The notes under the pieces: generated by a model
Database searches by the model: none
Told to the model about the DNA's origin: nothing
What the model saw: the letters and a program-made list of their open reading frames with translations, nothing else
IMG/VR virus record: IMGVR_UViG_3300046526_000553
Span: 64,001-128,000 of that record
From: a virus
Taxonomy: Duplodnaviria; Caudoviricetes
Strand: one strand, 5' to 3'
DNA length: 64,000 nt
Shown here: positions 1-64,000 of the stretch, in pieces
Layout of the letters: the number at the start of each line of letters is the position of its first letter
How positions within the stretch are numbered: position 1 is the stretch's first letter
Made by a program: the position numbers and the translations under genes

Positions 1-152
1 AGAATCGAATGACGAGTGAACTGAAGAAGAATAAATATAAAGCCCACCCCTTGAAGATTCAAGCTAATAAAGTCCGACGAATAAGTAGGCATATTAAATC
101 ACATCCCAAAGACAAACAATCAATCAAAGTATTAGAAAAACTTTAAAAAACC

Positions 153-181
153 TTGACATAGAGTTTTTGTTGGTGTAGTAT
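153..181 (+). promoter_or_regulatory. sigma70-type promoter with TGGTG extension, upstream of large ncRNA
   Basis: TTGACA-17 nt (ending TTGGTG)-TAGTAT; same architecture recurs across the window. Confidence 0.75.
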
Positions 182-191
182 AAAACTTAGT

Positions 192-597
192 TAGTTCTTT
201 AAAACCTGCAATGGTCACCTAATCAGTTGCTAACACACGGCTAAGGTCATCAAATCGATTGGAAACAATTATCAATGTCAGCCCCCTTCTCGTGAGGGAA
301 GGGTCAATAATCAAAGGCGGGTGTTGAGGGTCGAAAGACTGAGGAGATGTGCAAACCCTATCCCTTCGGGGATATTCTTAACAACGAATTGGATTGGGCG
401 GCTCCATCTGTTCATAACTAAAGTTGTGACCAGTTAGCCGCCCACGCTTTAAGCGTAGTGTGTGAGGGTTTGTGATGCTGAAGTAGATTACTTTGTTTGC
501 TAGACCATCTAAGCGAATCTGGGGAAACTCGGTGAAGCCTCTGGTAGGAACGGCGGCAGGATAATGGTTTCAGCCCATTGCAGGTTTTAGGGAATTA
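192..597 (+). ncRNA. large structured ncRNA (~400 nt), family unassigned
   Basis: 23-bp closing stem 192-214/575-597 with G-U pairs; GUGA, GAAA and UUCG tetraloop hairpins; GGGCGGCT/AGCCGCCC helix; no ORF. Confidence 0.8.
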
Positions 598-758
598 TGA
601 AGCAGAGCTTTGTTCGCTGTTTAATATAGTAAAAACAGGAACAAAGCTGCACACAACGGTAATCGCACTACATAAATAAACGCAAGATTTTCACCGTCTA
701 AAGATGAATAAAACCAATGCCACTATAGCTAGTACTATAAGAATTGTTAAAAGCACTA

Positions 759-941
759 TTAACCTCTTTTGCGCCAATCAACGCTCCACCAGCTTGGAAC
801 GAATAATTCTATAAGAAGAATTACAACACCTATCACTACTGACAGGATACCTAAATTATGAGCACTCACTGTTATCCAAGTTGCCCAGACAGCCCCGATA
901 AAGATGGCCCAGAGGGCAAGAATCACCACGGATACTCTCAT
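759..941 (-). CDS. small two-TM membrane protein
   Basis: ORF with AAGGAG RBS and TGGTGTTATAAT upstream; hydrophobic. Confidence 0.6.
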   Translation of the reverse strand: MRVSVVILALWAIFIGAVWATWITVSAHNLGILSVVIGVVILLIELFVPSWWSVDWRKRG

Positions 942-1263
942 TTGATAATCTCCTTTAATTTATAATTTACTATCACATTATAACACCACTATAATTTGTT
1001 TGTGTATAGTATTGCACACGGTTTAGCCATGTGCTACAATCGGGTTAATGTTCAGAAGCAGGAAGGACTGAGCGTTGACCATTAACAAATTATAAAACAA
1101 ACTCGGACGGCAGGGCGGTTGTCCGAGGATAAACAAAGCCCCGCAGAGCGGTTGGCATTAGCCAGAGCTGAGAAACGGGGAAGGATTCCGTTTATGATGG
1201 AATACTCGCCACGGGTAAGATAAGCGATTCAATAACAACGAATAAGAGAAGGAGAAACCTTTC

Positions 1264-2106
1264 ATGGGTAAGATAAGCAAACTTGCTTTGCAAGTAGGTA
1301 CTTCCGTATTTGCAGTTGCAGCTATCACAACAGGTGCAGTTGCTGCTACAGCACCGTCACAAGGATGGCAGTTCAATAATAGTAAACAAGATAACTATAA
1401 GAGTGATAATCACAGTAGCGATAATCATAATAAAGATAATAATCGCAACGACAATAACAATGGTCGTAACGATAACAAAGACTATAATAAGGATGAGCAT
1501 AAATCTAACAAGGTTTATACCTCAAGCTACACGTATAAAAACGACAATCATAGTAGTAGTTATGACAAACATAGCTATAAAGTAACTAGCTATCACAAGA
1601 GCAAACATGATAGTAACTGTGGTTGCAGCACCAATGATAGCCACGGGTATAATAAATTTGGCTTTGACAAATATGGGTTCAATCGTCAAGGTTACGACAA
1701 GCATGGCTTCAACCGCTATGGGTTCGATTGCTACGGGTTTAATCGTCAGGGTTTTGATAAAAACGGATATAATAAGAGTGGTTACGATAAAGACGGATAT
1801 AGCCACCAAGGCTTTGACAAATATGGGTTCAATAAAGATGGCTATGATTGCAATGGTTACGGCCGCGATGGGTATAATAAGCAAGGCTACAATAAAAATG
1901 GCTGCGACAAATACGGTCGGTCAAAATACAACCACCGCAGTGAACACTTCAAAGAAGTTTCATACACGCACAAAGATGACAACCACAAACCTTGCCACCG
2001 GAATGATGGTGAAAAAAGCAAGAACTGGGATTCCCACAAATCTTACAACAAAGATTCTCAGTACAGTGATAACAACCAACAGGACAACTACAACAAAGTT
2101 GACTAG
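1264..2106 (+). CDS. secreted low-complexity protein with G(Y/F)(D/N)KxG repeats
   Basis: signal peptide, AAGGAG RBS, tandem GYDK/GFNR pentapeptides; hairpin terminator at ~2121-2155. Confidence 0.75.
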   Translation: MGKISKLALQVGTSVFAVAAITTGAVAATAPSQGWQFNNSKQDNYKSDNHSSDNHNKDNNRNDNNNGRNDNKDYNKDEHKSNKVYTSSYTYKNDNHSSSYDKHSYKVTSYHKSKHDSNCGCSTNDSHGYNKFGFDKYGFNRQGYDKHGFNRYGFDCYGFNRQGFDKNGYNKSGYDKDGYSHQGFDKYGFNKDGYDCNGYGRDGYNKQGYNKNGCDKYGRSKYNHRSEHFKEVSYTHKDDNHKPCHRNDGEKSKNWDSHKSYNKDSQYSDNNQQDNYNKVD

Positions 2107-2154
2107 TTGAGACAAAACTTAAAACACCCACGGGTAATATCGTGGGTGTTTTCT

Positions 2155-2501
2155 TTATTTCCTTTTTGTACGATGATAATATTCACTTTGATATTTTGAC
2201 CAAGCTTCTGCGCATTCTTCACACCGACAACTATATTTAGTGTAGCCAGTAATTGTCCCGTGTTTAAGGTGCCAGCCCCTATCCTCTTTGGTCTTTTTCC
2301 AATGACAGTCATGGCATAATACCTGACATTTGGCTAATTCAACATCCCGTTTAGACTCAGACCAACACCACACATTATTGGACACTTTAAGTTTAGGGTC
2401 AATATGGTCAAGTTCGAGATTCTCAGTGCTACCACACCTTATACATGATTTATCAACAAACCATTCAGCTCTCTTCTTTTCTCAATGTCCTTATAAGGCA
2501 T
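2155..2501 (-). pseudogene. HNH endonuclease, frameshifted near N-terminus
   Basis: CIRCGSTENLELDHIDP...CQVLCHDCH...CRCEEC motifs; ATG at 2501 (MPYKDIEKRR) is out of frame with the HNH body. Confidence 0.65.
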
Positions 2502-2557
2502 CCGGTTAGTATATCATACATTATGACTAATTATTAAAATAAAAAGATATATTCATA

Positions 2558-2636
2558 TGGGTCACGGGACAGGCTTCGAACCTGTAAAAATTCCACATTC
2601 AAAGTGTGGTGACTTTCCCAGTTTGTCTACCCGTGA
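2558..2636 (-). tRNA. tRNA-Gln(TTG)
   Basis: cloverleaf, ccaca-CTTTGAA-tgtgg, GGTTCGAA T-loop, encoded CCA. Confidence 0.9.
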
Positions 2637-2639
2637 TTA

Positions 2640-2713
2640 TGGCTGGGTGAGAACGGCTCGAACGCTCATCTACTGGCTCAGAACCAGTTATTCTACCTTT
2701 AAACTATCTCCCA
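2640..2713 (-). tRNA. tRNA-Gln(CTG)
   Basis: actgg-TTCTGAG-ccagt, CCA end. Confidence 0.85.
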
Positions 2714-2718
2714 TTATC

Positions 2719-2804
2719 TGGTGCCAGCAGAACGATTTGCACATTCGTAGTCCTAAGACGGCTGATTTACAGTCAGCTGGGTTTGTCTGCTTCCCTATAC
2801 TGGC
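2719..2804 (-). tRNA. tRNA-Tyr(GTA)
   Basis: gctga-CTGTAAA-tcagc, long variable arm, CCA end. Confidence 0.85.
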
Positions 2805-2809
2805 ATAAA

Positions 2810-2886
2810 TGGCCTCTCCCCTCCGAGTTGCACGGAGACCTTCTGGGCTTCAACCAGATGTGCAGATACTGCTACACCAGAAAGAG
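2810..2886 (-). tRNA. tRNA-Phe(GAA)
   Basis: tctgg-TTGAAGC-ccaga, CCA end. Confidence 0.85.
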
Positions 2887-2890
2887 TTGA

Positions 2891-2967
2891 TGGAGGTACC
2901 ATGACGAAATCGAACGCCACTCTCCTGGTTACAAATCAGGTGCATCGCCACTAAATGCTTTGGTACC
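2891..2967 (-). tRNA. tRNA-Thr(TGT)
   Basis: cctga-TTTGTAA-ccagg, CCA end. Confidence 0.85.
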
Positions 2968-2976
2968 AAGTAAACG

Positions 2977-3003
2977 AAAAAAGCTTCCTATGGAGGAAGC
3001 TTT
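2977..3003 (-). terminator. attenuator terminator of tRNA operon 1
   Basis: AAAGCTTCCT-ccat-AGGAAGCTTT followed by U-run on minus strand. Confidence 0.85.
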
Positions 3004-3032
3004 CTCGTAGAACTCATGTGAGAGTAAATACG

Positions 3033-3098
3033 TTAGCAGCTACCTCCACCAAACGGTGTGGTATATCGCTGTTGGGTAAACGTAAAATCTTTACTCAT
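3033..3098 (-). CDS. leader peptide 1 (MSKDFTFTQQRYTTPFGGGSC)
   Basis: leaderless ORF 7 nt below TTGACT-17-TACACT promoter (3105-3133); rich in Thr/Phe/Gln/Tyr; 3' end TGGAGGTAGCT complementary to terminator 5' arm. Confidence 0.8.
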   Translation of the reverse strand: MSKDFTFTQQRYTTPFGGGSC

Positions 3099-3135
3099 AT
3101 TGATAGTGTATAGAAAATTAATTAAAAAGTCAAGT

Positions 3136-3621
3136 TCAAAAATTCGGTCTCATGATATAAGTGAGCTCAGGACTAAAATAAATGATATGACCACCGGCTA
3201 TTATTCTTTCAACCACATGTAAATCTTCATGCTTTTCGTTTTGAAATGGATATTCTAAAATAACCGAACGCCTAACACTAAACCCCACTCCAATACACCC
3301 CCATTTAACTACCTGTAATGCTGGGAATAATTGTCCCGTATGAGTAAAATATTGTTTAAAATGAACTATATCTGCAGTGGGGTGTCGTTCAATTTCATGC
3401 TTCAGGGCAGCGACATAATTCGGTAATATGATATCATCATCGTCAAGAAAACTAACCCATTCCGTGGTTACCTGGGCTATTAATTGGTTTTTAATTAAAC
3501 TCTGTCCAATATGGTCATCATCAAAACCAACAAGATACGGGTTGTCCCCGATAGAATCAATAGCTCTCTGTAATGTATCACGCCTTACTGAAGGGATAAT
3601 AAACGTGGTTATTGGTTTCAT
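3136..3621 (-). CDS. short GT-A/family 2 glycosyltransferase
   Basis: TFIIPS..R..L.RAIDSI, EWVSFLDDDD, ED motifs. Confidence 0.75.
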   Translation of the reverse strand: MKPITTFIIPSVRRDTLQRAIDSIGDNPYLVGFDDDHIGQSLIKNQLIAQVTTEWVSFLDDDDIILPNYVAALKHEIERHPTADIVHFKQYFTHTGQLFPALQVVKWGCIGVGFSVRRSVILEYPFQNEKHEDLHVVERIIAGGHIIYFSPELTYIMRPNF

Positions 3622-3663
3622 GTATGTTGTGAGCAAGTATACCACGGTCTATAATTATATTAA

Positions 3664-3921
3664 ATGCATTTGGTTTATGACCCTAATGAACATGATTTCT
3701 TTATTGGCGAAGTACCTTTAAAAGATTTCTATATACAAGCCAGAAAAGAATCAGGGATATCGATAAATAAACTAGAACAAATAACAACATTGGCACATCC
3801 AACTTTGAGTAATATTGAGCGTGGAAATGGTAAAAAAAGTAACAGCACAAGAGCCATGCTAGCTACATTGCCCTATTTGGGTTATAACATACTAATTATA
3901 AAACGTAACAAACCAGACTAA
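3664..3921 (+). CDS. XRE-family HTH regulator
   Basis: ARKESGISINKL...TLSNIERG. Confidence 0.7.
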   Translation: MHLVYDPNEHDFFIGEVPLKDFYIQARKESGISINKLEQITTLAHPTLSNIERGNGKKSNSTRAMLATLPYLGYNILIIKRNKPD

Positions 3922-4190
3922 GTTTTTATACTATTGTCTTCCAAATTAACACTAAGGTATCTTTCTTTTCCACAGTTCGCACATTTATCCACATAATATT
4001 TATGGGTACCGAATTCCCATTTTAATGCTCTCTGATAATTATGCAATTTGCCAACTTTGCCCTTACACCACTTGCGGGTATCTTTGCTATTATGAAAATG
4101 ACCACGGGTCGGTTGACTATGGTCATGCTTGAAATCCCTTTTTATAATACCGCTCGCTCTCCACGAGCTTGAATCTTTTTTAAGTCTCAT
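3918..4190 (-). CDS. hypothetical protein (KDTRKWCKGKVG-type small phage protein)
   Basis: ORF with AAGGAG RBS and CxxC. Confidence 0.6.
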   Translation of the reverse strand: MRLKKDSSSWRASGIIKRDFKHDHSQPTRGHFHNSKDTRKWCKGKVGKLHNYQRALKWEFGTHKYYVDKCANCGKERYLSVNLEDNSIKT

Positions 4191-4659
4191 ATAACTCCTT
4201 TGTTAAACGATACTTAGGCTTGATTGCAACTTTACTGTTACCTGATTTTTTATATGGTTTGCAAAGCCCGCATCCATGATAGCCAGGCTTTTTCTTATGA
4301 TGCGCCATTTCACCTGCCTCCTCTCATTTAATGATATTTGGTCGAAGCTTCTGCTGCCTGAGCTGGTGAGGCTGCAGGACTTTTGGTGGGGAGGAGATGA
4401 ATTCCTGGTTGTCACATCTCATGACCTAGTTTTATGCGACTCTTTGGGTCTTAGGGCGTCGCACCTTGATTAGAGGCTAGCCCCCTTTAACGTCTACTTT
4501 ACCTATGTGTTATTGCTAACTAAATGGTTATGTTAACCTACGAAAATCATTTCCGGCGATTTAAACGTACCACAACCAACCACGTCGCTGCTGAGCAGCC
4601 CAGCCTTTTCCGTCACTCCCCATTAGCATTATACACCATCGTAAATATATTTCAAGATA

Positions 4660-4733
4660 TGGAGCCGCCGACAGGAATTGAACCTGCTTTATCAGTTTTG
4701 CAAACTGTTCGCTTGCCATCTGCGTCCAGCGGC
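4660..4733 (-). tRNA. tRNA-Cys(GCA)
   Basis: anticodon loop TTGCAAA, GGTTCAA T-loop, CCA. Confidence 0.9.
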
Positions 4734-4736
4734 TTA

Positions 4737-4822
4737 TGGCGGTAGATTGACATCCCGACTGTCATACCTTTCGGCACCATCCGTTTAGCAAACGGAGCCA
4801 GCTCCCAGCTGGTTAATCTACC
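4737..4822 (-). tRNA. tRNA-Ser(GCT)
   Basis: tccgt-TTGCTAA-acgga, long variable arm, atypical T-loop, CCA. Confidence 0.8.
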
Positions 4823-4825
4823 CTG

Positions 4826-4911
4826 TGGAGGAGAGCCAGAGACTCGCACTCTGAAGCCTGTCACAGCCATTTGTTTTCAAAACAAATTCCTCATCTAGCC
4901 GGATACTCTCC
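4826..4911 (-). tRNA. tRNA-Ser(TGA)
   Basis: tttgt-TTTGAAA-acaaa, variable arm, CCA. Confidence 0.85.
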
Positions 4912-4914
4912 ATA

Positions 4915-5166
4915 TTATTCATGTTTTTTCCTTCTACCTGTACGCCAGCGCCATTCATTTGTAATATCGGCATTTGCCCTTCTACACAAATCGCATCGGC
5001 ACTTATAGTAATCATATCCTTGTTTTGTACCATGCTTAAGCCCATAACCCATATCTCGTCTGGTTTTTTCAGCGTGGCATTCATGGCAAAGAATCTGACA
5101 TTTAGCAAGTTCAGCTTCCTTCCGTTCCTTCCCCCATGTCCAGATGTTATGGCTGACTTTCAGTTT
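4915..5166 (-). pseudogene. C-terminal half of HNH endonuclease (paralog of 2155-2501)
   Basis: KLKVSHNIWTW...ELAKCQILCHECH...CRCDLC, no start codon. Confidence 0.7.
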
Positions 5167-5200
5167 GGAGACAGATAGTTTACTATTAGCCTAAACCCCT
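5164..5200 (-). pseudogene. tRNA-Trp(CCA) 5' half only
   Basis: AGGGGTT acceptor strand, D arm, TCTGT-CTCCAA, then joins HNH fragment. Confidence 0.7.
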
Positions 5201-5205
5201 ATAAA

Positions 5206-5236
5206 GCAAAAACCGCCATTTCGGGTCGGGCGGTTT
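5206..5236 (-). terminator. attenuator terminator of tRNA operon 2
   Basis: AAACCGCC...GGCGGTTTTT. Confidence 0.8.
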
Positions 5237-5278
5237 CGCATATGTTTTGATAGTTGTGTCAGGTACGTGAAAACATAT

Positions 5279-5341
5279 TTAGCCAACCGCTCCTTTACAG
5301 AGCCACAAACTCGATAATGATTGACTTATAACTTTTTCCAT
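5279..5341 (-). CDS. leader peptide 2 (MEKVISQSLSSLWLCKGAVG)
   Basis: leaderless ORF 7 nt below TTGACT-17-TACTAT (5348-5376); Ser/Leu/Trp/Cys cluster; GCGGTT complementary to terminator arm AACCGC. Confidence 0.8.
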   Translation of the reverse strand: MEKVISQSLSSLWLCKGAVG

Positions 5342-5398
5342 ATAAAAATAGTATCAAACTATACACCAGAAGTCAAGGTGCACAGCTTATTGTACAAA

Positions 5399-5755
5399 CT
5401 ATAAATCGGGCATATCCTCAACTTGTTCAATGAATTCGCCCATAAATCTCCTACTGGCATCGATTCCTTTATCAAATAAATCCATTGGAGAGGGTACGGC
5501 ATTAATCAAATGTATGCCCGTATAAATTAAACCGGCAGATAGAACGTAGCGTCCGACTTTATGCTCCATGCCACGAGTAAAGGCAGCACCCAACGTTTCC
5601 TTACCAAACACATCACAAGCCACTACATACGCTCCAAGACCGCCCCAGAATAAAGTACCTTGGTGCTCATTAGTTAGGGTATTTACCTTTTCCTTGAAGC
5701 TCATACTTATAGTATACAGCCTAAACTGGGCACCGGGGAAAGCTACATCTTCCAT
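5399..5755 (-). CDS. small membrane protein (start probably at MSFKE)
   Basis: ORF track, hydrophobic segments. Confidence 0.55.
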   Translation of the reverse strand: MEDVAFPGAQFRLYTISMSFKEKVNTLTNEHQGTLFWGGLGAYVVACDVFGKETLGAAFTRGMEHKVGRYVLSAGLIYTGIHLINAVPSPMDLFDKGIDASRRFMGEFIEQVEDMPDL

Positions 5756-5822
5756 GGTGCCCTACTACAACAAAAAGAGAGACCGAATACACAGCCTCTC
5801 TTCAGGGAGTACCTAGTCTTAA

Positions 5823-6170
5823 CTAAGTTGCAGAAACGTCTCCAGCCTGGGGAGTTTCAGCTGGAGGAGTCTCTTCGGGCGGAGTTGGCTCTACTGGAGG
5901 TGTCGTGTCAGCCGGAGGAGTTGTTTCCGGTGCTGTGACAGTAAAGCCTGCAGCTGTAAGGGCATCGACAAGTGGTTGTTGACCAAATACTTCGACAAGT
6001 CCCTTAGTCTGGATAGCTTGGACGACCGCTGTTGTTACGGGGTCTTCTACTGGTGGTGGTGTCGGGACAAGATTTGCAACAGCAGTTGCTAGTGCCTGTA
6101 CATCCGCATCAACTTTGACTTCTTCTGCAAGTAAGTCTTGGACTGCTTGCTGGAACTGAGTTAAATCCAT
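5823..6170 (-). CDS. acidic Pro/Thr-rich hypothetical protein
   Basis: AGGAG RBS, ORF track. Confidence 0.65.
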   Translation of the reverse strand: MDLTQFQQAVQDLLAEEVKVDADVQALATAVANLVPTPPPVEDPVTTAVVQAIQTKGLVEVFGQQPLVDALTAAGFTVTAPETTPPADTTPPVEPTPPEETPPAETPQAGDVSAT

Positions 6171-6235
6171 TATATTTCTCCTATCTTTAAATTTCTATTT
6201 TTATTGTAACAGGGGTTTAGTATGTCTGTCAAAGA

Positions 6236-6309
6236 TGGTGAAGGCAATGGAATTCGAATCCATATTACCGGAGTGAAAATCCAGCTTCCTGCCGTTAGAA
6301 GATGCCTCC
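6236..6309 (-). tRNA. tRNA-Glu(TTC)
   Basis: ctgga-TTTTCAC-tccgg, CCA. Confidence 0.9.
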
Positions 6310-6312
6310 ATA

Positions 6313-6387
6313 TGGGGCGCATAAGGAGAATTGAACTCCTATTATATGATTGAGATTCATATTTCCTGTCCGTTAGAAGATATGCGC
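6313..6387 (-). tRNA. tRNA-Glu(CTC)
   Basis: tatga-ATCTCAA-tcata, CCA. Confidence 0.85.
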
Positions 6388-6391
6388 TTAT

Positions 6392-6464
6392 TGGTACCCG
6401 ATTCCGGCTCGAACGGAATCCTCTTCATGTAAAAAAGTCGCTCTGCCAATTGAGCTAATCGGGC
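6392..6464 (-). tRNA. tRNA-Val(TAC)
   Basis: loop TTTACAT, canonical D and T arms, CCA. Confidence 0.85.
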
Positions 6465-6468
6465 TTGA

Positions 6469-6543
6469 TGGTTAGGCATATCTGGGTCGAACAGATGACT
6501 TCACTATATAAGAGTGACATTTTGGCCGTTAAACTAATGCCTA
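6469..6543 (-). tRNA. tRNA-Ile(TAT)
   Basis: tcact-CTTATAT-agtga, CCA. Confidence 0.85.
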
Positions 6544-6550
6544 TTATCTT

Positions 6551-6751
6551 AGTGAGCGAGTAATGCACTTTTCCGATATTTTCCCGATTCTCTTTTTCTG
6601 GCGTCCCAGAAAGTATTACGGTCTCTTTAGGGGCATATAGGGAAGACTGTGTTGATTTCCCTTTACCCTCGACGGGTTCTTGGATTGGCTCACTACACCA
6701 ATCTTCAGCATTACACTAACCAGCGATGGAGCTAAGGGTGTTTCGCTCACC
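6551..6751 (-). ncRNA. ~200-nt structured RNA inside tRNA operon 3
   Basis: closing stem GGTGAGCGA/TCGCTCACT, several internal hairpins, not a cloverleaf. Confidence 0.55.
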
Positions 6752-6752
6752 T

Positions 6753-6826
6753 TGGTTGAACTGCGTGGTAATGCTCCACGGTTGGCATCTTATCAGAATG
6801 CTGTCCTACTTTTGAACGACAGTTCA
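6753..6826 (-). tRNA. tRNA-Ile(GAT)
   Basis: gcatt-CTGATAA-gatgc, atypical T-loop, CCA. Confidence 0.8.
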
Positions 6827-6830
6827 TTAT

Positions 6831-6907
6831 TGGAGGGTCTGGGGGTACTCGAAACCCCTTTAGCTGGCTTAAAAGGCCAGGGCCTCGTCCATTTCGGCAT
6901 CAGACCC
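6831..6907 (-). tRNA. tRNA-Lys(TTT)
   Basis: ctggc-CTTTTAA-gccag, CCA. Confidence 0.85.
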
Positions 6908-6914
6908 ATAGGTA

Positions 6915-6990
6915 TGGTACTCTCGGCAAGATTCGAACTTGCAAAAAAGCTGTTTCGAAGACAGGTTATCACTCCGATGATTGCGAGAGC
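6915..6990 (-). tRNA. tRNA-Arg(TCG)
   Basis: ctgt-CTTCGAA-acag, CCA. Confidence 0.8.
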
Positions 6991-6991
6991 T

Positions 6992-7064
6992 TGGTTCCGC
7001 TGTTTGGACTTTAACCAAAACCTTTAAGCTTAGAACACTTTTATGCTTATTACACCACAGCGGC
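6992..7064 (-). tRNA. tRNA-Arg(TCT), degenerate
   Basis: loop GTTCTAA, weak stems, CCA. Confidence 0.65.
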
Positions 7065-7068
7065 AAAT

Positions 7069-7143
7069 TGGAGGGCTTGGAGGGACTCGAACCCACTTAA
7101 GCTTATTTAAGAGATAAGTACCTAACCGTTCGGCATCAAGCCC
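7069..7143 (-). tRNA. tRNA-Lys(CTT)
   Basis: cttat-CTCTTAA-ataag, CCA. Confidence 0.9.
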
Positions 7144-7149
7144 GTTACA

Positions 7150-7608
7150 TTAAATATGTTTCCATGTATCTCGATTTAAGACATGCGTTATCGTTTTACC
7201 ATTTAAGCCGTATTCTCTAGAGAGCCTACGCCATCCTATACCAGTTTCTTTATGGCGTCTCCTTATTTCTAATACTTGTTCTGTGGTAAGCTTACTTGCA
7301 TGATGCTTCTCCCCAAAGCTACGTTCAAGGGGGATAAACTTACGCCCTTTTTGTAAAGCATCTACAAGATTATCACTGTAAGTCCCCAGCCACAAATGTT
7401 CAGGATTAACGCATAATCGGACATCACAGGTATGGCAGACTAACATTCCTTTTGGTATTTCACCATAAGTAAGCATAAATGCTACACGATGTGAATCTAT
7501 AACTTTATCTCCAAGTCTAAAACGACCATAACCATTGCTATTTTTAGCAGCGACCCATAGAATGCATCCGCTACCAGCTATCTCAGCTTTACTCCAAAAA
7601 CGTTGCAT
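7150..7608 (-). CDS. HNH homing endonuclease inserted in tRNA array
   Basis: RFWSK...CILW...GYGRF...HRVAF...VCHTCDVRLCVNPEHLWLGT motif plus C-terminal HTH. Confidence 0.9.
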   Translation of the reverse strand: MQRFWSKAEIAGSGCILWVAAKNSNGYGRFRLGDKVIDSHRVAFMLTYGEIPKGMLVCHTCDVRLCVNPEHLWLGTYSDNLVDALQKGRKFIPLERSFGEKHHASKLTTEQVLEIRRRHKETGIGWRRLSREYGLNGKTITHVLNRDTWKHI

Positions 7609-7650
7609 CGGTTTAGTATACCATGCACACACTTTGATTGTCAAGATACA

Positions 7651-7724
7651 TGGCTGGCACGGCCAGATTCAAACTGGCATTTTTCGGGTAACAACCGAGA
7701 GTCCTATCATTGGACGACACGCCA
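7651..7724 (-). tRNA. tRNA-Asn(GTT)
   Basis: loop TTGTTAC, CCA. Confidence 0.85.
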
Positions 7725-7742
7725 ATATTGTTAAAGTGCTTA

Positions 7743-7816
7743 TGGTACGGGTAGTCGGATTCAAACCGACGAGTCCAACTTGGAAGGATGGCAGTTTATC
7801 ACTAGCTTATACCCGT
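7743..7816 (-). tRNA. tRNA-Gly(TCC)
   Basis: loop CTTCCAA, CCA. Confidence 0.85.
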
Positions 7817-7821
7817 GTATT

Positions 7822-7897
7822 TGGTCGCGATAGACGGCAATTGCAGCCGTTCCTTAGACTTCACAGGTCTATGTGCTCCTACTTACACCACTACGCG
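7822..7897 (-). tRNA. tRNA-His(GTG)
   Basis: tagac-CTGTGAA-gtcta, CCA. Confidence 0.8.
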
Positions 7898-7904
7898 TGT
7901 ATTT

Positions 7905-7978
7905 TGGTGGAGAATAACGGTTATGCTCCGTTGTCTACTGCTTGCAAAGCAATTAGTCTACTATTGACCTAATTCCCC
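7905..7978 (-). tRNA. tRNA-Ala(TGC)
   Basis: GGGG 5' end with G3-U70, loop TTTGCAA, CCA. Confidence 0.85.
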
Positions 7979-7981
7979 TTG

Positions 7982-8058
7982 TGGTGCCAGGTTTGAGTAT
8001 TGCACTCAACTTATACTAGTTTATGAGGCTAGCAAGAACTCTATGCCTTCCACCTGGT
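7982..8058 (-). tRNA. tRNA-Met(CAT) (elongator Met or Ile2 not resolved)
   Basis: loop CTCATAA, CCA. Confidence 0.75.
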
Positions 8059-8062
8059 ATAT

Positions 8063-8137
8063 TGGCGTCCATAAGGAATTTTGAAATCCTGACCTTCCGC
8101 CTGACAAACGGGTGCTCTGCCTCTGAGCTATATGGAC
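8063..8137 (-). tRNA. tRNA-Asp(GTC)
   Basis: loop TTGTCAG, CCA. Confidence 0.85.
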
Positions 8138-8140
8138 ATA

Positions 8141-8215
8141 TGGTCTGGAACGAGAATTTCGCAATCTCGGCCTCCGGTTCCCAAAACCGGCGCTCTGCTT
8201 CTGAGCTAGTCCCAG
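8141..8215 (-). tRNA. tRNA-Pro(TGG)
   Basis: ccggt-TTTGGGA-accgg, CCA. Confidence 0.85.
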
Positions 8216-8221
8216 TTATGT

Positions 8222-8252
8222 AAAAAGCCCGCTTCTTTTGGTTGCAGGCTTT
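8222..8252 (-). terminator. attenuator terminator of tRNA operon 3
   Basis: AAAGCCTGC...GCGGGCTTTTT. Confidence 0.8.
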
Positions 8253-8278
8253 GATTTGTCTATGTGCTTGAGCTATTC

Positions 8279-8359
8279 TTATACGCCTGCAATCAACCCT
8301 TTATCGCCATGATTGGCTTCGGGCTTATTAATGGTATTCGGGCGTATGAATTTACTCAT
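8279..8359 (-). CDS. leader peptide 3 (MSKFIRPNTINKPEANHGDKGLIAGV)
   Basis: leaderless ORF 7 nt below TTGCAT-17-TACACT (8366-8394); TTGCAGGC near stop complementary to terminator arm GCCTGCAA. Confidence 0.8.
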   Translation of the reverse strand: MSKFIRPNTINKPEANHGDKGLIAGV

Positions 8360-8398
8360 ATTGCTAGTGTAGCATACTGATTTTAGAAATGCAAGTTT

Positions 8399-8566
8399 TT
8401 ATTTACTGTTCCTTATCAGTTGTCGAATAATTTTACGTACCCACCCCGATGCGGTCATGCCTTCATCGTGCAAGATATCTATGAATTCGTCATAGGTATC
8501 CATGTCAACGTATACGACGATGCGTCTTTGCTGTTTTTGTTTTATCCTTGGGCTTAGTTGACTCAT
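8399..8566 (-). CDS. 55-aa possible ribbon-helix-helix protein
   Basis: MSQLSPRIKQKQQRRIVVYVDMDTYDEF...SGWVRKII read by eye; overlaps Ro60 3' end. Confidence 0.45.
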   Translation of the reverse strand: MSQLSPRIKQKQQRRIVVYVDMDTYDEFIDILHDEGMTASGWVRKIIRQLIRNSK

Positions 8567-10046
8567 ATAAATCAATCTTCTCTATCTTATTTACTAATGC
8601 GTTCTTATCGGTATTTAACAACTTTAACACGTCGAAAATTTTGTCTGAAAATCCAGCAATCTGATAGACCTGATTTTCAGGAAACTGCATCGTACCATAG
8701 CCACTTAAGTCAAAAGCGTAGATATATGGATTAGCACCTGTGCGCTTTTTATAATCCTCAAACTGAGCTTTTGGTGTGTAGTAACCTATCCATGCCTGCA
8801 TATCACTGAATATGAAGATGTGGTCATAGGCACGGCTAGCGGTTTCAAAGATAGCGTGAAAGTTAGTGCCATGACCTACAGAAGTGGGGGTGTTAGAACC
8901 ATAGCCATCGTTGCAGTCAGCTAACCAACGCAACTGACCTAGCACACTATCCTGTGTCACATTGTAATACTTGGCAGTATCACCAAAATACATGAAATCA
9001 GCATTGCTTTTCTTTGCCATTGCTACACCGAATAAAGCACCAATTTCGAAATTAGTAGCCTTGCTGCGTTCGCTCATAGAGCTATCCATGCTGCCACTGT
9101 GGTCAACGACCACTAAGGCATTATCGAAAGCAGGCATGTTATTGATTGAAATATCTAGTGCATTGCCAATAGCAGCCAGTGTTTTACGGGCTTCTGGACC
9201 TGCACCCCCATCAATTTCAGCAATTTCCTTATAGGCACTGAAATAACGGAACGGTAGAATCAATGATTTCTTGATAGCCTGCTCATTCTGCAATTGCTTC
9301 AAGGCAATATCAAGCACTTCAGGAGCCTGTTCAATAATATTTCTGAGGTTCCGTAGTAATGCAAACGCTGGAAGTTTGTCTTCCTTCAAAAGCTTAATCC
9401 ATGTATCGGCCTTAAGCTTATCCTTTTCAGCTTCGGTCTTTGCTTTCTGACCAGCCTGGACTAAGCCAGTCTCCCATGTATCAGAGGCACGTAAGGTACC
9501 TTTAATAAGCTGTTGAACAGCTTCGGTGTGAACCGGGTGAACTAGATTAGCTACATCAACAAGACTAACGTCCTTACCTTCGCCACGATATTTAGCTAAA
9601 TTGTAAGCGTTAAAATGTCCAAATGCCTGTGCAAAACCACGCTTAAGTGCATTAGGCTCTGTCTGATGACCAAGTGAATAATAATATGATAGAATTTCTG
9701 TCATATCATCTGGACGACGAATAACATTCTCGAAGAAATACTTTGTCCATGCTTCGCCCTTTACTCGATTAGCAATTTCACCAGCAACCACGTGGCTGAC
9801 ACTACGCATACCGAATTCATTACGAGCGTACACAGCAGCTTTGGCTGCAAACATAGGGTCTACGCTATTAAGTAATTCCTTGAGTTTATCAATGCCATCA
9901 TCAGAACTTCTATAATATTGATTCTGTACAAAACTTGTTAATAGGATTGATACAAACTCCAGCTTAGGGTTTTGCTGGAAAGCTTGACCACCAGCATTAT
10001 TAATAACCATAGTTGGTGAAGTTGTAGCGTTGAATCTACTGCTCAT
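8505..10046 (-). CDS. rsr: Ro60/TROVE-vWA RNA-binding protein
   Basis: NNAGGQAF N-terminus, YARNEFGMRS, ALLRNLRN TROVE motif, DHSGSM MIDAS vWA, IFSDMQ, IAGFSD. Confidence 0.95.
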   Translation of the reverse strand: MSSRFNATTSPTMVINNAGGQAFQQNPKLEFVSILLTSFVQNQYYRSSDDGIDKLKELLNSVDPMFAAKAAVYARNEFGMRSVSHVVAGEIANRVKGEAWTKYFFENVIRRPDDMTEILSYYYSLGHQTEPNALKRGFAQAFGHFNAYNLAKYRGEGKDVSLVDVANLVHPVHTEAVQQLIKGTLRASDTWETGLVQAGQKAKTEAEKDKLKADTWIKLLKEDKLPAFALLRNLRNIIEQAPEVLDIALKQLQNEQAIKKSLILPFRYFSAYKEIAEIDGGAGPEARKTLAAIGNALDISINNMPAFDNALVVVDHSGSMDSSMSERSKATNFEIGALFGVAMAKKSNADFMYFGDTAKYYNVTQDSVLGQLRWLADCNDGYGSNTPTSVGHGTNFHAIFETASRAYDHIFIFSDMQAWIGYYTPKAQFEDYKKRTGANPYIYAFDLSGYGTMQFPENQVYQIAGFSDKIFDVLKLLNTDKNALVNKIEKIDLYESTKPKDKTKTAKTHRRIR

Positions 10047-10059
10047 CTCATTCTCCTTG

Positions 10060-10128
10060 TAGGCGAGTAAAGTGCGGTTTGTGGGTTTTCAATTCCATTT
10101 GAAGTAACAAACCGCTCGCTGCGCCCTA
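10060..10128 (-). ncRNA. short Y-RNA-like gene (Y3)
   Basis: GCGAGCGGTTTG..TACTTC 5' arm pairs with CAAACCGCACTTTACTCGC; immediately 5' of rsr. Confidence 0.75.
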
Positions 10129-10146
10129 GTTGATAAAGTACCTTTA

Positions 10147-10276
10147 TGTGCGAGTAAATCATGGTTGGCGTTTCCCTTTCGGGATTCAGTTGGAGTTGAA
10201 CCAACAATCTTTACAATTGAAATGTAACGCTTAAACCAAATAAGCTATGAAGTAGCCAGACCATTCGCTACGCACA
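10147..10276 (-). ncRNA. Y-RNA-like gene with tRNA-like domain (Y2)
   Basis: same end motifs; internal D arm, anticodon arm and GGTTCAACTCC T arm. Confidence 0.8.
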
Positions 10277-10291
10277 GTGTAAAAGTTCTAA

Positions 10292-10424
10292 TGTACGGGT
10301 AAATTGTGGTTTGCAGATGATGACTTTCGTCATCGTTTCCAGCTTTCGCCGTTTTAGGGTTTGAACCTAATATTACATTTGTGGATGTAAATTATCCGAA
10401 GTAGCAAACCGCTCGCCTCGTACA
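10292..10424 (-). ncRNA. Y-RNA-like gene with partial tRNA-like domain (Y1)
   Basis: same end motifs; T arm TTAGGTTCAAACCCTAA; promoter TTGACT-17-TATTAT at 10431-10459. Confidence 0.8.
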
Positions 10425-10518
10425 CATCCTATAATAGGGCATAATTGTGCACAAGTCAACACCTTTTTTATAAATTAAAAAGCCACCTGATAAAGATGGC
10501 TTCCTAATCTACCCGTTT

Positions 10519-11265
10519 TTATCTTTGAAAGGCTTTTCTACTTCTTAGGTAGATAAATCTTCCGGCATAACCGAGCGCACTAACGCCTAGAAATGCTGGA
10601 ACGATAGAATTGCCTGCTCCAGTATTTGGCAATGTGGTCGGTTGATTTTGCGCAGTTGGCGTGAATGTCTTTGCTGGCTCACCTGCTCCCTTGCCTGTGT
10701 ACAATGGCGGTGGTACCGATGGAGGTGTTCCAGTAGGTGATGGCGGAGGAGTTACTGGTGCTGGAGGAGTAATCGGCGGGGGTACTGGAGGGGGTGTAGT
10801 TTTATCGCAAGGGCATGGTTTATTAACATGCCTCAGGTGATGTATATACACCTTTTTATCACAAGGTTTCTTGTGCTCATAATTTTTCTGATAAGATGTT
10901 TTAGTATCAACTTTCGTGTATGTCTCTTCGTGTGATACTTCTTTTTTCTTCTTATCACAGGGCTTCTTTTCATGTTCATTTACAATCCGTGGATGAGACT
11001 GTGGGATGACATCAGAATCTGATAAATACGGTTTCTGATATTCAGGCTGTTGTTGATTATCTTTCATATTCTGATTATTGCAATCACTATGATGGCTTTG
11101 TTTATCCTGATTATCCCAATTAGTATCTTTTGTATAGTGTGAATTATCCTGCTGACCACCGCTACAATCGATTGTTGCTAAGGCTGGTGCTGTACTAAGA
11201 GCAAAAACCCCAACCACAATAGTCGGAATGCTCCATACATATTGCCTATATTTATGTTTAATCAT
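10519..11265 (-). CDS. secreted LPXTG-type cell-surface protein
   Basis: signal peptide, Pro-rich linker, LPNTG + TM + basic tail. Confidence 0.8.
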   Translation of the reverse strand: MIKHKYRQYVWSIPTIVVGVFALSTAPALATIDCSGGQQDNSHYTKDTNWDNQDKQSHHSDCNNQNMKDNQQQPEYQKPYLSDSDVIPQSHPRIVNEHEKKPCDKKKKEVSHEETYTKVDTKTSYQKNYEHKKPCDKKVYIHHLRHVNKPCPCDKTTPPPVPPPITPPAPVTPPPSPTGTPPSVPPPLYTGKGAGEPAKTFTPTAQNQPTTLPNTGAGNSIVPAFLGVSALGYAGRFIYLRSRKAFQR

Positions 11266-11333
11266 TTTAATGACCTCCTTTAATGATATTATCCCTTATT
11301 ATACACCATCATTTCGTTTTGTGCACCACCAAA

Positions 11334-11561
11334 TTACTTTTTAATGCTGGACAAGTGATAATAGCCACAATTATCACAGAAATAATAATCTATATCTTCA
11401 TCTGAATGAGTACTAGCAAAAGCAGCTGCACTGTTCGCTTCATTCGGTGTATGATATGTTGTTTTTTGTTCGCAGCTATGTTTTACATAATATGGGACAT
11501 TGTCAAAATTATGTCTACTAAACCGCTGAGATATATTTCGAATACGTGATGCTTTGCCCAT
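11334..11561 (-). CDS. small Zn-binding phage protein
   Basis: C..K..Y.T..EA...Y.CDNCGYYHLSS. Confidence 0.65.
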   Translation of the reverse strand: MGKASRIRNISQRFSRHNFDNVPYYVKHSCEQKTTYHTPNEANSAAAFASTHSDEDIDYYFCDNCGYYHLSSIKK

Positions 11562-11576
11562 GATTTTATTATACGC

Positions 11577-11789
11577 CTATTTTAGCTTGATGTTCGGGAT
11601 AGTAGATTCCCTTGCAACATAGACCTTGAATTCATCAAATAATATATTTCTTAAGAATTTATCGCATTGTTCGCACAAACCGAGTGACCACGAATCAAAA
11701 TTATAAACATGGTGGATTTTTATACCATCGGATTCAATGTGTTCGCAGTTTCTAAAGATAGGGTTAGGTAGGTTGGCTGCTTTGGTCAT
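11577..11789 (-). CDS. hypothetical protein (true start MTKAAN)
   Basis: ATG 7 nt below GGTGGTATAAT; longer track ORF runs into the repeat array. Confidence 0.55.
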   Translation of the reverse strand: MTKAANLPNPIFRNCEHIESDGIKIHHVYNFDSWSLGLCEQCDKFLRNILFDEFKVYVARESTIPNIKLK

Positions 11790-11814
11790 ATAGTTATTAT
11801 ACCACCTGCAGCCA

Positions 11815-12426
11815 ACCTGTGTTAGGAGAAGAGTAAAGCCATGCCTTGCCTGCCTTTCCGTACCAACAAGCGCTACCTCGACCGGACACAACTCAACTCG
11901 TCTTGAGGCGACCGGACTCGTGGCGACTCGCCTGCCATGGCTGGACGCTTCGAGACTCGCGATGACCGGACCGGACATCCACGACTCGCTCAGACCTAGC
12001 GCTCCCAGTCACATCTGGACTCGCCGGGACGTGGCTTGACTCACCTGCACTACCTTGATTATGCGGAAACCGGTCATGACAAAACCTATCTCGAAACGTC
12101 TCGTCTCAACACAACATGCCTGCCTTGAGGAGACTTGACGCACCTGGACCTAACTCGACTCGGCTCAACTCGTCGTGAGGAGACTTGACCGGACACTCCT
12201 AGCCTGCCATGAATTGACTCACCTTGACCCGTCAGGAGATGACTTGACCGGACGCACCTCGTCTTGCCTGCCCTGCCTGGACAACCCCAACTTGCCACGA
12301 AAAGAGGTGTCTGAACTTATTGCGACTTTCCCAGCCTGCTATTCCACTCCATGTCATGCCTAGACAATCGCACCGGGACATGACGTGACGAAACGTGACT
12401 CGCCTGCCCTGTCTAAGTTATTAGAC
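11815..12426 (-). ncRNA. VIPR-like guide array A: units of G(G/T/A)Y-NN pentamers separated by GGCA
   Basis: strict 5-nt periodicity, e.g. ggcta ggagt gtccg gtcaa gtctc ctcac gacga gttga gccga gtcga; about 8 units delimited by GGCAGGC. Confidence 0.85.
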
Positions 12427-12996
12427 CTAGACCGGAACAGCTACAAATCCATTAGTCGTACTAATATCTTCGTTTTTACTGTTCTTATCAGCTCCCTTAA
12501 TCCGAGCACGATTTGAAGTTTTCTTCGCCGGTTTAGATATAGCCACATCTTCTTTCTCTTTGGCTTCATCGACCGCTTGCCACACTTTAGCTAATTCAAC
12601 AATATGCTTGTATTTATTCTCAACATTAGTTAATTCAACTAAAGCAGTTTTTAAAAACTGTTCCCGTAAGTCTGGACGTTCCAAAACATCTGTCGTCCAT
12701 CGAAAGCCTCCACCTGCGTCTCTGTCAATATCCAGAGAGGTTAGAACTCTAACTTCGGTATCTAATTGTTCAGAATAAACAGTAAAGCTTTTGATAAGCT
12801 GCCTAGCTTCTTCCAGATTCCAACGATTAGCAGCTTCATCTTTATCCCAAGTGAAAAATTTATGAAGTGGGCTTGATGGCTTTCTAGCTGATTCAACAAG
12901 TGCTTCTTCTTTTAACAAACCATTAGCATCGATGTTCATTAACCTGCTAAATTCAGACTGAACTTCTGCCGTTAGTTTTTTCGGAAAACTATTCAT
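12427..12996 (-). CDS. accessory protein of the RAMP/array operon
   Basis: AAGGAG RBS; GLL..EALVESAR.PSSPLHKFFTWD.DEAA.RW.LEEARQLI motif; sits between RAMP gene and array. Confidence 0.8.
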   Translation of the reverse strand: MNSFPKKLTAEVQSEFSRLMNIDANGLLKEEALVESARKPSSPLHKFFTWDKDEAANRWNLEEARQLIKSFTVYSEQLDTEVRVLTSLDIDRDAGGGFRWTTDVLERPDLREQFLKTALVELTNVENKYKHIVELAKVWQAVDEAKEKEDVAISKPAKKTSNRARIKGADKNSKNEDISTTNGFVAVPV

Positions 12997-13031
12997 GTCT
13001 TCTCCTTATATTATTAATATTATTATTGAAA

Positions 13032-13170
13032 GGCTGGCGCTGCTGGAGTATAAACCATATTGATTTATTAATCAAGCTTTGCCAGCCTTGCCGTGACGAA
13101 CCACGACTGGTCTTGTGGCATCTGGACTCAACAAGACTCGACTCGCCTGCCAAACATTGCCTTGACTTAT
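13032..13170 (-). ncRNA. single pentamer guide unit plus hairpin between the two operon genes
   Basis: ggca ggcga gtcga gtctt gttga gtcca gatgc cacaa gacca gtcgt ggttc gtcac ggcaa; GGCTGGC/GCCAGCC stem. Confidence 0.75.
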
Positions 13171-13188
13171 AAGAAATAGTAAATTAAA

Positions 13189-13884
13189 CTACTTCTTAAC
13201 TTTGCTTACCTTTTTAGCAGGTTCCTTACCATCACTAGGGCTTGGGCTCTCGACATCAAATGTGCCAAAACCCAAACCAGCTGATGCTCGTGAATCAGGT
13301 CTTCCTTCACCTAGACCAACTTGCAGACCAACTCGACGGAGCAAATTTAACATATCTTCCAATGAAAATTGGTCTTCGTCAAATTTTATGACTGGCAAAG
13401 CATACCATTCACGCCACAAAGGACGAACACGAATGTCAAAAACACCTGTTGCATTTCTTACAGCAGCTTCGTTTCTTTCAGGTTCCCCGTAGATGCGTAC
13501 TAAAGGTTGCCCATCAACTTTGTCGAAACCTTGAGCTTTAACAAAGATGGAAAGCTTTGCGCGAGTCATTGTGAACCCAGTCAAACGACATGCACTGATG
13601 GCTGCAGCTCGAATAGATGAAGCTGGAATCCCAATCCAACCCTCAATGCTCTTATGCATTGCTTGGTGGTAATCATCATCGAAGTTACGGGCTTCCCGTA
13701 CTTTCTTGGCTCCTTGCTTAGTTGAGCCATCCATTTTGCTCATCATCGCTTGCATAGCTTTTTGGCTAAAGCGAGATTGCATATACGGTGCATTACCTTT
13801 CAATTTAACCTGCACCGCTTTTATACGAGGCGCTGAAATTGCAACAGCGACCTCTTTTTTAGTAGATTTTTTTGGACTTGGCAT
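13189..13884 (-). CDS. Cas7/RAMP-superfamily-like protein (Vipr-like)
   Basis: beta1 VKLKGNAPY, GIPASSIRAAAISA (RAMP IPxSS helix), C-terminal Gly-rich loop GLGEGRP...GLGFGTFDV; no cas1/2/3/5 or CRISPR nearby. Confidence 0.8.
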   Translation of the reverse strand: MPSPKKSTKKEVAVAISAPRIKAVQVKLKGNAPYMQSRFSQKAMQAMMSKMDGSTKQGAKKVREARNFDDDYHQAMHKSIEGWIGIPASSIRAAAISACRLTGFTMTRAKLSIFVKAQGFDKVDGQPLVRIYGEPERNEAAVRNATGVFDIRVRPLWREWYALPVIKFDEDQFSLEDMLNLLRRVGLQVGLGEGRPDSRASAGLGFGTFDVESPSPSDGKEPAKKVSKVKK

Positions 13885-13923
13885 ATAACTCTTCTCCTTT
13901 ATTGTTAAGTTTATGCTTTATCC

Positions 13924-13952
13924 ACTATACACCAACGTAACAATTATGTCAA
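13924..13952 (-). promoter_or_regulatory. promoter of RAMP operon
   Basis: TTGACA-17 nt (ending TTGGTG)-TATAGT. Confidence 0.8.
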
Positions 13953-14230
13953 GTCATTTTTTTGTCTACATTTTAGTTCAATACTTGGACATGAACCACA
14001 TATTTCAGTTCATTATTTATTGAATTATTAATATACAAAATTGACAACAGGACAATAATTAATACGAATAACCCTAAAATAATAAGCTCCCGCAAATCCT
14101 TCTTCACCAACATCCTTTGATGATATTGTACAGCTTTTTGTTTCATTTTAATTTATAAATGTGGTTAAATTATTCCCATGAGTAGAGACAAGCCAAAACG
14201 AGAAAAAAAGAAGCCTAAGAAACCAAAGAG

Positions 14231-15559
14231 TCAGTAATACATACCGCCCAAAGTATCATCAACGAACAAGAACACTGTCCACATGACAGAACTTATTACT
14301 ATGCCGAAGAAAACTATCCAGAATCGCTGCCATCCACTGATGGCTATATCACCTATGAGATAACCGTAGCCTTTGTTTTTGTTCTGAATGCACTCCATAC
14401 ACGGACGTTTGAATTTGTGAATTCCATAAACTGTATTAGTTAAAATACCACTATTATTTTTATGCGGAATACCTATCACAACATCAGGGTCGAAATCTAC
14501 CCCTGTTAAGTTGTTCTGAATGTCCAAAAATAGAGCTTCATTTCCGGTTGGAAGACCACCAGAAGCTCGTGCCCAAGCAATTTTATTACTGCTATCATCA
14601 ACACCAACCACCACCACAACCGCATTCTTGGATAATGCATACTTATGGAAGTATAGTGGAGACTTCCAATAAGCAAAGAGAGCTTGACTATAATCGTCTG
14701 GGTTAGGGACGACAGACTTATCCACAGCTACCATGTGGATATCCCCCTGTAACTCCTTACCAAGATAGCCATTTAGTCTGTTGAGAGACTCATTCCAGGC
14801 TTTAGTATTAGCGCTAAACTTCACTGTGCTAAATTTATCTGCCATATACTCGTTGTATATGGGGTCTGAATAGTTTTTGGTTACTGGAGGCAATAGTCCT
14901 TTCTTCAAATATTGGCTGATATCATCACTGTAAGCATGTAGAATGGTCTGGTCACTAGCTAAAAAGAAGTTTTTGTAGTTATGGAGCTTCGTAACGCCTC
15001 CAGGCTTGCCTGAGTCTATCCTATTCTTAGCTTGCGACCATAAAGATGGCGGTCCTGTGGGGATACTACCTGATATATTTTCGCCACTTCGCCAAGCTTT
15101 CTTAACTTTGCCTGCATAAGCTCCACCAATTGGATAATCACCTAATGTGGTAGCAACGATATAGTGATATTCTTCAGTCAAATAGGGGCAATGATGATAT
15201 TCAGTCGTGTAATAGGTGTGTTCATGCCCTTTGCTGTCTTCGTAATGGTGAACGACAATATATGGGTCACAGCTGTAGGTATAATCACAATCGCCATCTC
15301 TTTCACACATCACCACTTTCGTGTTAGTGGCTGTTTCATAACCGTTAAAATATTCTTTGTAACTTTCCCTGTTGTTAATAATTATGTGTTCAGTCAAAGG
15401 GGCAAATAACAGTAGAAATAGGGTGCTGATAATCAACCCCAATATAAATTCCCTCTTACTGACTTTAATCGTGCCAGTGGGGATATTGGAATTAGTAACT
15501 ATATATGCAACACCGCCTATTATTGCACTGAGAATAATGGCGATTATTGCCGATAGCAT
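14231..15559 (-). CDS. membrane protein with large extracellular domain
   Basis: two N-terminal TMs, Cys-rich segment, C-terminal TM; follows LemA-like gene. Confidence 0.75.
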   Translation of the reverse strand: MLSAIIAIILSAIIGGVAYIVTNSNIPTGTIKVSKREFILGLIISTLFLLLFAPLTEHIIINNRESYKEYFNGYETATNTKVVMCERDGDCDYTYSCDPYIVVHHYEDSKGHEHTYYTTEYHHCPYLTEEYHYIVATTLGDYPIGGAYAGKVKKAWRSGENISGSIPTGPPSLWSQAKNRIDSGKPGGVTKLHNYKNFFLASDQTILHAYSDDISQYLKKGLLPPVTKNYSDPIYNEYMADKFSTVKFSANTKAWNESLNRLNGYLGKELQGDIHMVAVDKSVVPNPDDYSQALFAYWKSPLYFHKYALSKNAVVVVVGVDDSSNKIAWARASGGLPTGNEALFLDIQNNLTGVDFDPDVVIGIPHKNNSGILTNTVYGIHKFKRPCMECIQNKNKGYGYLIGDIAISGWQRFWIVFFGIVISSVMWTVFLFVDDTLGGMYY

Positions 15560-15561
15560 AA

Positions 15562-15774
15562 TTATGATTCTTCTGCAGGCTTATACTCACCTTGGTATAG
15601 ACCCATTTGTTCACCATCAAAATCAATATCGATTATATTTAATTTGCAATTCTCACAATATACTTGCAAGCCTTCTTTTGTCCAACCAACTGCTAATTGA
15701 CCCGACATACATTTTTTGCAATGAAAATATATATCAATGCGTGGTTCAATTTCATTATCCATTTTAATTACCAA
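15562..15774 (-). CDS. small Zn-finger protein
   Basis: HCKKC...VGWTKEGLQVYCENC. Confidence 0.6.
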   Translation of the reverse strand: MVIKMDNEIEPRIDIYFHCKKCMSGQLAVGWTKEGLQVYCENCKLNIIDIDFDGEQMGLYQGEYKPAEES

Positions 15775-16453
15775 AGAATTTCTGGGGCTCTAAATCACCG
15801 CTTTTGAAAGCATTGGAGGTAGTTCCTGAAACTATGACATGCGTCATGATTACATAGGCTGTCTGTCCTGTTTGCTGCCCATTACCATTATTTACCACCA
15901 AATTAGTGGTAGGAGCTCCAGTAATATGAGCAACGACCCAAGAACGGATAATCCCAGATTTACGCCATTGGTCATATTCCCGTAATTCATCCTGTAGTTT
16001 CTGTTGATTATTGCTAAAAGCGGTTCTACCGCTGGAAATAGTATCTAAAATACGGCTGTATGAACTATTCAGTGTATCAAGATTTGGATAAGCTTCATGT
16101 ATAGCTGAGAATAATGACCCACCAGTTGGGTTTATGCTAGTAGGAGCGCCAGTTTTACCCTGATACCTCCCTGAAACAGCATCTAACATTATTTTATCGA
16201 AACTAGCACTTTGAGCCTGTGTCACTCCAGCCTGTTCACGGGCTGTGGATAAAAAAGCGTCCAATCCAGCTTTCAAGCTCTCATATTGCCGTGACAATTG
16301 TACCTCTCGCTGCACATCAGCCTTCTGGAGACCGTTTACATACGAGAACATAGAGATTATCAGGATTAGTATTAAAAGTATCACAGAGATGCTTATAATA
16401 AGCCTCTTGGATAATTTAAATGTTGGCCTCGGTTCACTTTGCTCGTTTGGCAT
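15764..16453 (-). CDS. LemA-like membrane-anchored helical protein
   Basis: N-terminal TM, EAYPNL motif, ISSGRTAFSNNQ..L.D. Confidence 0.6.
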   Translation of the reverse strand: MPNEQSEPRPTFKLSKRLIISISVILLILILIISMFSYVNGLQKADVQREVQLSRQYESLKAGLDAFLSTAREQAGVTQAQSASFDKIMLDAVSGRYQGKTGAPTSINPTGGSLFSAIHEAYPNLDTLNSSYSRILDTISSGRTAFSNNQQKLQDELREYDQWRKSGIIRSWVVAHITGAPTTNLVVNNGNGQQTGQTAYVIMTHVIVSGTTSNAFKSGDLEPQKFFGN

Positions 16454-18137
16454 TAGTTCCCTTTCAGTTGTTATGTTAATAACTGGGAGTATACACGAAC
16501 ACAATCAATAAAGCAAGCCTAGGATTTATTTATCTATTTTTCGGCGGGGGTCATGACCAATGTTCTATTCCCTAAGATAGCGATACCACTTTACTGGATG
16601 TCGCACTATGTACCAAGTAAAGTGCAGCTCTAATAAACTCTTACTACCATTCCTGCGTTCAATTTCAAATTTCATACCGCTGGTAATTCTTCTTTGGTAT
16701 CAGGTAGGTTATCATATACCACCCTGTATCTCTTATCTCCACAGAAAGAACATCCTAAAGGTTTTCCATCTGAACCAACCATTTGTGCAGGAGTAATTCT
16801 TCGTTTCGGATTAGTTATATCAACAACCACACTTATTATTGCTCCACAGCCTAAACATTCGTAATGTTTTTGTAATTCATTCACAATTTAATTGTACAAT
16901 GAGGCTTAGCTATACACAATCTAGGTATTGCATATTTAATTATGTTGGTGTATAGTGCTAGGCATGAACAAGAAGCAATACGAAGAATCCCGAGCATTAA
17001 TTGATGAAGCAGATTCTATCTATGGAGACTTACCGGATGGTGCTTACTGGGCAGCATGTGAAGAATTCGGCGCGGATATGTATTTACAGATTGAGGTGGA
17101 TGAATATGAGACAGCTCATCATTTGGGTGTGCACAATAAGGATAAGGAGAAAACGGAATGAGTAAAGAGATAAGTATACCTTATAAAATGGGTAGAGATG
17201 ATTTTAAACGGGTAGCAGATAGAAAGACAGTTACACAGGTTTACAACGCTAGAATATATCTAGCAATAAAACGATCTAATGTTTTAGCGAAAAGGCTGCG
17301 TAATGACTAACCCACACGAACCAACAGAAGAACCGATACATACAATAACAATAGACGGCAAGCAATTTGAACTAGTAAGTAATCTGAATGATGAAGTCGT
17401 AATCCTCAAACCCCTACCCAAACAACCCGAAGAAGAAAAGAAGCAATCATATTGGACATACATTGAATCGTATGCGGGTAATGTTTTACGAGTAGAATCT
17501 GCATGGACTCCAAGTCAAGCCCAACTAGCCGCTGATGCTGTACGGGAATTGCTGAAATATATACAGGGCGACGAAAAACATTGGGATAAGGCTCATGCAG
17601 TAGTAATTAAAGCCCGTGACGCCCTAAAGGATTCAGAATGAGCAAATACAGCATTATCCGTGAACAAGATGACCCATTAGCATTGCGGTTGTCTATCGGT
17701 AGCCCGCATGGATTCGATACTAAAACCAATGGTTACATCGTCTACAGGGGCGATACTAAAGCTTGTATCGATTTGCTTGAGAATGCACTGGAAAAATTCA
17801 AACAATACTATGAAGAACAAGGAGAATAATATGAGCAAATTTAAACATACTTTCGATGACAGCACTCAAGAATCCTTCGAGGCTAATGGAGTAAGTGGCT
17901 GGCGACCTGCAATTGCAATGCCATACTTTGTCGGCTTCGGTCTAAAAAAGAGTAAGTGCAGATGTGGTCGAGTATTTAAAACTGAGGAAGATTTTAAAGC
18001 TCATTACATTTATAGGGCAGTTTGGGAAAATGAAAGCGGATGGATTCCTAAAATACTTGCAGATGCCCAAAGAGCTGGTCGATTAGCTAATGAGCTTGAA
18101 TCTTACGCCATCACCAATGAAGAAAAGGGGGAAAATC

Positions 18138-18545
18138 GTGCGTGATATTAAATTTAGAGCGTGGCATGTCAGTACTGGGAAAATGGAATATAACCCACTT
18201 ACGATTCCCGGTTTACATGAAAGTGACGAGCGAATCAATAATTTCTTTACATCGACAGCCAATAGATTCCAACACCTCATGCAATACACCGGCCGCAAAA
18301 CCATTGACGATAAAGAAGTATACGACGGTGACATCCTTTGCTTTTTTGATAATCACGATACGAAATATATTGTTAAATGGGACGAAGATGAAGGTGCTTG
18401 GGGCATATTTTACCGAGAAAATGTTAATGCCTTCAAAATTGGTATGAGTAGGTCCATGGAAGTTGCAGGTAATATTTACGATGACCCAGAGCTTGTTTCA
18501 CCCCCCGACACCAACCAAGCCAATGAAGAAAAGGGGGAAGTATGA
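18138..18545 (+). CDS. YopX-family protein
   Basis: IKFRAW...LMQYTG....KEVYDGDIL...EVAGNIYDDPEL. Confidence 0.9.
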   Translation: MRDIKFRAWHVSTGKMEYNPLTIPGLHESDERINNFFTSTANRFQHLMQYTGRKTIDDKEVYDGDILCFFDNHDTKYIVKWDEDEGAWGIFYRENVNAFKIGMSRSMEVAGNIYDDPELVSPPDTNQANEEKGEV

Positions 18546-20061
18546 ATAATTTAGAACTAGACAAAAAATTAGATATTATTCTTACGACAGTGCATAGCCT
18601 TGTGAATACTGAAAGTTTGAAGCAGGACTTAAAATGGCTGGTAAAGACTGAACGTATTGACGAAAATCTAGCTTGTCAACAAATCATGGCTACAAACTGG
18701 AAAACAAGCGAAATGATTGAAGCTGCTAGTAAACGTCAAAAAGAACTTGAAGCCGTTTCACCCCCCGACACCATACGAGGTACACATGAGTAAAGAAGTT
18801 ACACAAAAACTGCCAGTAGCCGTAACCGTCAAGCCAGTACTTAGCATGGTTCGAGCGCACATAGAAGATAGACCTCTCGAATTCAAAAAGTATGCGATTG
18901 AAGTTGCTAGAGAGCTTGAACTGAACGGCGAACAAGAGCTGGCAGACTATATCTACGCTCAATATCATATGATACGAACATTTGAGGTAACAGATTGATG
19001 AAAGGTATGCGCTTACGACTGACCTATAATGAGCGAATATACCTGCTTCGACTAATAGGCGAAGATACTAAATTACAACAGGCATTAGTCTCAAAATCAA
19101 TTCTCAATCTTATCAGTAAATTAACCGAGGATAACAAGTCATGACCAATCCCATCCCCCAATCCGACCAAGAATTACGAAGAAAACTGGAAAAGATGCAG
19201 TTCGCTCGCCGTGTTATTGATACGAAGTTAAACTCCAAAGGCGACGTTGTATCTGCTGACCGAGTTGAATATATACCCATGTCTGATGAATTACTCGACC
19301 AAATCCTACAGCTCATCCACTCCGCCATCACAGAAGCCAAGCGGGAGATGGTGGAACGTTTCGATAGGATTATCGGGGAATATGACCCTTCAAGTACTGG
19401 CGACTCTGACCAAGATTATGCTAACTATATCGGTAATAGATTTAGACAACAGCAGCGCCAAGCCCTAACCAAACTAACCAACGAAATTGAGCAGTCATGA
19501 ATGACCAGGATTTACGGGAAAAACTCGCAGCTTTTGAACATGAGCGGTGGGCTAAATGGCAGAACTATTTACATTCATTCCTTGTCTGGAATAACGATAT
19601 TGAAGCATGGGTACTGTCACACGAAAAGAAAGACCATTGGCAAGGCTTAACCAGAACACCATTCAACATGCTCTCTGAAGAACAGAAACAATCTGACAGA
19701 AAAGAAGTTGACCAATACTGGCCATTGATTGAAAAATACATCGAAGCCGCCATCACAGAAGCCGAGCTGAAAGCACGAATTAATGAGTTGCTTTATCTGA
19801 CAAATCATGCTGACCCCTTGATTATGGATTTAGTATGGGTACAAAATCGTATCAAAGCCCTAACCAAACTAACCAATGAGGTTGCCGGAGAAAAGGAGTC
19901 GGGGAAATGAACAAACCGTTCCCAAAATATGAAAGCAGTTGTCACGGCGCGCCGGTACGATTCGTGCCGAATCAAAAGGTAAAATATTACTGCTCAGAGT
20001 GCGGTGAACCGTGTATTGCAGTACAGAAAAAGTCTGGTGATTCGGGGAGGGATGGGGCGGA

Positions 20062-20331
20062 ATGACAGAGGAATTTAATTGGCCGAAAATGATAAAAATT
20101 GCGCGAGAAAGGTTAGGTGAAACGCAAACTAAATTCGCTCAACGGTTCGCCGTAACGCCTAATACGGTAAGCCGGTGGGAAACCGGCACATATAGCTTGT
20201 CTGTAGAAGCTATAGAATGGCTGCTTAGATATTCCAAACAAGAATTTTGTAAAGTATGTCCGAGATGCAATGGAATCGGTCTTATAAGTGAAAGCAATTC
20301 ACCAGATAATTATGAAAGGAGTGTGTTGTGA
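20062..20331 (+). CDS. XRE HTH protein with C-terminal Zn ribbon
   Basis: ARERLGETQTKFA...TVSRWETG; CPRCNGIG. Confidence 0.75.
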   Translation: MTEEFNWPKMIKIARERLGETQTKFAQRFAVTPNTVSRWETGTYSLSVEAIEWLLRYSKQEFCKVCPRCNGIGLISESNSPDNYERSVL

Positions 20332-22128
20332 TTCATAGATTTATAGGACGGATTTTCTGCCACTTTCTAGGACATGTCTGGTGGGTTATAGGAACTAATG
20401 GAGTTGAACGTGAATTTTGTAAAAGATGTGAGAAAGGTTATGGAAGGAGTGTGTGATGAAAGCCTATACACCTGAAGAAATCAGTCTTATCAAAAAACAG
20501 CTAAATTTAGATAATATGCCCACTTGGATTGTATGGGCATTCATGGACGAAAAGGGCATAAGCAGTGAACAAGTATTAGAAAAGGCAAAGTTATGAACCA
20601 GCCTGACACCCCCAAAACGCCAGAAGATGAACTGACCGAGATATTATTAGAATTTTTACCGGTGAAAGTCGTAGGGGTTGAAGACCAAGACGGCAAGACA
20701 TGGCAGAAAGATGCCAATAAATTAAAACGTCAGCAACTATTTTTCAAACTGAAAGCCAGAGAGCAGCGGATTGCTACTGCTGCTAGGATTGATGAGCTTA
20801 ATAGATTACGTCGTAATGCTACGATAATACTTAAAACTGAAATATACAGATGAAACGATATGACCGCAAATGATAAACGCATAAAACACCTACAGGCTGC
20901 CCTGCAAGCCGTTGAAGCTTGGCGTGACAGCTTATTTGAAACTGATGCTGATGGAGACAGCTATTGCACAGACATAAAGACTGAACGTAAGTTACGGAGC
21001 ATCAGGGATAGATTGAAGGCTATGTTATGACTCCCCAATCCGACCAAGGAGAAATAAGCGCACAAATTGACGAGATGCTAGACGAATGGGGTTTCAGCAG
21101 TAAACCTGGCAGTCAAAAAGGACGTATGTATAGTTCCCGGTTTTATCATGTTGAATTGAAGAAACAAATCCTCCAGCTATTCCAAATAGCCATCACAGAA
21201 GCCAAGCGGGAGATGGTGCCAAAAAGATATTTAGAAATACTTAATACTCCCGACCTAAAATTTGCTCAAGGCTGGAACGCTTGTCGTAAAGATGTGCTAA
21301 CCAAACTAACCAACGAAATTGCCAGAGAAAAGGAATCATGAAAAAGACTTGGCAGCAATGGAGCGCTTTAGAAGCCTTTATAGTCTATATGACTTGTTTA
21401 GGTTGTATGTTTGTATTTAAGAGCTATAACGTGGTTTTCTTTAGCCTATTAGGTATTCAGATATTATCAGTATTATGGATTTGGGTGTTATATTGTAAGT
21501 GGCCCAAAGGCGGTCAGCACATTGAGGAAGGGGAACCAAGGAGAATCAGATGGCAACAAAAGTAACTAGCGAGGACGCAGACCAGTTATCCGGCGAGATT
21601 GATAACGAAGGTTTTGGGTATTGGATTCAGCACTACGGTACAGGAAGTTTGAATCCTTATCCTGAACTTGTAAAACTTGCCGATAAAGCCTGCACAGCCA
21701 TGAATAAACTTGAAGAAGCATTGATTGATGCTGGTGTACCGCTGAATGAGTAAACAAGCTATTAACCTTGCAAAAGGCGATTTCATTTGTGTTACTAACC
21801 TATACTACCGCTCGGCTGAAGCGGTGGCAGTTGATGTTAATAATTTAAATGAACTGATTGATGCTGGTCGCTTAGCTGAATTGCCGATTGATGAATTTGT
21901 CACATGGCAAAAAGAGCATGAGTTTTACGCCATTGCATATTTAGGAAGTGGAAAATGAAGGCAAAATAACATGACTCCAAATGTAGTTAGTTTAAGATTA
22001 TCGAAGCAGTTGTATGAACTTAGTAAGTGGAGTGATACCTATTTCTGGCATGCTAAGCTTTCAACTGGGGAATATAAAATGGTACCTATATACTTTATCA
22101 ACCCAAAGATTGAGTGATGTAGGCGCTA

Positions 22129-22428
22129 ATGATTTGGGATAAGCTACACCAGCGCTATAATAAGCGCGTGAAAGTATATACCTTTGCTGAGCTGGCTCCT
22201 CAGATTCAAACCGCATTAAACGCCAAAGTGATGCAAGGGCTACTTGGTCGCGATACTGGGCTAACATTGATTGAAGGTTTTGTGTCTACACCGATTCAGG
22301 CAAACGTTGGTGGGAGTTACCAAATAGGTGGGCCTGCGGTGCCCATGGTAGCGGCAGTTGGTAATATAACAAACCAAGTGTATTATTTCCCCATCAAATT
22401 GCTTGTTCCATCGGTCGAATTACAATGA
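22129..22428 (+). CDS. IS cargo hypothetical protein
   Basis: ORF track; overlaps next gene (ATGA). Confidence 0.6.
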   Translation: MIWDKLHQRYNKRVKVYTFAELAPQIQTALNAKVMQGLLGRDTGLTLIEGFVSTPIQANVGGSYQIGGPAVPMVAAVGNITNQVYYFPIKLLVPSVELQ

Positions 22429-22964
22429 GAGACTTTCTGAGAAGGTTGTTAACTACTGAACATAAGGTTGCGGAAGTTAAGCCAAGCGACATTGCTCATG
22501 CACCTTCTGGTGTGGCACCTTTGTCGTCGCCATCACCAAACAATCTTCCGACAGGTGCTTCGCCCAATTCAGCAAGTCCTAGCAGCGTAACATTGGGTGG
22601 TCAAAGCTTTACTGAAGGTAATGTCAAAATGGAAGATGTTAGAGATGTCGTTGATGAAGCCAAGAAGGATTTTATCACGATTTTTGGAGTATTTGCGGCC
22701 TTACTAATATTCCTATCAATTGAAATCCAGGTATTCCAGCAAGCAAAGAGGTTTTCCTACATAATGGGCGTGAGCTTCTTCTTATTGTCAGCAATCCTAA
22801 TGTTCGCACTAGCTATCCATTCGATGTTTAACAGTGATAAAAGGTACGGCTACTACTTACTGTTGTTGGGTCTTATCGTCATGCTCTTTCTTGCTTCGGC
22901 TGCCTGTTTCTTGTGGGGCGTTGAACATACGCTCGCATTCTGGAAGTTATTTAAGAAGAACTAG
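22425..22964 (+). CDS. IS cargo 3-TM membrane protein
   Basis: FITIFGVFAALLIFLSIEIQ-type TM block. Confidence 0.7.
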   Translation: MRDFLRRLLTTEHKVAEVKPSDIAHAPSGVAPLSSPSPNNLPTGASPNSASPSSVTLGGQSFTEGNVKMEDVRDVVDEAKKDFITIFGVFAALLIFLSIEIQVFQQAKRFSYIMGVSFFLLSAILMFALAIHSMFNSDKRYGYYLLLLGLIVMLFLASAACFLWGVEHTLAFWKLFKKN

Positions 22965-23200
22965 ATTTCTTCCGTTTCACAATTTCTTCATTGCTAATCG
23001 GTGGAGTGTTAGCAAGAGCTTTGATAGCTTGTGCAAATTTGGGGTCTGATTTGGTAGATTTCTTGTTGACCATAGCTAAAACTCCGCAAAGTTATGAATC
23101 TTTAAGTAATGAGGCTATCGCTACGGCTTGCATAATAGTTTCCATACTATCTAAGCCAAGAGAAACTGCTTCATCGTCCATTAATTCATTTACCATACTA

Positions 23201-23818
23201 CTATTGTACCAAACTGACCTTTACCCCGTTTGAAGCCGCATTATCATGTAACATCGCGTACGACGGCGTAACTCCTTTTGGTACGTCAAACGCCACGGCA
23301 CAATCCACCGATACGCCTGGATTTATAGTAGGTAGCTGTGCACACTGGCTGCTGCTCGGATTCGCTGCCGTGGAGCCATCGTTATCCGCACTGTATTGTG
23401 TTCCATCCGCTGCATATACATATTGCGAAGAATCATCATAATCCTGTGATACGGTGCCAATATCCTTGATGGTCATCTTCATCACGCAAAATTGACCGTG
23501 GGCTGTAGCAGTTTCAAATTCATTGTCATTCTCAAGCTGCGTTTGCCCGCATTTGAAAGCGGTGATTGTAAAAGAAAACTTGCCATCGTTGGCCGCTTGC
23601 CCGATTTTCGGAGTGCTGCTGGGTGCGGGCGCAGGAGTGCTGCTGTTTGAACTTGGGCTCTTACTGTCACTCGATTTGCTGCTGGCTACTGTGCTGCTTG
23701 GTGTATCGCTGCTGCTGGCAGCCGAGCCGATAATCCCGATTATCACGAACGCAATAACAACTGTTAAAATTTTGTGTCTTGCGAACCAGTTTTTATGCTT
23801 ATCACCATGGTCTGGCAT
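23201..23818 (-). CDS. DUF4352-family membrane-anchored protein
   Basis: WFARHKILT TM anchor, DGKFSFT, GQFC, INPG...VAFDVP. Confidence 0.8.
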   Translation of the reverse strand: MPDHGDKHKNWFARHKILTVVIAFVIIGIIGSAASSSDTPSSTVASSKSSDSKSPSSNSSTPAPAPSSTPKIGQAANDGKFSFTITAFKCGQTQLENDNEFETATAHGQFCVMKMTIKDIGTVSQDYDDSSQYVYAADGTQYSADNDGSTAANPSSSQCAQLPTINPGVSVDCAVAFDVPKGVTPSYAMLHDNAASNGVKVSLVQ

Positions 23819-24351
23819 GGGGCGTCTCCTTTACCTTAGTTACTGCGAGGAGTTGCCCCTATTTAAAAAGCGACAACCCTCTAGATTGTCTAGACCAGCA
23901 GCAGATTCGCATCTACCGTTTTCGAGAGTTGCCGCATTTTGATGCGAATCTCTCTCGAAAGAGATAAAAAACCGCTGCTAATCTAGACCCCTAAATCATA
24001 CACTACCGAAGGAGATTTTTACATAAGTTCTTGTCAGACGAACCTTGCTTGTGTAACAGTGGTAACAGGAGCTTCGTGCTTCTTGGCTTTGCGAAGGCCA
24101 ATGTAGATACATCAATGACATCCGTGTTTCGGGTGGCGTAGTTATTCTTCGCAAAAGATGTATCTACTACTGCGCCTCCCAAGCCACGGATGTTTTTTAA
24201 TTGGGGAAAGGAGGGAGCCTATTATGGAGCGTCCTAAAATACCCTACACGCCAAAACGTGTAGGGTTGTAGTCGAAAGGGAGCCGAGCCATCAGAAAGTT
24301 TAGCTCCCCTCTACTTTTATTCTAATGAAACGATGCAAGGTCTGGCGATAA

Positions 24352-25389
24352 CTAAAAAGGCGCTTCGCCATCACTCGGTAATGAGTTGCTCGGTTGTGCC
24401 GCAAATCCTGAAGCGAGCGCCAGCAGCAATGTTCCTTGTGATGGATTTAGCATCTGCTTCGGTCGCTTGGTGCCAGCGATGAGGTTTTTATACAGTAAAC
24501 GTCCGTTGCAATGGCTGAACCAATCGTTAAACTTTGCGCTGTCATCCATGCCACGGCGATTGAAACGGTAACAGAACTCCGCACAATATTTCTGCAAATG
24601 CTTTTTACTGACACCGACGTATATGGCTTGGATGCTTAATTTCAAATGCGCCCATGTACCTTCAAGCGAATTGATATGCGCTTCACCGCGTACGTATTCA
24701 TGTTCTCCGTGATTTACGCGCATACCGATGTAGCCGAGCTTGTGTAGGGTGCGATACGGTCGGTATTCGTCTGTCATCACTGTCGCACCCTTGGCGACAT
24801 GAGACTGTATGAGCTGGTGCACAGTTGTGGCGGATGTGTCGGAAGTCGCCATCAACCGCAGATTGCCTTTACGCTCCAGTATTCCGACGACCGGCGCTTT
24901 GCTATATTGGCTCCCACGCCCTTGAGCGCCTTTGACGCGTTTGTTGTAGTGTTTGTTTGATTCTCGGCCCCCGATGTAAGATTCATCAATCTCAACGATA
25001 TTGCCAAGCAGGTCTTTGTTACCTGAATTTTCAAATCCGTAACGGATTCTTTGCAGCATAAACCAACAACTTTTTTGCGTAATCTTAAGCTCTTTGGCGA
25101 GCTGTACGCTAGACACACCCTTTTTGAAGTTCATATTATAGCGAGCGGCGTAAAACCATTTGAGTAACGGTATGTGGCTGCCTTCAAATATGGTGCCGAC
25201 AGTCACCGTGAATTGTTTGCGGCAGTCGGCGCATTTGTACAGATTGCCATTTTGGAACTTGTAGCTTCGCAGGCTACCACAGTGAGGGCAGAAGCGATTC
25301 TTGCTATTCTCACCCCAGCGCTGTGATTCCAAAAACGCCACACATGATGCTTCGTCGGGAAATTGTTGTTGGAACTCGAATAAACTCAT
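24352..25389 (-). CDS. IS1595-family DDE transposase
   Basis: CPHCGS/CADCRKQFTVTVGTIF Zn ribbon, VEIDESYIGG, TDE, INSLEG, KHLQKYCAEF.YRFN. Confidence 0.95.
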   Translation of the reverse strand: MSLFEFQQQFPDEASCVAFLESQRWGENSKNRFCPHCGSLRSYKFQNGNLYKCADCRKQFTVTVGTIFEGSHIPLLKWFYAARYNMNFKKGVSSVQLAKELKITQKSCWFMLQRIRYGFENSGNKDLLGNIVEIDESYIGGRESNKHYNKRVKGAQGRGSQYSKAPVVGILERKGNLRLMATSDTSATTVHQLIQSHVAKGATVMTDEYRPYRTLHKLGYIGMRVNHGEHEYVRGEAHINSLEGTWAHLKLSIQAIYVGVSKKHLQKYCAEFCYRFNRRGMDDSAKFNDWFSHCNGRLLYKNLIAGTKRPKQMLNPSQGTLLLALASGFAAQPSNSLPSDGEAPF

Positions 25390-25581
25390 ACATTACAGTG
25401 TACTCTCTGTTGTTGGGTTTGTCAAGTATATAGGTACCCCATAATAATTCCTTGTAGGCTTGGTCATCCATATTGTATTTAAGAAGCAGCCCGATAGCTT
25501 TCTTATCATTCCATGGGTTGTAGATGTCTTTATTACTTGCCACAGGATAGATGGTAACATATGGTATGATTATACACAAGC

Positions 25582-25989
25582 TTAAACCAGAACTTCTCTT
25601 CTAGCACCGGTCAGGGAATTGATATAGGCACTTTCATTACCTTCCCATGTCCAATGTTTGCATGGTTTCTCTTTTTGGCAACAAGAATAGCCTGTTTTTG
25701 GGTCTGGAGGTCTCGGGGTGAAAGGCTGTTCTGGGGTTGTGGATAAAGTTGGGGATAATTTAGATGGAATTGATGCAGTATTTTGTGGAAGTTTTAATCT
25801 TTCGGATAATTCTTTGAAAAAATATTCATTTTTAAGTAATTCATCTATCACGGCTTTTACTATTGGCTTGGTTTGTTGCATCTGCAGGTCTTGTTTTACT
25901 AATTCTTCTATATAACGGGACTTATTCGCCTTATTTTTGATGTAAACCCACATCTTTTCATCTAGTGTTATGCTCATTACCTTCTTCAC
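25582..25989 (-). CDS. RHH/CopG-like N-terminus hypothetical protein
   Basis: MSITLD...NKSRYIEELV. Confidence 0.55.
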   Translation of the reverse strand: MKKVMSITLDEKMWVYIKNKANKSRYIEELVKQDLQMQQTKPIVKAVIDELLKNEYFFKELSERLKLPQNTASIPSKLSPTLSTTPEQPFTPRPPDPKTGYSCCQKEKPCKHWTWEGNESAYINSLTGARREVLV

Positions 25990-27937
25990 TTGGCTATTAT
26001 CCTTTCTTATCTGTTAATAATAGTAATTATAATAGTGAATTTGTTGGCTTGCAAGATATTGATGGAAAAACTTGGGAATTTTGATTACGATACTTCGAGA
26101 CATCTAACTCGTTCAAAAACCCGACTTCATTGTAGCGAACACACCCCCTTGCTTATACGTCAACTATATGTTTTATCATGTATACTATACAACTGTTATG
26201 ATAGTACGCAATATATGACATAACATGGCACATTATAAGGCGTTGTAAGCTGTTTTATTTTTGACAATGGTATAGGTATACATCTATATACAATAGTATA
26301 CAGTCGCACAAGCTACAGTGTACGACGTTGTATAATAATCTATAACAGAGGTGATACATTATTGCTACTACATTATATACCACTGATGATATACTTGTTG
26401 GTGTATAGAACTTGGGGTGTATAGCAATAAACTATAGTATATAATGCATTGCAAAATGTGCTTAATATGCTAATGCTTGTCTTGCGTTCCTGCATCAACA
26501 TGTTAACAACCAACCCCAACTATACAACATAAAGCATTGATACTACAGATTGTATAGTATAGGGGGTGTACTGCCATGCTGTAACACGCCATGACATAGA
26601 GTACAATCAATCTAAGCTAACAATCAGACAAGCACAACAATGATACAATCAAGCGTGTAAATAAATGGTACTGACATGTAATGTATACAAAGTACTCTAT
26701 TCAATGACGGTATATAGATTATAACAATGCTACCATGATACAGCATCAATCAACAGCACAACCTATAGCAACGGCGCTACGCGCCGAATAAGCCACTATG
26801 TATTATTGTTAGCTTGCTATCATTACAATCACTCATGCTAGTGCTACACATAACTACTATGCTTACATAATCAACAAATAATAAAGCTATTGTTATACAG
26901 TTCTATATATCAGTATCACTATTATGAGCGTAACATATCAACCATAGTACTTATGCATATTTAGTGATGATTGTTTGTGCTATCAGGTATGCAATACACT
27001 AGCGTATATTGTGCGACTCCCCATTTTTTATATACACATGAGATATAACCCATGCCAATTAAAAAAGCACTAGCTTTTATACTCTAGTGCTTTTCTTTTC
27101 TATTTGCTATTACTGTATCTTTTAGCTAGTGTTCGTTCCCTATCTGCTTTTTTAAATTCTTTATTGCCCTGTACCAATTTCCAGAATGCCCGCATCTGCT
27201 GTTTATCAAATTGATATAGGTTATTCAAGCTTGCGTATTCACCCGAGTGTCTATATTCATCTGATACCAGCCCATAAACGCCCTTATGTGGTGCACAACC
27301 TTTATTCAAGTTTTTGCTTGAGCGGTCTAAGCGTTCGCTTAAGCCATCTTTTAGTTTAAACAATTCTGCTATTGTCATGTTTGCCCCTATCTTTTTACCC
27401 TTTAAATTGTTAAGTTACCTTAATAATTATATGATAACGCTAGTGTATATACAAGGTTTAATTTACAACTTGTGTATGTGCATAACCCATAACCAAAAAA
27501 GCGCCTTTCGGCGCTTGATTGCTTATTGTACCTTGCTTTTAATCAGTCTTCCCAAACTGCGATATAAGTCATGTTATACGGCTCAATATATGCGCTAGTC
27601 GCGCCCACTTCGATTGTGCAACCGCTAAACATTCGCATAATCTGGTTAAAATCATCTACATCCCCATCAACTTGCAACGCTACCCCGTTTACAAAATAAC
27701 CATCGAATTTACTTTTTGGCACTTGGCAAGCGATCACTACCTCGCGCCCGATTGTGTTATTAATCTTTTCTGCTACCCGATTTGTTAACATTGTTGCGTT
27801 CATAATTTTTTACCCTATCTTTTAATTGATGTTACAATAGTAATTATACACCAGCGTTATATATAAGCAAGGTTATTTTTACAATATACTTGTGCATAAA
27901 AAAAGCACTGTTTTTATTCCAGTGCTTTCTTAGTTTG

Positions 27938-28390
27938 CTAACTTACCCGCCAATAACCGTAAACACATCGCGTACCATATCTGCTACAATCATACGTGTC
28001 AAGCAACACCCCATCAATCACAGTTGCAACATGCTTTGATAATTTACAAATGATTATCCCGTTTGGTAGTTCGTCACTTCGTAAATGCGTTGTGCACCCT
28101 GTACCACGTGACATGAGCGGAACCCATGTAAACCCTAGTGCTTGCATGATGGCTTTTGTATCCTTTTTTTGTACACCTGTTCGCGCATTTGTGGTATGTC
28201 CACTAATGCCATAGTTACCCTTATTTTTAGCAAATCCGTTTACTAGCTCGTAAACTTCTTTATATGGTTTACCCGTTGCAATTGCAATTGCTCGTGTAAC
28301 ACAATCGCCAGTCGTGCCCTTGTATCCGGCTTGCTCGCGTCCCCCGTCGTTGTAACGGTGTTGTATACCTATGTTTACAAATTCTTGCAT
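27938..28390 (-). CDS. conserved phage protein (GDCVTRAIAIA motif)
   Basis: GDCV.RAI...H...VIDG...DTYD; Cys/His suggests peptidase-like fold. Confidence 0.65.
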   Translation of the reverse strand: MQEFVNIGIQHRYNDGGREQAGYKGTTGDCVTRAIAIATGKPYKEVYELVNGFAKNKGNYGISGHTTNARTGVQKKDTKAIMQALGFTWVPLMSRGTGCTTHLRSDELPNGIIICKLSKHVATVIDGVLLDTYDCSRYGTRCVYGYWRVS

Positions 28391-31300
28391 CCATACCCCT
28401 TTTTTATATGCACTTAGTTGTCAATCCTAGCGGTGTTATTATGTAGTCAAGCTACTTATTAATCTTAGTTACCGACAGGCTTTTATAAGTGTTAACGTAC
28501 TTGCCATTTTGCCAATTCATGAAACGCCAATTTTGTGGACTTGTCCCGCAAGCCTCTATAAATTTGTGTTCATCAAACTTGTGATATCGTTGCAAGCTAT
28601 TACGCATCCCCAAGGTTAACCCCCAAAGCGTGTCAAGCTCTTTTGCTAAGTCTGCCCGCTCCTGATTATCGTATGATGCTTTGTGCATCCTATACACTGC
28701 TAATGTTGCTCGCGCTTCGCGTTCTATCACACCTGCAATTAATTCAAAGTCTTTTTTTGTCATGTCTTTTGCTCCGTTCTGCTAAGACTGACAACTAAGT
28801 GCATATATTATTTTATTTAAATTGTTAAGTTTCATACTAGCGTTTTATGCTAGTATCTATAGGATACACCAGCATTAAAATTAACGCAAAGTTTAAATTA
28901 CATCATGCTTGTGTATAACTCTGTATCTGTTAAGCATACATTTTACGACGTGCCATTTATTTATAATAACGCTCGTGTATACATCTTTTTAATTTAAAAC
29001 GCTTATATATGCCCTTTAATGCTAATTAAAGCATTTATCCCTAACATCTTATAGCGTGCTATTTTGAGCAATAAAAAACGGGGCATTTCTGCCCCGCTCC
29101 TTAGTATCTGTTACTTTGCTTGTAATGATGTTCCCTTTTCCGTAGCTTCTTTTCAAGCGCGTGCAATTCGCTTAATATCTGCTTGAGCTTGTCCAAGTCG
29201 CTCACGCTCGCATATGTACCGTTTTTAGCTGCATACTGCATATATGCGATATGGTTCGCCATTTCCTGCCCACTCACTTGATAGACACCCGTATATCACC
29301 CAGGTAACCATTTACTGTTTTTGTGCTCAAGTATTTTTTAATATCAATCATTTGATTATTACCTTATCACCACCGTTAATTGATATTTGCGCTTGCCCCT
29401 TGCGGTTTAATGCTTTTCCAATTGACTCATATACAATTGATTCCGGCATTTTATACCCCTTTTATTTATTAGTTTGATAAACCCTTAAGTATCATTAAAC
29501 CCATTTAATAATGATACCCTTTCGACGCTCATACAAGCGCCGTAAGCATACCGCTAGTTAAATACCCCGATGTATCCAAGTATGATAAACGCGACTATTG
29601 CCCCGCCGATTAGCTCATACATGGATATTAGCTGTTTTTGTTTTTGCATTGTTTACATTCCCCGTTTATATGTTTTTTAAATATCCTTGCTAGTGCTATA
29701 GCATAAGCAATACCGATACTATACACCACAAGTAAGAAAATAACCATAGCAATATACATTTTGTTTACCCTTTCATTTTTTACCGATATATATGTTTATA
29801 GCCAGCAATATAATTTGCTTTTTGCCATTACAGCAAGTGGCACATAATTTTATCTCCTTATTATCTTATGCACTTGATACGCTCATACTTGACTAACGGT
29901 ATTACTTTATTTGACGGTTATGTATTTTATTTCTGGTCTTTAAATGAATGCATCCACTCACTAAGTATTGTTCTAGCCTCGTACTTGTCCAATCCAAATT
30001 CATCCATAAGATACGGACTAGCGCCGAACATATTTGTTACACCGCTTTCCCGTAATTCATTTAAATAGTCAAAGTATTCTTGTTTTGTATCATTTGGCAT
30101 GTTGACCTCAATTTCTTGTTAGTCAAGTATTAGCGCATAAGTTACATTTCAAATTGTTAAGTTTCGTATACAAGTATTCAACCTGTATTAATAACGACTA
30201 TACACCAGCACAAATATAAAGCAAGCACTATTTTTATGACTTTTCCACAGGCCGTAAAAAGTGGGTCGTAAAATAATATCACCCCAGTTAAAAACACGAT
30301 ATTTTGCGACGTTCAATAATTCTTACGCTTGTGTATGTGTATTCAACTTTCAATTTTAAACCTCTTACGCTTGAGCCGACCCCTGTTAAATTTGTCATGT
30401 TATAATATACTTTTTATACCATATTACTATATATACAATAATGCTAGTATATGCAAAATGCATTGTATACATGGCTTTTTTATTTTAGTAACTATACATT
30501 TTAATTATTAAAGCTTTTTGCATTTTTTATGTTTTACCATAATAATCGCATATCATTAAATTATGATATATCATGTTTTTTAGTTTGCAGGTTCAATAAT
30601 TGAGTCATTAAATAGTTTAATACATAAAGCTTATGCTTTTTCATGGTATGCCATAACTTGCCCATATGCATAATCAAGTATATAAAAATACCGGCTTGAT
30701 TTGCCGGTATTTTATGTCTTTTAATACTTTTTATTTTTAAACTAATTTCTTAACTCGTATCACTTTTTTTGCACTCGTTAACGCAAGCATTAATTTTTTG
30801 GCTTCTTTTGCGCTCCCGCATTGCACCAGTTGCGCGGGCTGATGTGAGTTTACTATTACTTCATATAGGTGTTGCATCGTTTATTATTCCTTATTACTTA
30901 TTGTCGGATATATAGCGTGTACTATTTGCTTATGCTTAATATACCATTTAACAGTTTTATAGCCCTTTTTACAGTCCAAACAGTTGTAATAGCTCATATT
31001 CTTACTTTACCTCTAGCCAACAATGTGCATCGATATTGTCATTACTACATAAAAATTCACTGCTTGTCAGATTTTCCATATTATAGCACTTATCCCATGC
31101 TTTACTAGCTTTTGCTATCCAATCCCCAGTATTAGCAGTTTTATTATTATGCGCTTGCATGCATGCTTGATATGTAGCCCTATAATCTGATTGTGTAATA
31201 GCTTGAGCTTTTGGCGCTTCGTGCGCTATCAACCCCGCCGTTGCTAGTAATAACAAATAGCTACCACTTAATAACATTGTTGATATTTTCATTTTTACCC

Positions 31301-31745
31301 CTTATTTTTAAATTGCTTTAGTATTATTTTTAATACCTGAGTATATCATAAGCCATTGCTAGTGTATAAGCAAGGGTTTTTTAAGCCATTTTAAGCCTGT
31401 TTAAGCGTAGTTTACTTACTACCCTGTGAATGTATCAAGTATACAAAAACGCCCCTTACGGGGCGCTTGTGGTAGTGGCTAGCTGTTAATCTTATCAAGC
31501 GGTTTTAGTACCCTGTTGATAAGTGTCAGATTATTATGCTTACACTTTACAGTAACAATGTACTATCATCATTACTGTACTTACTATTATACGCTAGTCT
31601 GTACAAAATGTCAAGTATATTTTTAATAATCTTAAACAAAATACGAACAAAAATAAACCACCTATTATAGTGGTTTATTGCCTTGACCTGATGCGACTAG
31701 CCTGGACGTGCCCCAAGGCGTCACGATAAGCCATTATACTAGTTT

Positions 31746-32299
31746 TTATTGATTAATCAAGTGTAACTTAATGCTTGAGTTATACCATGCTCGATAACCT
31801 GAATTTTGAAATATCTGGTATGCATACTTTGCATTATAATCAGGATTAAGCAACAGTTTTGCACTGGGGCGCGAATAAGCAAGTTTGCCGTATCGGTTCA
31901 CTTGAAAACATGACCAACTATCATCATGTGTTATGTCACTGTATAGATGCGCGTTAGGGTTACCACCACTTTCAAGCATCATAATATGTATTGCGTTTGT
32001 CCAGTATTTTTCTGGCCAATACTTTACAATCCCTGCAATGCAAGCGTTACGACTAGCCACCGATACACTAGTGATACGTTTACCCCGTATCACTTGCTTG
32101 CTTTTTGGTATAGTGGCTACTATTTTTTTATTGCGCTCAATTGTGCTTGTACTTGCTGATTAACTGTAACCTGTTGGCTTTTTTCGTAATGTATGCCAAG
32201 TGTAAAGCCGATTGCAAGCATTACCACTGTAAGCAATACCGCCGTTTTTACCTTTTCGACTATGTTTTTGATGTTTTTGTTGTTAGTGAAGTTTTTCAT
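31746..32299 (-). CDS. membrane-anchored lytic transglycosylase (SLT-like), via likely -1 frameshift
   Basis: ESGGNPNA, SWSCFQVN, LLNPDYNAKYAY motifs; upstream 59-aa TM ORF 32120-32299 ends in A AAA AAA TAG. Confidence 0.7.
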
Positions 32300-34945
32300 T
32301 TTTTTACCCTTTTTTTGTTTGTTATTGTTTTATTTGATATTTATTGTATATTTATGTTTTATACAACTTTTCTATAATAGCATAGCGCTTGTGTATAGTC
32401 AAGCTTATTTTTGATATTAAAAAGCGCGACCCCCTTTTGATAGTCGCGCTTTAACTGTTATTTTGCTATTATTGCTTTTCGCCTTTTGCGTTGCTCCACT
32501 TCACGATATAAAACCCGCACAAAATATATTACAATCACTATATAGTACATATGATGTCCCGCTTGCTCAACTATTGCAACAATTTTGTCACCTAGCATAA
32601 CTTCAAGGACAATCACGTTTGCTAATTCGTCAAGCATTTAACCCCCTTTCTATTTGAACTGAGCGCGTCGTATCTGCTCCAGTGGGTCATTGCTATTAGC
32701 GTTAGCATTTTTGTGGTTTACCGCATGGGATAGCAAATCAATACATTCATGCCTTAACCGGTTTTCTAACTTTTGTAATTCTATCCCTATCCCCGCATAT
32801 GACATAACATTCCCGGCACCAATTATTATCGAACATGTTGTATTGTCCTTGGCTTCAAATGCAATTGCCAGTACACCACCCGTGTAACTTTCCAATTCTT
32901 TATTGACTTTTTCCATTATTTCCGCTCGCTTTTCTTGTTTCATTTTTTCGAGTGCTTCGCGACCCCCGGAAAATGTATCCCCACTATATTCCTTATGATT
33001 CACTTTTTTTGATTCGTCACTTGTGTTATTATTCTTTACCATATTTTTAAACTCCTGTAATTATTAATTAATACTAACCATTTTGTTGCATAGGCTCGCC
33101 CCCTAACTTTACAATTACCTCAATCTGTTGACTTGAGCTATCAACAACAATACTTCTTATTACGCTTTGTCCCTGCTTGTCTTCAATTTCGTTTATCTTT
33201 TCAGCTAAATGATACACAAGCGGTCTTTCAAACATATTAAACATGCTTTTATCACGTCTTACAATTACCGGCTGCCAACTCATGACACGACCCGCATTTT
33301 ATTTATGTCTGCTCGCGCTTCAAGTAAATTAGAATAGCATCGCGACAAGTCAAAACGGCTTTGTATATTACCATTGTTGTCAACTTCAACAATCGTTACA
33401 CCATATAGCCTATTGCTATTACCATACCCGCTTGAAAAGCCCGTCCCCGTGCTTAACTCATAGTACATTTTATTGTCATTTTCTTTTGCTAATTCGCCAT
33501 ATTCTAGGATATTCGGTGTCATGAAATTAACACCGGCAAAAAAGCGCTTAATATCTAACATTCTCAAAATATACCCCTTTTCTAACTCGTGACGCTATCA
33601 CGCCCTAAGCTTGTGATATTACCGTTTTTTGTAATATAACCATTATTTATTAAATTTTGGGCGCTTCGACCGTACCAGCCCTGCAAATTCCAACATACCC
33701 CCGTTTTTATCAAGTATGCCCATGCCTCTAATTCTTGTTCTGGGGATGGTTCAAAGTCTGCAAAGCCTTCGACAATCGAACAGGCTGCATAATTATCTAG
33801 TTTTAATTTTGCTTTATTCATTCTCTATATGCTCCTTATATAGTGTTATGTTTAAAATTGCCCTTTCTGGCATATTTTCAGCAACACATAATAAATGTAT
33901 TGCTTTTTGCTTTGTATCAGCGGGGATAGAAAACTGTACAATCCCCTTATCATGTGAAACCGTTGCATGGTATATATTCACGGTTTACACCTTTTCGGCG
34001 CTTACTCGATATGCATTGTCTTTTATATCTGTTACGTAAGTATCCCCGTATTCCCATCCGCCATATGTAAACGGGGACTTTACGGCACAATACCAGCGGG
34101 CATATTGTTTATTATCATCAACTTGCCACTTCTTAAGTACCCGCCATTCCCAACCTTGCCCGTTTTGCCATATCTCATATGGATTTTCAACAGGACGTGT
34201 TTTTGCTTGCGTATTTTTCATAATCGTTATGCTCCTTATGTTCAAACGCTCCAATTAATATTACTATTCAACTTCAATGCATTTTCTAAAAACTCAATAA
34301 GCAAGTCTAAGTGCTCACGTGTGAACTTATCATTTTCGCTACTTAAGTTTTGTAATTGCTCACTTTCGTAGTCTTCAAAACTTAAATGCTCATATTTTGC
34401 AATGGCTTTTTTGGCTTCTTTTACCCGCTTGAGCAATTCAGTTATGCCCTTTTGGTTTAAGTCCCTATCTTTAGTAAAATACCCCTTTTCTGTTGCTTCA
34501 CTGTCAAACTGCCACCAGCTATAAGTTTTCCCTAGCGTGGCACTTAATACCGCAAAAAGTCCATAGCTGTTATATGCATCTCGAAAATAGCCACTTTCAA
34601 CAGCTTTTTTACTTACTTCAAAGCCACCAGCAGGATTTTTTGCCTTAATTAGTGTTAAGTCTGCCCCCATACTTTATGCTCCTTAATTATTATATGTTTA
34701 CAAAATTCCTGTTTCGACCAATACCGCTACCCCAAGTAATACGGCTGCAATTGCTAGTATTACATCTGTTGTATACGTTGCAAATTTATCGAAATCCATT
34801 TGTACCCTTTCATTTGTTAAATTAATATTACCCCTTAACTATACACCAGCGATATATCATAGCAACGTTTAAAATACAATAATTTTTTACCCCTGTTAAC
34901 TGTTCATAACTTGACTTCTCAATCTGTTAAAGTTAAAATAATTTT

Positions 34946-35191
34946 ATGCCAGGTTTGAAAAAGCGCAAAAAACAATCTTTAAAAACTTTCAATTTTAAAC
35001 AGCTAGCACGTAAAAGAGTATTTCTAGCCCTTAATCGGGGTAGAATTACAAAATTAAGCTGTGAAGTATGTAACGACCCTGATACGCAAGCGCATCATAA
35101 CAATTACAATAAACCCCTTGAGATTAGATGGTTATGCAAAAAACATCACTACCAATTGCATAAAGTTATGAGAGAATTACTAAAAAAATAA
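34946..35191 (+). CDS. small HNH-like Zn-binding protein
   Basis: CEVC...AHHNNYNKPLEIRWLCKKHH. Confidence 0.75.
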   Translation: MPGLKKRKKQSLKTFNFKQLARKRVFLALNRGRITKLSCEVCNDPDTQAHHNNYNKPLEIRWLCKKHHYQLHKVMRELLKK

Positions 35192-35344
35192 AATCAAGTG
35201 TAGAATTTACACCAGCGTTGCCACCTCTGTTGCCACCTCTGTTAAATGCTTGTGTACAAAATATATAATCGGCGTATAATTATAAGATGTAATACTGAGG
35301 TATAGCATAAGTATTATACGTAACATTATTGCTATTTTTACGAA

Positions 35345-35825
35345 AGGAGTTTTAAAAATTAAAAACCTCGAAAATGTGAAAAGTCAAATTTTTAAAGCTC
35401 ATTTACTATAGTACGAAATTTTTTTGACCTCGATAATGCAAGTCTGAAATTTTTTGCAGTACATTATTTTCGATACGGAAAATTTTGCAGTACCAAATTT
35501 TTGAACCTTAATTTTTTTGACCTCATAATTTTAAAATCCAAATTTAAAAACCTACGAAAAATTGAAAATCAATTTTGAAAAGCTACCAAATTTCGTAACG
35601 CGATTTTTTTGAGCTACCAAATTTTCAATTTTAATTTTCAATACCTGCAAAATACAAATCCAGATTTTTTTTGACCTCTAAAATTCGCGACCAGAAAAAA
35701 ATCGAGTACCAAAATTCACATCGTGAAATTTTTGCACCTCATAATTTTGCAAGTCAAATTTTTAAAGCTGTATTTTTTACAGCTAAAATTTGAAAAGCTC
35801 ATATGCTATATAATGAATAGCAAAA
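35345..35825. repeat. degenerate AT-rich ~30-bp tandem repeat
   Basis: recurring AAATTTTT(G/A)ACCTC/AGCT..AAATTT.. units. Confidence 0.6.
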
Positions 35826-36700
35826 ATTGCAACTTTCATTTTTTCGGCAATTTTTGTTGTATAAATTATATTGTAAATATTACTATGATATTATCCCATT
35901 TTATTGACTTTTTGTCAAACTTATGGTAAAGTATAGAATATTTATATTATAATATATTTTTGACAATTTGTCAATTTTATTGAAAAATAGGGAGGAGAAC
36001 GTTGTAAAATTTAAAATTTCCAGGGATGACGCAAAATTATTTCCATTGTCGCAGGAAGTTTGCGAAAAATGTTTTATTGTAGGATTCAAAAAAATTTTCA
36101 TTGTTGGAAACTATTTTCAATTTGTAATAAAATTTTTCTTGAGTAAAAAAACTATTTTTACCTTTTATCATAATTCAATTATAGGACATAAAATCTAATT
36201 TGTAAATAGGGATATATCTATAGGAATTTGGCTTATAAATTCGCCAAAGATATAATATAATATGGAGATGATTTTAAGCTTGAGCCATTATTTATATTAT
36301 GATAGTTCCCAAATCTGTTTTGGTTGATTTCTCGATTGATTTTGGTAATATCTTTGGAGATACGTATGAATAGATTGAAAACACTTCTATTATTAATCTT
36401 TATTTTTTATATGTTTTTAGTTTGGTTATTCCATCAGTTGTTTTTTACTTCGTTTCGATTATGAATTTGTTTTGGTTTCTGTTATGTTTGTTTAGTGAGT
36501 TTGTTTTAAGGTTTAAAAGAGAGTTATGACATATATTTGACAGAAATACCAAGAGGGGGTTTAGGTGGGGTGGGTAACCCCCATCAAAGAGGGTACCTCA
36601 GTGGGGTACGCCCCCAAAACAATGACGGTCTTAAAGTACCTAACTTCCCACCCCAAATTAAAGGATGGTCAAAGCAAAATCTAATTTCAGAATAACATTT

Positions 36701-37201
36701 CTACTTTTTAAACTTTCGACTGTTTGCACTTTGACTAAGCCATTGGATATTATCAATCATATATCCTTTATCACTGTTTATTCTATCAATAGTTGGTGCT
36801 AGAAAAAGAGGAAATTCCTCCGACATCCATTCATTGTAAAGTTTCATGAATTCTTTATAAACATCTTCACGATGACACCAGCCCAAAAAATCCTCTAATG
36901 ATAGTAATTCCCTGCCTTTGGCACTACTACGCCCACCATTCCCACCTTTTACCCTTTTCTTCATACCATTATATCTTTGTCTAAAAATACGTTTAATATT
37001 ATAACGATTACGCTTCTTCTCATAACCTGTATCTGTTTGATATTTCTTAACTTTCGCCTTATTACATTCTTTACATTCTTTCATCAGCCCATCCTTACAA
37101 GCCCTTGCCGTATAGAACTCACTCAGCGGTTTAATCTCATGGCACTTATTACATTCCTTACTTGGTATAGCAAACAAATCTAACTGTTTATATTCGCTCA
37201 T
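36701..37201 (-). CDS. HNH-type endonuclease
   Basis: CNKC..KPLSEFY..CKEC; TIDRINSDKGY..DNIQWL. Confidence 0.8.
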   Translation of the reverse strand: MSEYKQLDLFAIPSKECNKCHEIKPLSEFYTARACKDGLMKECKECNKAKVKKYQTDTGYEKKRNRYNIKRIFRQRYNGMKKRVKGGNGGRSSAKGRELLSLEDFLGWCHREDVYKEFMKLYNEWMSEEFPLFLAPTIDRINSDKGYMIDNIQWLSQSANSRKFKK

Positions 37202-38894
37202 AATAGAAAAATCCCTCTGCCGTGACGACGAAAGGGATTTTAGGTTACACCGAACTATAAGAATAGTACAGCCTTGAACCCTTAGCCGTCAACATTATTT
37301 AGTAGTCGGCAGGGTTACATGTTCGGTGTAGCCATACCTTAACCTAATCATATAGCACGAATATTTCAAATGTCAAATCAAAAAAACACCCCCGATATAC
37401 CAGAGGTGTTTCAAGCCTAGTCAGCATTGCTATTAAATCATATCATGGATAAACTTCTAAAAGATTATACGTTATACCCTCTTTCTCTCTTGTTTTCTTG
37501 TCGATGTTCAAAAGTTCATCAACTTTATCATTTGCATTTCCAATATCCGTAGCCTGAACGGTAATAGTTGAGAACCTATCTCCATACTTATCCATTTTAA
37601 CCTTGAACCTAAAATTATATTCGTCCATGTTATCTTCTCCTTTCATCTGTGACCTTGATAGGGCTATAATAGTTCTCCCTAAAAAGCTATCTTTACTTAT
37701 TGTCATGCTTTCCCTCATCGCTTAAACTTCCGACTATCCGTTGCTTCTTTTTACCGCAACGTTTACAAACACACCTTTGACCATCAGCCACATAACTTTT
37801 TAATGCACTCTCAGCTGGTACGTCTATATAATCTACAAATGGTCGAACTTCTACCGCTACATCTTCCCACTTCCCCCAATCATGAAACAATCTGCAAGCG
37901 TTCATATCCCCCCTAAATAACCTTAAAATACCGATGCATGACCCGTAGAAGATTATCATAATCCCCACTCATGGCTTCATCATTGATTTTTTTCCACTCC
38001 ATACCATTGTCTAATGCCACTCGCCTAGCCTTAGCTAAGATTGCAAACGCATTACCATCCGAACCCGTTAATTTTAGTTGTGGTTTCACATCTATCATTT
38101 ATTCACTCCTCGATACTCACGTATCAATGCTTTAAGTTTAGTGAGCGTGAAAGCGTCTAGCACAATCACGCTGTATGCACGCACTCCGTCCTCAATATAA
38201 GCCGTCCAGCCAGTTTTATGTCGAAATGTGGTAGGTAGTGCGGTTTTTTCGATTGCAGCGCCCATATAGAAGCTATGTGACTCAAAATTAAGGCTCATAC
38301 TCATTTCACATTCCCATCTTTATCTAAACCACAAGCCTCAAAGAATATTTCTCTTTGAAAGTTAGGGTTATCTCTCTCCAAGTTGACAACAAAATTGTTT
38401 ACTATATCCAGCCAATTTCCCATGAATATATTGTAATCGACATCTTGAGTATTCATCGGCATATAATCAGCTAACGTTGCTGCAATCGATTCGTAATCTT
38501 TCTTTGTCATTACTCTACCTCGATTTCTTCATTACTGCACCAATCACTGAACCATACAATGTATGCTGTTGGGTCAAGCTCTTTGACAATCTGTGATGGT
38601 AAAAATTCTAACTCACCGATTACACAACTTCCATAAACCTCATCTAAGTAATCATCATACGAATCTAAGGCTTGTTGTTCTGTTAATTTCTTCATTGTTC
38701 CTCCTTATTCGGTAGTTCGATTAAAAGCTTTTTAGCACTCAATATAATTTCCTGTGTCTTTTCTAAATCCCTTTTCACCTTGTCGTTGTCTTCCAGCGCA
38801 ATCGCTATTTCCAAAGCGTAAGCTATATTGCTGAATAAAGATGTATCTTTACTTGTAAACTCTGCCAAATTCTCCGTATCTAAGAAAGTCACGT

Positions 38895-39500
38895 TCATTG
38901 TTCACCTCCTGAATACTCCACCTCAACTGGTGGATGGTTGATATCAAATACATCATACGGTGAGCCATACTCACCAAAGTTACTAACATCTTCATCTTGC
39001 CAAAAGCAGTTAACGTTCAACCCCATCTCTGTGAGCTTATCGAATATGGCTGATGGTGGACTCCATGCAGTATTAAATTGCAGTACCAACTTTGTTGGAC
39101 TCTCAAGCAATAACTTGGCTTCGTAAGCGCCCCATTTCGTTGACCAATTCGCAATTGCCCATTCATACCAACTATCTGCCCCGTAAACGCTCATACGGCG
39201 CTCCTGTTCGGCTTTTGTGATAGCTTTGATAGTCTGGTCGCTTTTGAACGGGCTATCATCTTTAGCATAGTTTAAATTAATTTTGTCGGCTTCGGCTTGC
39301 GTTGCCACAACCTCTGTCGGTGAAATTGTTTCATTAAGTTCTTTTGGCATAGGTATTATACCGTTAAAGTCAAAATATATTTCACTACCTATTGCTGGTT
39401 GTTCGTTGTTATTGAATTGTTTAATAGTATCCGCCTTGAGTTTAGCGATTGATTTTTCATCACCGCTTATCTCAACCCAATTTGTTATGTGATTTGGCAT
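38895..39500 (-). CDS. DUF1281/YubB ferredoxin-like domain protein
   Basis: MPNH..N, FDFN.IIPMP, WY.W...NW.TKW, F.TAWSPP. Confidence 0.8.
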   Translation of the reverse strand: MPNHITNWVEISGDEKSIAKLKADTIKQFNNNEQPAIGSEIYFDFNGIIPMPKELNETISPTEVVATQAEADKINLNYAKDDSPFKSDQTIKAITKAEQERRMSVYGADSWYEWAIANWSTKWGAYEAKLLLESPTKLVLQFNTAWSPPSAIFDKLTEMGLNVNCFWQDEDVSNFGEYGSPYDVFDINHPPVEVEYSGGEQ

Positions 39501-40949
39501 AGTTTCTCCTTATCCTTAATCTTCATATCCCGTTGCCCAAGCTAACAGCATTGCTATATTAATACAAGCTATGCCCTTACCATCCCGGCAAAGCATGATG
39601 TTGCTTTCCGTATGGTCATTCATAGCATTATCAAAATCTCCACCACCAAAGACTAGCGTCAATTCCTGTTCATCTGGCTCATGCCAATCTTGTCTAACAC
39701 CTAATCGCTTTTTGAGTTCCAACAATTCTTTCTTTGTTCTAATCTGTTGCATCTTACCCCTTTCGTTTACTTGAAAAAATCTTCATCCATGTTATTAATT
39801 TCACCATTATCTAAACTTGCGTCTAGCATAACTTCATTATCACTATTTCGTACTACAGTAATGTTGGCATTACCGCGCCTATCATAGCTCAAAATACCCC
39901 TGTAATTTGCCAGTTTAGGCTGTAATGTGACGTAGTTATCTTCGTATTCTTCAAATTTAGTACCATTCACCTCTACCTTGAAAACTTTATCTAACTTTGG
40001 CATTTTACCCCTTTCGTTTAACTTACTCTACAAGCATACACCAGCAGTAACAATAAAGTCAATGATTTTTTACTTGTTTTTTACATTCCGGCATACTTCG
40101 CAGTTCTTCTACCAATTCAGATTTATGTGATTCCATTGCCAAACGCCATAAAGCCTCTTTTCCAGCTTCAGTTACGTTATCTTGTTCATCAATATAGCCT
40201 GATTCAACCAATAAACAATTTTCATCATCTGAATTTGGCTCATTGCAATAAATTAATATTCTCATAACTAACAGCCAAAATAATACCATACCAATAATTA
40301 TCATTTTACTTCCTTTTCATGGCATACGGCACAAACCCCATTGATATTACAATGCTTACCGTTATTAACTTCGGCAAAACCACAAACATAATAATCCACA
40401 TTACCCCCTATACTGTCGGCAAATTAATGTCTTTAGCTGCTTTCACAACTCCAAACTGCGTAACTATTTCAAACCATTTTGTAATACCAGATTGAATACC
40501 ATTGCCATCTCGACCATTTCCGTTGATACCCACAATTCCAATCTGATAGCCCCAATTCCAACTTGGCGCACTATAAAAACCGGTTCTGTAATAGTTTGGT
40601 TGTATATTACCAAAATATTTCTTAGCGTTATCTATGGCTGTTTCATCTTCCAAGTACCAGTCTTTCAATTCTTTGTAACTTATCGTATTCATGGCTACTC
40701 CCTCAATTTACTTCCGTGTTATATTTATATAATCGCATTCTCTTTAAATTCTCGTACTAAACGGTATTTACGTGCAATTTCGTAAAAAAATGCTTGCCAA
40801 TCCGCTAGTTCACTCCAATACCAATCATGATTACCAAAATCTGATTGCCATTCTATAGCCAAATCCCTTGCTTGTTCAGCATTTTTGATACTGCTTATTT
40901 CAGGTATTATCATTTTAACCATATTTTACCCCCTTATTGTAATCTTAGT

Positions 40950-41545
40950 TAGATTGGATAACCGCTTGTGAGGCTCAAGCGCGTGACTATCGCTTGCTTC
41001 TGTGTCTACCTCGTCACAATAAGAGCTACTTACTGCCGTAGTTTACGGATAACCCCACAAGTTCGGTTATTCAATCTTGATTGAGTAGCCCACTACTGAT
41101 GTAAGATAAAGCAAGAGGCATTCTAACCACGACTCTCTTTTCAGCTTTCTTAGAAGCGATACATAGTAGCTTTAAACTATGTCCTTGCACGTAGTGGATT
41201 ACGCTTACATCAGTAGTGGTGCTAGTAACAGAGGTGCTTAGTTTTAGGTCTTACGTTATTTCGCTTATCCTCATTTTGTGCCCTGACCGTGTACGGCTTT
41301 ACGCTGCCAACGATGACACTTCGCATTGCTACTAGCTTGACCGTATAAGATGACGGATTCGCACCGACCAGCTGGATTTATTCCTTATACAGCCACTTTG
41401 GCTACCCAATTATTAGAAACAAGGGTGAAAGCAAGCCTATTGTGCTTATAAGTGTAGCTGCACGTAGGGCTTCCCACTCTATCCTAAGTGCTTGCTTTGC
41501 CTTGTTATGTTGTACGTTGCTTGTGCCAGTTGCTCAAGTAACTGT
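40950..41545 (-). ncRNA. promoter-driven cluster of five stem-closed RNA modules
   Basis: long stems such as CCACTACTGATGTAAG/CTTACATCAGTAGTGG; promoter TTGACA-17-TATGAT at 41550-41578; no ORFs. Confidence 0.65.
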
Positions 41546-41597
41546 ATGAATCATACACCAGCATAAAAATATTGTCAATATTAATTTTGTATTTCAT

Positions 41598-42071
41598 TTA
41601 TTTCACTCGTTTTATCGTATTATCTATATGTGTAAGCCACTGAATATTCCCTAGAACATAACTTTTAGTATTATCAATCCTATCAATACTTGGACAAAAT
41701 TTAATATTAAAATTTGATATCACCCATTGCTTGTATAACCTTTTAAACTCTAAGAATATTTCAGGTTTATAACACCATTCGATAAATTCTTCTTTGGACA
41801 TTAAATCTTTACCATAAACTTTATACTTTTCTCCCTTTCTTCTATACCTCTTACCAGTAGTTCTACTTTTCATATTGTAATAATGTTGATTAAATATTCT
41901 TTCAATATCGTGATGGTTTCTTGCTAATTCATATTTAGTTATCTTTCGATAATTAGCCGTTCTTTTATTGTTACACTTTTTACATTCATGCATTAACCCA
42001 TCTCTATTACTTTTAGCAGTATAAAATTCAGTGAATGGTTTGAGCATATAGCAAATATTACATTTTTTCAT
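41598..42071 (-). CDS. HNH-type endonuclease (paralog of 36701-37201)
   Basis: CNIC..KPFTEFY..CKKC; SIDRIDNTKSY.LGNIQWL. Confidence 0.8.
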   Translation of the reverse strand: MKKCNICYMLKPFTEFYTAKSNRDGLMHECKKCNNKRTANYRKITKYELARNHHDIERIFNQHYYNMKSRTTGKRYRRKGEKYKVYGKDLMSKEEFIEWCYKPEIFLEFKRLYKQWVISNFNIKFCPSIDRIDNTKSYVLGNIQWLTHIDNTIKRVK

Positions 42072-43539
42072 GATTAGTTGTCCCCATTTAAGAATAAATA
42101 CCACACATGACCAAATAAGTACATATTGACATTTATCTATTGTTGGTGTATTATACTGTGGACAACCTAACTGAAAGGAGTAAGTCATAATGGCGTTTAG
42201 GCGTGGATACCCTGAAAAGCTAAAGATAGCTAAAAGGGCTGGATTAGAGCCGACTAAGGATAGTGTACGGCTAATTAATAGTGTTTCAAATAAGAACCTG
42301 AAAAGGAAAGGAAAATTTGCCATATGATGTTATGGCATAGTTTGCTATATTAGCAACTCATTACATAACATTTCTATCATGTTACCAAAATTACAACATA
42401 ATTCTTACAACAAAATAATCGTTGTAATTTCTGGCATTTCAGGGTTCGTTCTCGGCGGGCGACAGATACCACCCCTGTAGAATTTTTCCTGTTGCCCCCG
42501 TCAAAAAAATTCCGTTGTCTGAAATTTTTTTGATTGACGAGCAAAATAAATTTGATTGAAGTGGAAAAAAAATTTAATTGATTAGAAGAAATTGATTACC
42601 CCCCGATTCAAACATACCCTACAATTTGATATTCTAAGACAAATGATTCCTGATATAGCTAGGAATTATTTCTAATCACCATCACTATCACTTGAGCTTT
42701 TGTGGGAAGTCAACATGATAATTCCAAAAGCCAATGTCCAACCACCTGCCACCAAATGGCTATGCATGAGCAAATAAACTCCTACGAGCACCAAGAATAT
42801 GCCAGCAGTAATATATAATATATATCTTAACCAGTTCATGCCATCAATCTCCTTGTTTATGAGGTGAAGATGATTTGAAATCAATAATTTCTGCTAAGTC
42901 CCATCTCAAGCTGGAATAATCGCCTTCAGATATCACTATGATGAATTTGTTAATCATTCTATTCTCGGTAATATCTCCCATATTTTTGCCTATCGATTTG
43001 GTTGAAAACTTCCCTAGAACCAAGGATGGGGTATTAATTTCGACCGCCCCCATTCCAAGAAGGGGGTACGGTTTCCTGGCTGGAATAACTTGACGGTCAG
43101 GCTGAAACCAAATTTCCAAAATCGATTTACTCTAGCGGGTTCGTTTCTCTTCACCACTTTCTTCCTTCTCTGCCGTAGACCAACGATTCTCAGATTGTGG
43201 AAAGGATATCGCATCAGCTGTGCCAATATATCTCAGTTCATACACATCATTGTATCTCTGTATCCTCACAGGATGGTCAATCGCCTCATTAAATATTCCT
43301 TTAGAATTGTGTAATATAGCCGTTATATTATATGTTTTTATCATCGTAGTTTCTCCTCCATCTCAAGATATTCTATCAACTGGTTGACCGCTACCACCAA
43401 ATCAGGCAGTACCTCCTCTATGGGTCGGGGTTTAGTTAACCCTTCGTTGAGTGTTTCTGACAAATCTACTTTATCTGGTAAGTTCATATTAATTTTCTCG
43501 TTGATTACCGACTAGCGTTAAACCTATTGGCTGAAAGAC

Positions 43540-44211
43540 CTAGCTTTTCTTGTCAGCTTTTTCTTCCTTCTCAAGCTGTTTCAGCTTCTCCACCACTTTA
43601 GCTTTATTCTCCTTGAATAATAACCTGAGCAGAATTATTTCACCTTGCCTGGTTAATTTACCACAATTATCTGTTATGCCAAACTTCCGAAATAATCTTT
43701 CGTCTGAGTCCAGCTCAAGGTCTTCTATCTTCCCTACAATCGTTTCATCACTCATACCTTTTCCTCCTACGTTATACACTTCGTTAAGTTTTTCGGTTAT
43801 CCCAGAATCTTTTCTAGCATCTATCGATATCGTTATTTTTTCCTCATCCACCGTCTCGAACTCATCTCTTCTTAGATACCAACTTTGACCGGTGTTTTTG
43901 CCAATATCATGAGCACCATAATCATCAAAAATATCTTTGGCAAGTTTATCTATTACGACAATTTGACCGATGTCAAAGTCGTGACCATACTTCTGTGCAA
44001 TAATCTTTACCCTTGAGCCTATTTTCAAGTAATCATCTTTTACCAAATCAATAGAACTTGCATGACCACAACATTCAAGACTAGAATCATTTATGCTTTT
44101 ATAGAGCGGGGTATCCCCATCAACAGTAATTTCGACGATATCACCTGCATTAAAACCATAGCACCCAGAATTCTCTGAAAACTGATACCACTGACCTTTT
44201 CTATATTTCAC
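43540..44211 (-). CDS. hypothetical protein, paralog of 49863-50294
   Basis: shared C-terminus L.L....RL....GI.D.C...T..G..IL. Confidence 0.65.
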   Translation of the reverse strand: MKYRKGQWYQFSENSGCYGFNAGDIVEITVDGDTPLYKSINDSSLECCGHASSIDLVKDDYLKIGSRVKIIAQKYGHDFDIGQIVVIDKLAKDIFDDYGAHDIGKNTGQSWYLRRDEFETVDEEKITISIDARKDSGITEKLNEVYNVGGKGMSDETIVGKIEDLELDSDERLFRKFGITDNCGKLTRQGEIILLRLLFKENKAKVVEKLKQLEKEEKADKKS

Positions 44212-44308
44212 TATACATCTCCTTTCTGCCTTGCTAGTCAGCAATCAACGAACAAATTGTTAATGAACTGTCTGCATTATACACCAACACTATACAATAA
44301 TCAAGCCA

Positions 44309-45427
44309 CTATGCTTCATTCTCTGCAGGAATCAAAAGATAATCTTCCATCGGAAGTGAATTTGACTCCTCATCTTGGTAATGTCTTGCGGTCACATAAT
44401 CAGCATCCTTCTTCTCGTTAATATATCCGGGATTTATAAACTTAACGAATTGTCTTTCGGTACTCGCATCATCCATCAGAAGGCAATATTCAGTTTCACC
44501 CGTATCACGGAAATTCCTGCATTCATACAAACGATTACCCTTAACCCCCGTATGGATTAATTTAGCTTTCAAACCTTTTAACATTTCATTTACCCCGAGT
44601 AAAGAAAAAGCCACTTCTCTCAAGTCATTATCTTCAATGCGCATTACTTCTTCGGCAGTTATAGATTTATCAATAATCTTTTGCCAGAGAGTCTTATCAA
44701 AGTTAAGTCCTTTAAGAAAATAGAACCGCTTACCGCCCTTCCATCTAATAGCAGGAGAAATCTCTGAGTGAAAACGATTACGCTCATCAATAAGCACTAA
44801 TGGAGTTGGAACAATGTATAGTATATTCTCCCATTCGACCCTATAGCCAGCACCAGCTTCGATAGCTTTCAAAAGTAATCCTGAATATTCAAGGTAAAGT
44901 CGGTCATTTTCGTTAGGCAATTTATCTTTATCTGGGTTCAAACAATACTCATATTCAAATACAAAATATTCAAATTCAACATCTAAAGCTGACCAATAAG
45001 CACTCCCAGCACTCCCAGCACTCCGAGCACTCCCAGCACTCCGAGCACTCCAAGCACTCCGAGCACTCCAAGCACTCCGAGCACTCCCAGCACTCCGAGC
45101 ACTCCGAGCACTCCCAGCACTCCGAGCACTCCGAGCACTCCCAGCACTCCGAGCACTCCGAGCACTCCCAGCACTCCCAGCACTCCCAGCACTCCAAGCA
45201 CTCCAAGCACTCCCAGCACTCCCAGCACTCCCAGCACTTTTTCGGAATTTATTAACAAAAGGGTCTTTTAACCATACTACTTTTTTAGGCCTAGGAAGAT
45301 TAAACAAATCGTAGGTTTTTAAGATAGATTCAGCAGCTTTTTCTTTATCTAAATTGAAATCTTTGCGCTCCACTAAAGCACACATCTTATCAATCAACAA
45401 TGCCGTATCTTCATGATAGTCAGCCAT
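44309..45427 (-). CDS. DUF6745-like protein with SA(G/R/W) repeat tract
   Basis: DERNRFHSEISPAIRW...YFL.G motif; partner gene upstream. Confidence 0.65.
   Translation of the reverse strand: MADYHEDTALLIDKMCALVERKDFNLDKEKAAESILKTYDLFNLPRPKKVVWLKDPFVNKFRKSAGSAGSAGSAWSAWSAGSAGSAGSARSARSAGSARSARSAGSARSARSAGSARSAWSARSAWSARSAGSARSAGSAGSAYWSALDVEFEYFVFEYEYCLNPDKDKLPNENDRLYLEYSGLLLKAIEAGAGYRVEWENILYIVPTPLVLIDERNRFHSEISPAIRWKGGKRFYFLKGLNFDKTLWQKIIDKSITAEEVMRIEDNDLREVAFSLLGVNEMLKGLKAKLIHTGVKGNRLYECRNFRDTGETEYCLLMDDASTERQFVKFINPGYINEKKDADYVTARHYQDEESNSLPMEDYLLIPAENEA
44996..45238 (-). repeat. 9-bp coding tandem repeat AGTGCT(G/C/T)GG, ~27 copies
   Basis: direct reading. Confidence 0.95.
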
Positions 45428-45430
45428 AAA

Positions 45431-45772
45431 CTAATCTTTCGAATTCCTGATTATTTTATCATATGGGTCATATTCGGTATCGTGATAACGCTTATAAATC
45501 CCAGCAGGCACTGTAAGCGTCCGGTGTTTATCGGTTGTTTTCTGGTGCGTTAAGTCAGTTGGTTTGAATAATCTGAAATATAATTCTTTCTTTTCAGTTT
45601 CGGTTACTTCAAATGTTTCACCTTCTAAAACGTGGTGATGCCCCGTTTCAGAATGCCCAACTATGAATTTATTATGTTTTTCGGTTTTGCCTTTTGGTAT
45701 ATTACCGACTGGTATTAGCATGATTTCTCCATGACGTATTGATAGCAATCGCTCTTTGTCAGGTTTTTTCAT
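45431..45772 (-). CDS. His-rich partner of DUF6745-type genes
   Basis: RHGEI, SETGHHHVL, H..L.VP.GIY...EYDP. Confidence 0.65.
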   Translation of the reverse strand: MKKPDKERLLSIRHGEIMLIPVGNIPKGKTEKHNKFIVGHSETGHHHVLEGETFEVTETEKKELYFRLFKPTDLTHQKTTDKHRTLTVPAGIYKRYHDTEYDPYDKIIRNSKD

Positions 45773-46018
45773 ATAATCTCCTCTTGATTAAATAGTATTC
45801 CCACTATACACCAACATCAATATTAATGTCAATGGTATTTATCCCATAGAGCCAGATATATAATTACTACCGCAAAAATCAGAATCCCCACAATAATACC
45901 ACCGTAAATTGGCAACAAAACTAGCCACCAGCTCCAATTTATAACTCCTACAAGCTTCAACACAATAAATATTAAACCTAGCGTCGATAGGAACCCCATT
46001 CCACCTGATGTAGTCGTG

Positions 46019-46354
46019 CTACTCATGAACTAATTTCCTTTTTTCTAGCATTGAATGAACGAACGATGCCCCGATTAGTAATACACCCATTAAACCTGTA
46101 ACCAGTTCAGGTATATCAATGATTGTCGTTGACAGTAGTAAAATCGCCAAGCTGCCGATTGCCCAAAAAGCTCCGTTTTCCAGATATTTGTACTCAGACA
46201 ACGTCCCTTTACGTACTAGATAAATCGTTAGGCTTCTGATAAAAAGTGCGCCTATTCCTAACCCAATGGCAATTAATAATATTTGGTTGCTAACCGCTAA
46301 AGCTGACAGAACTCCATTATGAAATATTACAGGGCTTAAAATGACTGGAAACAC
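46019..46354 (-). pseudogene. C-terminal fragment of DUF475 (TerC-related) membrane protein
   Basis: IAIGLGIGALFIRSLTIYLVRKGTLSEYKYLE.GAFWAIG; N-terminal two thirds missing. Confidence 0.65.
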
Positions 46355-48688
46355 TTCACATTATTTTAAGAAATCAGTGCCACCACACCAAGAACAAACA
46401 CAAATATCCCCGCCACAAAGGCTAAGATTATAGTTATTATCAAGACCCAAAGCATGATAGCATCAAAAGAACTCACAAATTTTTTACCTTTTCCTGCAAA
46501 ACCTCAGTATTAACGTGATACGAGCCTTGTGGCATTGAATCTTTAATCAATTCTAGCATTAGATCTTTTATCCGCTGTTTGGCTGTTTCTGGAGAGATAG
46601 TAGGATGGTCTTTGTAGGGATTACCGGCGTAAGTGCCGTCTGCCCAAACACCCTGAATAATATTGTCTAATTGGCTCATACATCAATTCCGGCACCTTGT
46701 AATAACTCTAATGCCGTGGGATATGTTTTATACCAACTTTGAAAATCTTCTTGAACATTATTCAAAGTCATATATTCTCCCTTATTCCGGGTATAATGAA
46801 TCTGTAACTTGACCATCCTACCTTCAACATAATCCAACTCTAACCTTTTAACCAAACCATCTTGCAAATTCATCACATCATCTTTGAAATCTTCAGGTTT
46901 GAATACGTGGTCTTTGATATAATGCAACTTGCCCAACCCTATAGGCTTTGAGGCATTCACCGCATTAGCGCATAGTTGCATCAGCTGTTTATCCGTAGCT
47001 TTGAATATTATCATGTTTTAACTCCTTAATCGCACGATGGTTGCCAACACTCCCAGCGCAAGGGCTGCAACTGTAAAAAATAATTCTAACCCGTTTGGCT
47101 TGCCGGTTATAACTCGAATTATAACTGACAGAGCATAAGAAACGCCAGCTGCGATTAATAGTTTTCCGGGAGTCATAGAGCTCTCACCTTTTGCAACAGA
47201 ACCGATTTCTTAATATTTTTCGAACGTGCTGTAGTTGAACTCTCAATCAATTTTAGAAACAGCGTTTTAACTGCCATATTAAATTCCTCATCTTCCTCAT
47301 GGGTTTCAGTATTTGTATAAGCGTTACAGATTTCATCTAATTTACTCATCGATAGTCTTTTTCTCAGCCCCCATCAGAGATTCTACAAAAGCATGAAGTG
47401 AATCATCTTGGGTACTCCAAAAATATGACTTGGCAGCATCAATAATCTGTTCGTTCAACGTATCAGATTTAACAGGTTCAAACGAATCTTTTATAGAGAT
47501 ACCTGCTTCGGGTGTAAGCTCTTCATCGGTTAATTCTGGGACAACTTCAGGAACAGATTTCTGTGTCTTCACGCCCCGAGTAGTATGATATGCAATTCTG
47601 AAGGGCTGAATGTAATCCTTGACAATCATACCTCGTTTGACCATGGTCTCTATGATATAACCCATGCTTTTAGGATTTCTCATGATTACCCCAGCGAATT
47701 CTGTATGTCTAATAGGAGTGCCAACTGGTTTGGATTCAATATAATCCATTATCTTTTCGAATTCTAGTTCTCTCTTCCTATCCTCAGTCATTTCATAATT
47801 CTTAGTTGCTGGTGTTAATGTTACTATTGATGCTTGCATTGTATTATCCTTGTGGTTATTAATTATATTTCTTCTCGATTAACCCAAATACTATCTGGAT
47901 TCTCTCGGTTCAGTTCTTCGGCTGCTTTGCCCAATTCCTCCTGGGAATCCTCTAGAAAGTCATTGGGTAAAAACATCTTGCTATCGCCTTTGATAAAAGT
48001 TAAACCATTTTCATGTAACAAAACGGTTATGCCATCTTTTTCGTAAATTGCTAAATCTTGTTCACCCATGGCTTTAATATACACCAACAATAAAGAAAAG
48101 TCAATGACTATACTTCCCGAACTAGATAGTAGCGGTTATTCGTTAGATGATTCACAATACATGAGCTGACGTATCTAAGGCGCTGACTGTTCATGGCAAC
48201 ATTACATCTTTGTTGGTAAGGTGGTTGTACAACACCGGTGTTGCCTTAATGAACGCAGTCTTTTTGTTATCCCTTCCGTAGTTTCGGCTGTTAGTTGTGA
48301 ACACTAATCGGTCTAGGGTCAACTTGACGGCGTTGACCAACCCGTTAATGTTCAAACTTGGGTCTGTATTGTAAATGTATTTGCAAATTAATTTCACCTG
48401 TGCTATATTAAAAATAGCGAGATACAGCAGATACGAGGCGGTAGCATAAAAACTACCGCCTTTCTCTTTTTAATCTGCGACCACTATTCCGTCTTGCGAG
48501 ATGCAACAGTAGTTATTTTTAGGGTATATCATCTTAACGAGAGGTGTCAACCTATTTTTGAATAATACGCCTATCCCCAGCCAAATGAGCTCGTCGTTGC
48601 TTCTGATAGTGTTTCCAACACAAATCCTTAGCCACACATTTATTACCACAATTTTCTACCTTGCACACCTTCCCATATTGCTGCATTT

Positions 48689-49234
48689 CTAATTCCCCAT
48701 ATCTGGCGCTGAAGCCGTACTAATTTGTGAAAGGTCTGGCGGAGGCGAATCGGATGGTTGAGGCGCAGGTGGTTGGACAGGGGGAGGAGTTACAGTCGGT
48801 GGAGCTGGGTTATCCACAGGCTGTGGAGGGATTGTGGTGGAAGGTTTAGGCTGCACATAATCCACTTCCTGCTCATGATGTTTATGACCATGCCTCCCAT
48901 GTTTTGAATAGTTATAATCACCTGAATAATTACTGTAATTATTGTTGTTGTATGACGGGCTTGTATAGTATTGCGAACCAGTATTTGAAGTATATTGGTT
49001 ATCTGTTGTATTAGCGTTGGAGGCACCATAGGGCTGAGCCCCGGCAGCTGAGCCCGGAATGATAGTAATCTGCTTGCTATTCACGAATGATGGTGGAGTC
49101 CATGGTTTATTAAATGGTGGGTTCTGGGTATCAGCTGAAGGTTTTTGGGTTGAACTTGGTATTAGGCTGATACATAAAAAAAATATCGCAACGGCGTAGA
49201 AGCACCGCTTTGGGGTTAAGTTAATGTATCTCAT
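48689..49234 (-). CDS. secreted Pro/Asn/Tyr-rich protein
   Basis: signal anchor, low complexity. Confidence 0.6.
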   Translation of the reverse strand: MRYINLTPKRCFYAVAIFFLCISLIPSSTQKPSADTQNPPFNKPWTPPSFVNSKQITIIPGSAAGAQPYGASNANTTDNQYTSNTGSQYYTSPSYNNNNYSNYSGDYNYSKHGRHGHKHHEQEVDYVQPKPSTTIPPQPVDNPAPPTVTPPPVQPPAPQPSDSPPPDLSQISTASAPDMGN

Positions 49235-50361
49235 CTCAGTTAATAGTATACTCCAATCTTAAATTATTTCTTTGATTTTTTTACCAATTTTATCGTCAAG
49301 TTTTTTACTGTTCTTTGTGCACAAAGATAATCCAAGCAGCACCTTCTTATCGTTTACAGTCATATAAGACTCTCGTAATTCATAGGTTGAACGGGTTTGG
49401 GAAGAAATCTGTTTAGCAAAAGAATTATTGAAGAATGTTATCTCCACGATGTTCTTGAACTCAGATATCTTGGCTGTACCGATTGGCGGGTTCACGTAAT
49501 CAAATTCCCACATAACCACTGGGTTAGAATCGTACTCGGATATATCTAACCCGTTTAGATTGAATATGAATGTTTTGGTCACAGCTAGTTTCCTTTCAAT
49601 GGTTAATTAGGCTCTGTGAAGCTCTGAAAGCGTGTCTGCGTTGTCTTAGAACAATAATTGGAGAGTTTAACGTTTGAAACCAAAATAGCCTTAGACGGGC
49701 TATATGTGCGTCTGCAGATATTCTGATTCTGTCGGATAGTTGGTGGTTTCTGGATAGGTGTAGGAATAATATTATGCTTAGTGTTAAGCATCCCGCCTAC
49801 AATTAATGCAAGCGGGGTTAACACGAATATTATCAGGATGTCTCTGAGAATACCTCTAATCATTATTTCTTAGCGTCTACCTTAGTTTTACGGTTCTCTT
49901 CCAACTGTTTCAAGTCTTTAATTAATGCTGCCATATTAGATTTCAGAATATATCGCCACAGAATAGTTTGACCTTCATCTGTGACATTCTGGCATTCATC
50001 AATAATTCCTGCCTCAGTTAATAATCTATCTTCCTCGCTAAGATTTAAGTTTTTAAGTTCATTACCAATATTACCATCTGACATATTGTCTCCTTGTTTA
50101 CTATTTATTGGCTCTATTTCATAATCACACATGGTATGAGAAGTAGAGTCTGGTCGTTCAGCACGACATTGATAACCGTCATCAATGTCATTAACCTGTG
50201 TTACAATTATTATTTGCCCAGGTTCAAAGTTTTGGCTAGAATCGCTCTTAACCCGAACCCTATCTCCAACTTCAGCCTTAAATCCTTTCATCAATTCCTC
50301 CCAATTAGTTAATAATATCCCTTAATATACACCAACACATTGGAAATGTCAAATATGTAAA

Positions 50362-50850
50362 CTATTCAAGATATGCTTGCAGATGAGGGTATTTTTTGGC
50401 TAAGAATTTCAGCGTTGAATCCGCTTTCATAACATTGCAATAAGCGCAGCTTGGCATCAGATTGGCTATGGAATATTTATGCTCGGGAAATCTGCTAGCA
50501 GGTAGAACATGGTCAAGCTCCATTTCCGAACCTACCAGCTTTCTCGGGCATTCAGGTGAAATTTGCAAATAACACGAATAATGTCCATTTTCAGGTGGAT
50601 TCATTTGATACCACAATTCTCTAGTTGCTAATCTCTTGATGCGGTCTTCTTTTGATTCTTCAGGGGCAATCTGTTTTACCCTAAAGGGGCAATTACGTGA
50701 GGTATGATGGGTTTTTCTTTCGCAAAAGCTACAGTATTGTAATTTGCCTTTCTGTTGTTGGAGAGTTCGCCTCCAACTTTGGCGGATTGATGATGTATAT
50801 TGTTGTAATTGTGGTTTTTTCGGTTGCTTGTTGTAATTATGTTTAGACAA
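50362..50850 (-). CDS. HNH endonuclease
   Basis: ELDHVLP...NLMPSCAYCNVMK. Confidence 0.8.
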   Translation of the reverse strand: MSKHNYNKQPKKPQLQQYTSSIRQSWRRTLQQQKGKLQYCSFCERKTHHTSRNCPFRVKQIAPEESKEDRIKRLATRELWYQMNPPENGHYSCYLQISPECPRKLVGSEMELDHVLPASRFPEHKYSIANLMPSCAYCNVMKADSTLKFLAKKYPHLQAYLE

Positions 50851-52735
50851 ACAAAGCGCTTCCTTTCTACTTGTATTTTAGCAAATTATTAGATATTTAT
50901 CTTGCGCCTACAATTTGAGCAAACCATTTTGCCGTCTTCTGACAAGATTATGTATGAACCGCAGCTGGGACACTTCATATAAGTGTCCCTTTTCTTGTCT
51001 GCTGCGCTATATGCCACGAAAGCCACCCCAAGCCCTATTATTTTCCACGCAGAAAAGTCTTTCGGAAGTATGAATACTATCACTGCCATCAGGATTATCC
51101 ACATGATGATAGTCCACAAAACAACGGGGCTATCGAAAAATTCACCAATTCTTTCAAACGTGTTCTTTTTCTTATCTTTGCTCGGTTGTACCATAGCCTT
51201 AACATACACCAACAGTATAATAAAGTCAAGCTAGCTCATTCGAAGAAATATTGTTCATGGCTATTGACCGTAATGAGATGAAAGCCATCATCATACATTT
51301 TTCGGAATATTTCATATCTTGTCTCGAATATATCATCATCAGCTATCTTACCACCGCCCAAAGCATCCCATGCCACCCATTTCCTCATCTCAGGATGATA
51401 AGAGGCTATTTTCAAACGAGGTTTCGGTTTTGATTGTTGAGGTATAGTTGGTAACTGGGTTGGATAAGGCGTATCTTGGGGATATTTCTGGGGAGTTGTC
51501 GGATATGGGAGATTATCATCAGGGAGATTAACACCGTGTTTTGGGATGAAATTGTCAAAATTCAATCCCATGGCTTACCAGCGTTTCCGCTCCGATTCAA
51601 TATCTTGTTGAAGCTTCCGTAAATCTGCTTGCGATTGTGAAATAAGCTCTAAACATGTAGAGACAAAAAATGCTGCCACTTCCTCTGCACCATCCCGGTT
51701 AACTGTACAACCTTTATCCGTAAGCATCTTGGAGATGACATCTGGTAATGCTAATGTTTCGGGTAATTTTTCAGTCTTTTTCTTCCGTTTCAGTGAGAGG
51801 ATTATTTGAAAAGGATTCCTGAAATCTATCATGGTACTTCTTCCTCATAAATAATTCCAGATTCCCTATCATCATGTTTCATCTGCTTGATGTCTTCACG
51901 AGCTCTATCTATAGCCTTATCTTTAGTGAAATAGACTCTCTTCTTGCTATCGACAATCGGAGCCCAATCTTCAGTCTCAATTTCTTTGACATAAACGGTA
52001 TAGGAATATCTAGGGAACACGAATCCATCCCTATCAATCACAAATTTGTAGCGCCTTTGCACAATTTCATGGTATCCCAAAAGTAAAGACAAAGCAACAT
52101 TGACACCATGATACTGTTAGTGTATATTGGGAAAAATGAATCTATTCCATAATCCATTCCATCAGGAAGAGAATAAAAATCAGAAAGTTATTGAAATGGC
52201 ACGTGAGGAAATGAATCAATTCGCCGAAGCTGCTGTATTACTGGATACATTACCTCACGGAGTCATAGTAGCCCGGCTGGATGAAAAGAAGAAAATACCG
52301 GGGCAGAAACGTGGATATCGATATGGTGCTCGGTTCAATAAAGGTAAGCGATATTACGGCGATACTTTACTGGAAGTCTTGCAATTGCTGCAGAAACATC
52401 ATGTAGAGCTTGAGCCCCTACATCTGATATACATAAACCAAGAAACAGACACTTAACACTAGTTTGGTGTTACGATAATCTTTGGTGCACTACATGTGGT
52501 GTCATGGCTTTATTTTTGAAAAAAGTGTTGCTAAATGGTTTGATTTGGGATTATAGTTACAAATAGACTGAAGTTTTTCGGTTACCGAAACTAAACGTAA
52601 AGACTTCAGCGAACATTTTATTAAAGATTAGGCGCAAGTAGGCTTGCGTTCGTGCTCGCTGTATGCTACGATAAGAATAGTTTCGGTAGTCGAGAACTTC
52701 AAAGCCTTTCTTGCCCTTCAAGAAGGGCTTTTCTC

Positions 52736-53395
52736 ATGACCATACGCATTGATAAAAATGAAAATTATACAACAATAGCTAACTTTGCATTGAATGACCC
52801 AAATCTATCTTTAAAAGCTAAAGGTTTATGGGCGTTTTTAATGAGCAAGCCAAATGACTGGAAGATAAGTTATCGTGGATTGATGTCACAGCTCAAAGAG
52901 GGACAATCAGCAATCCTTTCGGCTATGAAAGAGCTGGAAAAAGAAGGATATTTAGTTCGTGGGGAAAAATTTAGAATGCCTGGAGGAACTTTTAAACAAG
53001 ACGATTCAATTTTATTCGAAAAACCGTGCGTGGAAAATCTCAGCGCGGATTCTTCACGCACAAAAGTAAATACTGATAAAGTAAATACTGATAAATATAT
53101 TAATGATACATTTAAAACAAACAAAAATGGGTCAACTAATAAACCGCTACTGCAAAAACTAATAGAAATTATTAACCCTAACGAAAAAATAACACCTAGT
53201 AGATTAAACCATCTCTCAGGACGGCTTAATGACGGCTACATGCCGGAAGAACTTATTGGTGCAGCTAAAGAATTTGCCAAATCAGATTGGCATATGAAGT
53301 ATGGTCAGATGTCGATAGATAACTTATTAGCGCCCTCCAAAATTGGAAGATGGCACAATCAAGCTGTTAAGCCTAAAAAGAAAGTGATTTTCTGA
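52736..53395 (+). CDS. phage replication initiator (HTH)
   Basis: NYTTIAN..L.DPNLSLKAKGL.AFLMSKP.DW...AMKELEKEGYL; upstream of helicase. Confidence 0.85.
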   Translation: MTIRIDKNENYTTIANFALNDPNLSLKAKGLWAFLMSKPNDWKISYRGLMSQLKEGQSAILSAMKELEKEGYLVRGEKFRMPGGTFKQDDSILFEKPCVENLSADSSRTKVNTDKVNTDKYINDTFKTNKNGSTNKPLLQKLIEIINPNEKITPSRLNHLSGRLNDGYMPEELIGAAKEFAKSDWHMKYGQMSIDNLLAPSKIGRWHNQAVKPKKKVIF

Positions 53396-53605
53396 TATGA
53401 ATTACTTAACAGACATAATCAAAAATTATAAAGGCGAACCGGCAGAACGACTGGAAATAATTGCCGAACTAATAAAAAGCAACAAACAGCAGCAAGCCTA
53501 CATACCAGTATTGATTTTCCTGCAGCCCGAGCGGAAAGACGAGTTGGAATCCTGCTATGATGGAATGAATATTGAATTAAAGATATTATACAAGGAGCTG
53601 GACAA

Positions 53606-54517
53606 ATGGACGACTTCTTAAAAATTAAGCTTGATAAGTTAAGCGAAGATGACAGAACCAAAGCCATAAAATATCTGTTAGGAATTAAGGACTCTGAAAA
53701 AATAAAACGACAGGAAGAAATCGAACTGTCTTTGATGTCTGACTATACTGAAGAGGCAATCGAACTGAACAAAAAATGGGGTAAAATGCAGGGCTTATCC
53801 ACCGGCTATAAAAGCTTGGACATAATGACGCTGGGGCTCGTGCCAGGAGAACTGACCGTTGTGGCTGGAAAAACAAGCTACGGTAAAACAACCTTGGCAA
53901 TAAACATAGCCAATCAGATAGCACTACATGGGACTCCGGTTTTGTTCGTCACGCTTGAAATGACTAAAAAAGAAATAACGTCACGCTATATGAATATCAA
54001 CGGCGGTCTGACCGACAATTACTATAAAGTGGCTGCCGTGACAGTGTTCCAGATTAAAAACCGACTGAGCTGGAAATCGATTGCCCCGTTGATTTATACG
54101 GCTAAAGATTCCATGGGCGTGGGGCTCGTTGTAATTGACCATCTGCATTATTTCACCCGTGAATTGGATAAACTATCAGAAGATTTGGGTAGAATAACCA
54201 TGGAATTGAAAACGGCTGCCATCGAAAAAGATATACCAATCATGCTCATCTCGCATGTCAGACGTACTAATGACGAAGCCACTATAGATGACTTAAGGGG
54301 CTCATCATATATCGGGCAGGACGCCGATATCGTTTTGATGGTGGGGAGAGATAAAGACATACCAAATAAATTATTTGTTCAGATTCAGAAGAATAGAAAT
54401 CGGGGGTTTGATTATAATAATGATAAAGCCGAGCTGGATATCGATGGTATTAAGATTACCGATGCCACAAGTATAGAATATAAAAATTGGTATGAAGATA
54501 TACCGAAGGGCTGGTGA
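53606..54517 (+). CDS. dnaB: DnaB-like replicative helicase
   Basis: GLSTGYKSLD, AGKTSYGKT Walker A, LEM, VIDHL, DLRGSSYIGQDADIV, KNR. Confidence 0.9.
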   Translation: MDDFLKIKLDKLSEDDRTKAIKYLLGIKDSEKIKRQEEIELSLMSDYTEEAIELNKKWGKMQGLSTGYKSLDIMTLGLVPGELTVVAGKTSYGKTTLAINIANQIALHGTPVLFVTLEMTKKEITSRYMNINGGLTDNYYKVAAVTVFQIKNRLSWKSIAPLIYTAKDSMGVGLVVIDHLHYFTRELDKLSEDLGRITMELKTAAIEKDIPIMLISHVRRTNDEATIDDLRGSSYIGQDADIVLMVGRDKDIPNKLFVQIQKNRNRGFDYNNDKAELDIDGIKITDATSIEYKNWYEDIPKGW

Positions 54518-54594
54518 TGGAACACATTAGCACGATTTTAGAGCGTTATTACGCAGGTTTATTGAAAAAACGGAAAAGGGATTAACTATTAATT

Positions 54595-55299
54595 ATGACA
54601 GATACAATTACATGGAAAAACTTCACACTCGAAGATAGAAAACTATTAAGAAAATCATATAATCAATATTGGGACGAAATATGTAACTATAAAAGGTTTA
54701 ACCCTTACAGGATTCATCCTCACGATTTCTCCCCTTATATGAGCCCGATTGAAAATAACGTATGGCACGATATTAGAGTTTATGGATTACCGATGTTATT
54801 ACAAGTTCCATGTGGCAAATATTTTATAGATTTTGCTAATCCTAAATTGGGGATAGCAATCGAAGCCGATGGAAAAGAGTGGCATGGGGATAGGGAATAT
54901 GAAAAAGAGCGTGATGAATATCTAAGAGAAATGGGGTATTGTGACATCTATCATATTACAGGAAGAGATACATTTGATTTTAGAGAGAATGAGGAAATTG
55001 AACCAATTGATTGGGAATATATTAAAAGAATGGCGCTTATCTATCAAGAATTTAACGGATTTTCATATGAAGAAGCGAAGGACATTGCGATTGCTTTGGA
55101 ATATCCAGATTTAAGTTCAAATTCGGAAATCGTTGTAGGCAGGCTGGCTAGACGGTATACTCGCAGGCAAGCATATTTATCAAAAAAGCAACATGATGAA
55201 ATCTTTAAAGAATCTATAAGTATATATGATGGTCATGAAAGAGCGGAGAAATATATGGATAATGCCTGTATTATATGTGAGCGTGGAAAAGACCAATAA
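54595..55299 (+). CDS. DUF559/Vsr-like endonuclease domain protein
   Basis: SPIE, Q.PCGKYFIDFA, IEADGKEWH, ERDEYL. Confidence 0.8.
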   Translation: MTDTITWKNFTLEDRKLLRKSYNQYWDEICNYKRFNPYRIHPHDFSPYMSPIENNVWHDIRVYGLPMLLQVPCGKYFIDFANPKLGIAIEADGKEWHGDREYEKERDEYLREMGYCDIYHITGRDTFDFRENEEIEPIDWEYIKRMALIYQEFNGFSYEEAKDIAIALEYPDLSSNSEIVVGRLARRYTRRQAYLSKKQHDEIFKESISIYDGHERAEKYMDNACIICERGKDQ

Positions 55300-55302
55300 A
55301 TA

Positions 55303-55536
55303 TTAATCCTCGTCGTCAATTTTCTTAGTTCGCCTGCTTGTCCGACCACCAACTTCACCTACTTTAATAGCTCTTTGGTGCCCTGTGAGGCCGTCCCTAC
55401 CAACCTTATCCGAAGCAAAACCACCTGTCTTACCTTTTTTACCTCCGGTACTACCGATATGTTTGTAAAAATCTTCACCATATCGTTGCTTATTAGTTTC
55501 TGCAGCGGTCTTACCACCTTCTCGTGTACCTGCCAT
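55303..55536 (-). CDS. KGG-repeat small protein
   Basis: MAGTREGG.TAA.TNK.RYG.DFY..IG..GG. Confidence 0.75.
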   Translation of the reverse strand: MAGTREGGKTAAETNKQRYGEDFYKHIGSTGGKKGKTGGFASDKVGRDGLTGHQRAIKVGEVGGRTSRRTKKIDDED

Positions 55537-56568
55537 ATCATCCTCGCTTTCGCTTGTTGCTTAAGTTAATAATTCCATAGTACACCACCAGAACGGAAAA
55601 AGCAATACCATTACGAAACTTTGCGATATCACACCTCCTTAAACAATTAATAACTTTTGGCAGCGTGGTCGAATAAATCCTGCTGATATGCATTCAAAGC
55701 AGCTATATCACCATGCATAGACATGGTGGTTGGGAGGTATGGATATTGAGGCATATCCGGTATGGTTCTAGCTATTAATTTAGCAATAACCACTTTACCT
55801 TCTGGAGAATTACGCCAACGTTCTTGAATGTCAACTGCAACAGTTGCATTTTCACTTTGCTGCCATTTATATTATAGACCATGTGAAAATGGGCATTCTG
55901 ACGCACATACGATACTCTCTGGCTGGTTTTTCGAGCCTTCACGGGTTGTTGGGCATCGGAGCGATTCTATCGCCGGGTTGATAGTTTTCCAGGCACCATT
56001 GGCACATTTTCAGTATTTGTTCAATACGTGTAAAGGGAATTATATACAATTAAGCTTTTATAGTAAACACCACCATCCCAAGCAAACGTGAATTTCCAGC
56101 CTGCACTTGATTTACCGAGATGCACGTGACAAATATGTTCACAGTAACATCTGTCGCAAGGCAACTCGTAATCGGCATAATAATTAGTCCCCATTAGCTC
56201 TTTGCCGTATACTTTACCCAACCATTGAAAATAGCAAGTTTATCTATCATTTCTTCAATCTGTGTGTTGCTATATTGGCTAAAAATCATAGTCGGTAACA
56301 TTTTATGGTTAGATATTTTTACTTTATCGTCAGGGTAATGTTTAATAATATAGCTTATTACCATGCAAGCCTTTGGGTAATTCTCCTCTAGCTCGGGTAG
56401 TGACATTTTCATCGCTGCCTTGATTTCTTCATCTGTCACGATTGCGCACCTGCCTTTCAAATAACCCAAAGGCTATCCATATCACAGCCAATAGTATACT
56501 TGCTTTTATATGATGGTAGTAGCCAAACCATGTTCCCCAGAATAGACCGACTACACCAAATAGCCATT

Positions 56569-57303
56569 TCATCTTGAGGCTTCCTTAATCGCTGCCGAAA
56601 ATCCACCGAAATATTTTTTGAATGTCCATTGTGAAGGCAGGTCACGGCCCAAATCACTGGTATAGGGACGACGGTTATGCCTTTTCTCGAAACGTTGAAT
56701 CATATCTATTATTAATTCTTTGCTGTAGATAGTTTGTCTGCCTCTATTTTTACTTGGGAGTAGCCCTGCAATCTTAACGGCAACAACATAACTCCCGAAG
56801 GTTCTATAGACAGGCCCTCTCAACCCATCGTAATGTTTACCGAATTCCCTAAGTGATGGTGTGTGCCCCAGTATAACGCTTAAATCCTTAATCTTCTGGA
56901 TAAGCTGGTCTGGGCAGACCCCTTCAATATTTTTCTGTTCCAAGGTTTTACGTCCTCTTTCAGGATTACGAGGGGTTTGACGACCCATTTTGAGAGCAGC
57001 TAAACGTTTCATAATCAATTCGGAATCAGCAGCTTGAGCTATACGAACGTATTGTTCAGTTAAAGTGGGAGCTAATAGACTTGTTTTGGCACGTAATTTG
57101 AATTTACGCTTATAATCACGGGCATTGATATGGTGCTTTTTATTAGCATGTGAACCTAAGTTGCTAAACATTCCCCCACAAATATGACACTGGATTTTGG
57201 TACCATCTTTCGATTTACCAATAGTACCGATATAGCCGAAACCATCTTCAACTTTAGCTAGCGGCTCTTTATAGGGTTCATAATCTAAATCAGGATTCGT
57301 CAT
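56569..57303 (-). CDS. Zn-finger protein with homing-endonuclease-associated repeats
   Basis: CHICG..F..L..H...H; repeated LGHTPS / RRPY...YFG units. Confidence 0.6.
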   Translation of the reverse strand: MTNPDLDYEPYKEPLAKVEDGFGYIGTIGKSKDGTKIQCHICGGMFSNLGSHANKKHHINARDYKRKFKLRAKTSLLAPTLTEQYVRIAQAADSELIMKRLAALKMGRQTPRNPERGRKTLEQKNIEGVCPDQLIQKIKDLSVILGHTPSLREFGKHYDGLRGPVYRTFGSYVVAVKIAGLLPSKNRGRQTIYSKELIIDMIQRFEKRHNRRPYTSDLGRDLPSQWTFKKYFGGFSAAIKEASR

Positions 57304-58877
57304 CGACCGGTAATCTCGATAACATATCTTCTATCACAGGCTGAACATGTAAAGCTAAATCTTCAGCAGGCATCCCGGTCTGCTCTTCTATCATTTTTGC
57401 TGTGTGGTCACGTATGATTTCCCAGCCCCTTGCGTTAGGAGCAACACCGCCTTCAGTAAAGAACTTAGCAAAGGTATAAATACCCAAATTCATGCCCATG
57501 GTTATTAAATCATTATCCTGTTTTGAATTATCCATTTACTTTCACTTTGATTTCTTTAACATTATCAAATATCTGCAGAAGCCTGTTACCGTCAGTTTCA
57601 GTATCGATGCATATCATCGTGAAGTCTTTACCTCTATAAACTCCGCTAGGTAGGAAAGGCGCAATGATTTCGTTAGAATAGTAATCATGCTCATCGATAC
57701 CATCTCCTTCCCATTCGAAACCATTAGCTATAATTTTTTCTAAATTTTCTTTACTTTCAGCAAAGTGCACTTCATCACTTTCATCGTCAGATTCGGGCAG
57801 ACACCAATAATATTCGGTAGCATCCTCTATGGGGAAAACTACCCAGTCTTCCTTATAGCCGAAATAATCATAGATTTGTTTCTGCAAATCAAAATAATCG
57901 TCGAGTAATTTCATTACCTACCTCTCATAACGATGGCTTCAACATCTGTCACATTCCATTCCGCTAATACTAGAAAGGTATTACTATTGATACGCTCTAA
58001 TAGATATGGGTCTTTGACGGGAGCAAATTTTGACCATTTATCGACTTCAAACAAAATATAGTATTTGTCTAAACTTTTCGGGGTTGGAATGTGAGCCGGG
58101 ATAATCGGGACATTAGTTACAAGTTTATCTTCGAAAATATTCGCCCATGCTGCCACAGAAAGGTTACTGTTCTTCACCTTCCATGACTCAAAAGTTGATT
58201 CAGGCAAGTAAACCTCACCAGCAAACTTCCTTTCTCTCCAGTCATCAGGGTCATATTTAGTAAATCTCCCCGCCCCCTCAGCTTCTTTGGCGAAATAAAC
58301 TTGCTTCGCATCAGCCCTAACTATAGCTAATTTCGGTCTATCATATTCATCTTTACCGGTATCATTGAAAGCTTGATAAATATCAATAACCTTATACCCC
58401 TTTTTCAGCGCATAGTAAACTCGCCTCAGCGCATTATATTCTCTTGACTGACGGGTTTTAGCAGCTTCCAGATATTCTTTATATTTTTGCTCTGCTACAT
58501 CTTTATCTAGTTCAACTTTTGTGACTTGCATAAGAATTCCCTTCGTTCATTTTTCATCTCCTCCATTTATTAACTCTCGCTCAGAATCAGAAAGAATTAG
58601 AATCGGTGAAATATATTTAAAAGTCTTTCCTTTATGTTTTATGCCCATATGTATTTTAATAGATGTCCAGTCTTTTATCCCAAACTTGTCCACAAGTCTC
58701 TCCATAAATAACATATAATCTTCTACAGGTATATTAGGTTCGGCTATTTTTTTGAGTATTGAGTCATCAAAATTAGACTCTTTTTGATAATCACAGAACT
58801 GACATTTGGAAATCATACTAACTCCCGTATAATCTTATTTTTCGAAGCAGATTAAGTTAATTTTGCCGATAGCTATA

Positions 58878-59294
58878 TTATACATGCCTATTCCTTTTGA
58901 GGGGATAGTCCAACCCGTCGAGACAATTACTCTTTGCTACACTTAATCGTTGGAATAATGTTTTATATGAAATATTTATCAAATCGGCAGCATAAGATAA
59001 GGGTAAGGTTTCTCCTTTATAACTAACTAATTTAACGCTGCGTCTGTTGTTTGCCTGAGTTCTTCTATCTGCCCAAACTACATTGCCATGTATATATCCT
59101 AACGAATTGTCTTTACGCTCCAAGGTAAGTTTTGGATTCGGAGCTATGCCAACATCAAGTTTCCAGCTCACTTGTACAACTTCAAGATAATAATATCTTC
59201 TTGTAGTGTTTACCCTTGACCGTTTTGTTATGGATATCGAACCATCACTATCAAAAACTCCTGCTAGATATATGCTAAAATATTCCATAGTCAT
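58878..59294 (-). pseudogene. chimeric LAGLIDADG N-terminus / HNH C-terminus
   Basis: YLAGVFDSDGSI joined directly to LTLERKDNSLGY..GNVVWA...QANNRR. Confidence 0.6.
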
Positions 59295-59398
59295 GAATTA
59301 TACACGAACAGTTAAGGAAAATCAAGCAGAAATAGTTGTAAATAATGTCCTATCCAAGGCAACTAATCGCAGTGGTATTATAAACTTATAAGTTAAAT

Positions 59399-59656
59399 TT
59401 GGGAGTAGGATTTATGACTCATATTACGATTTTTTCAAACAAAAGCTGTGCGTCTTGCAGTATGATAAAGAAATTCCTTAAGCTTAAAAATATGTCCTAT
59501 AATGAAGTCGATTTGGACGAACATCCTGGGCTCCAAGCCGAAGCGTTCAAACTGAGTGGGGTTATGTCAGTCCCAGTTATTGTTATTGTTAGGGATGAGA
59601 AGCAGTCAGTTTTGGTCGGATATAATCTTGCTAAATTAGCTCCTGCACTGGCTTAG
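59399..59656 (+). CDS. glutaredoxin/NrdH-like protein
   Basis: CASC active site, SVPVIVI. Confidence 0.85.
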   Translation: MGVGFMTHITIFSNKSCASCSMIKKFLKLKNMSYNEVDLDEHPGLQAEAFKLSGVMSVPVIVIVRDEKQSVLVGYNLAKLAPALA

Positions 59657-60138
59657 TTGAATAAAGGATAGTATTTCTCAAATTTCTCACTGTTTAAGAA
59701 AAGAGTCGGTTTCTGCCCCAATTTTAATTCGTGCCACCACAAAGCCATCCGACCTGACCGACCGTTACCATCCGCAAAACTATGTACGTGCTCATAACGC
59801 TTATGCATTTCAATTGGGTCAAGATTTTGCCAATTTTCTTTCATATCCAAAAGCCAGTTATTAAGCAAATCATCCACTAACCACCAAGAAGGAGCTATTT
59901 TGTCTCCAATATATACATTAATTTTGGACATACTGCGAGTATAACCACGCTGGTCTGTTCTCAGGTCGTCTTGAAGCAAAGTTATCATTTTCTGGAGTTT
60001 ACAGATATTGGAAAAAGTCAATTCTGGCTGTTTTTTGAACCAGTTCCAGGCAACTAGGGATTGTTTGTCATAAGCTAGGTCGTCGATAGACTCTATCAAA
60101 TTCGATTCATGAATATACTGTTTTATATCGAGTTTCAC
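59653..60138 (-). CDS. Fic-domain protein
   Basis: HSFADGNGRSGR motif. Confidence 0.9.
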   Translation of the reverse strand: MKLDIKQYIHESNLIESIDDLAYDKQSLVAWNWFKKQPELTFSNICKLQKMITLLQDDLRTDQRGYTRSMSKINVYIGDKIAPSWWLVDDLLNNWLLDMKENWQNLDPIEMHKRYEHVHSFADGNGRSGRMALWWHELKLGQKPTLFLNSEKFEKYYPLFN

Positions 60139-60919
60139 AATAATTTACTTTTTCGGGCGATTTATCATTAACCTATCTATACCGCCTGTGAAGTCCCGTA
60201 AATTTGGTACTTCTATTTCGAAAGCTTCTTCGTTTGCCTCCCAGTACAGGCTTGAAGTCATATCATCACATTTGTCGCACCATAGATTTAGAAGAGTCGG
60301 TGGCCCAATATCATCCACATCGGGCATATCTATCCAATCTTTCAATTGGTCAAAGAAGTTTATGGGTTCATGGCATCTTGGACAATTTAAATCAATTTGA
60401 GTCATATTTTCAATATACACCATCATAACACTAAAATCAATGCTTTACTGTTTGTGCATACATCGCCATAGGGATTTTTGCCTCGCAAAATTTTCGAGCT
60501 TTAACCATTTCGAAAATCCGAATTTCAGAATTGCTTTTTTGTGACGGTCGTGTATAATAAATAAACAGTAATATGAAAAAACATATAGTAACTTTTTCCC
60601 AAATAGTTTTTTTATTAATCTTATTTCCAATTATAATTTTGGTCATTATATCTATATCATTCTCAAGCTATTTAAAATTGAAGTGGCACAGAAGCTGGGT
60701 TCTGCGTAGTATTATTACGATTATATTTATAGGATGTTTTATAGTTTTTGCTGCTGGTGTTACTAGGGAGCAGGATAAATGTAATAAGTTGGCTAGTAAA
60801 CAATTAAGTAAAAAACAATATCTTATAATGCAGGAGCAATATAATCGGCAGAAACCTACACCACGCATGCAATTTAATGAATCTTTATATGTTTTTAATA
60901 AATGTATTGGCTCATGAGA

Positions 60920-60948
60920 TTGACATTTCCGTTACGCTGGTGTATATT
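60920..60948 (+). promoter_or_regulatory. promoter of array B
   Basis: TTGACA-17 nt (ending CTGGTG)-TATATT, 7 nt before first pentamer. Confidence 0.8.
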
Positions 60949-60955
60949 AATTATT

Positions 60956-61835
60956 GGCTTGGATAGTCCTGCTTAGACACCTCTGGGCTCGGTGCGTCAC
61001 GGCTAGGCGAGGCAGGCGAGTTGAGTCTGGTCTCGGTGCGTCGTGGCACGTCGTGGTGCGTTGTGGTAATCGGAGCGGGGCAGGTTATGTTCAGGCAAGT
61101 CGGGGCTACGCAGGCACGTCGCCATTTGGCTAGATACGGTTAGTCTAGATATGTTTAGACAGGGCATGGCAGGCAAGGCTGGGTTCCGATGACTCGTTGG
61201 GGCTGGTCGTCACGAGTCACGGCTAGGCGAGGCAGGCTAGGAAAGTCGGGATGCGTCCCGCCATGTCGAGGCGCGTGATGACATGACAAGATATGGACAG
61301 GCAGGCTTGGCACCGATGTCGCGGTCAGTCGAGACCTGTCAGGGTCAGACTAAGCATGGCAGGCGGGGGAAGTCGCGTCGGGTTGAGCCGGGGTTTGGTT
61401 TGTCGGGTCTTGAGTTAGCGTGTTCTGTTGAGGTTAGGCAGGCAAGTCGTTTCTTGGTATGTCTCCTCGTGGCACGTCGAGTCATGTCAAGGCGTTACAC
61501 GGCAGGCATGACGTGGATGGCGAGTTCCGACGAGTCCGTGCGAGATTAGGCAATGCAGGCAAGATGTGACAGGTTCTGTTGTGTCGAGTTTTGTCAGGTT
61601 GGGGCGTAGCTAAGCAATGCATGGCAGGCAAGTCGAGTCCCGGTTAATCGGGTCGAGTCCGGACGAGTCTTGGCGGGGCGAGGTAAGGTGCGATTATTAT
61701 TGACTTTTAGGTGGTGTTGGTGTAATGTATATTATTGGCGGGGAATGTCGAGGCATACTGAGTTAAGTCTTGGTGAGTCAGGTCGAGACTAGTCAATGCA
61801 GGTACGTCGAGGTTTATTATGTCGAGTCAAGGCTT
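60956..61835 (+). ncRNA. VIPR-like guide array B (stand-alone, ~14 units, second internal promoter 61700-61728)
   Basis: G(G/T/A)Y-NN periodicity, GGCA/TGCA separators, GC-rich island in AT-rich DNA. Confidence 0.85.
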
Positions 61836-61839
61836 CCCT

Positions 61840-63420
61840 TTATATAAACCACCGCCGTTCAGAGGTCTGAGGCGTGGAATTGCTCCACGTCTTTTCCCTT
61901 TTTTCACTCATTCCCTCAATATTAACGTTATCATCTTCAGCCTTACTTTCTCTGTCATCAGAATATAAACTCCAAATTTTTGGAATTTTTCCGCTGGGCT
62001 CCCATACAGCTAGAGCACAACTATAGAAAGAATCTGCGTGTCCTTCAGAACTTTCCTGTGCTCGTAAATCATTGTCAACCATTAGTATTTGTGAAATCTG
62101 GCGACGTTCATTTATAAAATGAATAAGATTTTGATTCACTAACCCACCGAAATGAGCTGCCATAGCACCGGTTCTTCTGCTACTCATAACAATCGGTTGC
62201 ATACAACCGTCTAGCTTTCCTCTTTCAGCATAACTTTGCAGCTCGCCCCTAGTATCATCATAATATAAGTTACTTACATTAAAATATTCACAAACTCTAT
62301 TAACATGGTCAACCTGGTCTTTATAATCAATGCCATCAAACCAGTGTCCATAGACTTGTCTATATGAATAAATATCTTTTCCTTTATCATCCTCATGCTC
62401 GAATTTCTTGGCGAATAAAGCTAAATGTGATGGGTGAACTTTTTTACCAATGTCAAGTCCCGCAACAACAATTTCATCCTGCAATAATGGTTGTGGTTCT
62501 AGTTTACAGTTTTCTCTTGTGCTTAGCTCAATTAATTTGTCTCTTTTTATATAAGAACGTGATAATGCTACTGGCATTGCCTGATATTCTCGGTCAAATG
62601 TATCTGCATCCATCGAGATTCGTATAGCATTTAATTGGTCATAACTATATCTTTCAGGCCATAGTGTAACTTTATTTGGTTCATCAATAATTGAGGGAGC
62701 AATTGTTATTTTGAATAAAGTTCCTATACCCTTTTTATCGAAAAAGAAATCTTGGCCAGTCTGTGGGGTCCCAGCCATTCGACAGATACCATTAGGTTTC
62801 TTAATCATAGGTAATAAGTCGCCCCGAATTGCATTATTTATTTTTTTAATCGCCACTGGGTCAGGAGCAGCGCCATCGGTTTCGGTTTTTAGCGGATCGT
62901 CAACATAAAGTCTGTCACAATGGATTCCTCGATTATTGCCGAGTAATCCTTTGGGGTGTATGGTCATCAACGAGCCTTTTTCACCCCAACTATAACTTAA
63001 GATGCTCTCGGCTTGAGGTTTCCTATCGATAAGCGTTGAGAAGAATGGATTATAAGCAATTTCTTGTTTTAATTTTTTTAGTTGATAACTAGCCATTGAT
63101 TCAGAATATGAAAAATATTGTGCTTCGAAGCCTGCATTGTCCGTTGCAATAAATATCGCATAACAAATATCACAGTGTAATCTTGTACTTTTAAAATGGT
63201 CACGACCAGAAACATCAATTGTATACTTATTTTCTTCAAAGTTTTTGGCAATATCTTCCAAGTATTTTCCTGTAACAAATGTGCTATTAGGCTCGAAACA
63301 ATATCTAAATATATTATCTATGAACCAGTAGAATCCTGAAGACCTAGCTTTCTTCCGTGCCAAATCAATAGCCAAAGCTATCTTCTGCAGCTGCTGTTCT
63401 TGCTCATCACTTTCGTTCAT
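61840..63420 (-). CDS. terL: terminase large subunit
   Basis: GRDHFKST Walker A-like, LYVDDP Walker B, MAGTP, GLDIG RNase H-like domain, HADSFYSCALA. Confidence 0.9.
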   Translation of the reverse strand: MNESDEQEQQLQKIALAIDLARKKARSSGFYWFIDNIFRYCFEPNSTFVTGKYLEDIAKNFEENKYTIDVSGRDHFKSTRLHCDICYAIFIATDNAGFEAQYFSYSESMASYQLKKLKQEIAYNPFFSTLIDRKPQAESILSYSWGEKGSLMTIHPKGLLGNNRGIHCDRLYVDDPLKTETDGAAPDPVAIKKINNAIRGDLLPMIKKPNGICRMAGTPQTGQDFFFDKKGIGTLFKITIAPSIIDEPNKVTLWPERYSYDQLNAIRISMDADTFDREYQAMPVALSRSYIKRDKLIELSTRENCKLEPQPLLQDEIVVAGLDIGKKVHPSHLALFAKKFEHEDDKGKDIYSYRQVYGHWFDGIDYKDQVDHVNRVCEYFNVSNLYYDDTRGELQSYAERGKLDGCMQPIVMSSRRTGAMAAHFGGLVNQNLIHFINERRQISQILMVDNDLRAQESSEGHADSFYSCALAVWEPSGKIPKIWSLYSDDRESKAEDDNVNIEGMSEKREKTWSNSTPQTSERRWFI

Positions 63421-64000
63421 TTATATCCGCATCATATAAGTTATCTTCTTTCAAAACATCTCCGGCTGTATTGAACAAATTATTTATTTGTTCAGGACTG
63501 AATTTAGCAATCGCCCCACTTACTTTAATATCCTTTTCAGTTTTCCCAGGTGAAGTAATGGGCATGCCCAAAGCGACTCGTTCTCCATCGATGGCTATTT
63601 TCAATGCCTCTGCAATATATTTCACATTCTGAGCGCTGTACATCATCCGTTTATCAGGAACGGTTCCAGCCTTTTCAGTAGTTGTAACATAATTATATTG
63701 TCTCTTTATGTAATCATTGGCAATCGCCAAGTTGGACTTAACAAAGGTTTGCATTTGTCGAAAAGTTTCTAAGTGTCGTTCATTTATATCTTCTTTGGTT
63801 TCATTCTTGCGAGTTTGAATCTCCATTTTTTGTTCAATATGCTTTTCTTTTTTTAATTCCATCCAATTTTGTTTTTTTGCCCAACGAGCTACACTCGTAA
63901 CTGCGACGTTATAATGCCGAGCTGTTCCAACAAGTGAACTTTTTGGGTCGTTCACAAAATATTCACGAGCCTCGTCCCAATTTATTTTAGTAGGTATTCC
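63407..64000 (-). CDS. terS: terminase small subunit (5' end beyond window)
   Basis: HTH ARHYNV...V.RWAKKQNW, coiled coil, ERVALG; overlaps terL start. Confidence 0.7.
   Translation of the reverse strand, partial: GIPTKINWDEAREYFVNDPKSSLVGTARHYNVAVTSVARWAKKQNWMELKKEKHIEQKMEIQTRKNETKEDINERHLETFRQMQTFVKSNLAIANDYIKRQYNYVTTTEKAGTVPDKRMMYSAQNVKYIAEALKIAIDGERVALGMPITSPGKTEKDIKVSGAIAKFSPEQINNLFNTAGDVLKEDNLYDADINERK

Follow-up and report, generated by a model that had tools for sequence, protein, structure and literature searches.

A probable new family of structured, roughly 400-nt RNAs associated with tRNA arrays in phages

Results

Locus and genome context

The window analysed here is a stretch of 64,000 nucleotides, bases 64001-128000 of the IMG/VR phage record IMGVR_UViG_3300046526_000553. 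The record is 143.8 kb long, 94% complete and has a GC content of 39.6%. Close to the left edge of the window, at 192-597 on the plus strand, lies a conserved core of 406 nt, which runs from the 5' strand to the 3' strand of a terminal helix (P1) and is defined by nhmmer homologues, by the alignment A4 and by covariation. The ORFs that overlap this region are all short (<=38 aa), and the RNA is present in one copy per genome. The stretch was found in two DNA sequencing runs, from rhizosphere and soil metagenomes; among the runs listed, no RNA sequencing run contained it.

The portal gene and a GroES/GroEL pair lie directly upstream of the window, so that the gene order is portal, GroES, GroEL, RNA. 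The chaperonin genes (G000:C1:61451-63407, equivalent to L002:11451-13407) lie shortly before window base 1. Among cellular proteins the phage GroEL is closest to those of Saccharimonadales (candidate phyla radiation), with about 55% identity, a hint at the host of the phage or at the donor of the gene. Upstream of the portal gene there is an HNH endonuclease gene (L002:6539-7246, minus strand), confirmed by Pfam and PHROGs. Genes of this sort are commonly met as mobile passengers in phage tRNA islands, and an HNH-like ORF of 76 aa, recognised from its translation, is also found at 2155-2385 (minus strand) between the RNA and the tRNA array of the window.

This array (2558-8215, minus strand; ARAGORN and Rfam) begins about 2 kb downstream of the RNA, on the opposite strand and convergent with it, and holds roughly 20 tRNA genes. 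ARAGORN called 17 tRNAs in the window. Rfam likewise found 17, four of them without an ARAGORN call, and one of these four is located outside the array (10185-10251). One ARAGORN prediction at 6392-6464 (minus strand) has the anticodon ACA and is labelled Cys, while a second tRNA-Cys (GCA) is found at 4660-4733; the ACA call may be a misread or an unusual decoder. The tmRNA gene of the phage is distant from the RNA. It lies outside the window at genome positions 141984-142350 (plus strand), scores 62.3 bits against RF00023 and was missed by ARAGORN.

A further promoter-like site was observed in the window at 1013-1265 (plus strand); it reads TGCACA-16-TACAAT and has a TG upstream. The 224-nt leader that follows it folds well (z -4.5) and may be a cis-regulatory leader. 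The protein encoded behind this leader (1264-2106; 280 aa) begins with a signal-like N-terminus and contains repeats rich in Asn, Asp, Tyr and Gly.

Fold of the window copy

An earlier note on this DNA, made from the sequence alone, had proposed that 192-650 codes for a highly structured RNA of about 400 nt, which it could not assign to a family and which would have its own promoter. Folding of 185-660 agrees with such an RNA. The plus strand reaches a minimum free energy of -169.5 kcal/mol against a mean of -132.6 for dinucleotide shuffles (z -6.0), and 0 of 100 shuffles were as good. The minus strand of the same segment folds more weakly (-143.5, z -5.0). The ends are formed by an inverted repeat of 23 nt (192-214 and 575-597), in which 87% of the pairs are Watson-Crick and the three exceptions are G-U pairs on the plus strand. 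GAAA loops are found at 262-265, 333-336 and 524-527, a GUGA loop caps the 281-300 hairpin and a UUCG loop the 361-374 hairpin. The terminal helix and the GNRA/UUCG caps had both been described before, and both are present as described; GAAA, GUGA and UUCG read properly as caps from the plus strand only.

Homologues

The known members are ten full-length copies of 349-425 nt, the window copy included, and one truncated copy. All of them come from contigs of uncultured phages. Two homologous loci, L006 and L007, were found by synteny, as relatives of the phage GroEL (63-67% identity) with the same portal-GroES-GroEL order, and their contigs match the RNA in nhmmer with E-values of 3e-28 and 2e-25. 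L006 also has a tmRNA gene (11451-11915, minus strand; 48.2 bits against RF00023). For the conserved core, nhmmer E-values of 3e-28 to 1e-108 were recorded among the homologues, and the matches consist of long identical blocks between variable and inserted segments. A scan of viral and metagenome collections with a conserved block of 18-24 nt contributed eight more contigs, three viral and five from metagenomes, and one of these copies is truncated. A second conserved-block pattern returned the same three viral contigs and no others.

Searches elsewhere gave no further members. Blastn of three members against cultured and GenBank phages produced no match, nor did megablast of window positions 1-12000 against GenBank phages. 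Among 185,579 prokaryote species genomes the 24-nt block was hit twice, in neither case with wider similarity, and these two hits appear to be chance matches. A looser 16-nt pattern gave at least 116 chance hits and no family member. A portal-profile search of the viral contigs uncovered three distant loci, all without the RNA. L003-5, L008-11, L142-144 and the GenBank phage MW202497 were searched with R1, a covariance model of the 3' domain, and yielded no additional copy. L008 was rejected as a member: its resemblance is an insignificant 80-nt one inside an apparent coding sequence.

The carriers differ widely. One is the ~144-kb phage of the window, with 39.6% GC, GroES/GroEL and a tmRNA; another is a phage of 43.5 kb with 48.7% GC (G003, L157-L159). 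CheckV rates the latter as complete. It has at least 20 tRNA genes, an unusually high load for a genome so small, and carries the RNA at about 39143-39585. Its GenBank relative MW202497 (Manatee Spring) also carries groEL. Co-occurrence of the RNA with tmRNA was considered and rejected, since the complete 43.5-kb carrier has no tmRNA.

Covariation and strand

Alignment A4 comprises the ten full-length sequences, and the full structural model contains 116 pairs in 18 helices (1126 cells). RNAalifold alone proposed 108 pairs on these sequences, 72 of them with compensatory changes. In the full model 94.9% of the cells form a standard pair, compared with 76.0% in shuffled alignments (0 of 500 as high) and 37-45% when the pairing partners are slid by 1-3 columns. 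Pairs changed on both sides number 76 of 116, against 41.5 in the shuffled and 22-30 in the slid controls, and the covariation score is 0.581 against 0.221 and about 0.1, respectively. With ten related sequences the shuffle statistics are inflated by kinship; the slid-partner control preserves kinship and is the safer support. Covariation across the ten homologues shows selection on RNA structure.

The pairing also identifies the strand. G-U pairs are invariant in 10 of 10 sequences at alignment columns 236/403, 422/491 and 450/461, and are found in 9 of 10 at columns 152/200, 153/199 and 426/487. The plus strand is the RNA strand because these pairs would be A-C mismatches on the other one.

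These observations bear on whether the locus is an element that acts as DNA, either a miniature transposon bounded by terminal inverted repeats of 23 bp or an origin of replication. The inverted repeat does surround a 360-bp segment, and the minus strand beats its shuffles as well. Against this, each genome has one copy, no flanking target-site duplication is visible by eye, and compensatory changes are found in fourteen internal helices. Many invariant G-U pairs are valid on the plus strand only. The tetraloops share this strandedness and the promoter points into the element. The probability of a DNA-level element is close to negligible.

Architecture of the conserved RNA

The model is described here in the coordinates of the window copy, all on the plus strand. 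P1 (192-214 with 575-597) has 23 pairs, 16 of which changed on both sides, and 95% of its cells are paired. It is followed by P2 (217-220/244-247), which closes around hairpin P3 (225-229/238-242, loop 230-237), the two together occupying 217-247. P2 was missed by RNAalifold and was found by a scan of column pairs; two of its four pairs changed on both sides and 100% of its cells are paired. An invariant CAUCAA follows P2.

The loop of P3 contains the 5' strand of a pseudoknot (234-237). Its partner (459-462) was found in the column-pair scan and lies in a conserved AGUGYG block right before the 3' strand of P7. Columns 109/391 are CG in nine sequences and AU in one, and columns 110/390 are GC in six and AU in four. 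Across the homologues the pairing appears as CACA/UGUG, CGCA/UGCG and AGCA/UGCU, with 100% of the cells paired. A pseudoknot had been suggested earlier at a different site, between 351-359 and 465-473. The pairing itself is genuine and corresponds to P7 (350-359 with 465-474; ten pairs, four changed on both sides, 98% of cells paired), but P7 is a nested long-range helix that encloses the variable domain and not a pseudoknot.

Between P2 and P7 there are three smaller elements. Hairpin P4 (258-269) has a GAAA tetraloop invariant in 10 of 10 sequences, and all four of its pairs are compensatory. The P5 domain (273-326; helices 6-8) consists of an optional GUGA-capped hairpin at 281-300, aligned in the window, L006 and L140, and a conserved loop, AAUAAUCAAA, within 304-316. 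Hairpin P6 (329-340), which covaries, has a GAAA loop in 8 of 10 sequences, and a conserved purine-rich junction, GGAGAGG, lies behind it.

Inside P7 is the variable peripheral domain (360-456; helices 11-13). Its helices are P8 (396-402/437-443), P9 (408-417/424-433) and P10 (444-447/453-456), and all P8 pairs are compensatory. The UUCG hairpin at 361-374 is specific to the window copy. L006 has lost P8 together with the 5' strand of P9 and retains about 35 nt of the domain. The L145 copy has an inserted hairpin in its variable domain (~470-500, minus strand) whose sequence resembles a tRNA T-arm (GGGTTCGATTCCC), perhaps a T-loop motif or a piece captured from a tRNA.

The 3' domain (477-574; P11-P14, helices 14-18) forms one long interrupted arm, to which the covariance model R1 gives 125 bits in the window. 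Its tip is a CUGGG-GAAA-CUCGG hairpin (519-532) beside a conserved internal loop, GAAU/UGAA, and a GCGGYAG motif is conserved as well. In total the RNA core has three conserved GNRA loops, and the invariant unpaired blocks are CAUCAA, AUAAUCAA, GAGAGG and GAAUCUGGGGAA. A candidate tertiary pairing, CAUCA/UGAUG, would join 248-252 with 473-477; both blocks are nearly invariant. Such GNRA loops and invariant unpaired blocks are typical of RNAs that adopt a defined tertiary fold and present a binding or active surface.

Promoter and ends

A consensus scan found a promoter of the sigma-70 type, TTGACA-17-TAGTAT (153-181, plus strand; 10 of 12 matches), in agreement with the promoter claimed earlier. 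The predicted transcript start is at about 188-190, a few bases before the terminal helix. Flanks of the homologues were read by eye. In seven loci (window, L006, L007, L134, L131, L140 and L151) TTGAC(A/T), a spacer of 17-18 nt and TAnnnT are found 5-20 nt upstream of P1. L145 has TTTACT-16-TATAGT, and weaker candidates are seen in L152 and L149. By this reading, sites of the sigma-70 type precede P1 in at least 8 of the 10 loci, and they are present even where a tRNA gene ends merely 40-55 nt before.

At the 3' side, the boundary of 650 given previously was too far. It includes a separate 19-bp hairpin (602-650), seen in the fold and as an inverted repeat, which has not been conserved along with the RNA. 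On the plus strand it lacks a trailing U-run, and on the minus strand the U-run is weak. The hairpin is probably the terminator of a convergent gene for a 60-aa membrane protein (759-941, minus strand), and it may also stop the RNA transcript. In the inspected flanks of the homologues no counterpart of it was visible downstream of P1. There is no conserved terminator after P1 across the homologues.

tRNA arrays and neighbouring genes

A tRNA array lies within 2 kb of the RNA in 8 of the 9 loci with enough flanking sequence; L149 and L147, whose flanks are too short, were left out of this count. The arrangement varies. The RNA shares the strand of the array in three loci: tRNA genes flank it on both sides in L134 and L151, and in L145 it comes directly after the last tRNA. 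In the window, L006, L007, L131 and L140 the RNA and the array are on opposite strands, 0.4-2 kb apart. The exception is L152, where the sequence is free of tRNA genes for 5 kb on one side of the RNA and for 7.6 kb on the other. Conversely, the related phages L003 and L008 have tRNA arrays but not the RNA, and MW202497 has neither tRNAs nor the RNA. The link between the RNA and tRNA arrays is strong but not obligatory. The RNA occurs in quite different phages and therefore moves between them together with the tRNA island.

No protein neighbour common to all loci was found, and the RNA is independent of any one neighbour gene. In 6 of the 10 loci an ORF on the same strand starts <=20 nt downstream of P1. 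Four of these six ORFs (41-56 aa) belong to a single family of 41-60 aa proteins with the core KVIIVK..E.EKLI..GW.V, and in L149 a vWA gene is followed by a member of that family. The family was located at L134:11132-11254 (plus strand), L140:5358-5525 (minus strand), L152:4903-5043 (minus strand), L145:223-354 (minus strand) and L149:2244-2423 (plus strand). Its similarity to DUF2674 is weak and below threshold. The family is clade-limited and has no member in the whole genome of the window or in L006, L007, L131 and L151; it could be a clade-specific partner of the RNA.

Since a same-strand ORF lies near the 3' end in six of the ten loci, there is some room for a role in cis. The RNA would then be a very large leader, riboswitch-like or protein-binding, that controls the next gene downstream, in four cases a gene of the one small protein family. 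That family is missing from the window's genome, however, and the gene that comes next in the window, L006 and L007 is encoded on the opposite strand, while L151 has no ORF of >=25 aa starting within 60 nt downstream. A consistent cis leader or riboswitch was rejected on the count of 4 in 10 loci with no same-strand ORF start within 60 nt downstream. The RNA ends in its 23-bp closing helix, with no alternative-pairing expression platform, and conservation covers the RNA itself and not the junction between RNA and ORF. A cis-acting leader is thus very unlikely.

In another reading the RNA would be associated with the packaging motor or the virion, like the portal-binding pRNA of phi29. Its distance to the portal gene is ~3-4 kb in the window, L006 and L007, and that to the large terminase gene of the 43.5-kb phage is ~5.5 kb. 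Its constant neighbour, however, is the tRNA array and not the portal, and there is neither sequence nor model similarity to pRNA. The RNA also lacks conserved self-complementary or paired loops like those that build pRNA rings, and pRNA is not known outside the small phages of the phi29 type, whose genomes are protein-primed. A packaging RNA is extremely improbable.

Comparison with known RNAs

No Rfam family matched the RNA when window positions 1-1400 were searched with all families at E<=10. At the gathering score, searches of the window and 11 homologue loci returned only tRNAs and one tmRNA elsewhere. The cmscan check put forward in the earlier note therefore gave no strong match to any known family, even at the permissive threshold.

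RNase P RNA deserved particular attention. Its bacterial form is similar in size (349-425 nt for the RNA here), has a helix that closes the 5' and 3' ends, a pseudoknot and GNRA loops, and is tied to tRNA genes. The phage might use such an RNA in a highly divergent form, or some other ribozyme that processes tRNAs, to mature its own tRNA array and its tmRNA. This would also fit the position of the RNA beside or inside tRNA arrays in a phage that encodes a tmRNA, and the combination of invariant unpaired blocks with a pseudoknot is ribozyme-like. However, RNaseP_bact_a and RNaseP_bact_b (RF00010, RF00011) gave no match at E<=10 over the whole phage genome, whereas 11 of 14 control genomes were matched, and the all-family scan of this region at E<=10 listed no RNase P family. 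The P4 pseudoknot of RNase P carries universally conserved blocks of the types GGAAAGUCC and ACAGAA, and alignment A4 contains neither of them. The helix order differs too. The P4 pseudoknot of RNase P brings together the segment that follows P3 and the one immediately ahead of the 3' strand of P1. In the present RNA, P3 is enclosed directly by P2, and the only covarying pseudoknot connects the P3 loop with a junction in the middle of the molecule. An RNase P RNA or a related processing ribozyme is a very improbable identity for this family.

Two other classes raised by the earlier note along with RNase P, all three of which it had found no motifs for, did not match either. tmRNA resembles the RNA as a stable molecule of a few hundred nucleotides that has pseudoknots and is carried by tRNA-rich phages, but neither ARAGORN nor Rfam (RF00023) detected tmRNA features in the RNA region, and the phage has its tmRNA gene elsewhere. 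The group I intron model (RF00028) had no match in window positions 1-1400. An intron was rejected on other grounds as well: the promoter abuts the 5' end and leaves no 5' exon, and no split gene flanks the RNA.

Stable RNAs other than tRNAs have a precedent in phage tRNA clusters. The species 1 and 2 RNAs of phage T4 (rnaC and rnaD) are stable, about 120-140 nt long and located within the T4 tRNA cluster. They share with the RNA described here a place near tRNA genes and are far smaller.

The closest parallels are ROOL and GOLLD, phage and prophage RNAs of unknown function that are 'often near tRNA islands' and form RNA-only assemblies (PMC12286853). The location of the RNA, in phages and near a tRNA island, is of this type, as had been suggested earlier, and the tRNA arrays in 8 of the 9 informative loci strengthen that comparison. 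Like the RNA here, ROOL is large, multi-branched and pseudoknotted, often lies near tRNA islands and is without a conserved protein partner (PMC12286853). It differs in length, roughly 580-660 nt versus about 400 nt, and in helix plan. The ROOL model (RF03087, gathering score 99.1 bits) was run over the complete 143.8-kb genome, where 12 candidates were scored and none matched at E<=10; the control genomes of this search were themselves without ROOL. ROOL forms RNA-only cages, whereas no self-complementary loops were seen in this RNA: among 11 loop and junction regions there was no conserved palindromic loop that could signal kissing-loop oligomers. Their absence is compatible with assembly through other contacts.

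GOLLD is likewise a large phage-borne RNA that is often located inside or beside tRNA arrays, and its expression rises during lysis (PMC12286853). It is often longer than 800 nt and combines a conserved 3' half with a variable 5' half, in contrast to the 349-425 nt of the members here. GOLLD was absent from the all-family Rfam scans, both in window positions 1-1400 at E<=10 and in the 11 homologue loci at the gathering score. The RNA is a separate family of the same kind as ROOL and GOLLD: it fails their models, has at most half their size and follows another helix plan. Fremin et al. 2023 reported 8,495 unnamed csRNA candidates from IMG/VR (PMC10690425), and a fragment of the RNA may be among them.

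Discussion

The segment 192-597 (plus strand) very probably is the gene for an independent, trans-acting and compactly folded non-coding RNA of about 400 nt, of the kind found in tRNA islands. That the RNA represents a real, new and rare family of uncultured tailed phages can be held with high confidence.

A tentative sequence of events can be proposed for its action. The RNA would be transcribed from its own strong promoter of the sigma-70 type, and a helix of 22-23 bp would lock its two ends together. It would thus be expressed and accumulate stably, with its ends protected by P1. The folded core would be made up of P1-P7, the loop-to-junction pseudoknot and the long 3' arm. On the present analysis it would most likely act in trans, as a compact folded particle. 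Because the gene appears to travel with the phage tRNA island, the particle, alone, self-associated or together with a host protein, would during infection act on the tRNA or translation system of that island. The chance that the role of the RNA concerns tRNA or translation is judged to be about even, and any single specific mechanism has a low probability.

Large RNAs of complex fold without a protein partner are rare in bacteria and phages. The past cases were ribozymes, ribonucleoprotein cores and, recently, RNA-only cages. One rather unlikely, speculative reading is that the present family is a third, far smaller class of 'ornate' phage RNA of tRNA islands that works as an RNA-only machine. 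Such a machine might be a new ribozyme whose substrates are tRNA precursors or damaged tRNAs. It might also be a particle that the RNA forms by self-assembly and that captures either tRNAs or a host defence nuclease directed against tRNA. Should this be true, the natural 349-nt version in L006 would be the most tractable entry yet to a function of the GOLLD and ROOL type.

Whichever way the independent tRNA-island RNA acts, its length of 349-425 nt and its dispensable peripheral domain make it small enough for structure probing, crystallography, cryo-EM and simple biochemistry. The presence of an unrelated family in the niche of GOLLD and ROOL, and in very unlike phages, suggests that the need for a large folded RNA arises repeatedly in tRNA islands.

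Follow-up and report, generated by a model that had tools for sequence, protein, structure and literature searches.

Candidate leader-peptide attenuators, matched in amino acid content to the tRNA genes they precede, in an uncultured phage

Introduction

Why should a phage place a very short open reading frame and an intrinsic terminator between a promoter and the tRNA genes that it appears to serve? The question is raised by an uncultured phage with a 144-kb (143,778-bp) genome whose tRNA genes all lie on the minus strand. A 64,000-nucleotide window of this genome was analysed, and positions given below are those of the window. Here, three minus-strand units read, in order, promoter, leaderless ORF of 20-26 codons, intrinsic terminator and tRNA genes. 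By analogy with the trp and thr operons, we consider it likely that the three units are ribosome-mediated attenuators acting on tRNA genes, and that they place tRNA supply under feedback control. The anatomy of the units, the statistics of the match between leaders and tRNAs, the alternative RNA pairings and the co-variation in related phages are documented in this study. A search of the literature found no paper describing leader-peptide attenuation of tRNA genes.

Organization of the tRNA units

Twenty-four tRNAs were found. ARAGORN at default settings misses seven of them, which were recovered with relaxed settings and with Rfam. The arrangement of promoter, leaderless ORF, terminator and tRNA genes had been proposed, in three copies, by a first-pass annotation made from the DNA letters alone, and all three units were found as described. 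In each of them the ATG lies exactly 6 nt past the -10 hexamer, and the leader ORF (26, 20 and 21 codons in units 3, 2 and 1, respectively) begins at the predicted transcription start. The ORFs are short, lack a Shine-Dalgarno sequence and have no database relatives. A leaderless layout is common in this phage: 21 long ORFs begin 6-8 nt past a -35/-10 pair, as against only 4-6 long ORFs at other spacings (binomial P=0.0046 for the excess), which makes leaderless translation of the leader ORFs plausible.

The promoter of unit 1 (3133-3105; TTGACT, 17-nt spacer, TACACT) is followed by a leader ORF of 21 codons plus stop (3098-3033), in which 10 of 20 codons specify amino acids carried by the unit's own tRNAs (in-set codons, hereafter): three Phe, four Thr, two Gln (one CAA and one CAG) and one Tyr. 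The last codons of the ORF form the putative antiterminator strand A1 (3034-3048). The ORF is closed as a hairpin by pairing between the 5' AUG region (3097-3089) and a segment just past the stop codon (3021-3029). Intrinsic terminator 1 (3006-2977; 13-bp stem, 4-nt loop, T run), also called by a simple terminator scan, precedes the genes for tRNAs Thr(TGT), Phe(GAA), Tyr(GTA), Gln(CTG) and Gln(TTG) at 2967-2558, the first of which starts at 2967.

In unit 2 the promoter (5376-5348; TTGACT, 17-nt spacer, TACTAT, with a TG before the -10) is followed by a leader ORF of 20 codons plus stop (5341-5279). Five of 19 codons are in-set: four Ser codons, of both the TCR and the AGY types, and one Cys codon. 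The ORF also contains three Leu codons and one Trp codon, and the phage has a tRNA for neither amino acid: no Leu tRNA was found anywhere in the 143,778-bp genome. Nor was any Trp tRNA, in unit 2 or elsewhere in the genome, and the Trp tRNA that the first-pass annotation had assigned to this unit must be withdrawn. Strand A2 (5281-5294) again comprises the last codons of the ORF; the post-stop segment equivalent to the AUG-pairing segment of unit 1 (5274-5264) is not significant when taken alone. Intrinsic terminator 2 (5239-5206) has a stem, an 11-nt loop and a U tract. Between it and the tRNA genes lies an open frame (5178-4915) with no Pfam match. In L003, a distant relative considered below, an ORF occupies the corresponding position, and the open frame is weakly similar to its C-terminal Cys/His motif (38% over 39 aa); the frame is probably the remnant of a nuclease gene. 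The tRNAs are Ser(TGA) (4911-4826), Ser(GCT) (about 4825-4735, read by eye) and Cys(GCA) (4733-4660).

Unit 3 starts with a promoter at 8394-8366 (-35 TTGCAT at 8394-8389, 17-nt spacer, -10 TACACT at 8371-8366) and a leaderless ORF of 26 codons plus stop, with its ATG at 8359 (8359-8279). Here 21 of the 25 post-start codons are in-set and all 12 amino acids of the unit's tRNAs are represented; for three of the anticodons (Arg TCT, Arg TCG and Glu CTC) the leader lacks a strictly cognate codon. Strand A3 (8284-8293), made of the last codons, pairs with the 5' arm of intrinsic terminator 3 (8252-8221; 9-bp stem, 11-nt loop, U tract), and the equivalent of the AUG-pairing segment lies at 8274-8268. 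The proximal tRNAs, Pro(TGG), Asp(GTC), Met(CAT), Ala(TGC), His(GTG), Gly(TCC) and Asn(GTT), occupy 8215-7651, with the first at 8215. The unit is then interrupted by an HNH endonuclease gene (7644-7150), whose own promoter lies at 7644-7615 and whose leaderless ATG is at 7608. This promoter can drive the distal tRNAs of the unit, bypassing the attenuator. The distal tRNAs (7143-6236) are Lys(CTT), Arg(TCT), Arg(TCG), Lys(TTT), Ile(GAT), Ile(TAT), Val(TAC), Glu(CTC) and Glu(TTC), with a structured RNA of 209 nt (6752-6544) between the two Ile tRNAs. ARAGORN labels Val(TAC) as Cys-aca.

A model for attenuation of the tRNA genes

In the reading that we favor, transcription would start at the A of the ATG, and the RNA would be a leaderless mini-mRNA on which a ribosome loads upon emergence. 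If the 20-26 codons were decoded without delay, the ribosome would come to the stop codon and cover strand A, the final 10-15 nt of the ORF; the 5' arm of the terminator (B) would then pair with the 3' arm (C), and RNA polymerase would halt before the first tRNA gene. Were aminoacyl-tRNA scarce for some amino acid served by the downstream tRNAs, the ribosome would stall, and a stall before the last third of the ORF would leave strand A free to pair with newly made B, allowing transcription of the tRNA genes in the absence of a terminator. With no ribosome on the RNA, the 5' AUG region is predicted to pair with the post-stop segment and the ORF to fold on itself with strand A sequestered, most clearly in units 1 and 3, so that the default would be termination and the start codon would be hidden after the first round. 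Since the products of the operon would relieve the stall, the circuit would amount to negative feedback, with each tRNA set tuned to demand. Given leaders written in the amino acids of their own tRNAs and a stop that can be switched, each tRNA set is probably made only when these codons are read slowly. Translation of the ORFs, the efficiency of termination and the direction of the switch are all inferred, without expression, Term-seq or ribosome-profiling evidence.

Leader content follows the downstream tRNA genes

The first-pass annotation had each leader carrying the amino acids of its own block. The association exceeds chance both in a 3x3 table of the three window leaders against the three blocks (chi-square P=3.6e-4) and when residues are permuted among these leaders (P=1e-5); taken alone, leader 2 gives a weak match (P about 0.05). 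All 18 amino acid identities of the window's tRNAs are found in the cognate leader.

Two distant relatives, L003 and L001 (Ro proteins 62% and 64% identical, respectively), settle the question of the leader-tRNA match as far as comparison of sequences can. In L003 the tRNAs are regrouped in two arrays. Its leaders have 36/40 and 21/27 codons matching their own array, as against 4/40 and 6/27 matching the other (2x2 Fisher P=1.7e-8), and where tRNAs have switched arrays (Pro, His, Asp and Asn) their codons have switched leaders too. In L001, eight consecutive Gln/Asp/Asn/Phe codons lie ahead of Asp, Asn, Phe and Gln tRNAs, 8 of 17 codons being in-set. Loss of the leaders as ORFs in relatives would, by the annotation's own account, have refuted it; in both phages the ORFs are kept and their content tracks the arrays. 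No such leaders were present in the farther Ro-carrying phages with tRNA arrays that were examined. A match returned by a crude automated scan in another locus, L077, was rejected as a false positive; such scans misfire in AT-rich loci.

When the three window leaders, the two of L003 and the one of L001 are combined, the probability of the match, computed against the short-ORF composition of each locus, is 1.6e-14, and 41 of 42 amino acid identities are found in the cognate leader. The match is specific to the reading frame (68% in frame versus 30-41% in the other five), which, like the leaderless layout of the 21 long ORFs, supports translation of the leaders only indirectly. It does not extend to synonymous codons, whose agreement with the phage anticodons is no better than codon usage predicts (P=0.09, 0.69). 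The earlier description of the leaders as codon-matched thus holds for amino acids, while synonymous choice adds nothing significant. Matched codons crowd the zone where a stall would leave strand A free (72%, versus 41% in the tail; Fisher P=0.0024). The set members confined to the tail are Cys in leader 2 and Asp and Val in leader 3; a ribosome stalled there would cover strand A. Every amino acid is sampled just 1-4 times per leader, far below classical attenuators, and sensitivity to a mild shortage may therefore be low.

These data bear on the nature of the signal. The switch could work as outlined above but respond to amino-acid starvation or to overall translation capacity rather than to shortage of particular tRNAs, the tRNA operons being merely tied to the translation state of the infected cell. 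A match at the level of amino acids and not of synonymous codons would fit such an arrangement, as would the Leu and Trp codons of leader 2 and the out-of-set codons that each leader holds. We nonetheless judge it unlikely: a general signal needs neither a partition of leaders mirroring the arrays, as the permutation in the window reveals, nor one that follows reshuffled arrays, as in L003, and extra tRNA would be of no help against amino-acid starvation.

Terminators and alternative pairings

The complementarity between the last codons of each ORF and the 5' arm of the terminator, claimed by the first-pass annotation, was borne out. The whole ORF was searched for the best complement of the 5' arm; in all five leaders that have a terminator, the end of this complement precedes that of the stop codon by 1-7 nt. 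The complementarity surpasses that of random genomic segments in the three units of the window (P=0.011, 0.015 and 0.016), and the other two of the five leaders add P values of <0.0003 and 0.027. The antiterminator duplexes (-13 to -23 kcal/mol) are comparable in stability to the terminator hairpins (-12.5 to -18).

The alternative structures were folded, as had been suggested as a check. Minimum-energy folds of the nascent RNA contain A1 (at 106-112 nt) and A2 (at 112-130 nt), and in units 1 and 2 A:B pairing arises ahead of the synthesis of arm C. In naked RNA, strand A3 is sequestered by codons 4-7 (8351-8339). Such upstream sequestration can be seen clearly in unit 3 and is also found in unit 1; until arm C has been transcribed, the antiterminator is the favored structure in the naked RNA of unit 2. 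In all five leaders the post-stop segment and the 5' AUG pair at the same place (P=0.011, 0.27, 0.032, 0.0003 and 0.058).

It remains conceivable that the mini-ORFs are translated and matched but that their output is not an intrinsic-terminator switch, acting instead through access of Rho, through effects on how the tRNA precursor is processed or how stable it is, or through the peptide. Leader A of L003, the best matched of all, ends 22 nt ahead of the first tRNA with no intrinsic terminator in between, and the loops of terminators 2 and 3 are unusually long (11 nt), the simple scan missing both. We see only a slim chance that this is so: a hairpin with a U tract is present in five of the six leaders, and the placement of the 5'-arm complement exactly at the ORF end is explained by an antiterminator alone. 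Since the leader peptides have no sequence in common past their first three residues, a function of the peptide itself is unlikely.

That the ORFs are merely untranslated chance frames in ordinary promoter-terminator modules (insulators or leftovers between tRNA blocks) is, on counts, already very unlikely, for although they are short, without Shine-Dalgarno sequence or database relatives, and crude scans do yield false positives such as L077, chance would have to account for the combined match against locus-specific short ORFs, its restriction to one frame, its co-variation in two diverged relatives and an ATG at the predicted start in three of three units of a phage with 21 long ORFs similarly spaced.

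Relationship to known systems

Leader peptides of enterobacteria include, besides trpL, hisL, pheL and leuL, multivalent leaders such as thrL, which senses Thr and Ile, and that of ilvGMEDA, which senses Leu, Val and Ile. The phage units resemble these in having a short leader ORF (translated in enterobacteria, inferred to be so in the phage), an intrinsic terminator, a mutually exclusive antiterminator that would be hidden by a ribosome sitting on the stop codon, and several amino acids per leader. The enterobacterial leaders also have an upstream pairing that leads to termination without translation, for which a counterpart is predicted in units 3 and 1. They differ from known leader-peptide attenuators in that the regulated genes are tRNA genes, not genes for biosynthetic enzymes or synthetases; the product would therefore act directly on the sensor, unlike in the enterobacterial cases. 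The phage leaders, moreover, are phage-encoded, leaderless and devoid of a Shine-Dalgarno sequence, and they contain 1-4 codons for each of up to 12 amino acids, whereas enterobacterial leaders carry runs of one to three amino acids. The two groups share no sequence similarity. Among Rfam families, neither the Trp, His, Thr, Leu and Phe leaders nor any T-box or specifier structure matched positions 1500-9500 at E<=0.1, where only tRNAs did.

Two further parallels concern the translation apparatus. The attenuator of E. coli pheST (leader pheM) controls phenylalanyl-tRNA synthetase. There, as proposed for the phage, leader-peptide attenuation adjusts a decoding component to the supply of charged tRNA, but one amino acid is sensed and a synthetase controlled, whereas the phage units would control the tRNAs themselves, in sets. 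T-box riboswitches serve the same purpose, letting transcription proceed into genes of the translation apparatus if charging of a given tRNA is poor, by competition between terminator and antiterminator; unlike the phage units, they bind uncharged tRNA directly via one specifier codon and need no ribosome.

More tentatively, the attenuation that we propose could form a self-tuning circuit for tRNA replacement, in which each tRNA operon carries a one-shot, leaderless, multi-amino-acid test ORF that detects the loss of a replaceable host tRNA and turns on the replacements, whose build-up would shut the operon off. Host tRNAs might be lost through decay of the pool during infection or to host anticodon nucleases. 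Any part played by such nucleases is untested, and the idea is offered as a possibility that we hold to be less probable than not; if true, the circuit would be a counter-defense sensor built from a classical attenuator.

In phage T5 (NC_005859), no such leaders were found in the tRNA region: its small ORFs and promoter-proximal regions do not match the downstream tRNAs, and there is no leader-terminator unit. The T5 region is otherwise alike: its tRNA cluster is large, is split by genes for HNH endonucleases, by small ORFs and by stable RNAs whose function is unknown, and has several sigma-70 promoters, as in the phage described here.

tRNA complement and operon layout

All tRNA genes of the phage genome lie on the minus strand between positions 2558 and 8215 of the window, which spans bases 64001-128000 of the source record (143,778 bp in IMG/VR; 94% completeness estimate). 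There are 24 such genes, 7 of which escape ARAGORN at default settings (17 calls). The genes for Ser(TGA), Ile(GAT), Arg(TCT), Ala(TGC), Met(CAT) and His(GTG) were gained with relaxed ARAGORN and Rfam, and Ser(GCT), at about 4825-4735, was recognised by eye. A "Cys-aca" call at 6464-6392 is better read as Val(TAC). Neither a Trp nor a Leu tRNA is present in the genome; the Trp tRNA that the first-pass annotation had placed in the second unit was an error, since none could be found at any search threshold.

The layout proposed for these genes, a promoter followed by a leaderless mini-ORF, a terminator and a block of tRNAs, was confirmed in three units, all on the minus strand. In unit 3, the -35 (TTGCAT, 8394-8389) and -10 (TACACT, 8371-8366) hexamers precede a 26-codon leader ORF starting with the ATG at 8359 and ending at 8279; a hairpin with a U tract (8252-8221) separates this ORF from tRNA-Pro at 8215. 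Unit 2 consists of a promoter (5376-5348), a 20-codon leader (5341-5279), a hairpin (5239-5206) and an open frame (5178-4915) followed by Ser, Ser and Cys tRNAs. In unit 1, the promoter (3133-3105) and a 21-codon leader (3098-3033) are followed by a hairpin (3006-2977) and then by Thr, Phe, Tyr, Gln and Gln tRNAs. An independent consensus scan recovered promoters 1 and 2 and terminator 1; terminators 2 and 3 were missed because their 11-nt loops exceed the loop limit of the scan. The -10 hexamer is separated from the ATG by exactly 6 nt in all three units, so that transcription is predicted to start at the A of this ATG. An HNH gene within unit 3 (7644-7150) has its own promoter, from which the distal half of the unit could be transcribed without passing the proposed attenuator.

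Leaderless initiation appears not to be confined to the tRNA units. Genome-wide, 79 promoter-like sites have an ATG 5-8 nt past the -10, as compared to 32-42 in the other four-base spacing classes. ORFs of at least 60 codons are opened at 21 of the 79 sites, against 4-6 in the other classes (binomial P=0.0046). These long ORFs, examples of which are found at window positions 7608, 25389, 48069, 51194 and 60405 (minus strand), include the HNH gene of unit 3; they begin 6-8 nt past a -35/-10 pair, and an extended TGn -10 is often present. From this excess, leaderless mRNAs look normal for the phage and its unknown host, hinting that the host translates them efficiently.

Leader ORFs match the downstream tRNAs at the amino acid level

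Leaving out the start codon, codons for amino acids carried by the downstream tRNAs (the set) account for 10 of 20 codons in leader 1, 5 of 19 in leader 2 and 21 of 25 in leader 3. The full table of leaders against sets (10/3/7, 1/5/9 and 2/1/21) gave a chi-square P of 3.6e-4, and permuting residues among the three leaders reached the observed diagonal in 1e-5 of trials. Set against all of the remaining 1,745 short ORFs in the genome, leaders 1, 2 and 3 had empirical P values of 0.006, 0.056 and 0.013, respectively. Every set amino acid (4, 2 and 12 in units 1, 2 and 3) is represented in its own leader, and only 3% of short ORFs contain all 12 amino acids of the unit 3 set. Leader 2 is weak when taken alone; it holds three Leu codons and one Trp codon for which the phage has no corresponding tRNA.

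The first-pass annotation described the leaders as codon-matched. Isoacceptor pairs of the phage are usually both sampled (CAA/CAG, AAA/AAG, ATA/ATT, TCR/AGY), and a strictly cognate leader codon exists for 49 of 55 anticodons in all. With the peptides held fixed, the choice of synonymous codons was no better than that expected from phage codon usage, either for anticodon coverage (P=0.09) or for strictly readable codons (P=0.69). Hence, the match holds at the level of amino acids, and the term overstates it at the level of synonymous codons. The position of the matches is also uneven: matched codons make up 72% where a stalled ribosome would leave the antiterminator strand (the end of the leader ORF) free, versus 41% in the tail (P=0.0024). 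Three set members are found only in the tail: Cys (leader 2), Asp and Val (both leader 3).

Leader content tracks the tRNA arrays of diverged relatives

No close cultured relative was identified: megablast and blastn searches against 50,697 phage records returned only scattered tRNA and HNH fragments, and a terminase tblastn search against cultured phages gave no match. Searches of IMG/VR with the Ro protein, with a Gln-tRNA motif and with the start motif common to the leaders found no close relative. Two diverged relatives were reached through homologues of the Ro/TROVE protein, whose gene (8505-10046, minus strand) immediately precedes unit 3. One, L003, is an 84.5-kb Logan contig whose Ro and DnaB proteins are 62% and 52% identical to those of the window phage; L003 and L004, another contig with a Ro gene, derive from sequencing runs SRR29078263 and SRR29078248. 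It carries 28 tRNAs in two arrays, A (Lys, Ile, Val, Met, Thr, Glu, Arg, Gly, Ala) and B (Trp, Pro, Phe, Tyr, Cys, Leu, Ser, His, Asp, Asn, Gln). Leader A (41 codons, ATG at L003 4424, minus strand) has 36 of 40 codons for set A and 4 for set B, and leader B (28 codons, ATG at L003 2869, minus strand) has 21 of 27 for set B and 6 for set A (Fisher P=1.7e-8). Four tRNAs that belong to unit 3 in the window (Pro, His, Asp and Asn) share array B of L003 with Phe, Tyr and Gln, and leader B contains the corresponding codons; Thr, which belongs to unit 1 in the window, is in array A alongside Lys, Ile and Val, and eight Thr codons occur in leader A. No intrinsic terminator was found for leader A. A nuclease-like ORF after leader B shows weak homology to the window frame 5178-4915, making the layout syntenic with unit 2. 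Array B includes Trp and three Leu tRNAs (L003 2261-1578, minus strand) and leader 2 of the window retains the codons, which suggests, as far as sequence comparison can tell, that the window phage lost its Leu and Trp tRNAs recently. The tRNAs of this phage lineage are atypical; several of those in L003 have unusual T loops, as judged by eye.

The second relative is represented by two NCBI metagenome contigs, L001 and L002 (Ro 64% identical). The L001 leader (1669-1725) has 18 codons, including eight consecutive ones for Gln, Asp, Asn and Phe, and is followed by a terminator and by exactly Asp, Asn, Phe and Gln tRNAs. In a separate location, ahead of Met and Gly tRNAs (L001 2380-2445, plus strand), the 5' arm of a hairpin with a T run reads ATG-GGG-GCA-stop and the loop holds an 8-codon ORF rich in Met and Gly; this may be a miniature variant of a matched leader, too short to test.

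Over six leaders, the in-set share is 68% in frame versus 30-41% in the five other frames. Fixed background frequencies proved unsafe, as shown by a false positive in L077/L074, and all statistics were redone against short ORFs of the same locus, yielding a combined P of 1.6e-14 for the six leaders. Primary sequence is hardly shared among them; it is the architecture that the relatives conserve, with leader content tracking the array. Persistence of the leaders as ORFs in relatives, a test set by the first-pass annotation, was borne out, with content co-varying with the array, which lends support to the original proposal that leader peptides attenuate the tRNA operons.

Matched leaders were not found everywhere. 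Other Ro contexts (L004-L009, L056-L058) are without comparable tRNA arrays, and crude automated scans of distant Ro-carrying phages with arrays (L025-L050, L071-L077, L079-L081) gave no convincing leaders. The best match among these, in L077/L074, is a gene end upstream of a promoter. The tRNA region of phage T5 has small ORFs and stable RNAs and lacks matched leaders.

Predicted RNA switch and start-codon clamp

For each leader, the best complement to the 5' arm of the terminator was sought across the full ORF with 10 nt added. This complement ends 1-7 nt short of the last stop-codon nucleotide in all three window leaders, and likewise in the two leaders of the relatives that have a terminator. 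Compared with random genomic segments, its energy gave P values of 0.011, 0.015 and 0.016 in the window, in agreement with the initial claim that the last leader codons are complementary to the terminator arm, and of <0.0003 and 0.027 in the remaining two. Antiterminator duplexes range from -13 to -23 kcal/mol, comparable to the -12.5 to -18 of the terminator hairpins; the strongest (-23.5 kcal/mol) is that of L003 leader B. When growing transcripts were folded, the minimum-energy structure of units 1 and 2 contained the antiterminator immediately before synthesis of the 3' arm. In the naked RNA of unit 3, the antiterminator strand pairs with codons 4-7, a trp-style 1:2 pairing, so that untranslated RNA would terminate.

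In addition, the 5'-terminal 7-9 nt of the leaders, with the AUG, are predicted to base-pair with a stretch lying 3-17 nt past the stop codon, closing the ORF into a hairpin (P=0.011, 0.27, 0.032, 0.0003 and 0.058 for the five leaders; Fisher combination ~1e-5). This clamp, too, is strongest in L003 leader B. Once the leader has been completed, it would make the start codon inaccessible, as would suit a one-shot sensor.

Relation to known attenuators and possible significance

The logic and parts of the window leaders are those of ribosome-mediated attenuators, the closest known being the multivalent thr and ilv leaders and the pheST leader, which controls a synthetase. The window leaders differ in having tRNA genes as target, in their leaderless start, in their phage setting and in the breadth of their sampling (as many as 12 amino acids, each represented by 1-4 codons). 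Rfam leader families and the T-box had no match in the window tRNA region; a weak Phe_leader match elsewhere (10473-10569, E=0.51) is merely the terminator after ORF 10519-11265. Genes for tRNAs are known to be regulated at promoters, through growth-rate and stringent control. Full-text literature searches found no description of leader-peptide attenuation of tRNA genes.

Although no expression data are available, we consider it likely that attenuation responds to the speed at which cognate amino acids are decoded. If so, the tRNA produced by each operon would be the very molecule sensed by its leader, forming a direct feedback loop that would account for how phages dose large tRNA arrays. It would also provide a testable handle on the purpose of phage tRNAs, which may be to meet codon demand, to offset a decaying host pool or to evade defences that cleave tRNAs; a role against anticodon nucleases remains a hypothesis. 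The leaders would also be small, naturally occurring sensors of how fast selected sets of amino acids are decoded. In the relatives, array reshuffling amounts to a natural swap experiment, already supporting this logic.

Other RNAs and genes near the arrays

A 209-nt structured RNA (6752-6544, minus strand) lies between tRNA-Ile(GAT) and tRNA-Ile(TAT). Its two ends are paired in the predicted fold (z=-2.75); no Rfam family fits it, and it resembles the "stable RNAs of unknown function" annotated in the T5 tRNA region. Just after tRNA-Cys, a strong promoter (4655-4628) precedes a predicted 238-nt RNA (4621-4384, minus strand) whose 5' GGGGAG and complementary 3' CUCCCC followed by ACCA would form an acceptor-stem-like closure with a CCA-type end. 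Its fold z-score is only -1.45, and neither ARAGORN nor Rfam recognises it as a tmRNA or tRNA. In L003, a gene with its own promoter directly past the last array B tRNA (about 906-620, minus strand) appears, as judged by eye, to encode a homologue of ribosomal protein S10. The Ro gene likewise has its own promoter (10456-10425), with a non-coding RNA of about 400 nt (10047-10456, minus strand) containing a tRNA-like domain (10251-10185, 50 bits) and a motif repeated twice. This region is probably a cluster of Y-RNA-like (YrlA-type) RNAs; weak YrlA matches are found at the corresponding position near Ro in both L003 and L001.

Follow-up and report, generated by a model that had tools for sequence, protein, structure and literature searches.

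Organization of the locus

The window, a stretch of 64,000 nucleotides covering positions 64,001 to 128,000 of the IMG/VR virus record IMGVR_UViG_3300046526_000553 (Duplodnaviria; Caudoviricetes), carries on its minus strand a gene for a 231-aa RAMP protein, a single pentamer-built unit, a gene for a 189-aa protein and a longer pentamer array (Table 1). This is the order given in the original prediction, which put the array at ~610 bp; we find ~570 nt. The complete record has 143,778 bases and a CheckV completeness of 94%, consistent with an origin in a virus; viral or proviral carriage is typical of VIPR (Viral Interference Programmable Repeat) systems but not obligatory. Megablast of the locus against GenBank phages returned no match.

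Table 1. Positions of the genes, promoter-like site and predicted guide units in the window
Feature	Position	Strand	Basis or content
Promoter-like site, TTGACA-17 nt-TATAGT	13924..13952	-	11/12 consensus matches, best in the region; upstream of vipr
vipr, 231-aa RAMP (Cas7-like) protein	13189..13884	-	Fold and profile matches
Solo vrRNA unit S, between vipr and vap	13075..13155	-	GGCAGGC at 13151, then 13 pentamers (13147..13083)
vap-like accessory gene, 189 aa	12427..12996	-	Homologues adjoin Vipr in related loci
Staggered vrRNA array, ~7 units, ~570 nt	11848..12420	-	Period 5 and GGCAGGC boundaries
Unit U1	12404-12365	-	8 pentamers
Unit U2	12268-12209	-	12 pentamers
Unit U3	12204-12125	-	16 pentamers
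Unit U4a	12120-12066	-	11 pentamers
Unit U4b	12045-11981	-	13 pentamers
Unit U4c	11976-11937	-	8 pentamers
Unit U5	11932-11873	-	12 pentamers
Orphan vrRNA array, ~14 units	60920..61835	+	Shared boundary motif and promoter type; 47 kb from vipr

A single promoter had been proposed for the whole locus. The near-consensus site ahead of vipr and a terminator search that found nothing convincing within the locus make this plausible, but a second, weaker promoter-like site (13075..13047, 9/12 consensus matches) lies ahead of the 189-aa gene. Searches of the five neighbouring ORFs (8505-15559) in Pfam and PHROGs returned no cas family, the matches being to TROVE/Ro60 and unknowns. Based on these searches and on the ORF list for 9000-17000, the locus has the composition of a minimal VIPR locus, with vipr and one accessory gene and with neither a CRISPR array nor other cas genes. 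A class 1 (type III-like) CRISPR-Cas assignment does not fit, as we found in the locus no repeat-spacer array, no Cas10, Cas5 or Cas6, and no other effector or adaptation genes.

The 231-aa protein is a homologue of Vipr

The predicted RAMP fold was borne out by structure comparison. The top Foldseek matches of the 231-aa protein were all Csm3/Cas7 (E 1e-5, prob 1.00), and VIA-align gave Z-scores of 9-10 across about 155-160 residues; among the matches listed, 50/50 entries were CRISPR effector-complex structures with a best-chain Z of 8.2-10.0. A family profile built on the protein matched PDB entry 36pp_D, 'SUSP1 Vipr protein', with E 2.1e-5, and hhalign of the two proteins gave 95.9% (E 6.5e-9). 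Sequence homology is detectable over the C-terminal 57 columns only, which comprise the end of the thumb, a helix, the G-loop and the last strand. Two of the contact residues published for SUSP1, R138 and R179, have conserved counterparts in R154 (thumb) and R195 (G-loop), and the G-loop acid D177 is conservatively replaced by E193. The G-loop reads GLGEGRP where SUSP1 has GVGDWRP, so that W178, which stacks on G2 in SUSP1, is a glycine here.

The protein also matches phrog_4652 (E 5e-16), and its family comprises 2139 clusters at 50% identity. Its closest relatives are 70-81% identical (P0002-P0030); those in the loci recovered from our metagenome and viral scans are at most 65% identical.

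The accessory protein is conserved beside Vipr

Homologues of the 189-aa protein adjoin Vipr in at least 25 related loci (phmmer 1e-5 to 1e-13), including g33 of the cyanophage Cy-LDV1 (29% identity, E 7e-10), and the protein matches phrog_15946. Neither Pfam nor a sequence search of the PDB returned a match, and there is no similarity to SUSP1 Vap1 (E 4.5). Foldseek allowed no fold to be assigned, the best PDB match having an E of 0.9 and the winged-helix matches being scattered and of low probability; in BFVD, the only matches were two uncharacterised phage proteins.

The arrays are built of pentamers with staggered boundaries

Identity within the array at lags of 5, 10 and 15 nt is 0.423, 0.396 and 0.385, respectively, compared with 0.261 +/- 0.020 in dinucleotide-type shuffles (z 8.2, 7.3 and 6.2). 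Identity at lag 3 falls below the shuffle mean (z -2.3), indicating that the array has no codon periodicity. The period of 5 upholds the original claim that the array is not of the repeat-spacer kind, and translation into a conserved protein, which had been named as an outcome that would speak against guide RNAs, was not found: the ORFs over the arrays have no Pfam match. Rfam at E <= 1 likewise gave no match, and hence no hammerhead-type spacer elements.

We defined a VIPR guide as at least four pentamers, typically 9-16, of three conserved and two hypervariable bases each. Across 101 pentamers, the first position is G in 0.89; the second is T in 0.53, G in 0.24, A in 0.16 and C in 0.07; the third is C in 0.71 and T in 0.25; and the fourth and fifth are near even. 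The resulting consensus, G-D-Y, was taken as related to the GGY of published guides, and the tracts were counted as VIPR pentamers on this reading. In the orphan array, the second position is T in 0.40, G in 0.38 and A in 0.15. The scaffold is indeed richer in GTC and GAC than the canonical one, as had been noted from the sequence; in 41 related loci, G occupies the second position in 57-100% of pentamers.

The lengths of the parsed units, including the solo unit, agree with the predicted range of 8-16 pentamers, to which each unit adds a GGCA. The motif GGCAGGC marks the unit boundaries, with seven copies in the main locus and eight in the second array compared with 2.4 expected per strand in the 143.8-kb genome. 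Five junction spacings (64, 84, 69, 79 and 64 nt) equal 4 mod 5, and three (82, 63 and 58 nt) are irregular; in the related loci, which share the GGCAGGC junction, 178 of 202 spacings follow 5n+4. The array is more irregular than originally described. Two stretches are non-pentameric (~90 nt at 12364..12273 and ~20 nt at 12065..12046), two boundaries are degenerate (TGCAGGT and GGAT), and the tail of U5 is irregular. Neighbouring guides share 1 nt and are not followed by a long constant tail, as expected of a staggered array. The orphan array at 60920 is headed by a sequence near-identical to the promoter-like site of vipr, TTGACA..GTTACG.TGGTGTATA.

Guide U3 matches large serine recombinase genes

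Potential targets were read with the published rule in which one base is skipped between dinucleotides (NNxNNx), and with the cut-off of 80% of NN positions used in that work (10.64898/2026.04.26.720920). Read in this way, the NN string of U3 translates as Y-V-R-K-S-T-[DE]x4-[RS]-[HQ]-A-[KN]-S-[KN] and matches the N-terminal YVRKSTEDEERQ catalytic motif of large serine recombinases. The 20-base core of U3 has 39 exact matches in the genome-contig collection, where about 1 would be expected by our own calculation from database size. Every one of the 39 falls in frame on YVRKST[DE]4, in ORFs of 480-610 aa where complete, and the four ORFs that we scanned contain Resolvase, Recombinase and Zn_ribbon_recom domains. 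Over its full length the guide agrees with the 39 genes at 24-29 of 32 bases, and at 28 in most, the skipped base being the wobble position. Its polarity is that of the coding strand, and it spans the first 16 codons past the start region of these recombinase (integrase) genes. The matches come mostly from Saccharibacteria/Patescibacteria genomes, with 28/39 in Patescibacteria-type MAGs.

For U2, 21 of 24 bases agree, in frame, with a 65-aa ORF that lies immediately upstream of a serine recombinase gene. This match is a single one, found in 1 of 301 Saccharimonadia genomes, with about 0.16 expected by chance and 0 for the reversed-pattern control. U3, at 28-29 of 32 bases, and U2 lie above the 80% cut-off, giving candidate targets for 2 of about 8 guides in the array. 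On 40 fetched target loci, U4a, U4b, U4c, U5, U1 and S performed no better than shuffled guides, and S had 0 matches in 201 Saccharimonadia genomes. Five guide patterns of 20-32 bases searched in IMG/VR (U3 in full and as its 10-NN core, and the 10-NN cores of U4a, U2 and U5) also gave 0 matches. A reading of U4a as the DRxxR motif of serine recombinases was considered and is unsupported, its best match on 39 recombinase loci (16/22) lying within the null. We found no gene with a Resolvase domain in the phage record itself.

Judging from the U3 and U2 matches, the system probably serves, in a Saccharibacteria host, to keep the integration/excision modules of competing integrative elements silent. 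With the catalytic-serine motif of large serine recombinases as its predicted target, it parallels the VIPR of Escherichia phage SUSP1 against a satellite. Few phage-host links are known for Saccharibacteria, and the guides here point to this group as host of the large phage that carries this well-anchored VIPR system.

Relation to known VIPR and CRISPR systems

VIPR was first described in 2026 preprints (10.64898/2026.04.26.720920, 10.64898/2026.04.26.720927, 10.64898/2026.10.15.759431). As set out there, its parts are the RAMP protein Vipr, an accessory vap gene and guides of GGY/NN pentamers (9-16 repeats), with one protomer per pentamer and gapped recognition of DNA. The features of VIPR named in the original prediction, among them GGY-NN guides, gapped DNA recognition and one RAMP subunit per 5 nt, all appear in these preprints. 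Together, the RAMP fold, the profile match to SUSP1 Vipr and the staggered pentamer array support the earlier suggestion of a VIPR, and we consider it very probable that the locus and arrays of this ~144-kb uncultured phage are a VIPR system that silences through vrRNA-guided Vipr. It is a fresh instance of an already published kind, a CRISPR-related, phage-borne, RNA-guided DNA silencer, and reveals no new kind. Three points are specific to it: the T-rich second scaffold position, the recombinase match of U3, and the presence of an orphan array and a solo unit.

VIPR types are numbered I-VII in 10.64898/2026.04.26.720920. VIPR systems with staggered arrays, described in its main text and in the legend to its fig. 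S18, are among the closest to the locus here: in each, a Vipr RAMP is accompanied by a single accessory gene, pentamer tracts flank the genes, and the carrier is a phage. Both also have back-to-back guides overlapping by 1 nt (GGCA|GGC) and no long constant tail. They differ in that the second scaffold base is mostly T here, not G, and in that the arrays here are distributed over the operon, solo units and an orphan array far from them.

The Type II VIPR of SUSP1 (PDB 36pp; NC_028808) has a homologous Vipr with conserved thumb and G-loop arginines, guides of 9-16 pentamers (8-16 here), one guide upstream of the main array, as here, and a guide that, like U3, is predicted to match a recombinase gene of a rival element. 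However, each SUSP1 guide carries a ~40-nt 3' pseudoknot tail, whereas Rfam found nothing of the kind here, and SUSP1 vipr and vap1 are adjacent, whereas here a guide sits between vipr and the vap-like gene. With no conserved ~40-nt tail after its units and no sequence similarity to Vap1 in its accessory protein, the locus falls outside Type II (the SUSP1 / P. fulva clade).

The closest named phage relative is Cy-LDV1 (BK059895), whose g34-g33, annotated as hypothetical proteins, show the identical order of vipr, pentamers, vap and pentamers. Its Vipr is 60.6% identical, and its arrays are likewise delimited by GGCAGGC. In contrast to the locus here, the Cy-LDV1 scaffold is canonical GGC-NN (second base G in 0.83) and the genes lie in a lysogeny module beside an excisionase.

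VIPR repeats found with a genomic language model (10.64898/2026.10.21.760802: GAC/NN, CAC/NN, WGT/NN, TGH/NN) also have 5-nt guides with a non-GGY trinucleotide and a Vipr-like fold nearby. The motifs given in the text of that preprint are fixed or are degenerate at the first or third base, whereas here the middle base is degenerate (G-D-Y) and canonical GGC is retained at unit junctions; GTC/NN may be among the motifs in its fig. S10. With Cas7/Csm3 of class 1 CRISPR effectors, Vipr shares the RRM core, thumb hairpin and glycine-rich loop (Z about 10 to Csm3), and a filament along the guide RNA is expected for both. Class 1 systems differ in their repeat-spacer arrays, their other cas genes and a 6-nt register; here the register is 5 nt, with two of five bases exposed.

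Proposed mechanism and alternative explanations

The following steps are modelled on the published VIPR mechanism. The strong promoter at 13952 would drive transcription of the locus, and the pentamer tracts would be cut into, or read as, individual vrRNAs at each GGCAGGC junction; there, a one-base overlap is predicted between the final pentamer of one guide and the opening pentamer of its neighbour. Each pentamer would be bound by one Vipr protomer, which would bury the three scaffold bases (G, T/G/A, C/T) and present the two variable ones. By analogy with SUSP1, the target is presumed to be double-stranded DNA. The filament would pair with DNA carrying the same dinucleotides with one skipped base between them, and transcription would be repressed at the paired site.

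It is extremely unlikely that the tracts are not guide RNAs but work as DNA, be it as iterons, recombination hot spots or phased sites for protein binding, or are translated. ORFs of 62-133 aa can be drawn across the array, but these are the ones without a Pfam match, in a sequence that lacks a period of 3. Such tracts lie beside a Vipr homologue in about 40 loci with the scaffold conserved and the NN variable, their counterparts in characterised systems are RNAs that co-purify with Vipr, as reported in the 2026 VIPR preprints, and U3, when the published RNA-DNA rule is applied, follows the reading frame of a foreign gene. A functional VIPR aimed at the host, or at the timing of the phage's own genes, and not at rival mobile elements is also unlikely. 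The U3 targets are in bacterial MAG contigs, with no match in viral collections, and in one target locus (L055) ordinary glycogen genes of the host follow the recombinase gene. Self-regulation was rejected since, in matches to the phage's own genome, none of the guides exceeded the shuffled-guide controls. Large serine recombinases, for their part, are typical integrases of prophages and integrative elements, which argues against use on the host. Satellites and prophages are also the natural VIPR targets reported in the 2026 preprints, and in the experimentally studied case, SUSP1, the system is described as suppressing satellite excision, consistent with silencing of the satellite recombinase.

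We also regard as very unlikely that the locus is a degenerate VIPR, in which the T- and A-rich second position reflects lost selection on guides that are no longer bound and not a changed scaffold. The departure of this position from all 41 relatives sampled, the irregular parts of the array (12364-12273, 12065-12046 and the U5 tail) and the many guides without an identified target would suit such decay. However, decay would erode every scaffold position and not one, yet the first and third are still strongly constrained (G 0.89; C/T 0.96). In each of the two separate arrays the GGCAGGC junctions have been preserved, vipr and vap remain uninterrupted ORFs downstream of an 11/12 promoter, and U3 still matches real genes at 88-91%.

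The second scaffold position

Vipr here appears to tolerate any purine or T at a scaffold position where its relatives retain G. The phage's low GC content was rejected as the cause, since relatives at 41-45% GC (L013, L014, L027, L031, L035 and L037) keep G in 85-100%. Replacement of W178 by glycine was rejected as well: an unvarying GEGRP loop is also present in the relatives that use canonical GGC guides, and the glycine therefore does not explain the T-rich position. Tentatively, the read-out of the second base may have been lost or changed in this Vipr, with G1 and Y3 alone sufficing for filament assembly and canonical GGC restricted to the GGCAGGC junctions, possibly as a guide-boundary mark. 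If this were true, the locus would be a natural experiment defining the minimal VIPR scaffold code. The variant offers a natural test of which scaffold bases Vipr needs, and it bears on the freedom with which VIPR guides can be designed.

This tentative reading is tied to four substitutions particular to the Vipr of the window, in columns elsewhere conserved to 85% or more: S37 (at about SUSP1 H17), F149, L156 and L191. S37, the pair F149/L156 bracketing the thumb residue R154, and the G-loop residue L191 coincide in the alignment with RNA contacts already published or lie next to them.

Organization of the operon

The IMG/VR record of the phage comprises 143,778 bases, of which the window covers bases 64001-128000, and has a completeness of 94% (CheckV). 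The parts of the putative VIPR operon, a phage-borne RNA-guided DNA silencer related to CRISPR, all lie on the minus strand of the window: vipr, encoding the RAMP protein, a solo guide unit (S), a vap-like accessory gene and an array of guide units.

Features of the operon and of pentamer units elsewhere in the phage (window positions, except for G000:C1, the phage record)
Feature	Position	Strand	Remarks
Promoter-like site, TTGACA-17 nt-TATAGT	13952..13924	-	11/12 score, top site of region
ORF, 231 aa (vipr)	13884..13189	-	
Solo unit S	13147..13083	-	GGCAGGC at 13151, then 13 pentamers
ORF, 189 aa (vap-like)	12996..12427	-	
Pentamer array	~12420 to 11850	-	
Second promoter-like site, and small ORF	11825..11796 (site)	-	Downstream of array
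Second, orphan vrRNA (guide) array	60920-61835	+	~900 nt, ~14 units; 47 kb from vipr
Solo unit	G000:C1:58660-58790	+	13 perfect G-N-Y-N-N pentamers; 5.3 kb before window start

Near-identical promoters, TTGACA-N17 with TTGGTGTATA(T/G)T, are found at 13952, 45832, 48104 and 50352 (all minus) and at 60920 (plus). This family, which includes the promoters of both VIPR arrays, probably represents one temporal class of phage promoters. A Ro60/TROVE-like protein of 513 residues with a vWA domain is encoded at 8505-10046 (minus), 1.8 kb past the 3' end of the operon array (11848); it matches Pfam TROVE (E 1.9e-17) and phrog_850, 'RNA-binding protein' (E 2.5e-48). Y RNAs are the usual partners of Ro60 proteins.

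Grammar of the pentamer array

Base identity within the array (12410..11850) is 0.423 at lag 5, 0.396 at lag 10 and 0.385 at lag 15, against 0.261 +/- 0.020 in shuffles preserving dinucleotide content (z of 8.2, 7.3 and 6.2, respectively). Identity at lag 3 is slightly below the shuffles (z -2.3), which speaks against coding, and the ORFs that can be drawn over the arrays have no Pfam match. Set out from each GGCAGGC junction, the pentamers read G-(T/G/A)-(C/T)-N-N. Across the 101 pentamers of the operon array, position 1 is G at a frequency of 0.89, position 2 is T (0.53), G (0.24), A (0.16) or C (0.07), position 3 is C (0.71) or T (0.25), and positions 4 and 5 have a near-even base composition. 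Units U1, U2, U3, U4a, U4b, U4c and U5 contain 8, 12, 16, 11, 13, 8 and 12 pentamers, and S contains 13; two array junctions are degenerate, and the stretches 12364..12273 and 12065..12046 are non-pentameric. The original prediction of G(G/T/A)Y plus NN pentamers, arranged in GGCA-ended units of about 8-16, with a scaffold enriched in GTC and GAC, is confirmed.

GGCAGGC occurs 21 times in the genome, counting both strands, where 2.4 copies per strand are expected, and 15 of the 21 fall within the operon locus and the second array. At each GGCA-GGC junction two pentamer registers overlap by exactly 1 nt. Among 41 related loci, drawn from IMG/VR, metagenomes and Cyanophage Cy-LDV1, successive GGCAGGC spacings are 4 mod 5 in 178 of 202 cases, with modes of 39, 44, 49 and 54 nt. 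The 1-nt overlap and this spacing in the relatives place the locus in a staggered-array clade. Only two copies of AGACACCTCT are present in the 144-kb genome, one per array (12312, minus; 60975, plus), and each array has a copy of TTAGACAGGGCA ahead of a GGCAGGC junction (12416, minus; 61155, plus); these elements may be leader or processing signals.

Vipr and the accessory protein

The 231-residue protein belongs to no Pfam family. It matches phrog_4652 (function unknown; E 5e-16), and its family is large, with 2139 clusters (50% identity) at E <= 0.001. The top Foldseek matches of an AlphaFold2 model built from 33 homologues (mean pLDDT 76, pTM 0.69) were exclusively Cas7-family RAMPs, namely Csm3 (type III-A) and Cas7 (type VII), with E about 1e-5 and a probability of 1.00. 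VIA-align gave Z 9-10 across about 155-160 residues, and the 50 entries listed were all structures of CRISPR effector complexes (types III and VII, and gRAMP/Craspase; best chain Z 8.2-10.0). The solved Vipr of Escherichia phage SUSP1 (PDB 36pp_D, 'SUSP1 Vipr protein') was matched with E 0.0028 from the single sequence and E 2.1e-5 from a 33-sequence profile. Alignment to the SUSP1 Vipr ORF (L088:1453-2055, minus strand) using hhalign returned a probability of 95.9% and E 6.5e-9 over 57 columns, which run from the end of the thumb through the next helix and the glycine-rich loop to the final strand. In SUSP1 Vipr, thumb residue R138 contacts G2, G-loop residues D177 and R179 contact G1 and Y3, and W178 stacks on G2 (10.64898/2026.04.26.720927); the phage Vipr counterparts of R138, D177, R179 and W178 are R154, E193, R195 and G194, respectively.

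The 189-residue protein has no match in Pfam, nor by sequence in the PDB, and no similarity to SUSP1 Vap1 (E 4.5). At least 25 related loci carry a homologue beside Vipr (phmmer 1e-5 to 1e-13), and the protein is 29% identical to the vap-like g33 of Cy-LDV1 (E 7e-10), which together identify a conserved accessory gene. The model (pLDDT 72) consists of three short helices and a β-hairpin followed by a single long helix (108-170); a Foldseek search of the PDB gave no match (best E 0.9), and one of BFVD gave only two uncharacterised phage proteins.

Comparison with published VIPR systems

VIPR systems were first reported in April 2026. That report describes a Vipr RAMP, usually with one vap gene and without a CRISPR array, and vrRNAs of 9-16 YNNGG repeats encoded in long intergenic regions; DNA is read via NN dinucleotides with one target base skipped, and carriers are mostly viral or proviral (10.64898/2026.04.26.720920). 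Cryo-EM revealed that each pentamer takes one protomer (10.64898/2026.04.26.720927), and an October 2026 paper described solo or orphan vrRNAs sited apart from vipr (10.64898/2026.10.15.759431). All defining features that sequence or structure can test are present at the phage locus; it lacks the pseudoknot tail and vap1 of the type II system of SUSP1. The predicted RAMP/Cas7-like fold and VIPR-like character are both supported, and we consider the locus very likely to be a VIPR system. As this kind of system has already been published, it would be a further member, with a scaffold relaxed at position 2.

Non-canonical fixed trinucleotides have been reported in VIPR repeats (10.64898/2026.10.21.760802). 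In the 41 relatives, whose Vipr proteins are 47-65% identical to that of the phage, position 2 is G in 57-100% of pentamers and T in at most 20%, and this G holds across GC contents of 0.41-0.67. Canonical GGC is kept at the junctions of the phage arrays. The phage Vipr departs from the relatives at 14 columns where conservation is otherwise 85% or more (N31, S37, S54, Q57, N67, S90, T102, T105, Q118, A140, F149, L156, M178 and L191). Four of these are near published contacts: S37 aligns, weakly, with SUSP1 H17, F149 and L156 lie on either side of the thumb arginine, and L191 is within the G-loop. F149 is already common in the closest Vipr relatives. The departing residues might cause the relaxation; we think it rather unlikely that the phage Vipr truly ignores the base at position 2.

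Candidate guide targets

Guides were written as NN-x-NN-x following the published one-base-skip rule. In the phage genome no guide match rose above shuffled guides. The core of U3 (its first ten dinucleotides, 20 specified bases) had 0 matches in IMG/VR and 39 exact matches in a 596-Gb set of species-representative genomes, where about 1 is expected by arithmetic on database size. Of the 39 records, 20 carry the name Saccharibacteria, Saccharimonadales or Saccharimonadia, and 8 more are other Patescibacteria. All 39 matches fall in frame on Y-V-R-K-S-T-[DE]4, near the ORF N-terminus in most loci, although the upstream in-frame stretch, ahead of the probable start codon, is variable; most complete ORFs are 480-610 aa long. 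Over its full length the guide agrees with the target loci at 24-29 of 32 bases, and with the main Saccharibacteria group (motif LRYIGYVRKSTEDEERQVLSK) at 28 of 32. Resolvase, Recombinase and Zn_ribbon_recom domains were found in each of four target ORFs scanned, identifying these as large serine recombinases; the phage record itself yielded no gene with a Resolvase domain. The polarity of U3 is that of the coding strand, so it could pair with the template DNA strand and not with mRNA, which fits DNA targeting. We favor serine recombinase genes as the targets of U3.

For U2, 21 of 24 bases matched in one of 301 Saccharimonadia genomes (estimated chance expectation about 0.16), and the reversed pattern used as control gave 0 matches. 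The match is in frame within a 65-aa ORF (L087:1404-1601, minus) that has no Pfam family and is directly upstream of another large serine recombinase (L087:3-1382, minus). This small ORF may serve an integrative element as a gene for recombination directionality or regulation. Target searches with the other guides gave nothing significant.

Gene content, fold, guide grammar and the in-frame, wobble-skipping integrase match are read from the sequence. By analogy with SUSP1, early transcription from TTGACA..TGGTGTATA promoters would yield Vipr, the accessory protein and guide precursors, Vipr would assemble into a filament with one pentamer per protomer, and the complexes would bind double-stranded DNA of matching sequence and silence it. 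The choice of target suggests that the phage may keep rival integrative elements from integrating or excising in a Saccharibacteria host. Comparably, SUSP1 VIPR suppresses satellite excision and amplification, a result that the authors regard as consistent with the satellite's recombinase being silenced (10.64898/2026.10.15.759431). One guide that reads the first two positions of each codon in a catalytic motif would be able to cover many diverged gene copies.

Guides elsewhere in the phage

The orphan array has GGCAGGC junctions as in the operon, a promoter almost identical to that of vipr, and T at position 2 at a frequency of 0.40. The unit upstream of the window is preceded by its own TGGTGTATAAT -10 element and is probably a further solo vrRNA. 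With these included, we put the guide repertoire of the phage at roughly 30. At 31678-31734, in AT-rich intergenic sequence, 11 consecutive pentamers fit G-N-Y on either strand; this run may have arisen by chance or represent another solo guide. Single 100-nt segments at 35861-35961, 36391-36511, 42301-42401 and 49201-49311 exceed the genome mean in lag-5 identity by more than 3.5 sd.

What the first reader, a model, noticed from the sequence alone, without database searches (positions are those of the whole stretch)
12046..12268. Decoded guides spell serine-recombinase catalytic motifs when every third target base is skipped
Unit 12121-12204 has NN = TA GT CG AA TC AC GA GA GA GA AG CA GC AA TC. 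Read as codon positions 1-2 this is Y-V-R-K-S-T-[DE]x4-R-Q-A-[KN]-S, the YxRxS...Q nucleophile motif of serine recombinases. The next unit (12046-12120) has AT GT GA GA GT GA AG TT AT CG TC AT = I-V-[DE]-[DE]-V-D-R-F-M-R-S-I, the DRxxR motif of the same family. Unit 12205-12268 gives K-E-A-R-K-I-L-G-K, which I associate from memory with small genes beside CPR serine recombinases. Each NN allows one or two residues and I chose the fitting one. Inference: guides match coding DNA with the wobble base skipped, so synonymous escape is impossible, and they target an integrative competitor or satellite. No serine recombinase is encoded in this window.
Basis: partly seen in the sequence, partly recalled or inferred. 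Interest (0 to 1): 0.97.

Follow-up and report, generated by a model that had tools for sequence, protein, structure and literature searches.

The report
Phage guide RNAs aimed at serine recombinases
This stretch belongs to a phage-borne array of VIPR guide RNAs (a CRISPR-related system described in 2026 preprints), and at least four of its guides read, two bases per codon, conserved parts of large serine recombinase genes, or a small gene just upstream of one, in mobile elements of Saccharibacteria; that is a clear new example of a strategy already shown for an E. coli phage.

Summary
Window 11850-12408 (minus strand) is a 5-nt-periodic array: a semi-fixed G-K-Y triplet plus a variable NN, with units separated by a 4-nt GGCA register shift. 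It lies downstream of a 231-aa Vipr homologue and a 189-aa partner gene.

Converted by the published 1-nt-skip rule, the three units match real genes.
- **Unit 12121-12204:** matches the catalytic-serine motif YVRKSTEDEERQ of a large serine recombinase (LSR) lineage. Of 49 exact 9-NN seed hits, 47 are this motif. The best full match is 29/32 read bases.
- **Unit 12046-12120:** matches the DRxxR motif (IVDEVDRFMRSI) of a second LSR lineage. It is 24/24 in four species. It hit 17/401 Saccharimonadia genomes against 0 for the backward control, and gap-0 and gap-2 versions gave 0.
- **Unit 12205-12268:** matches a small ORF directly upstream of a third LSR lineage, in two loci only, at 20-21/24.

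A fourth unit (11855-11936) hits a fourth LSR lineage in about 40 species. Nearly all hits are in Saccharibacteria or related Patescibacteria MAGs. The phage itself has no such gene.

Also, wobble skipping and recombinase targeting are already published (bioRxiv 2026.04.26.720920 and 2026.10.15.759431). This scan had already noted this phage's VIPR operon and distal array. This is a new member of a known kind.

The parts
13924..13952 (-). Sigma-70-like promoter of the vipr operon (TTGACA, 17 nt, TATAGT)
   Evidence: Matches 11 of 12 consensus positions. The distal array at about 60950 has a near-identical promoter.
13189..13884 (-). vipr gene: 231-aa RAMP/Cas7-like protein that would coat the guide RNA
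   Evidence: A profile of 10 homologues hits only the SUSP1 Vipr protein in the PDB (36pp_D, E 6.4e-6). The AF2 model (pLDDT 72) has Csm3/Cas7 subunits as top Foldseek hits (E 3e-5). All 11 IMG/VR relatives carry 5-nt-periodic arrays beside the gene.
13076..13151 (-). Lone vrRNA unit between vipr and vap (11 NN); the guide matches vipr genes of other phages
   Evidence: The 10-NN seed gave 3 IMG/VR hits, all at DDFEQAKHVS of Vipr homologues (20-21/22). The phage's own vipr scores 14/22 at the same site, and nothing in the window reaches 18/22.
12427..12996 (-). 189-aa partner gene in the position of a vap (Vipr accessory protein)
   Evidence: Position only. No Pfam family was found. Homology to the published vap1-6 was not tested.
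11850..12408 (-). Main vrRNA array: about 8 abutting units of (G-K-Y + NN) pentamers, each opened by GGCAGGC (a 4-nt GGCA register shift)
   Evidence: Periodicity and parsing are. GC is 0.55-0.60 against about 0.37 in the flanks. No Rfam family matches.
12209..12272 (-).
   Evidence: The first 10 NN are exact in L098:1741-1769 and L096:3129-3157. Both sites are small ORFs (53 and 74 aa) directly upstream of a 523- or 535-aa LSR that abuts a tRNA.
12125..12208 (-).
   Evidence: 47 of 49 seed loci are LSR N-termini with Resolvase+Recombinase+Zn_ribbon_recom domains. The best matches are 28-29/32. 10/151 Saccharimonadia genomes matched against 0 for the control.
12050..12124 (-).
   Evidence: 24/24 in L062, L068, L081 and L091. 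17/401 genomes matched against 0 for the control, and gap-0 and gap-2 gave 0.
11937..12049 (-). Unit(s) U6, with an internal 1-nt register slip; target not found
   Evidence: Parsing is. No window reached 19/20 or more in any fetched locus. The viral contigs seed gave 0.
11855..11936 (-). Unit U7, 15 NN, decoded EAERAKDEVRD..
   Evidence: The 10-NN seed gave 47 loci. 41 are in frame at LLEAERAKDEVRDI, about residue 150 of a 565-610-aa Resolvase+Recombinase+Zn-ribbon protein. 35 records are named Saccharibacteria/Saccharimonad*. The best match is 27/30.
12273..12408 (-). Units U1 and a degenerate U2; targets not found
   Evidence: Parsing is. No significant local hits.
61623..61695 (+). One guide of the distal array; it matches a DUF3768 gene in the same element type that U7 hits
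   Evidence: 21/26 (first 10 NN 19/20) at NDPYGEHDFG of L139:4986-5318 and of L148, about 2 kb from the LSR gene. Pfam DUF3768 E 7e-25.

Best explanation
The stretch is part of a VIPR guide array of a roughly 144-kb phage that most likely infects Saccharibacteria.

Shown here: the operon is promoter, vipr (a RAMP protein), one lone guide, a 189-aa partner gene, then about 8 abutting guide units. Each unit is a run of pentamers in which a G-K-Y triplet alternates with a variable dinucleotide. The NN strings of four units, read with one target base skipped, coincide in frame with conserved codon strings of four different lineages of large serine recombinases, or with a small ORF just upstream of one. 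These genes sit in tRNA-flanked integrated elements of Saccharibacteria.

Inferred from the SUSP1 work (not tested here): Vipr protomers polymerise on the transcript. They hide each triplet and present each NN. The filament binds double-stranded DNA at NNxNNx sites and blocks transcription. During infection this would silence the recombinase of resident elements (satellite-like or mobilisable islands), so they cannot excise and compete.

Because only codon positions 1 and 2 of catalytic motifs are read, one guide covers dozens of synonymously diverged alleles. Escape would require changing conserved residues.
For: - **Array anatomy and strand:**
- **Vipr identity:**. All 11 relatives carry GGC-NN arrays with the same GGCA-GGC junction.
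- **Targets:** U4. U5. U3. U7.
- **Skip rule:** gap-1 hit 4 of the same first 101 genomes, gap-2 hit 0 and gap-0 hit 0.
- **Backward-pattern controls:** all 0.
- **Integrated elements:** every one of the 13 target loci scanned except L016 has a tRNA gene at or next to the 3' end of the recombinase gene. Low-GC islands of about 7 kb and 12.5 kb carry cargo genes. One island has a Replic_Relax gene and a DUF3768 gene, and the DUF3768 gene is hit by a second guide from the distal array.
- **Two targets in one host:** one Saccharimonadales genome (G151) holds both a U4-type and a U5-type target.
- **No self target:** the phage has no Resolvase gene and no site matching U4.
- **Wobble tolerance:** 39 targets exact over 10 NN of U4 are 38 distinct DNA strings, and 42 targets exact over 11 NN of U7 are 37 distinct strings. 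Skipped positions are about 40% identical between pairs.
- **Published mechanism and precedent:**
Against: - No RNA, binding or repression data exist for this system. Guide ends and processing are unknown.
- U4 has no perfect target in GTDB species genomes, IMG/VR or JGI metagenome contigs.
- The last 2-4 NN of U3, U5 and U7 do not match.
- U3 rests on two loci and gave 0/151 at up to 3 mismatches.
- The triplet here is mostly GTC rather than GGY, so transfer of the SUSP1 structural mechanism is an assumption.
- The target islands examined lack obvious phage structural genes, so calling them satellites is not shown. Only one (L098) has a small terminase gene.
- The actual host strain and its elements are not known.
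- Several other units have no target.
Confidence: 0.8

Rival explanations
1. The guides are aimed at the integrases of rival temperate phages that co-infect or superinfect the same cell, blocking their integration. On this reading they are not aimed at resident satellites or islands.
For: Large serine recombinases are common phage integrases (established knowledge). The published P. fulva clade targets resident prophage regulators. One target element carries a small terminase gene.
Against: None of the U3, U4 or U5 seeds occurs in 2.9 million IMG/VR viral contigs. The islands examined are 7-12.5 kb and carry cargo or mobilisation genes, with no capsid or tail genes seen.
Confidence: 0.12
2. 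The phage immobilises or down-tunes host defence islands. Binding near the recombinase gene would keep islands that carry restriction or ATPase defence genes from excising and amplifying. The benefit would be counter-defence rather than competition with a parasite of the phage.
For: The U4-type island in G151 carries an Mrr-like restriction endonuclease and a T5orf172 protein. The U5-type island carries a 1342-aa AAA ATPase.
Against: No known defence system was identified by a dedicated search, because PADLOC was not run. Silencing the terminal recombinase gene would not by itself silence the cargo genes. This reading overlaps the main explanation rather than excluding it.
Confidence: 0.06
3. 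The matches are numerology. Dinucleotide strings rich in GA can be decoded into acidic, recombinase-like peptides by choosing convenient residues, and the hits are chance.
For: U4 contains four GA in a row. The only perfect U3 match is an unrelated thiE-like gene.
Against: The backward-read patterns have the same composition and gave 0 hits against 17 and 10 genomes for the real patterns. Gap-0 and gap-2 gave 0. 47/49, 7/34 and 41/47 seed hits fall on one homologous site each, nearly all in one bacterial class that is a tiny share of the database.
Confidence: 0.02

Closest known systems
Type II VIPR of Escherichia phage SUSP1 (bioRxiv 10.64898/2026.04.26.720920, .720927 and 10.64898/2026.10.15.759431)
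   Same: Both are phage-encoded and have a vipr gene plus an accessory gene. Both have one guide near vipr and an array after the protein genes. The guides are 9-16 pentamers of a fixed triplet plus NN. Targets follow the 1-nt skip with the skipped base on the codon wobble position. A guide reads active-site codons of the recombinase of an integrated element. Some guides target other vipr genes while sparing their own.
   Different: The Vipr here is very distant (only residues 152-197 align, E 0.003 for the single sequence). The triplet is mostly GTC (G-K-Y) rather than GGY. I saw no long conserved 3' tail or pseudoknot, because units abut through GGCA-GGC. The inferred host is Saccharibacteria, not E. 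coli. At least four guides address four different recombinase lineages, rather than many guides converging on one satellite family. Nothing here is tested experimentally.
'Staggered' vrRNA arrays of other VIPR types (fig. S18 legend of 10.64898/2026.04.26.720920)
   Same: The units follow each other without spacers or tails, so the end of one guide marks the start of the next.
   Different: The figure itself could not be seen. The published overlap is 1 nt, whereas here a 4-nt GGCA shifts the pentamer register. Which of the seven published types this Vipr belongs to was not determined.
Cas7/Csm3 backbone filaments of class 1 CRISPR effectors
   Same: The protein has the RAMP fold (Foldseek E 3e-5 to Csm3 chains). 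The protein subunits impose a periodic interruption of guide-target pairing.
   Different: There is no CRISPR repeat-spacer array and there are no other cas genes. The periodicity is 5 nt in the guide and 3 nt in the target, instead of 6 and 6. The guide information is discontinuous.

Membership tests
VIPR system | A Vipr protein (minimal RAMP homologue) encoded next to the repeats | tested here: met
   The profile hits SUSP1 Vipr 36pp_D at E 6.4e-6, the only PDB hit. The model has a Cas7/Csm3-like fold.
VIPR system | vrRNA of about 9-16 tandem pentamers with a conserved triplet (GGY or a related consensus) alternating with a hypervariable NN | tested here: met
   Units have 8-16 pentamers, the triplet is G-K-Y (mostly GTC), and lag-5 autocorrelation is 0.41. 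Relatives have canonical GGC-NN.
VIPR system | Natural targets follow the 1-nt skip rule, mostly in coding DNA with the skip on the wobble base, at 80% or more NN match | tested here: met
   U5 reaches 24/24, U7 27/30, U4 29/32 and U3 20-21/24, all in frame. Gap-0 and gap-2 controls gave 0.
VIPR system | No self-targeting of the source genome | tested here: met
   U4 has no match at up to 3 mismatches in the 143.8-kb record. The lone guide has no site at 18/22 or better in the window, and its own vipr scores 14/22. The other guides were not checked over the whole genome.
VIPR system | A vap accessory gene of one of the six described families | not tested
   A 189-aa gene occupies the expected place but has no Pfam hit. 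No vap reference sequences were at hand.
VIPR system | vrRNAs are expressed, processed and bound by Vipr, and the complex silences transcription | not testable with these tools
   Only a promoter-like site upstream of vipr was found.
Large serine recombinase (the targets) | N-terminal Resolvase catalytic domain with the YxRxS nucleophile motif and the DRxxR motif, followed by Recombinase and zinc-ribbon domains | tested here: met
   Pfam PF00239, PF07508 and PF13408 for the U4, U7 and U3-adjacent lineages. For the U5 lineage, PF00239 plus a weak PF07508. The motifs are read directly.
Phage satellite (the target elements) | A small integrated element with an excision recombinase, hijacking or packaging genes, and induction by a helper phage | tested here: inconclusive
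   The elements are tRNA-flanked low-GC islands of 7-12.5 kb. One has a small terminase gene. Others carry Replic_Relax, DUF3768, Mrr-like or AAA ATPase genes and no structural genes. Induction cannot be tested here.

The most novel reading that the evidence does not exclude
The array is a standing anti-recombinase arsenal that works at the level of protein motifs. Each guide is tuned to the codon positions 1-2 of an invariant catalytic or structural motif of one serine-recombinase lineage. A single guide would then recognise that lineage in dozens of Saccharibacteria species, whatever its synonymous drift. The phage would therefore be pre-armed against whole classes of integrative elements it has never met. 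This would be innate, family-wide recognition, not allele-specific recognition.
Probability: 0.4. Interest if true: 0.65.

Novelty: new member of a known kind. Interest (0 to 1): 0.5.

Why it matters
- It independently reproduces the central claims of the 2026 VIPR preprints from raw sequence: the gapped 1-nt-skip code, wobble alignment, recombinase active-site targeting, and vipr-versus-vipr guides. It does so in a very distant Vipr clade with a different scaffold triplet, and in a phage of the candidate phyla radiation.
- It assigns natural targets to five guides of an uncultured phage. Through them it gives sequence-level support to Saccharibacteria as the host group.
- It shows that at least four guides of this phage's main array are each aimed at the recombinase gene or module of a different lineage.
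- It shows directly that one gapped guide matches 37-38 distinct synonymous DNA versions of the same motif. This is the practical advantage of the code.
- It also flags a set of small tRNA-integrated elements in Saccharibacteria as likely competitors or parasites of their phages.

Tried and rejected
- **Exact U4 searches.** Full-length or 12-NN patterns gave 0 hits in viral contigs and genome contigs and 0 in metagenome contigs for NN5-16. I switched to 9-10-NN seeds followed by local extension.
- **One gene for U5 and U4.** Tested and rejected. U5 scores only 9-15/28 at the DR motif of the U4-type recombinases.
- **Other guides on the same loci.** I slid 10-NN windows of both arrays and the lone unit over all fetched loci. 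Only U3, U4, U5, U7 and one distal-array guide exceed chance. U1, U2 and U6 remain without targets.
- **IMG/VR seeds.** The U3, U4, U5 and U6a seeds gave 0 hits.
- **U3 in Saccharimonadia.** At up to 3 mismatches it gave 0 hits in 151 genomes.
- **Att repeats.** I looked for repeats of the flanking tRNA within the 8-kb loci and found none of 12 nt or more, as expected for serine integrases. Island limits were therefore estimated from GC dips only.
- **Protein family searches.** Pfam and PHROGs found nothing for the 189-aa partner gene, the small ORFs upstream of the third recombinase lineage, or most island genes.
- **Rfam.** It finds nothing in the array.
- **Early ideas.** TRAP-like or CsrA-like protein-binding RNA repeats and a pentapeptide-repeat coding reading were dropped. 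The periodicity is 5 nt rather than 15, and a Vipr gene and codon-phased targets were found.

Full report
**What is in the sequence**

Window 11840-12430 is a GC-rich island (0.55-0.60, against about 0.37 around it). It has no long ORF and no Rfam match. It has a very strong 5-nt periodicity: base identity is 0.41 at lag 5, 0.38 at lag 10 and 0.36 at lag 15, against about 0.22 at other lags.

On the minus strand, the strand of both flanking genes, it parses into units. Each unit opens with GGCAGGC and continues as pentamers of a semi-fixed triplet (G, then G/T, then a pyrimidine, mostly GTC) followed by a variable dinucleotide. The 4-nt GGCA shifts the pentamer register from one unit to the next.

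**What system it is**

- VIPR systems pair a minimal RAMP protein (Vipr) with vrRNAs made of alternating GGY/NN pentamers.
- Targets are double-stranded DNA sites in which successive NN are separated by one skipped base.
- The skipped base usually falls on the codon wobble position.
- Binding silences transcription.

The gene at 13189-13884 (minus strand) fits this. Its single sequence has SUSP1 Vipr (PDB 36pp_D) as the best PDB hit (E 0.003). A profile of ten homologues hits only that chain (E 6.4e-6). An AlphaFold model (pLDDT 72) finds Csm3/Cas7 subunits first (E 3e-5).

Eleven IMG/VR relatives (51-62% identity) were found, plus Cyanophage Cy-LDV1 (61%). All eleven IMG/VR relatives have 5-nt-periodic arrays next to the gene. 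In the GC-rich relatives these are canonical GGC-NN with the same GGCA-GGC junctions.

The operon here runs as follows:

1. Promoter, 13952-13924.
2. vipr.
3. One lone unit, about 13151-13076.
4. A 189-aa gene, 12996-12427.
5. The array, 12408-11850.

**Testing the decoded targets**

I converted each unit to NNxNNx patterns in the guide's sense and scanned the collections.

*U4 (12125-12208).* Full-length exact patterns gave nothing.

- The exact 9-NN seed found 49 loci in the species-genome collection. 23 are named Saccharibacteria/Saccharimonad* and 9 are other Patescibacteria.
- 47 of the 49 are in frame on YVRKST(E/D)(E/D)(E/D).. at the N-terminus of a 500-650-aa protein. These proteins carry Resolvase, Recombinase and zinc-ribbon domains.
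- This is the YxRxS nucleophile motif of serine recombinases (established knowledge of the family).
- Extension gives 28/32 read bases in 22 loci and 29/32 at best, including two of nine metagenome hits.
- The recurrent mismatches are the Arg/Lys codon (AG in the guide, CG or AA in targets), Val (GT against GC) and Leu (CT/TT against AA).

*U5 (12050-12124).* The 9-NN seed gave 34 loci, mostly scattered chance hits.

- The seven best are Saccharibacteria-type MAGs, all at (L/I)(I/F)(V/L)DEVDRFMRS(I/V/M). This lies about residue 80 of a 520-550-aa Resolvase-domain protein that starts ..CRVST..Q.
- In four species the first 12 NN match 24/24. The last two pentamers, whose scaffold triplets are degenerate, do not match.
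- This is the DRxxR motif.

*U3 (12209-12272).* The 10-NN seed gave 10 loci.

- Three are thiE-like genes by my reading of their sequence (no Pfam check was run), including the only 24/24 match, in a Nitrospirae MAG. I regard these as motif convergence.
- Two are Saccharibacteria loci. In both, the site lies in a small ORF (53 and 74 aa..I(S)(I/V)KEARKILGK(E/D)..). That ORF is immediately upstream of a 523- or 535-aa serine recombinase.

- 41 of them lie at LLEAERAKDEVRDI, about residue 150 of a fourth Resolvase+Recombinase+Zn-ribbon lineage.
- 35 of the records are named Saccharibacteria.
- The first 11 NN are exact, and the best overall match is 27/30.

**Controls**

I used an even sample of the class that holds L068 (Saccharimonadia).

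| Pattern | Allowed mismatches | Genomes hit | Backward-read control |
|---|---|---|---|
| U5, 12 NN | up to 3 | 17 of 401 | 0 of 401 |
| U4, 13 NN | up to 3 | 10 of 151 | 0 of 151 |
| U5, gap-1 (first 101 genomes) | up to 3 | 4 | – |
| U5, gap-2 (same 101 genomes) | up to 3 | 0 | 0 |
| U5, gap-0 (same 101 genomes) | up to 3 | 0 | 0 |
| U3, 12 NN | up to 3 | 0 of 151 | 0 of 151 |

- All 17 U5 hits read IVDE(V/P/A)DRFMRSI or close variants.
- U3 targets are therefore rare.
- Forty shuffles of NN order never exceeded 23/32 for U4 on the U4-seed loci. Those loci were chosen with the U4 seed, so this is a weaker control than the backward pattern.
- The phage record (143,778 bases, 94% complete) has no Resolvase gene and no U4-like site.

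**One gene or several?**

The targets are several genes.

- In the U4-type recombinases the DR motif reads AWHPDRLSRN, and U5 scores 9-15/28 there.
- The U4-type and U5-type proteins align only over part of the recombinase domain (24% identity). The U5-type and the U3-adjacent type share 23% identity.
- The array therefore addresses four recombinase lineages.
- One 805-kb Saccharimonadales genome (G151) carries both a U4-type site (2 mismatches) and a U5-type site (3 mismatches) in two separate islands.

**What the target elements are**

- Every recombinase gene I examined except the one in L016 ends at or next to a tRNA gene: Lys, Trp, Met, Arg, Gly or Leu. This is the usual layout of an integrated element.
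- In G151 the islands stand out by low GC. One is about 7 kb, with the recombinase, a 140-aa ORF and a 1342-aa AAA ATPase. The other is about 12.5 kb, with an Mrr-like endonuclease, a T5orf172/FtsK-gamma protein and a CAP-domain protein.
- The U3 element has a small terminase subunit gene next to the small ORF (PHROG 4102, E 1e-19).
- The U7 element has RHH, Replic_Relax, DUF3768 and DUF7249 genes.
- None of the seeds occurs in IMG/VR.
- These are small integrative elements, not recognisable full prophages. Whether they are phage satellites cannot be decided here.

**How it most likely works**

The shown and inferred parts should be kept apart.

- Shown here: the operon anatomy, the Vipr homology and fold, the guide parsing, and the in-frame gapped matches with their controls.
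- Taken from the SUSP1 papers: Vipr polymerises on the guide, sequesters each triplet and presents each NN. The complex binds dsDNA with every third base skipped and blocks transcription. SUSP1 uses this to silence the excision recombinase of its satellite at active-site codons, which keeps the satellite integrated.
- My inference: this phage does the same to resident elements of its Saccharibacteria host. The U4 site sits at about codons 9-24 of its recombinase gene. The U3 site sits in the ORF just upstream of the recombinase gene. The U5 site sits at about codons 77-90, and the U7 site near codon 150.

The advantage of the code can be seen directly. The 39 targets exact over U4's first 10 NN are 38 different DNA strings. 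The 42 targets exact over U7's first 11 NN are 37 different strings. Pairwise identity at skipped positions is only about 40%.

**Comparison and novelty**

This is a VIPR system and meets every defining feature I could test. It differs from the SUSP1 type in four ways:

- the scaffold triplet is GTC-like;
- the units abut and lack a long tail, resembling the 'staggered' arrays mentioned in the preprint;
- the inferred host phylum is different;
- the guides are spread over four recombinase lineages.

The finding is therefore a well-supported new member of a known kind, not a new principle.

Other agents of this scan had already noted the operon and the distal array of this phage. The targets are new here.

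**Limits**

- There is no experimental evidence for this locus.
- U4 and U3 have no perfect target.
- The last NN of several guides do not match, and guide ends are unknown.
- U1, U2, U6 and most distal-array guides have no target.
- All collection scans needed exact seeds, so diverged targets may have been missed.

Noticed in passing
window 13076-13151 (minus strand): The lone guide between vipr and the 189-aa gene matches the site DDFEQAKHVS in Vipr genes of other phages. It scores 20-21/22 in three IMG/VR contigs (L187-L189) and 17-19/22 in several relatives. The phage's own vipr scores only 14/22 at the homologous codons. It looks like a vipr-versus-vipr guide that spares its own gene, as the preprints describe for other clades.
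   Followed up: partly
window 61623-61695 (plus strand), distal array: One guide of the second array matches the DUF3768 gene (NDPYGEHDFG; 21/26, first 10 NN 19/20). That gene lies about 2 kb from the recombinase that U7 hits, in L139 and L148. Two guides from two arrays therefore converge on one element type (tRNA-Leu, recombinase, RHH, Replic_Relax, DUF3768, DUF7249).
   Followed up: partly
window 13924-13952 and about 60935-60965: The vipr operon and the distal array have near-identical promoters (TTGACA, 17 nt including GTTACG(C/T)TGGTG, then TATAGT or TATATT). This suggests co-regulation of both guide sets.
   Followed up: no
L127 (G151:C1:39500-59400) and L128 (G151:C1:647200-667100): A single 805-kb Saccharimonadales genome carries two low-GC tRNA-flanked islands with different serine recombinases. 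Their cargo includes a 1342-aa AAA ATPase, an Mrr-like endonuclease and a T5orf172/FtsK-gamma protein, so they may be defence islands in a very small genome.
   Followed up: partly
G406 (genome of L081, 1.9 Mb): This genome has 11 Resolvase-domain matches, most in frames of 500-640 aa. That is an unusually high load of serine-recombinase elements.
   Followed up: no
H2-H20 (Mycobacterium and Gordonia phages): Hypothetical proteins of many cultured actinophages (for example Donkeykong gp49 and Brocalys gp45) share 28-32% identity with this Vipr over about 160 residues. They may be Vipr homologues in well-studied phages.
   Followed up: no
L001-L011 arrays: In the GC-rich relatives the NN repertoire is of low complexity (mostly AC, GG, CG, GC, AA, AG, TG), and neighbouring units are near-duplicates. 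This suggests recent unit duplication as a way of making new guides.
   Followed up: no

What the first reader, a model, noticed from the sequence alone, without database searches (positions are those of the whole stretch)
60920..61835. Second, stand-alone pentamer guide array 47 kb from the RAMP gene
It has the same G(G/T/A)Y-NN grammar and GGCA punctuation as array A but different NN content, and two promoters each begin exactly at a pentamer run. This supports an RNA acting in trans. Several units decode to protein-like strings (KDPYGERE[LF]GEKAY, KVRLVE[LF]RGVYKI, IVxEPDR), while others are AT-rich and may target promoters. Occasional 4-nt steps (CGAT, GGAT) may encode register changes. 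How new units are acquired without Cas1 is an open question.
Basis: partly seen in the sequence, partly recalled or inferred. Interest (0 to 1): 0.85.

Follow-up and report, generated by a model that had tools for sequence, protein, structure and literature searches.

The report
Distal VIPR guide-RNA array in a phage
This 0.9-kb stretch is a second, separately promoted array of about 13 gapped-code guide RNAs for the phage's own VIPR system (a CRISPR-related, RNA-guided DNA silencer first described in 2026 preprints), so it is a real feature but a new example of a known kind, and its targets remain unknown.

Summary
Window 60956-61835 (+) is a 59% G+C, ORF-free island in a 40% G+C phage. It consists of about 158 five-base units of form G-(G/T/A)-(C/T)-N-N, punctuated by 4-nt steps (mostly GGCA before GGC). 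Two promoter-like sites lie 7-8 nt before pentamer runs.

It belongs to a published kind: VIPR (bioRxiv 10.64898/2026.04.26.720920, .720927, 2026.10.15.759431). The 231-aa gene 47 kb away is a Vipr. A clade profile hits the solved SUSP1 Vipr (E 4.6e-6), and its model resembles Csm3/Cas7 proteins. Hundreds of relatives carry GGC-NN arrays with the same GGCA punctuation, matching the paper's 'staggered arrays'.

Unusual points:
- The array lies 47 kb from vipr and is larger than the vipr-adjacent arrays. Four complete related phages have arrays only beside vipr.
- Its promoters belong to the same 17-member phage promoter family as the vipr operon promoter.
- Scaffold position 2 is relaxed (G in 40% of units).

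No target was found for any array-B guide. As a positive control, the single guide between vipr and vap matches rival vipr genes, and only under the published 1-nt-skip rule. Transcription could not be tested.

This scan has already noted VIPR systems in at least 80 other genomes. Verdict: new member of a known kind, modest interest.

The parts
60920..60948 (+). Promoter P1 of the distal array (-35 TTGACA, 17-nt spacer ending in TGGTG, -10 TATATT)
   Evidence: 11 of 12 consensus positions. Member of a 17-copy phage promoter family, with 0.17 copies expected by shuffling. The first pentamer starts 7 nt after the -10.
60956..61696 (+). Distal vrRNA array, part 1: 11 units delimited by GCAGGC. 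Blocks B00 to B11, each 6-15 pentamers. Three units are split by an internal CGAT or GGAT step.
   Evidence: Segmentation and block table; GCAGGC positions; periodicity.
61700..61728 (+). Internal promoter P2 (-35 TTGACT, spacer ending in TGGTG, -10 TAATGT)
   Evidence: Same promoter family. The first pentamer starts 8 nt after the -10.
61737..61835 (+). Distal vrRNA array, part 2: blocks B12 (12 pentamers) and B13 (7), separated by TGCA
61869..61903 (+). Terminator-like hairpin with T-run. It lies inside the 3' end of the convergent terminase gene.
   Evidence: 10-pair stem followed by a T-run. terL is 61840-63420 (-) and matches phrog_38 at E 3e-20.
13189..13884 (-). vipr gene (231 aa): the RAMP protein that should load the array's RNAs in trans
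   Evidence: Single sequence against PDB 36pp 'SUSP1 Vipr protein', E 0.0028. Clade profile, E 4.6e-6 over the thumb and G-loop region. AlphaFold2 model (pLDDT 73) matches Csm3/Cas7 chains at E 2e-5. It is the only vipr copy in the 143.8-kb genome.
13924..13952 (-). Promoter of the vipr operon, same family as P1 and P2
13083..13147 (-). Single vrRNA unit between vipr and vap (A2, 13 pentamers). Serves as positive control for the gapped code.
   Evidence: 11 sites with at least 80% NN match in relatives' loci under the 1-nt skip rule, none under 0-, 2- or 3-nt skips and none for shuffled guides. The sites inspected lie at the homologous, in-frame codons of rival vipr genes. In a separate scan, 10 of 12 hits at 21/26 or better lay inside vipr homologues.
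12427..12996 (-). vap accessory gene (189 aa)
   Evidence: Homologues found in 104 of the fetched relatives' loci; in the 25 rows listed they lie just downstream of the vipr match. No Pfam, PADLOC or PDB sequence hit. The fold search gave only weak winged-helix-like rows.
11858..12414 (-). vipr-proximal array A1 (about 8 units), same grammar
31650..31760 (-). Further solitary vrRNA gene: own promoter, 11 pentamers, intrinsic terminator

Best explanation
Window 60920-61903 is a stand-alone transcription unit that encodes about 13 VIPR guide RNAs (vrRNAs) for the phage's single Vipr protein, whose gene lies 47 kb away.

Proposed mechanism:
1. Host RNA polymerase starts at P1, and again at P2 for the last two guides. 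It runs through the pentamer tract and stops at the hairpin inside the 3' end of terL (inferred).
2. The precursor is divided at the conserved GGCA-GGC steps, and possibly at the NGAT steps, into guides of roughly 7-15 pentamers. This is inferred by analogy with published 'staggered' arrays.
3. One Vipr protomer binds each pentamer. It buries the G-D-Y scaffold and displays the two N bases (inferred from homology to the solved SUSP1 Vipr filament).
4. The filament recognises double-stranded DNA that reads NN-x-NN-x, skipping every third base. In coding targets the skipped base is the codon wobble. Binding silences transcription of a competing mobile element (taken from the published VIPR work).

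Shown here: the anatomy, the Vipr homology, the shared promoter family, the clade-wide array grammar, the validity of the 1-nt-skip code for one guide of this phage (A2), the codon-like composition of array B's NN bases, and the absence of clear self-targets.

Not shown: transcription, processing, loading by Vipr, and the targets of array B.
For: Literature: VIPR is defined as Vipr + vap + vrRNAs of alternating GGY/NN pentamers with a 1-nt-skip DNA code. It has variant consensus motifs and staggered arrays. Solo vrRNAs act in trans.

Vipr homology. vap co-occurs with vipr in 104 of the fetched loci.

Relatives: 11 + 80 IMG/VR loci and 46 loci from genome assemblies. In the 12 relatives' loci scanned first, every one carries a pentamer run on the vipr strand next to the gene. 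The arrays displayed are punctuated by GGCA.

Array B: grammar is the same as in arrays A1 and A2. The 7-mer GGCAGGC stays strict although scaffold position 2 is otherwise G in only 40% of units.

Promoters: P1, P2 and the vipr operon promoter belong to one family of 17 sites, against 0.17 expected.

Code check: guide A2 matches rival vipr genes only under the 1-nt skip rule.

Composition: array-B NN dinucleotides fit sense codon positions 1-2 at +13.7 bits over background. Every other frame or strand is worse than background.

Self-targeting: nothing above the shuffled-guide null except one borderline site.

No credible ORF and no Rfam family in the region.
Against: No RNA data could be obtained.

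No target at 80% NN match or better was found for array-B guides in about 2.9 Mb of related or pattern-selected phage DNA. The one exception is B12 at 20/24 in a 138-aa ORF of L005. It is in frame but is a single hit and is weak after multiple testing.

Exact-pattern scans for four guides found nothing. B11 and B12 were scanned in both IMG/VR and JGI metagenomes. B10 and B08 were scanned in IMG/VR only.

The scaffold departs from published GGY, with position 2 being G in only 40% of units. The SUSP1 residue that stacks on G2 (W178) aligns with Gly in this clade. Between 0 and 29% of pentamers per block do not fit the scaffold.

Block B05c has a near-self match of 21/26 at window 46003 (-), with a shuffle fraction of 0.01 before multiple testing.

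The transcript is predicted to fold better than shuffles (z = -4.5), which could compete with filament assembly. This may simply reflect the fact that the GTC and GAC scaffolds are complementary.
Confidence: 0.78

Rival explanations
1. Decoy or hijacking array. The RNAs would mainly load the Vipr of a co-infecting rival VIPR phage, or titrate it, and redirect it away from this phage. Published satellite solo vrRNAs do this to SUSP1 VIPR.
For: Solo vrRNAs with this role are documented. By the published operational rule (nearest vipr more than 20 kb away) this array counts as 'solo'. The phage's A2 guide already points at rival vipr genes, so conflict between VIPR systems is plausible here.
Against: The phage has its own Vipr, and the operon promoter is of the same family as P1 and P2. 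The array uses the phage's own unusual relaxed scaffold, which most of the relatives examined do not use: 59 of 91 relatives with array statistics keep G at position 2 in at least 85% of units. No repeated decoy target was found in its own genome or in relatives.
Confidence: 0.08
2. Inert or decaying copy. The array would be a duplicated or relocated remnant of a second VIPR locus that lost its genes, no longer used.
For: Published VIPR-null phages keep vrRNAs after losing vipr-vap. Some blocks are degenerate and B01 holds a 10-nt tandem duplication. A 22-nt stretch is duplicated between two unit ends.
Against: Two near-consensus promoters and a terminator are intact. Scaffold positions 1 and 3 are kept at 89% and 94% over 158 units, and the punctuation is strict. 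There is no vipr or vap remnant elsewhere in the genome. The guides differ completely from array A, so it is not a recent copy. The NN composition is codon-like.
Confidence: 0.08
3. Unrelated element. The region would be a structured non-coding RNA, a ligand for another oligomeric RNA-binding protein, or a DNA-level packaging or bending signal beside the terminase gene.
For: It abuts the terL stop codon. The predicted fold is better than shuffles, z = -4.5. A triplet-plus-2-nt-spacer grammar also occurs in TRAP-binding RNAs (my own knowledge, not tested).
Against: The grammar and punctuation are identical to arrays that flank vipr in this phage and in the relatives examined. There is no Rfam hit. 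No inverted repeat of 14 nt or more is present. Four complete related phages have no such tract near their packaging genes.
Confidence: 0.03

Closest known systems
VIPR systems with 'staggered' vrRNA arrays (bioRxiv 10.64898/2026.04.26.720920, text and legend of fig. S18)
   Same: Lone Vipr RAMP gene plus a vap gene. Continuous tracts of pentamers with a fixed triplet and variable NN. Neighbouring guides are offset by one base, seen here as a 4-nt GGCA step before GGC. There is no long structured tail. Carried by a phage.
   Different: This array is 47 kb from vipr, with two promoters and a terminator of its own. Scaffold position 2 is relaxed to G/T/A. A second kind of 4-nt step (CGAT or GGAT) splits three units. 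I could read only the figure legend, not the figure or supplementary tables, so the VIPR type number is not assigned.
Type II VIPR of Escherichia phage SUSP1 (same preprint; structures in 10.64898/2026.04.26.720927; PDB 36pp)
   Same: Homologous Vipr, with the profile match covering the thumb Arg and the G-loop. Same operon order: vipr, one vrRNA, vap, then an array. Guides of 9-16 pentamers. The 1-nt-skip code is verified here for guide A2. At least one guide is aimed at rival VIPR genes.
   Different: SUSP1 vrRNAs each end in a conserved tail of about 40-60 nt with a pseudoknot, and none is present here. The SUSP1 scaffold is strict GGY. The residue aligned with SUSP1 W178 is Gly here. The Vipr proteins are too distant for tblastn at E 1e-5.
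Solo or orphan vrRNAs of satellites and VIPR-null phages (bioRxiv 10.64898/2026.10.15.759431)
   Same: vrRNA genes without an adjacent vipr, which must use a Vipr supplied in trans. By that paper's rule (more than 20 kb from vipr) this array would be called solo.
   Different: Those loci hold 1-2 vrRNAs, sit in genomes that lack vipr, and borrow a rival's protein. This is a 13-guide array in a phage that encodes its own Vipr, and its promoters are of the same family as the vipr operon promoter.
Orphan CRISPR arrays served in trans by class 1 Cas7 complexes
   Same: A guide array remote from the RAMP effector genes. The RAMP protein polymerises along the guide with a fixed nucleotide period.
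   Different: There is no repeat-spacer organisation. The period is 5 rather than 6. Only 2 of every 5 guide bases are read. No cas1/cas2 genes were seen next to the locus.

Membership tests
VIPR system (vrRNA array) | A Vipr protein (minimal RAMP: RRM core, thumb, glycine-rich loop) is encoded by the same element | tested here: met
   231-aa ORF at 13189-13884 (-). PDB 36pp SUSP1 Vipr at E 0.0028 for the single sequence and 4.6e-6 for the clade profile. The model matches Csm3/Cas7 chains at E 2e-5, probability 1.0. The G-loop motif G-x-G-E-G-R-P is invariant in the clade.
VIPR system (vrRNA array) | A vap accessory gene lies beside vipr | tested here: met
   189-aa ORF at 12427-12996 (-). Homologues occur in 104 of the fetched loci; in the rows listed they lie just downstream of vipr. 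Its fold and function are unresolved.
VIPR system (vrRNA array) | Tandem pentamers with a conserved GGY triplet and hypervariable NN, with 9-16 units per guide | tested here: met
   About 158 pentamers. Position 1 is G in 89% and position 3 is Y in 94%. Position 2 is G in only 40%, T 40%, A 16%. Blocks hold 6-15 units. The paper allows 'a related consensus'. Relaxed position 2 recurs in about 10 of 91 clade members.
VIPR system (vrRNA array) | Targets obey the NN-x (1-nt skip) code, with at least 80% NN match | tested here: inconclusive
   Array B: no hit above the shuffled-guide null, apart from one weak candidate (B12 to L005, 20/24). Same phage, guide A2: met, and only with the 1-nt skip.
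VIPR system (vrRNA array) | No self-targeting at 80% NN match or better | tested here: met
   All blocks fall at or below the null maximum in the phage's own 143.8-kb genome. The exception is B05c at 21/26 (81%), which equals the null maximum and lies in a frame with only a 59-codon opening.
VIPR system (vrRNA array) | Expressed as small RNAs that co-purify with Vipr | not testable with these tools
The phage was found in a single public run.
Type II VIPR (SUSP1 / P. fulva clade) | Each vrRNA ends in a conserved structured 3' tail (a pseudoknot in SUSP1) | tested here: not met
   Units are separated only by the 7-mer GGCAGGC or its variants. There is no conserved 40-60-nt tail and no inverted repeat of 14 nt or more.
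Solo vrRNA (operational definition of 10.64898/2026.10.15.759431) | [quoted passage not shown] | tested here: met
   The nearest and only vipr is 47 kb away. However, the genome is VIPR-positive, unlike the published solo carriers.
CRISPR array | Identical direct repeats of 25-40 nt alternating with unique spacers | tested here: not met
   No such repeat family was found. The only direct repeats are 18-35-nt unit ends at 61-86% identity.

The most novel reading that the evidence does not exclude
This phage spreads its VIPR guide repertoire over at least four separately transcribed loci: the vipr operon, this 13-guide distal array with two promoters, and two single-guide genes. The largest array lies far from the effector gene and shares its promoter type. 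If the distal RNAs are loaded by the phage's own Vipr, remote trans-acting arrays are a normal way for VIPR-positive phages to expand or separately regulate their guide sets. It would also mean that a Vipr of this clade tolerates G, T or A at scaffold position 2.
Probability: 0.6. Interest if true: 0.45.

Novelty: new member of a known kind. Interest (0 to 1): 0.3.

Why it matters
VIPR is only months old as a described system. The published loci keep their guides beside vipr, and solo guides are known only from elements that lack vipr. A VIPR-positive phage with a large, independently promoted array 47 kb away, plus two single-guide genes, has a practical consequence. Surveys that look only within about 20 kb of vipr will undercount guides, and they may label such arrays as 'solo' and infer hijacking.

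The relaxed G-D-Y scaffold, together with a strictly kept GGCAGGC boundary, gives two testable points about how Vipr reads its RNA and where guides are cut. Guide A2 extends the published 1-nt-skip rule and the 'VIPR targets VIPR' theme to a distant Vipr clade. None of this changes the known mechanism.

Tried and rejected
1. TRAP-like or other RNA-binding-protein ligand. This was my first idea, from the triplet-plus-2-nt grammar. I dropped it once the VIPR literature and the Vipr homology were found.

2. Rfam at gathering and E-value thresholds: nothing except tRNAs elsewhere.

3. blastn of the region and tblastn of terL against GenBank phages: no match. terL against IMG/VR found no relative. 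terL is also absent from five Vipr-carrying phage records. I therefore could not ask whether the distal array is conserved in true relatives of this phage.

4. Exact-protein look-ups of terL and Vipr found only one public run, with 100% identical DNA over the terL locus. This gives no population variation to compare.

6. Exact gapped-pattern scans all gave 0 hits. B11 and B12 were scanned in IMG/VR and in JGI metagenomes. B10 (first 10 units) and B08 (first 11 units) were scanned in IMG/VR only. These scans cannot see targets with even one mismatch.

7. Mismatch-tolerant scans in Python covered the phage's own genome, 135 VIPR loci (1.55 Mb), 117 pattern-selected loci (0.99 Mb) and four complete phage genomes. 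Nothing for array B exceeded the shuffled-guide null, apart from B12 to L005. Skip rules of 0, 2 and 3 nt were also negative for array B.

8. Host inference failed. Vipr relatives span many phyla. The Ro60-like protein's best hit is an uncultured huge phage.

9. I looked for a Vipr residue that tracks the relaxed scaffold position 2. No discriminating alignment column was found among 91 sequences. G+C content is only weakly related (Spearman 0.25).

10. The Vap fold search gave only non-significant winged-helix-like rows.

11. The near-self hit of B05c is treated as chance.

Full report
WHAT IS THERE

The window is bases 64001-128000 of a 143,778-bp IMG/VR phage record with 40% G+C. Positions 60956-61835 on the plus strand form a 59% G+C island. 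The longest ORF in it is 88 aa, and none of the small ORFs has a Pfam match.

G and C show autocorrelation of 0.29 at lag 5 and 0.23-0.28 at lag 10, and none at other lags. A register-aware segmentation gives 158 five-base steps, 11 four-base steps and 2 three-base steps. Position 1 is G in 89%, position 2 is G 40% / T 40% / A 16%, position 3 is a pyrimidine in 94%, and positions 4-5 are mixed. Shuffled copies of the region almost never give a called run.

The tract is punctuated by the 7-mer GGCAGGC or close variants. GCAGGC occurs 10 times here, against 9 times in the remaining 63 kb of the same strand. The pentamer straight after each punctuation mark is GGC in ten of eleven cases (GGT after the last mark), although elsewhere position 2 is relaxed. 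Three units also carry an internal CGAT or GGAT step after their first 2-3 pentamers (61187, 61314, 61515).

I count 13 units: 11 after promoter P1 (60920-60948) and 2 after promoter P2 (61700-61728). A hairpin with a T-run at 61869-61903 follows, inside the 3' end of the convergent terminase gene.

WHAT IT IS

A literature search then showed three 2026 preprints describing Viral Interference Programmable Repeat systems. These consist of a minimal RAMP protein (Vipr), an accessory gene (vap) and vrRNAs made of alternating GGY/NN pentamers. One Vipr protomer binds each pentamer, hides GGY and displays NN. The filament reads double-stranded DNA as NN-x-NN, skipping every third base, which is usually the codon wobble, and silences transcription of competing phages and satellites. 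The paper also reports variant repeat consensus motifs and 'staggered arrays' whose neighbouring vrRNAs overlap by one nucleotide.

The 231-aa gene at 13189-13884 (-) is a Vipr:
- It matches the solved SUSP1 Vipr (PDB 36pp) at E 0.0028 on its own.
- A profile of ten clade members matches at E 4.6e-6, over the thumb arginine and the glycine-rich loop.
- Its AlphaFold2 model (pLDDT 73) resembles Csm3/Cas7 subunits at Foldseek E 2e-5.

It is followed by one pentamer unit (A2), a 189-aa gene and a 560-bp array (A1). That order matches the SUSP1 locus. The 189-aa gene has homologues in 104 of the fetched relatives' loci, lying just downstream of vipr in the rows listed.

The closest cultured relative is cyanophage Cy-LDV1 at 60.6% identity. 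IMG/VR holds about 390 relatives, and genome assemblies from many phyla hold 46. In the 12 relatives' loci scanned first, pentamer runs lie next to vipr on the same strand. The arrays I displayed are GGC-NN tracts punctuated by a 4-nt GGCA step and have no long tail. This fits the published staggered architecture, not the SUSP1 type II architecture with its pseudoknot tail.

WHY THE DISTAL ARRAY BELONGS TO THE SAME SYSTEM

Array B has the same scaffold statistics and the same two kinds of 4-nt step as arrays A1 and A2. It shares no 14-mer with them, so it carries different guides.

Its two promoters belong to a phage-wide family, TTGACW, 11-12 nt, then TGGTGTA running into the -10. The family has 17 sites in the genome against 0.17 expected. 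It includes the vipr operon promoter at 13952-13924 (-). The genome has only one vipr, so the array's RNAs can only be served in trans.

DOES THE PUBLISHED CODE HOLD HERE?

It does for guide A2. Across 1.55 Mb of relatives' loci, A2 has 11 sites with at least 80% NN match under the 1-nt skip rule. It has none under 0-, 2- or 3-nt skips, and shuffled guides give none. The sites inspected lie at one homologous, in-frame stretch of the rivals' vipr genes, the conserved Asp-Asp-Phe ... Ser-Thr codons. In an independent IMG/VR pattern scan, 10 of the 12 hits that extended to 21/26 or better lay inside Vipr homologues, with a best score of 23/26. No site in the phage's own genome scores above 18/26. 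This extends the published 'VIPR targets VIPR' observation to a distant clade. It also serves as a positive control for my scans.

TARGETS OF ARRAY B

None was found.
- Own genome: nothing above the shuffled-guide null. The one exception is B05c at 21/26 in a frame with only a 59-codon opening, which I treat as chance.
- Relatives' loci, pattern-selected loci and four complete phage genomes: nothing. The exception is B12 at 20/24, in frame in a 138-aa ORF of L005. It is a single hit and is weak after multiple testing.
- Exact-pattern scans for four guides returned nothing. B11 and B12 were scanned in both IMG/VR and JGI metagenomes. B10 and B08 were scanned in IMG/VR only.

This phage appears in one public run only and has no close relative in the collections. 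Its competitors are therefore probably unsampled. Indirect support comes from composition. The 155 NN dinucleotides of array B fit sense codon positions 1-2 of this phage's genes at 13.7 bits better than genome background. Every other frame or strand fits worse than background.

WHAT IS UNUSUAL

1. Location. In four complete genomes of phages with the same Vipr clade (67-138 kb), arrays occur only within about 2 kb of vipr. Here the largest array is 47 kb away.
2. More dispersed guides. There is a solitary vrRNA gene with its own promoter and terminator at window 31760-31650 (-). Another lies 5.2-5.4 kb before the window start, behind a promoter of the same family.
3. Relaxed scaffold position 2. 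This is not explained by G+C content, because relatives with 41-43% G+C keep 91-98% G. No single Vipr residue tracks it. It recurs in about 10 of 91 clade members, so it is a clade-level variant rather than a one-off.

The residue aligned with SUSP1 W178, which stacks on G2, is glycine in the ten clade sequences aligned.

WHAT REMAINS INFERRED

Transcription, processing at the 4-nt steps, loading by Vipr and silencing are all inferred from homology and the published work. The array RNA is predicted to fold better than shuffles (z = -4.5). I attribute this to GTC and GAC scaffolds being complementary, but I cannot exclude a role.

The main rival readings are a decoy array for rival Vipr proteins, an inert remnant, and an unrelated RNA or DNA element. 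Each is possible but less well supported, for the reasons given under rival explanations.

VERDICT

This is a real and well-formed feature. It is a distal, independently promoted vrRNA array of a staggered-type VIPR system. The kind is already published, and this scan has noted it in at least 80 other genomes. It is therefore a new member of a known kind, with some noteworthy architectural details.

Noticed in passing
window 31650-31760 (-): A solitary vrRNA gene: TTGATT-17-TATAAT promoter, 11 pentamers starting GGCTT, then an intrinsic terminator. It is intergenic, just after the ORF 31746-32093 (-). No target was found.
   Followed up: partly
genome 58640-58790 (+), i.e. 5.2-5.4 kb before the window start: Another single vrRNA-like unit of 13 pentamers. 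It sits behind a promoter of the TGGTGTATAAT family and a leader of about 50 nt that ends in AGCA before GGC.
   Followed up: partly
window 13083-13147 (-): The lone guide between vipr and vap spells, with every third base skipped, a conserved codon stretch of rival vipr genes. It reaches up to 23/26 in IMG/VR loci, and no site in the phage's own genome scores above 18/26. The match appears only under the 1-nt skip rule.
   Followed up: yes
whole genome; in the window e.g. 153, 13952(-), 40062(-), 42126, 50352(-), 60920, 61700: A family of 17 phage promoters: TTGACW, 11-12 nt, then TGGTGTA running into the -10. Shuffling predicts 0.17 copies. The family drives the vipr operon, array B and many other genes.
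   Followed up: partly
window 60996-61030 vs 61216-61250; 61035-61067: Two unit ends share 22 identical bases across the GGCAGGC boundary (86% identity over 35 nt). Block B01 contains a 10-nt tandem repeat of 3.3 copies. These are hints that arrays grow by duplication and slippage at unit boundaries.
   Followed up: no
window 11577-11978 (-): This 133-aa ORF, called as a gene in the Logan contig, runs about 60 codons into array A1. The real gene more likely starts at the internal Met near 11790, behind a TG-extended -10 promoter (11825-11796).
   Followed up: no
L102 (phage record G003) and L055 (Gemmatales MAG): Other members of this Vipr clade have even fewer G at scaffold position 2 (23% and 3%). 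The relaxed scaffold is therefore a recurrent variant.
   Followed up: partly
window 8505-10046 (-), 59653-60138 (-), 44999-45238: A Ro60/TROVE-like RNA-binding protein lies beside the tRNA clusters (17 tRNAs in 2.5-8.2 kb). There is a Fic-domain protein. A 9-nt tandem repeat of 26.7 copies lies inside the 372-aa ORF at 44309-45427 (-).
   Followed up: no
window 60955-61700 (+): The array transcript is predicted to fold more stably than dinucleotide shuffles (z = -4.5). Part of this is expected because the GTC and GAC scaffolds are complementary. Whether local hairpins matter is unknown.
   Followed up: no
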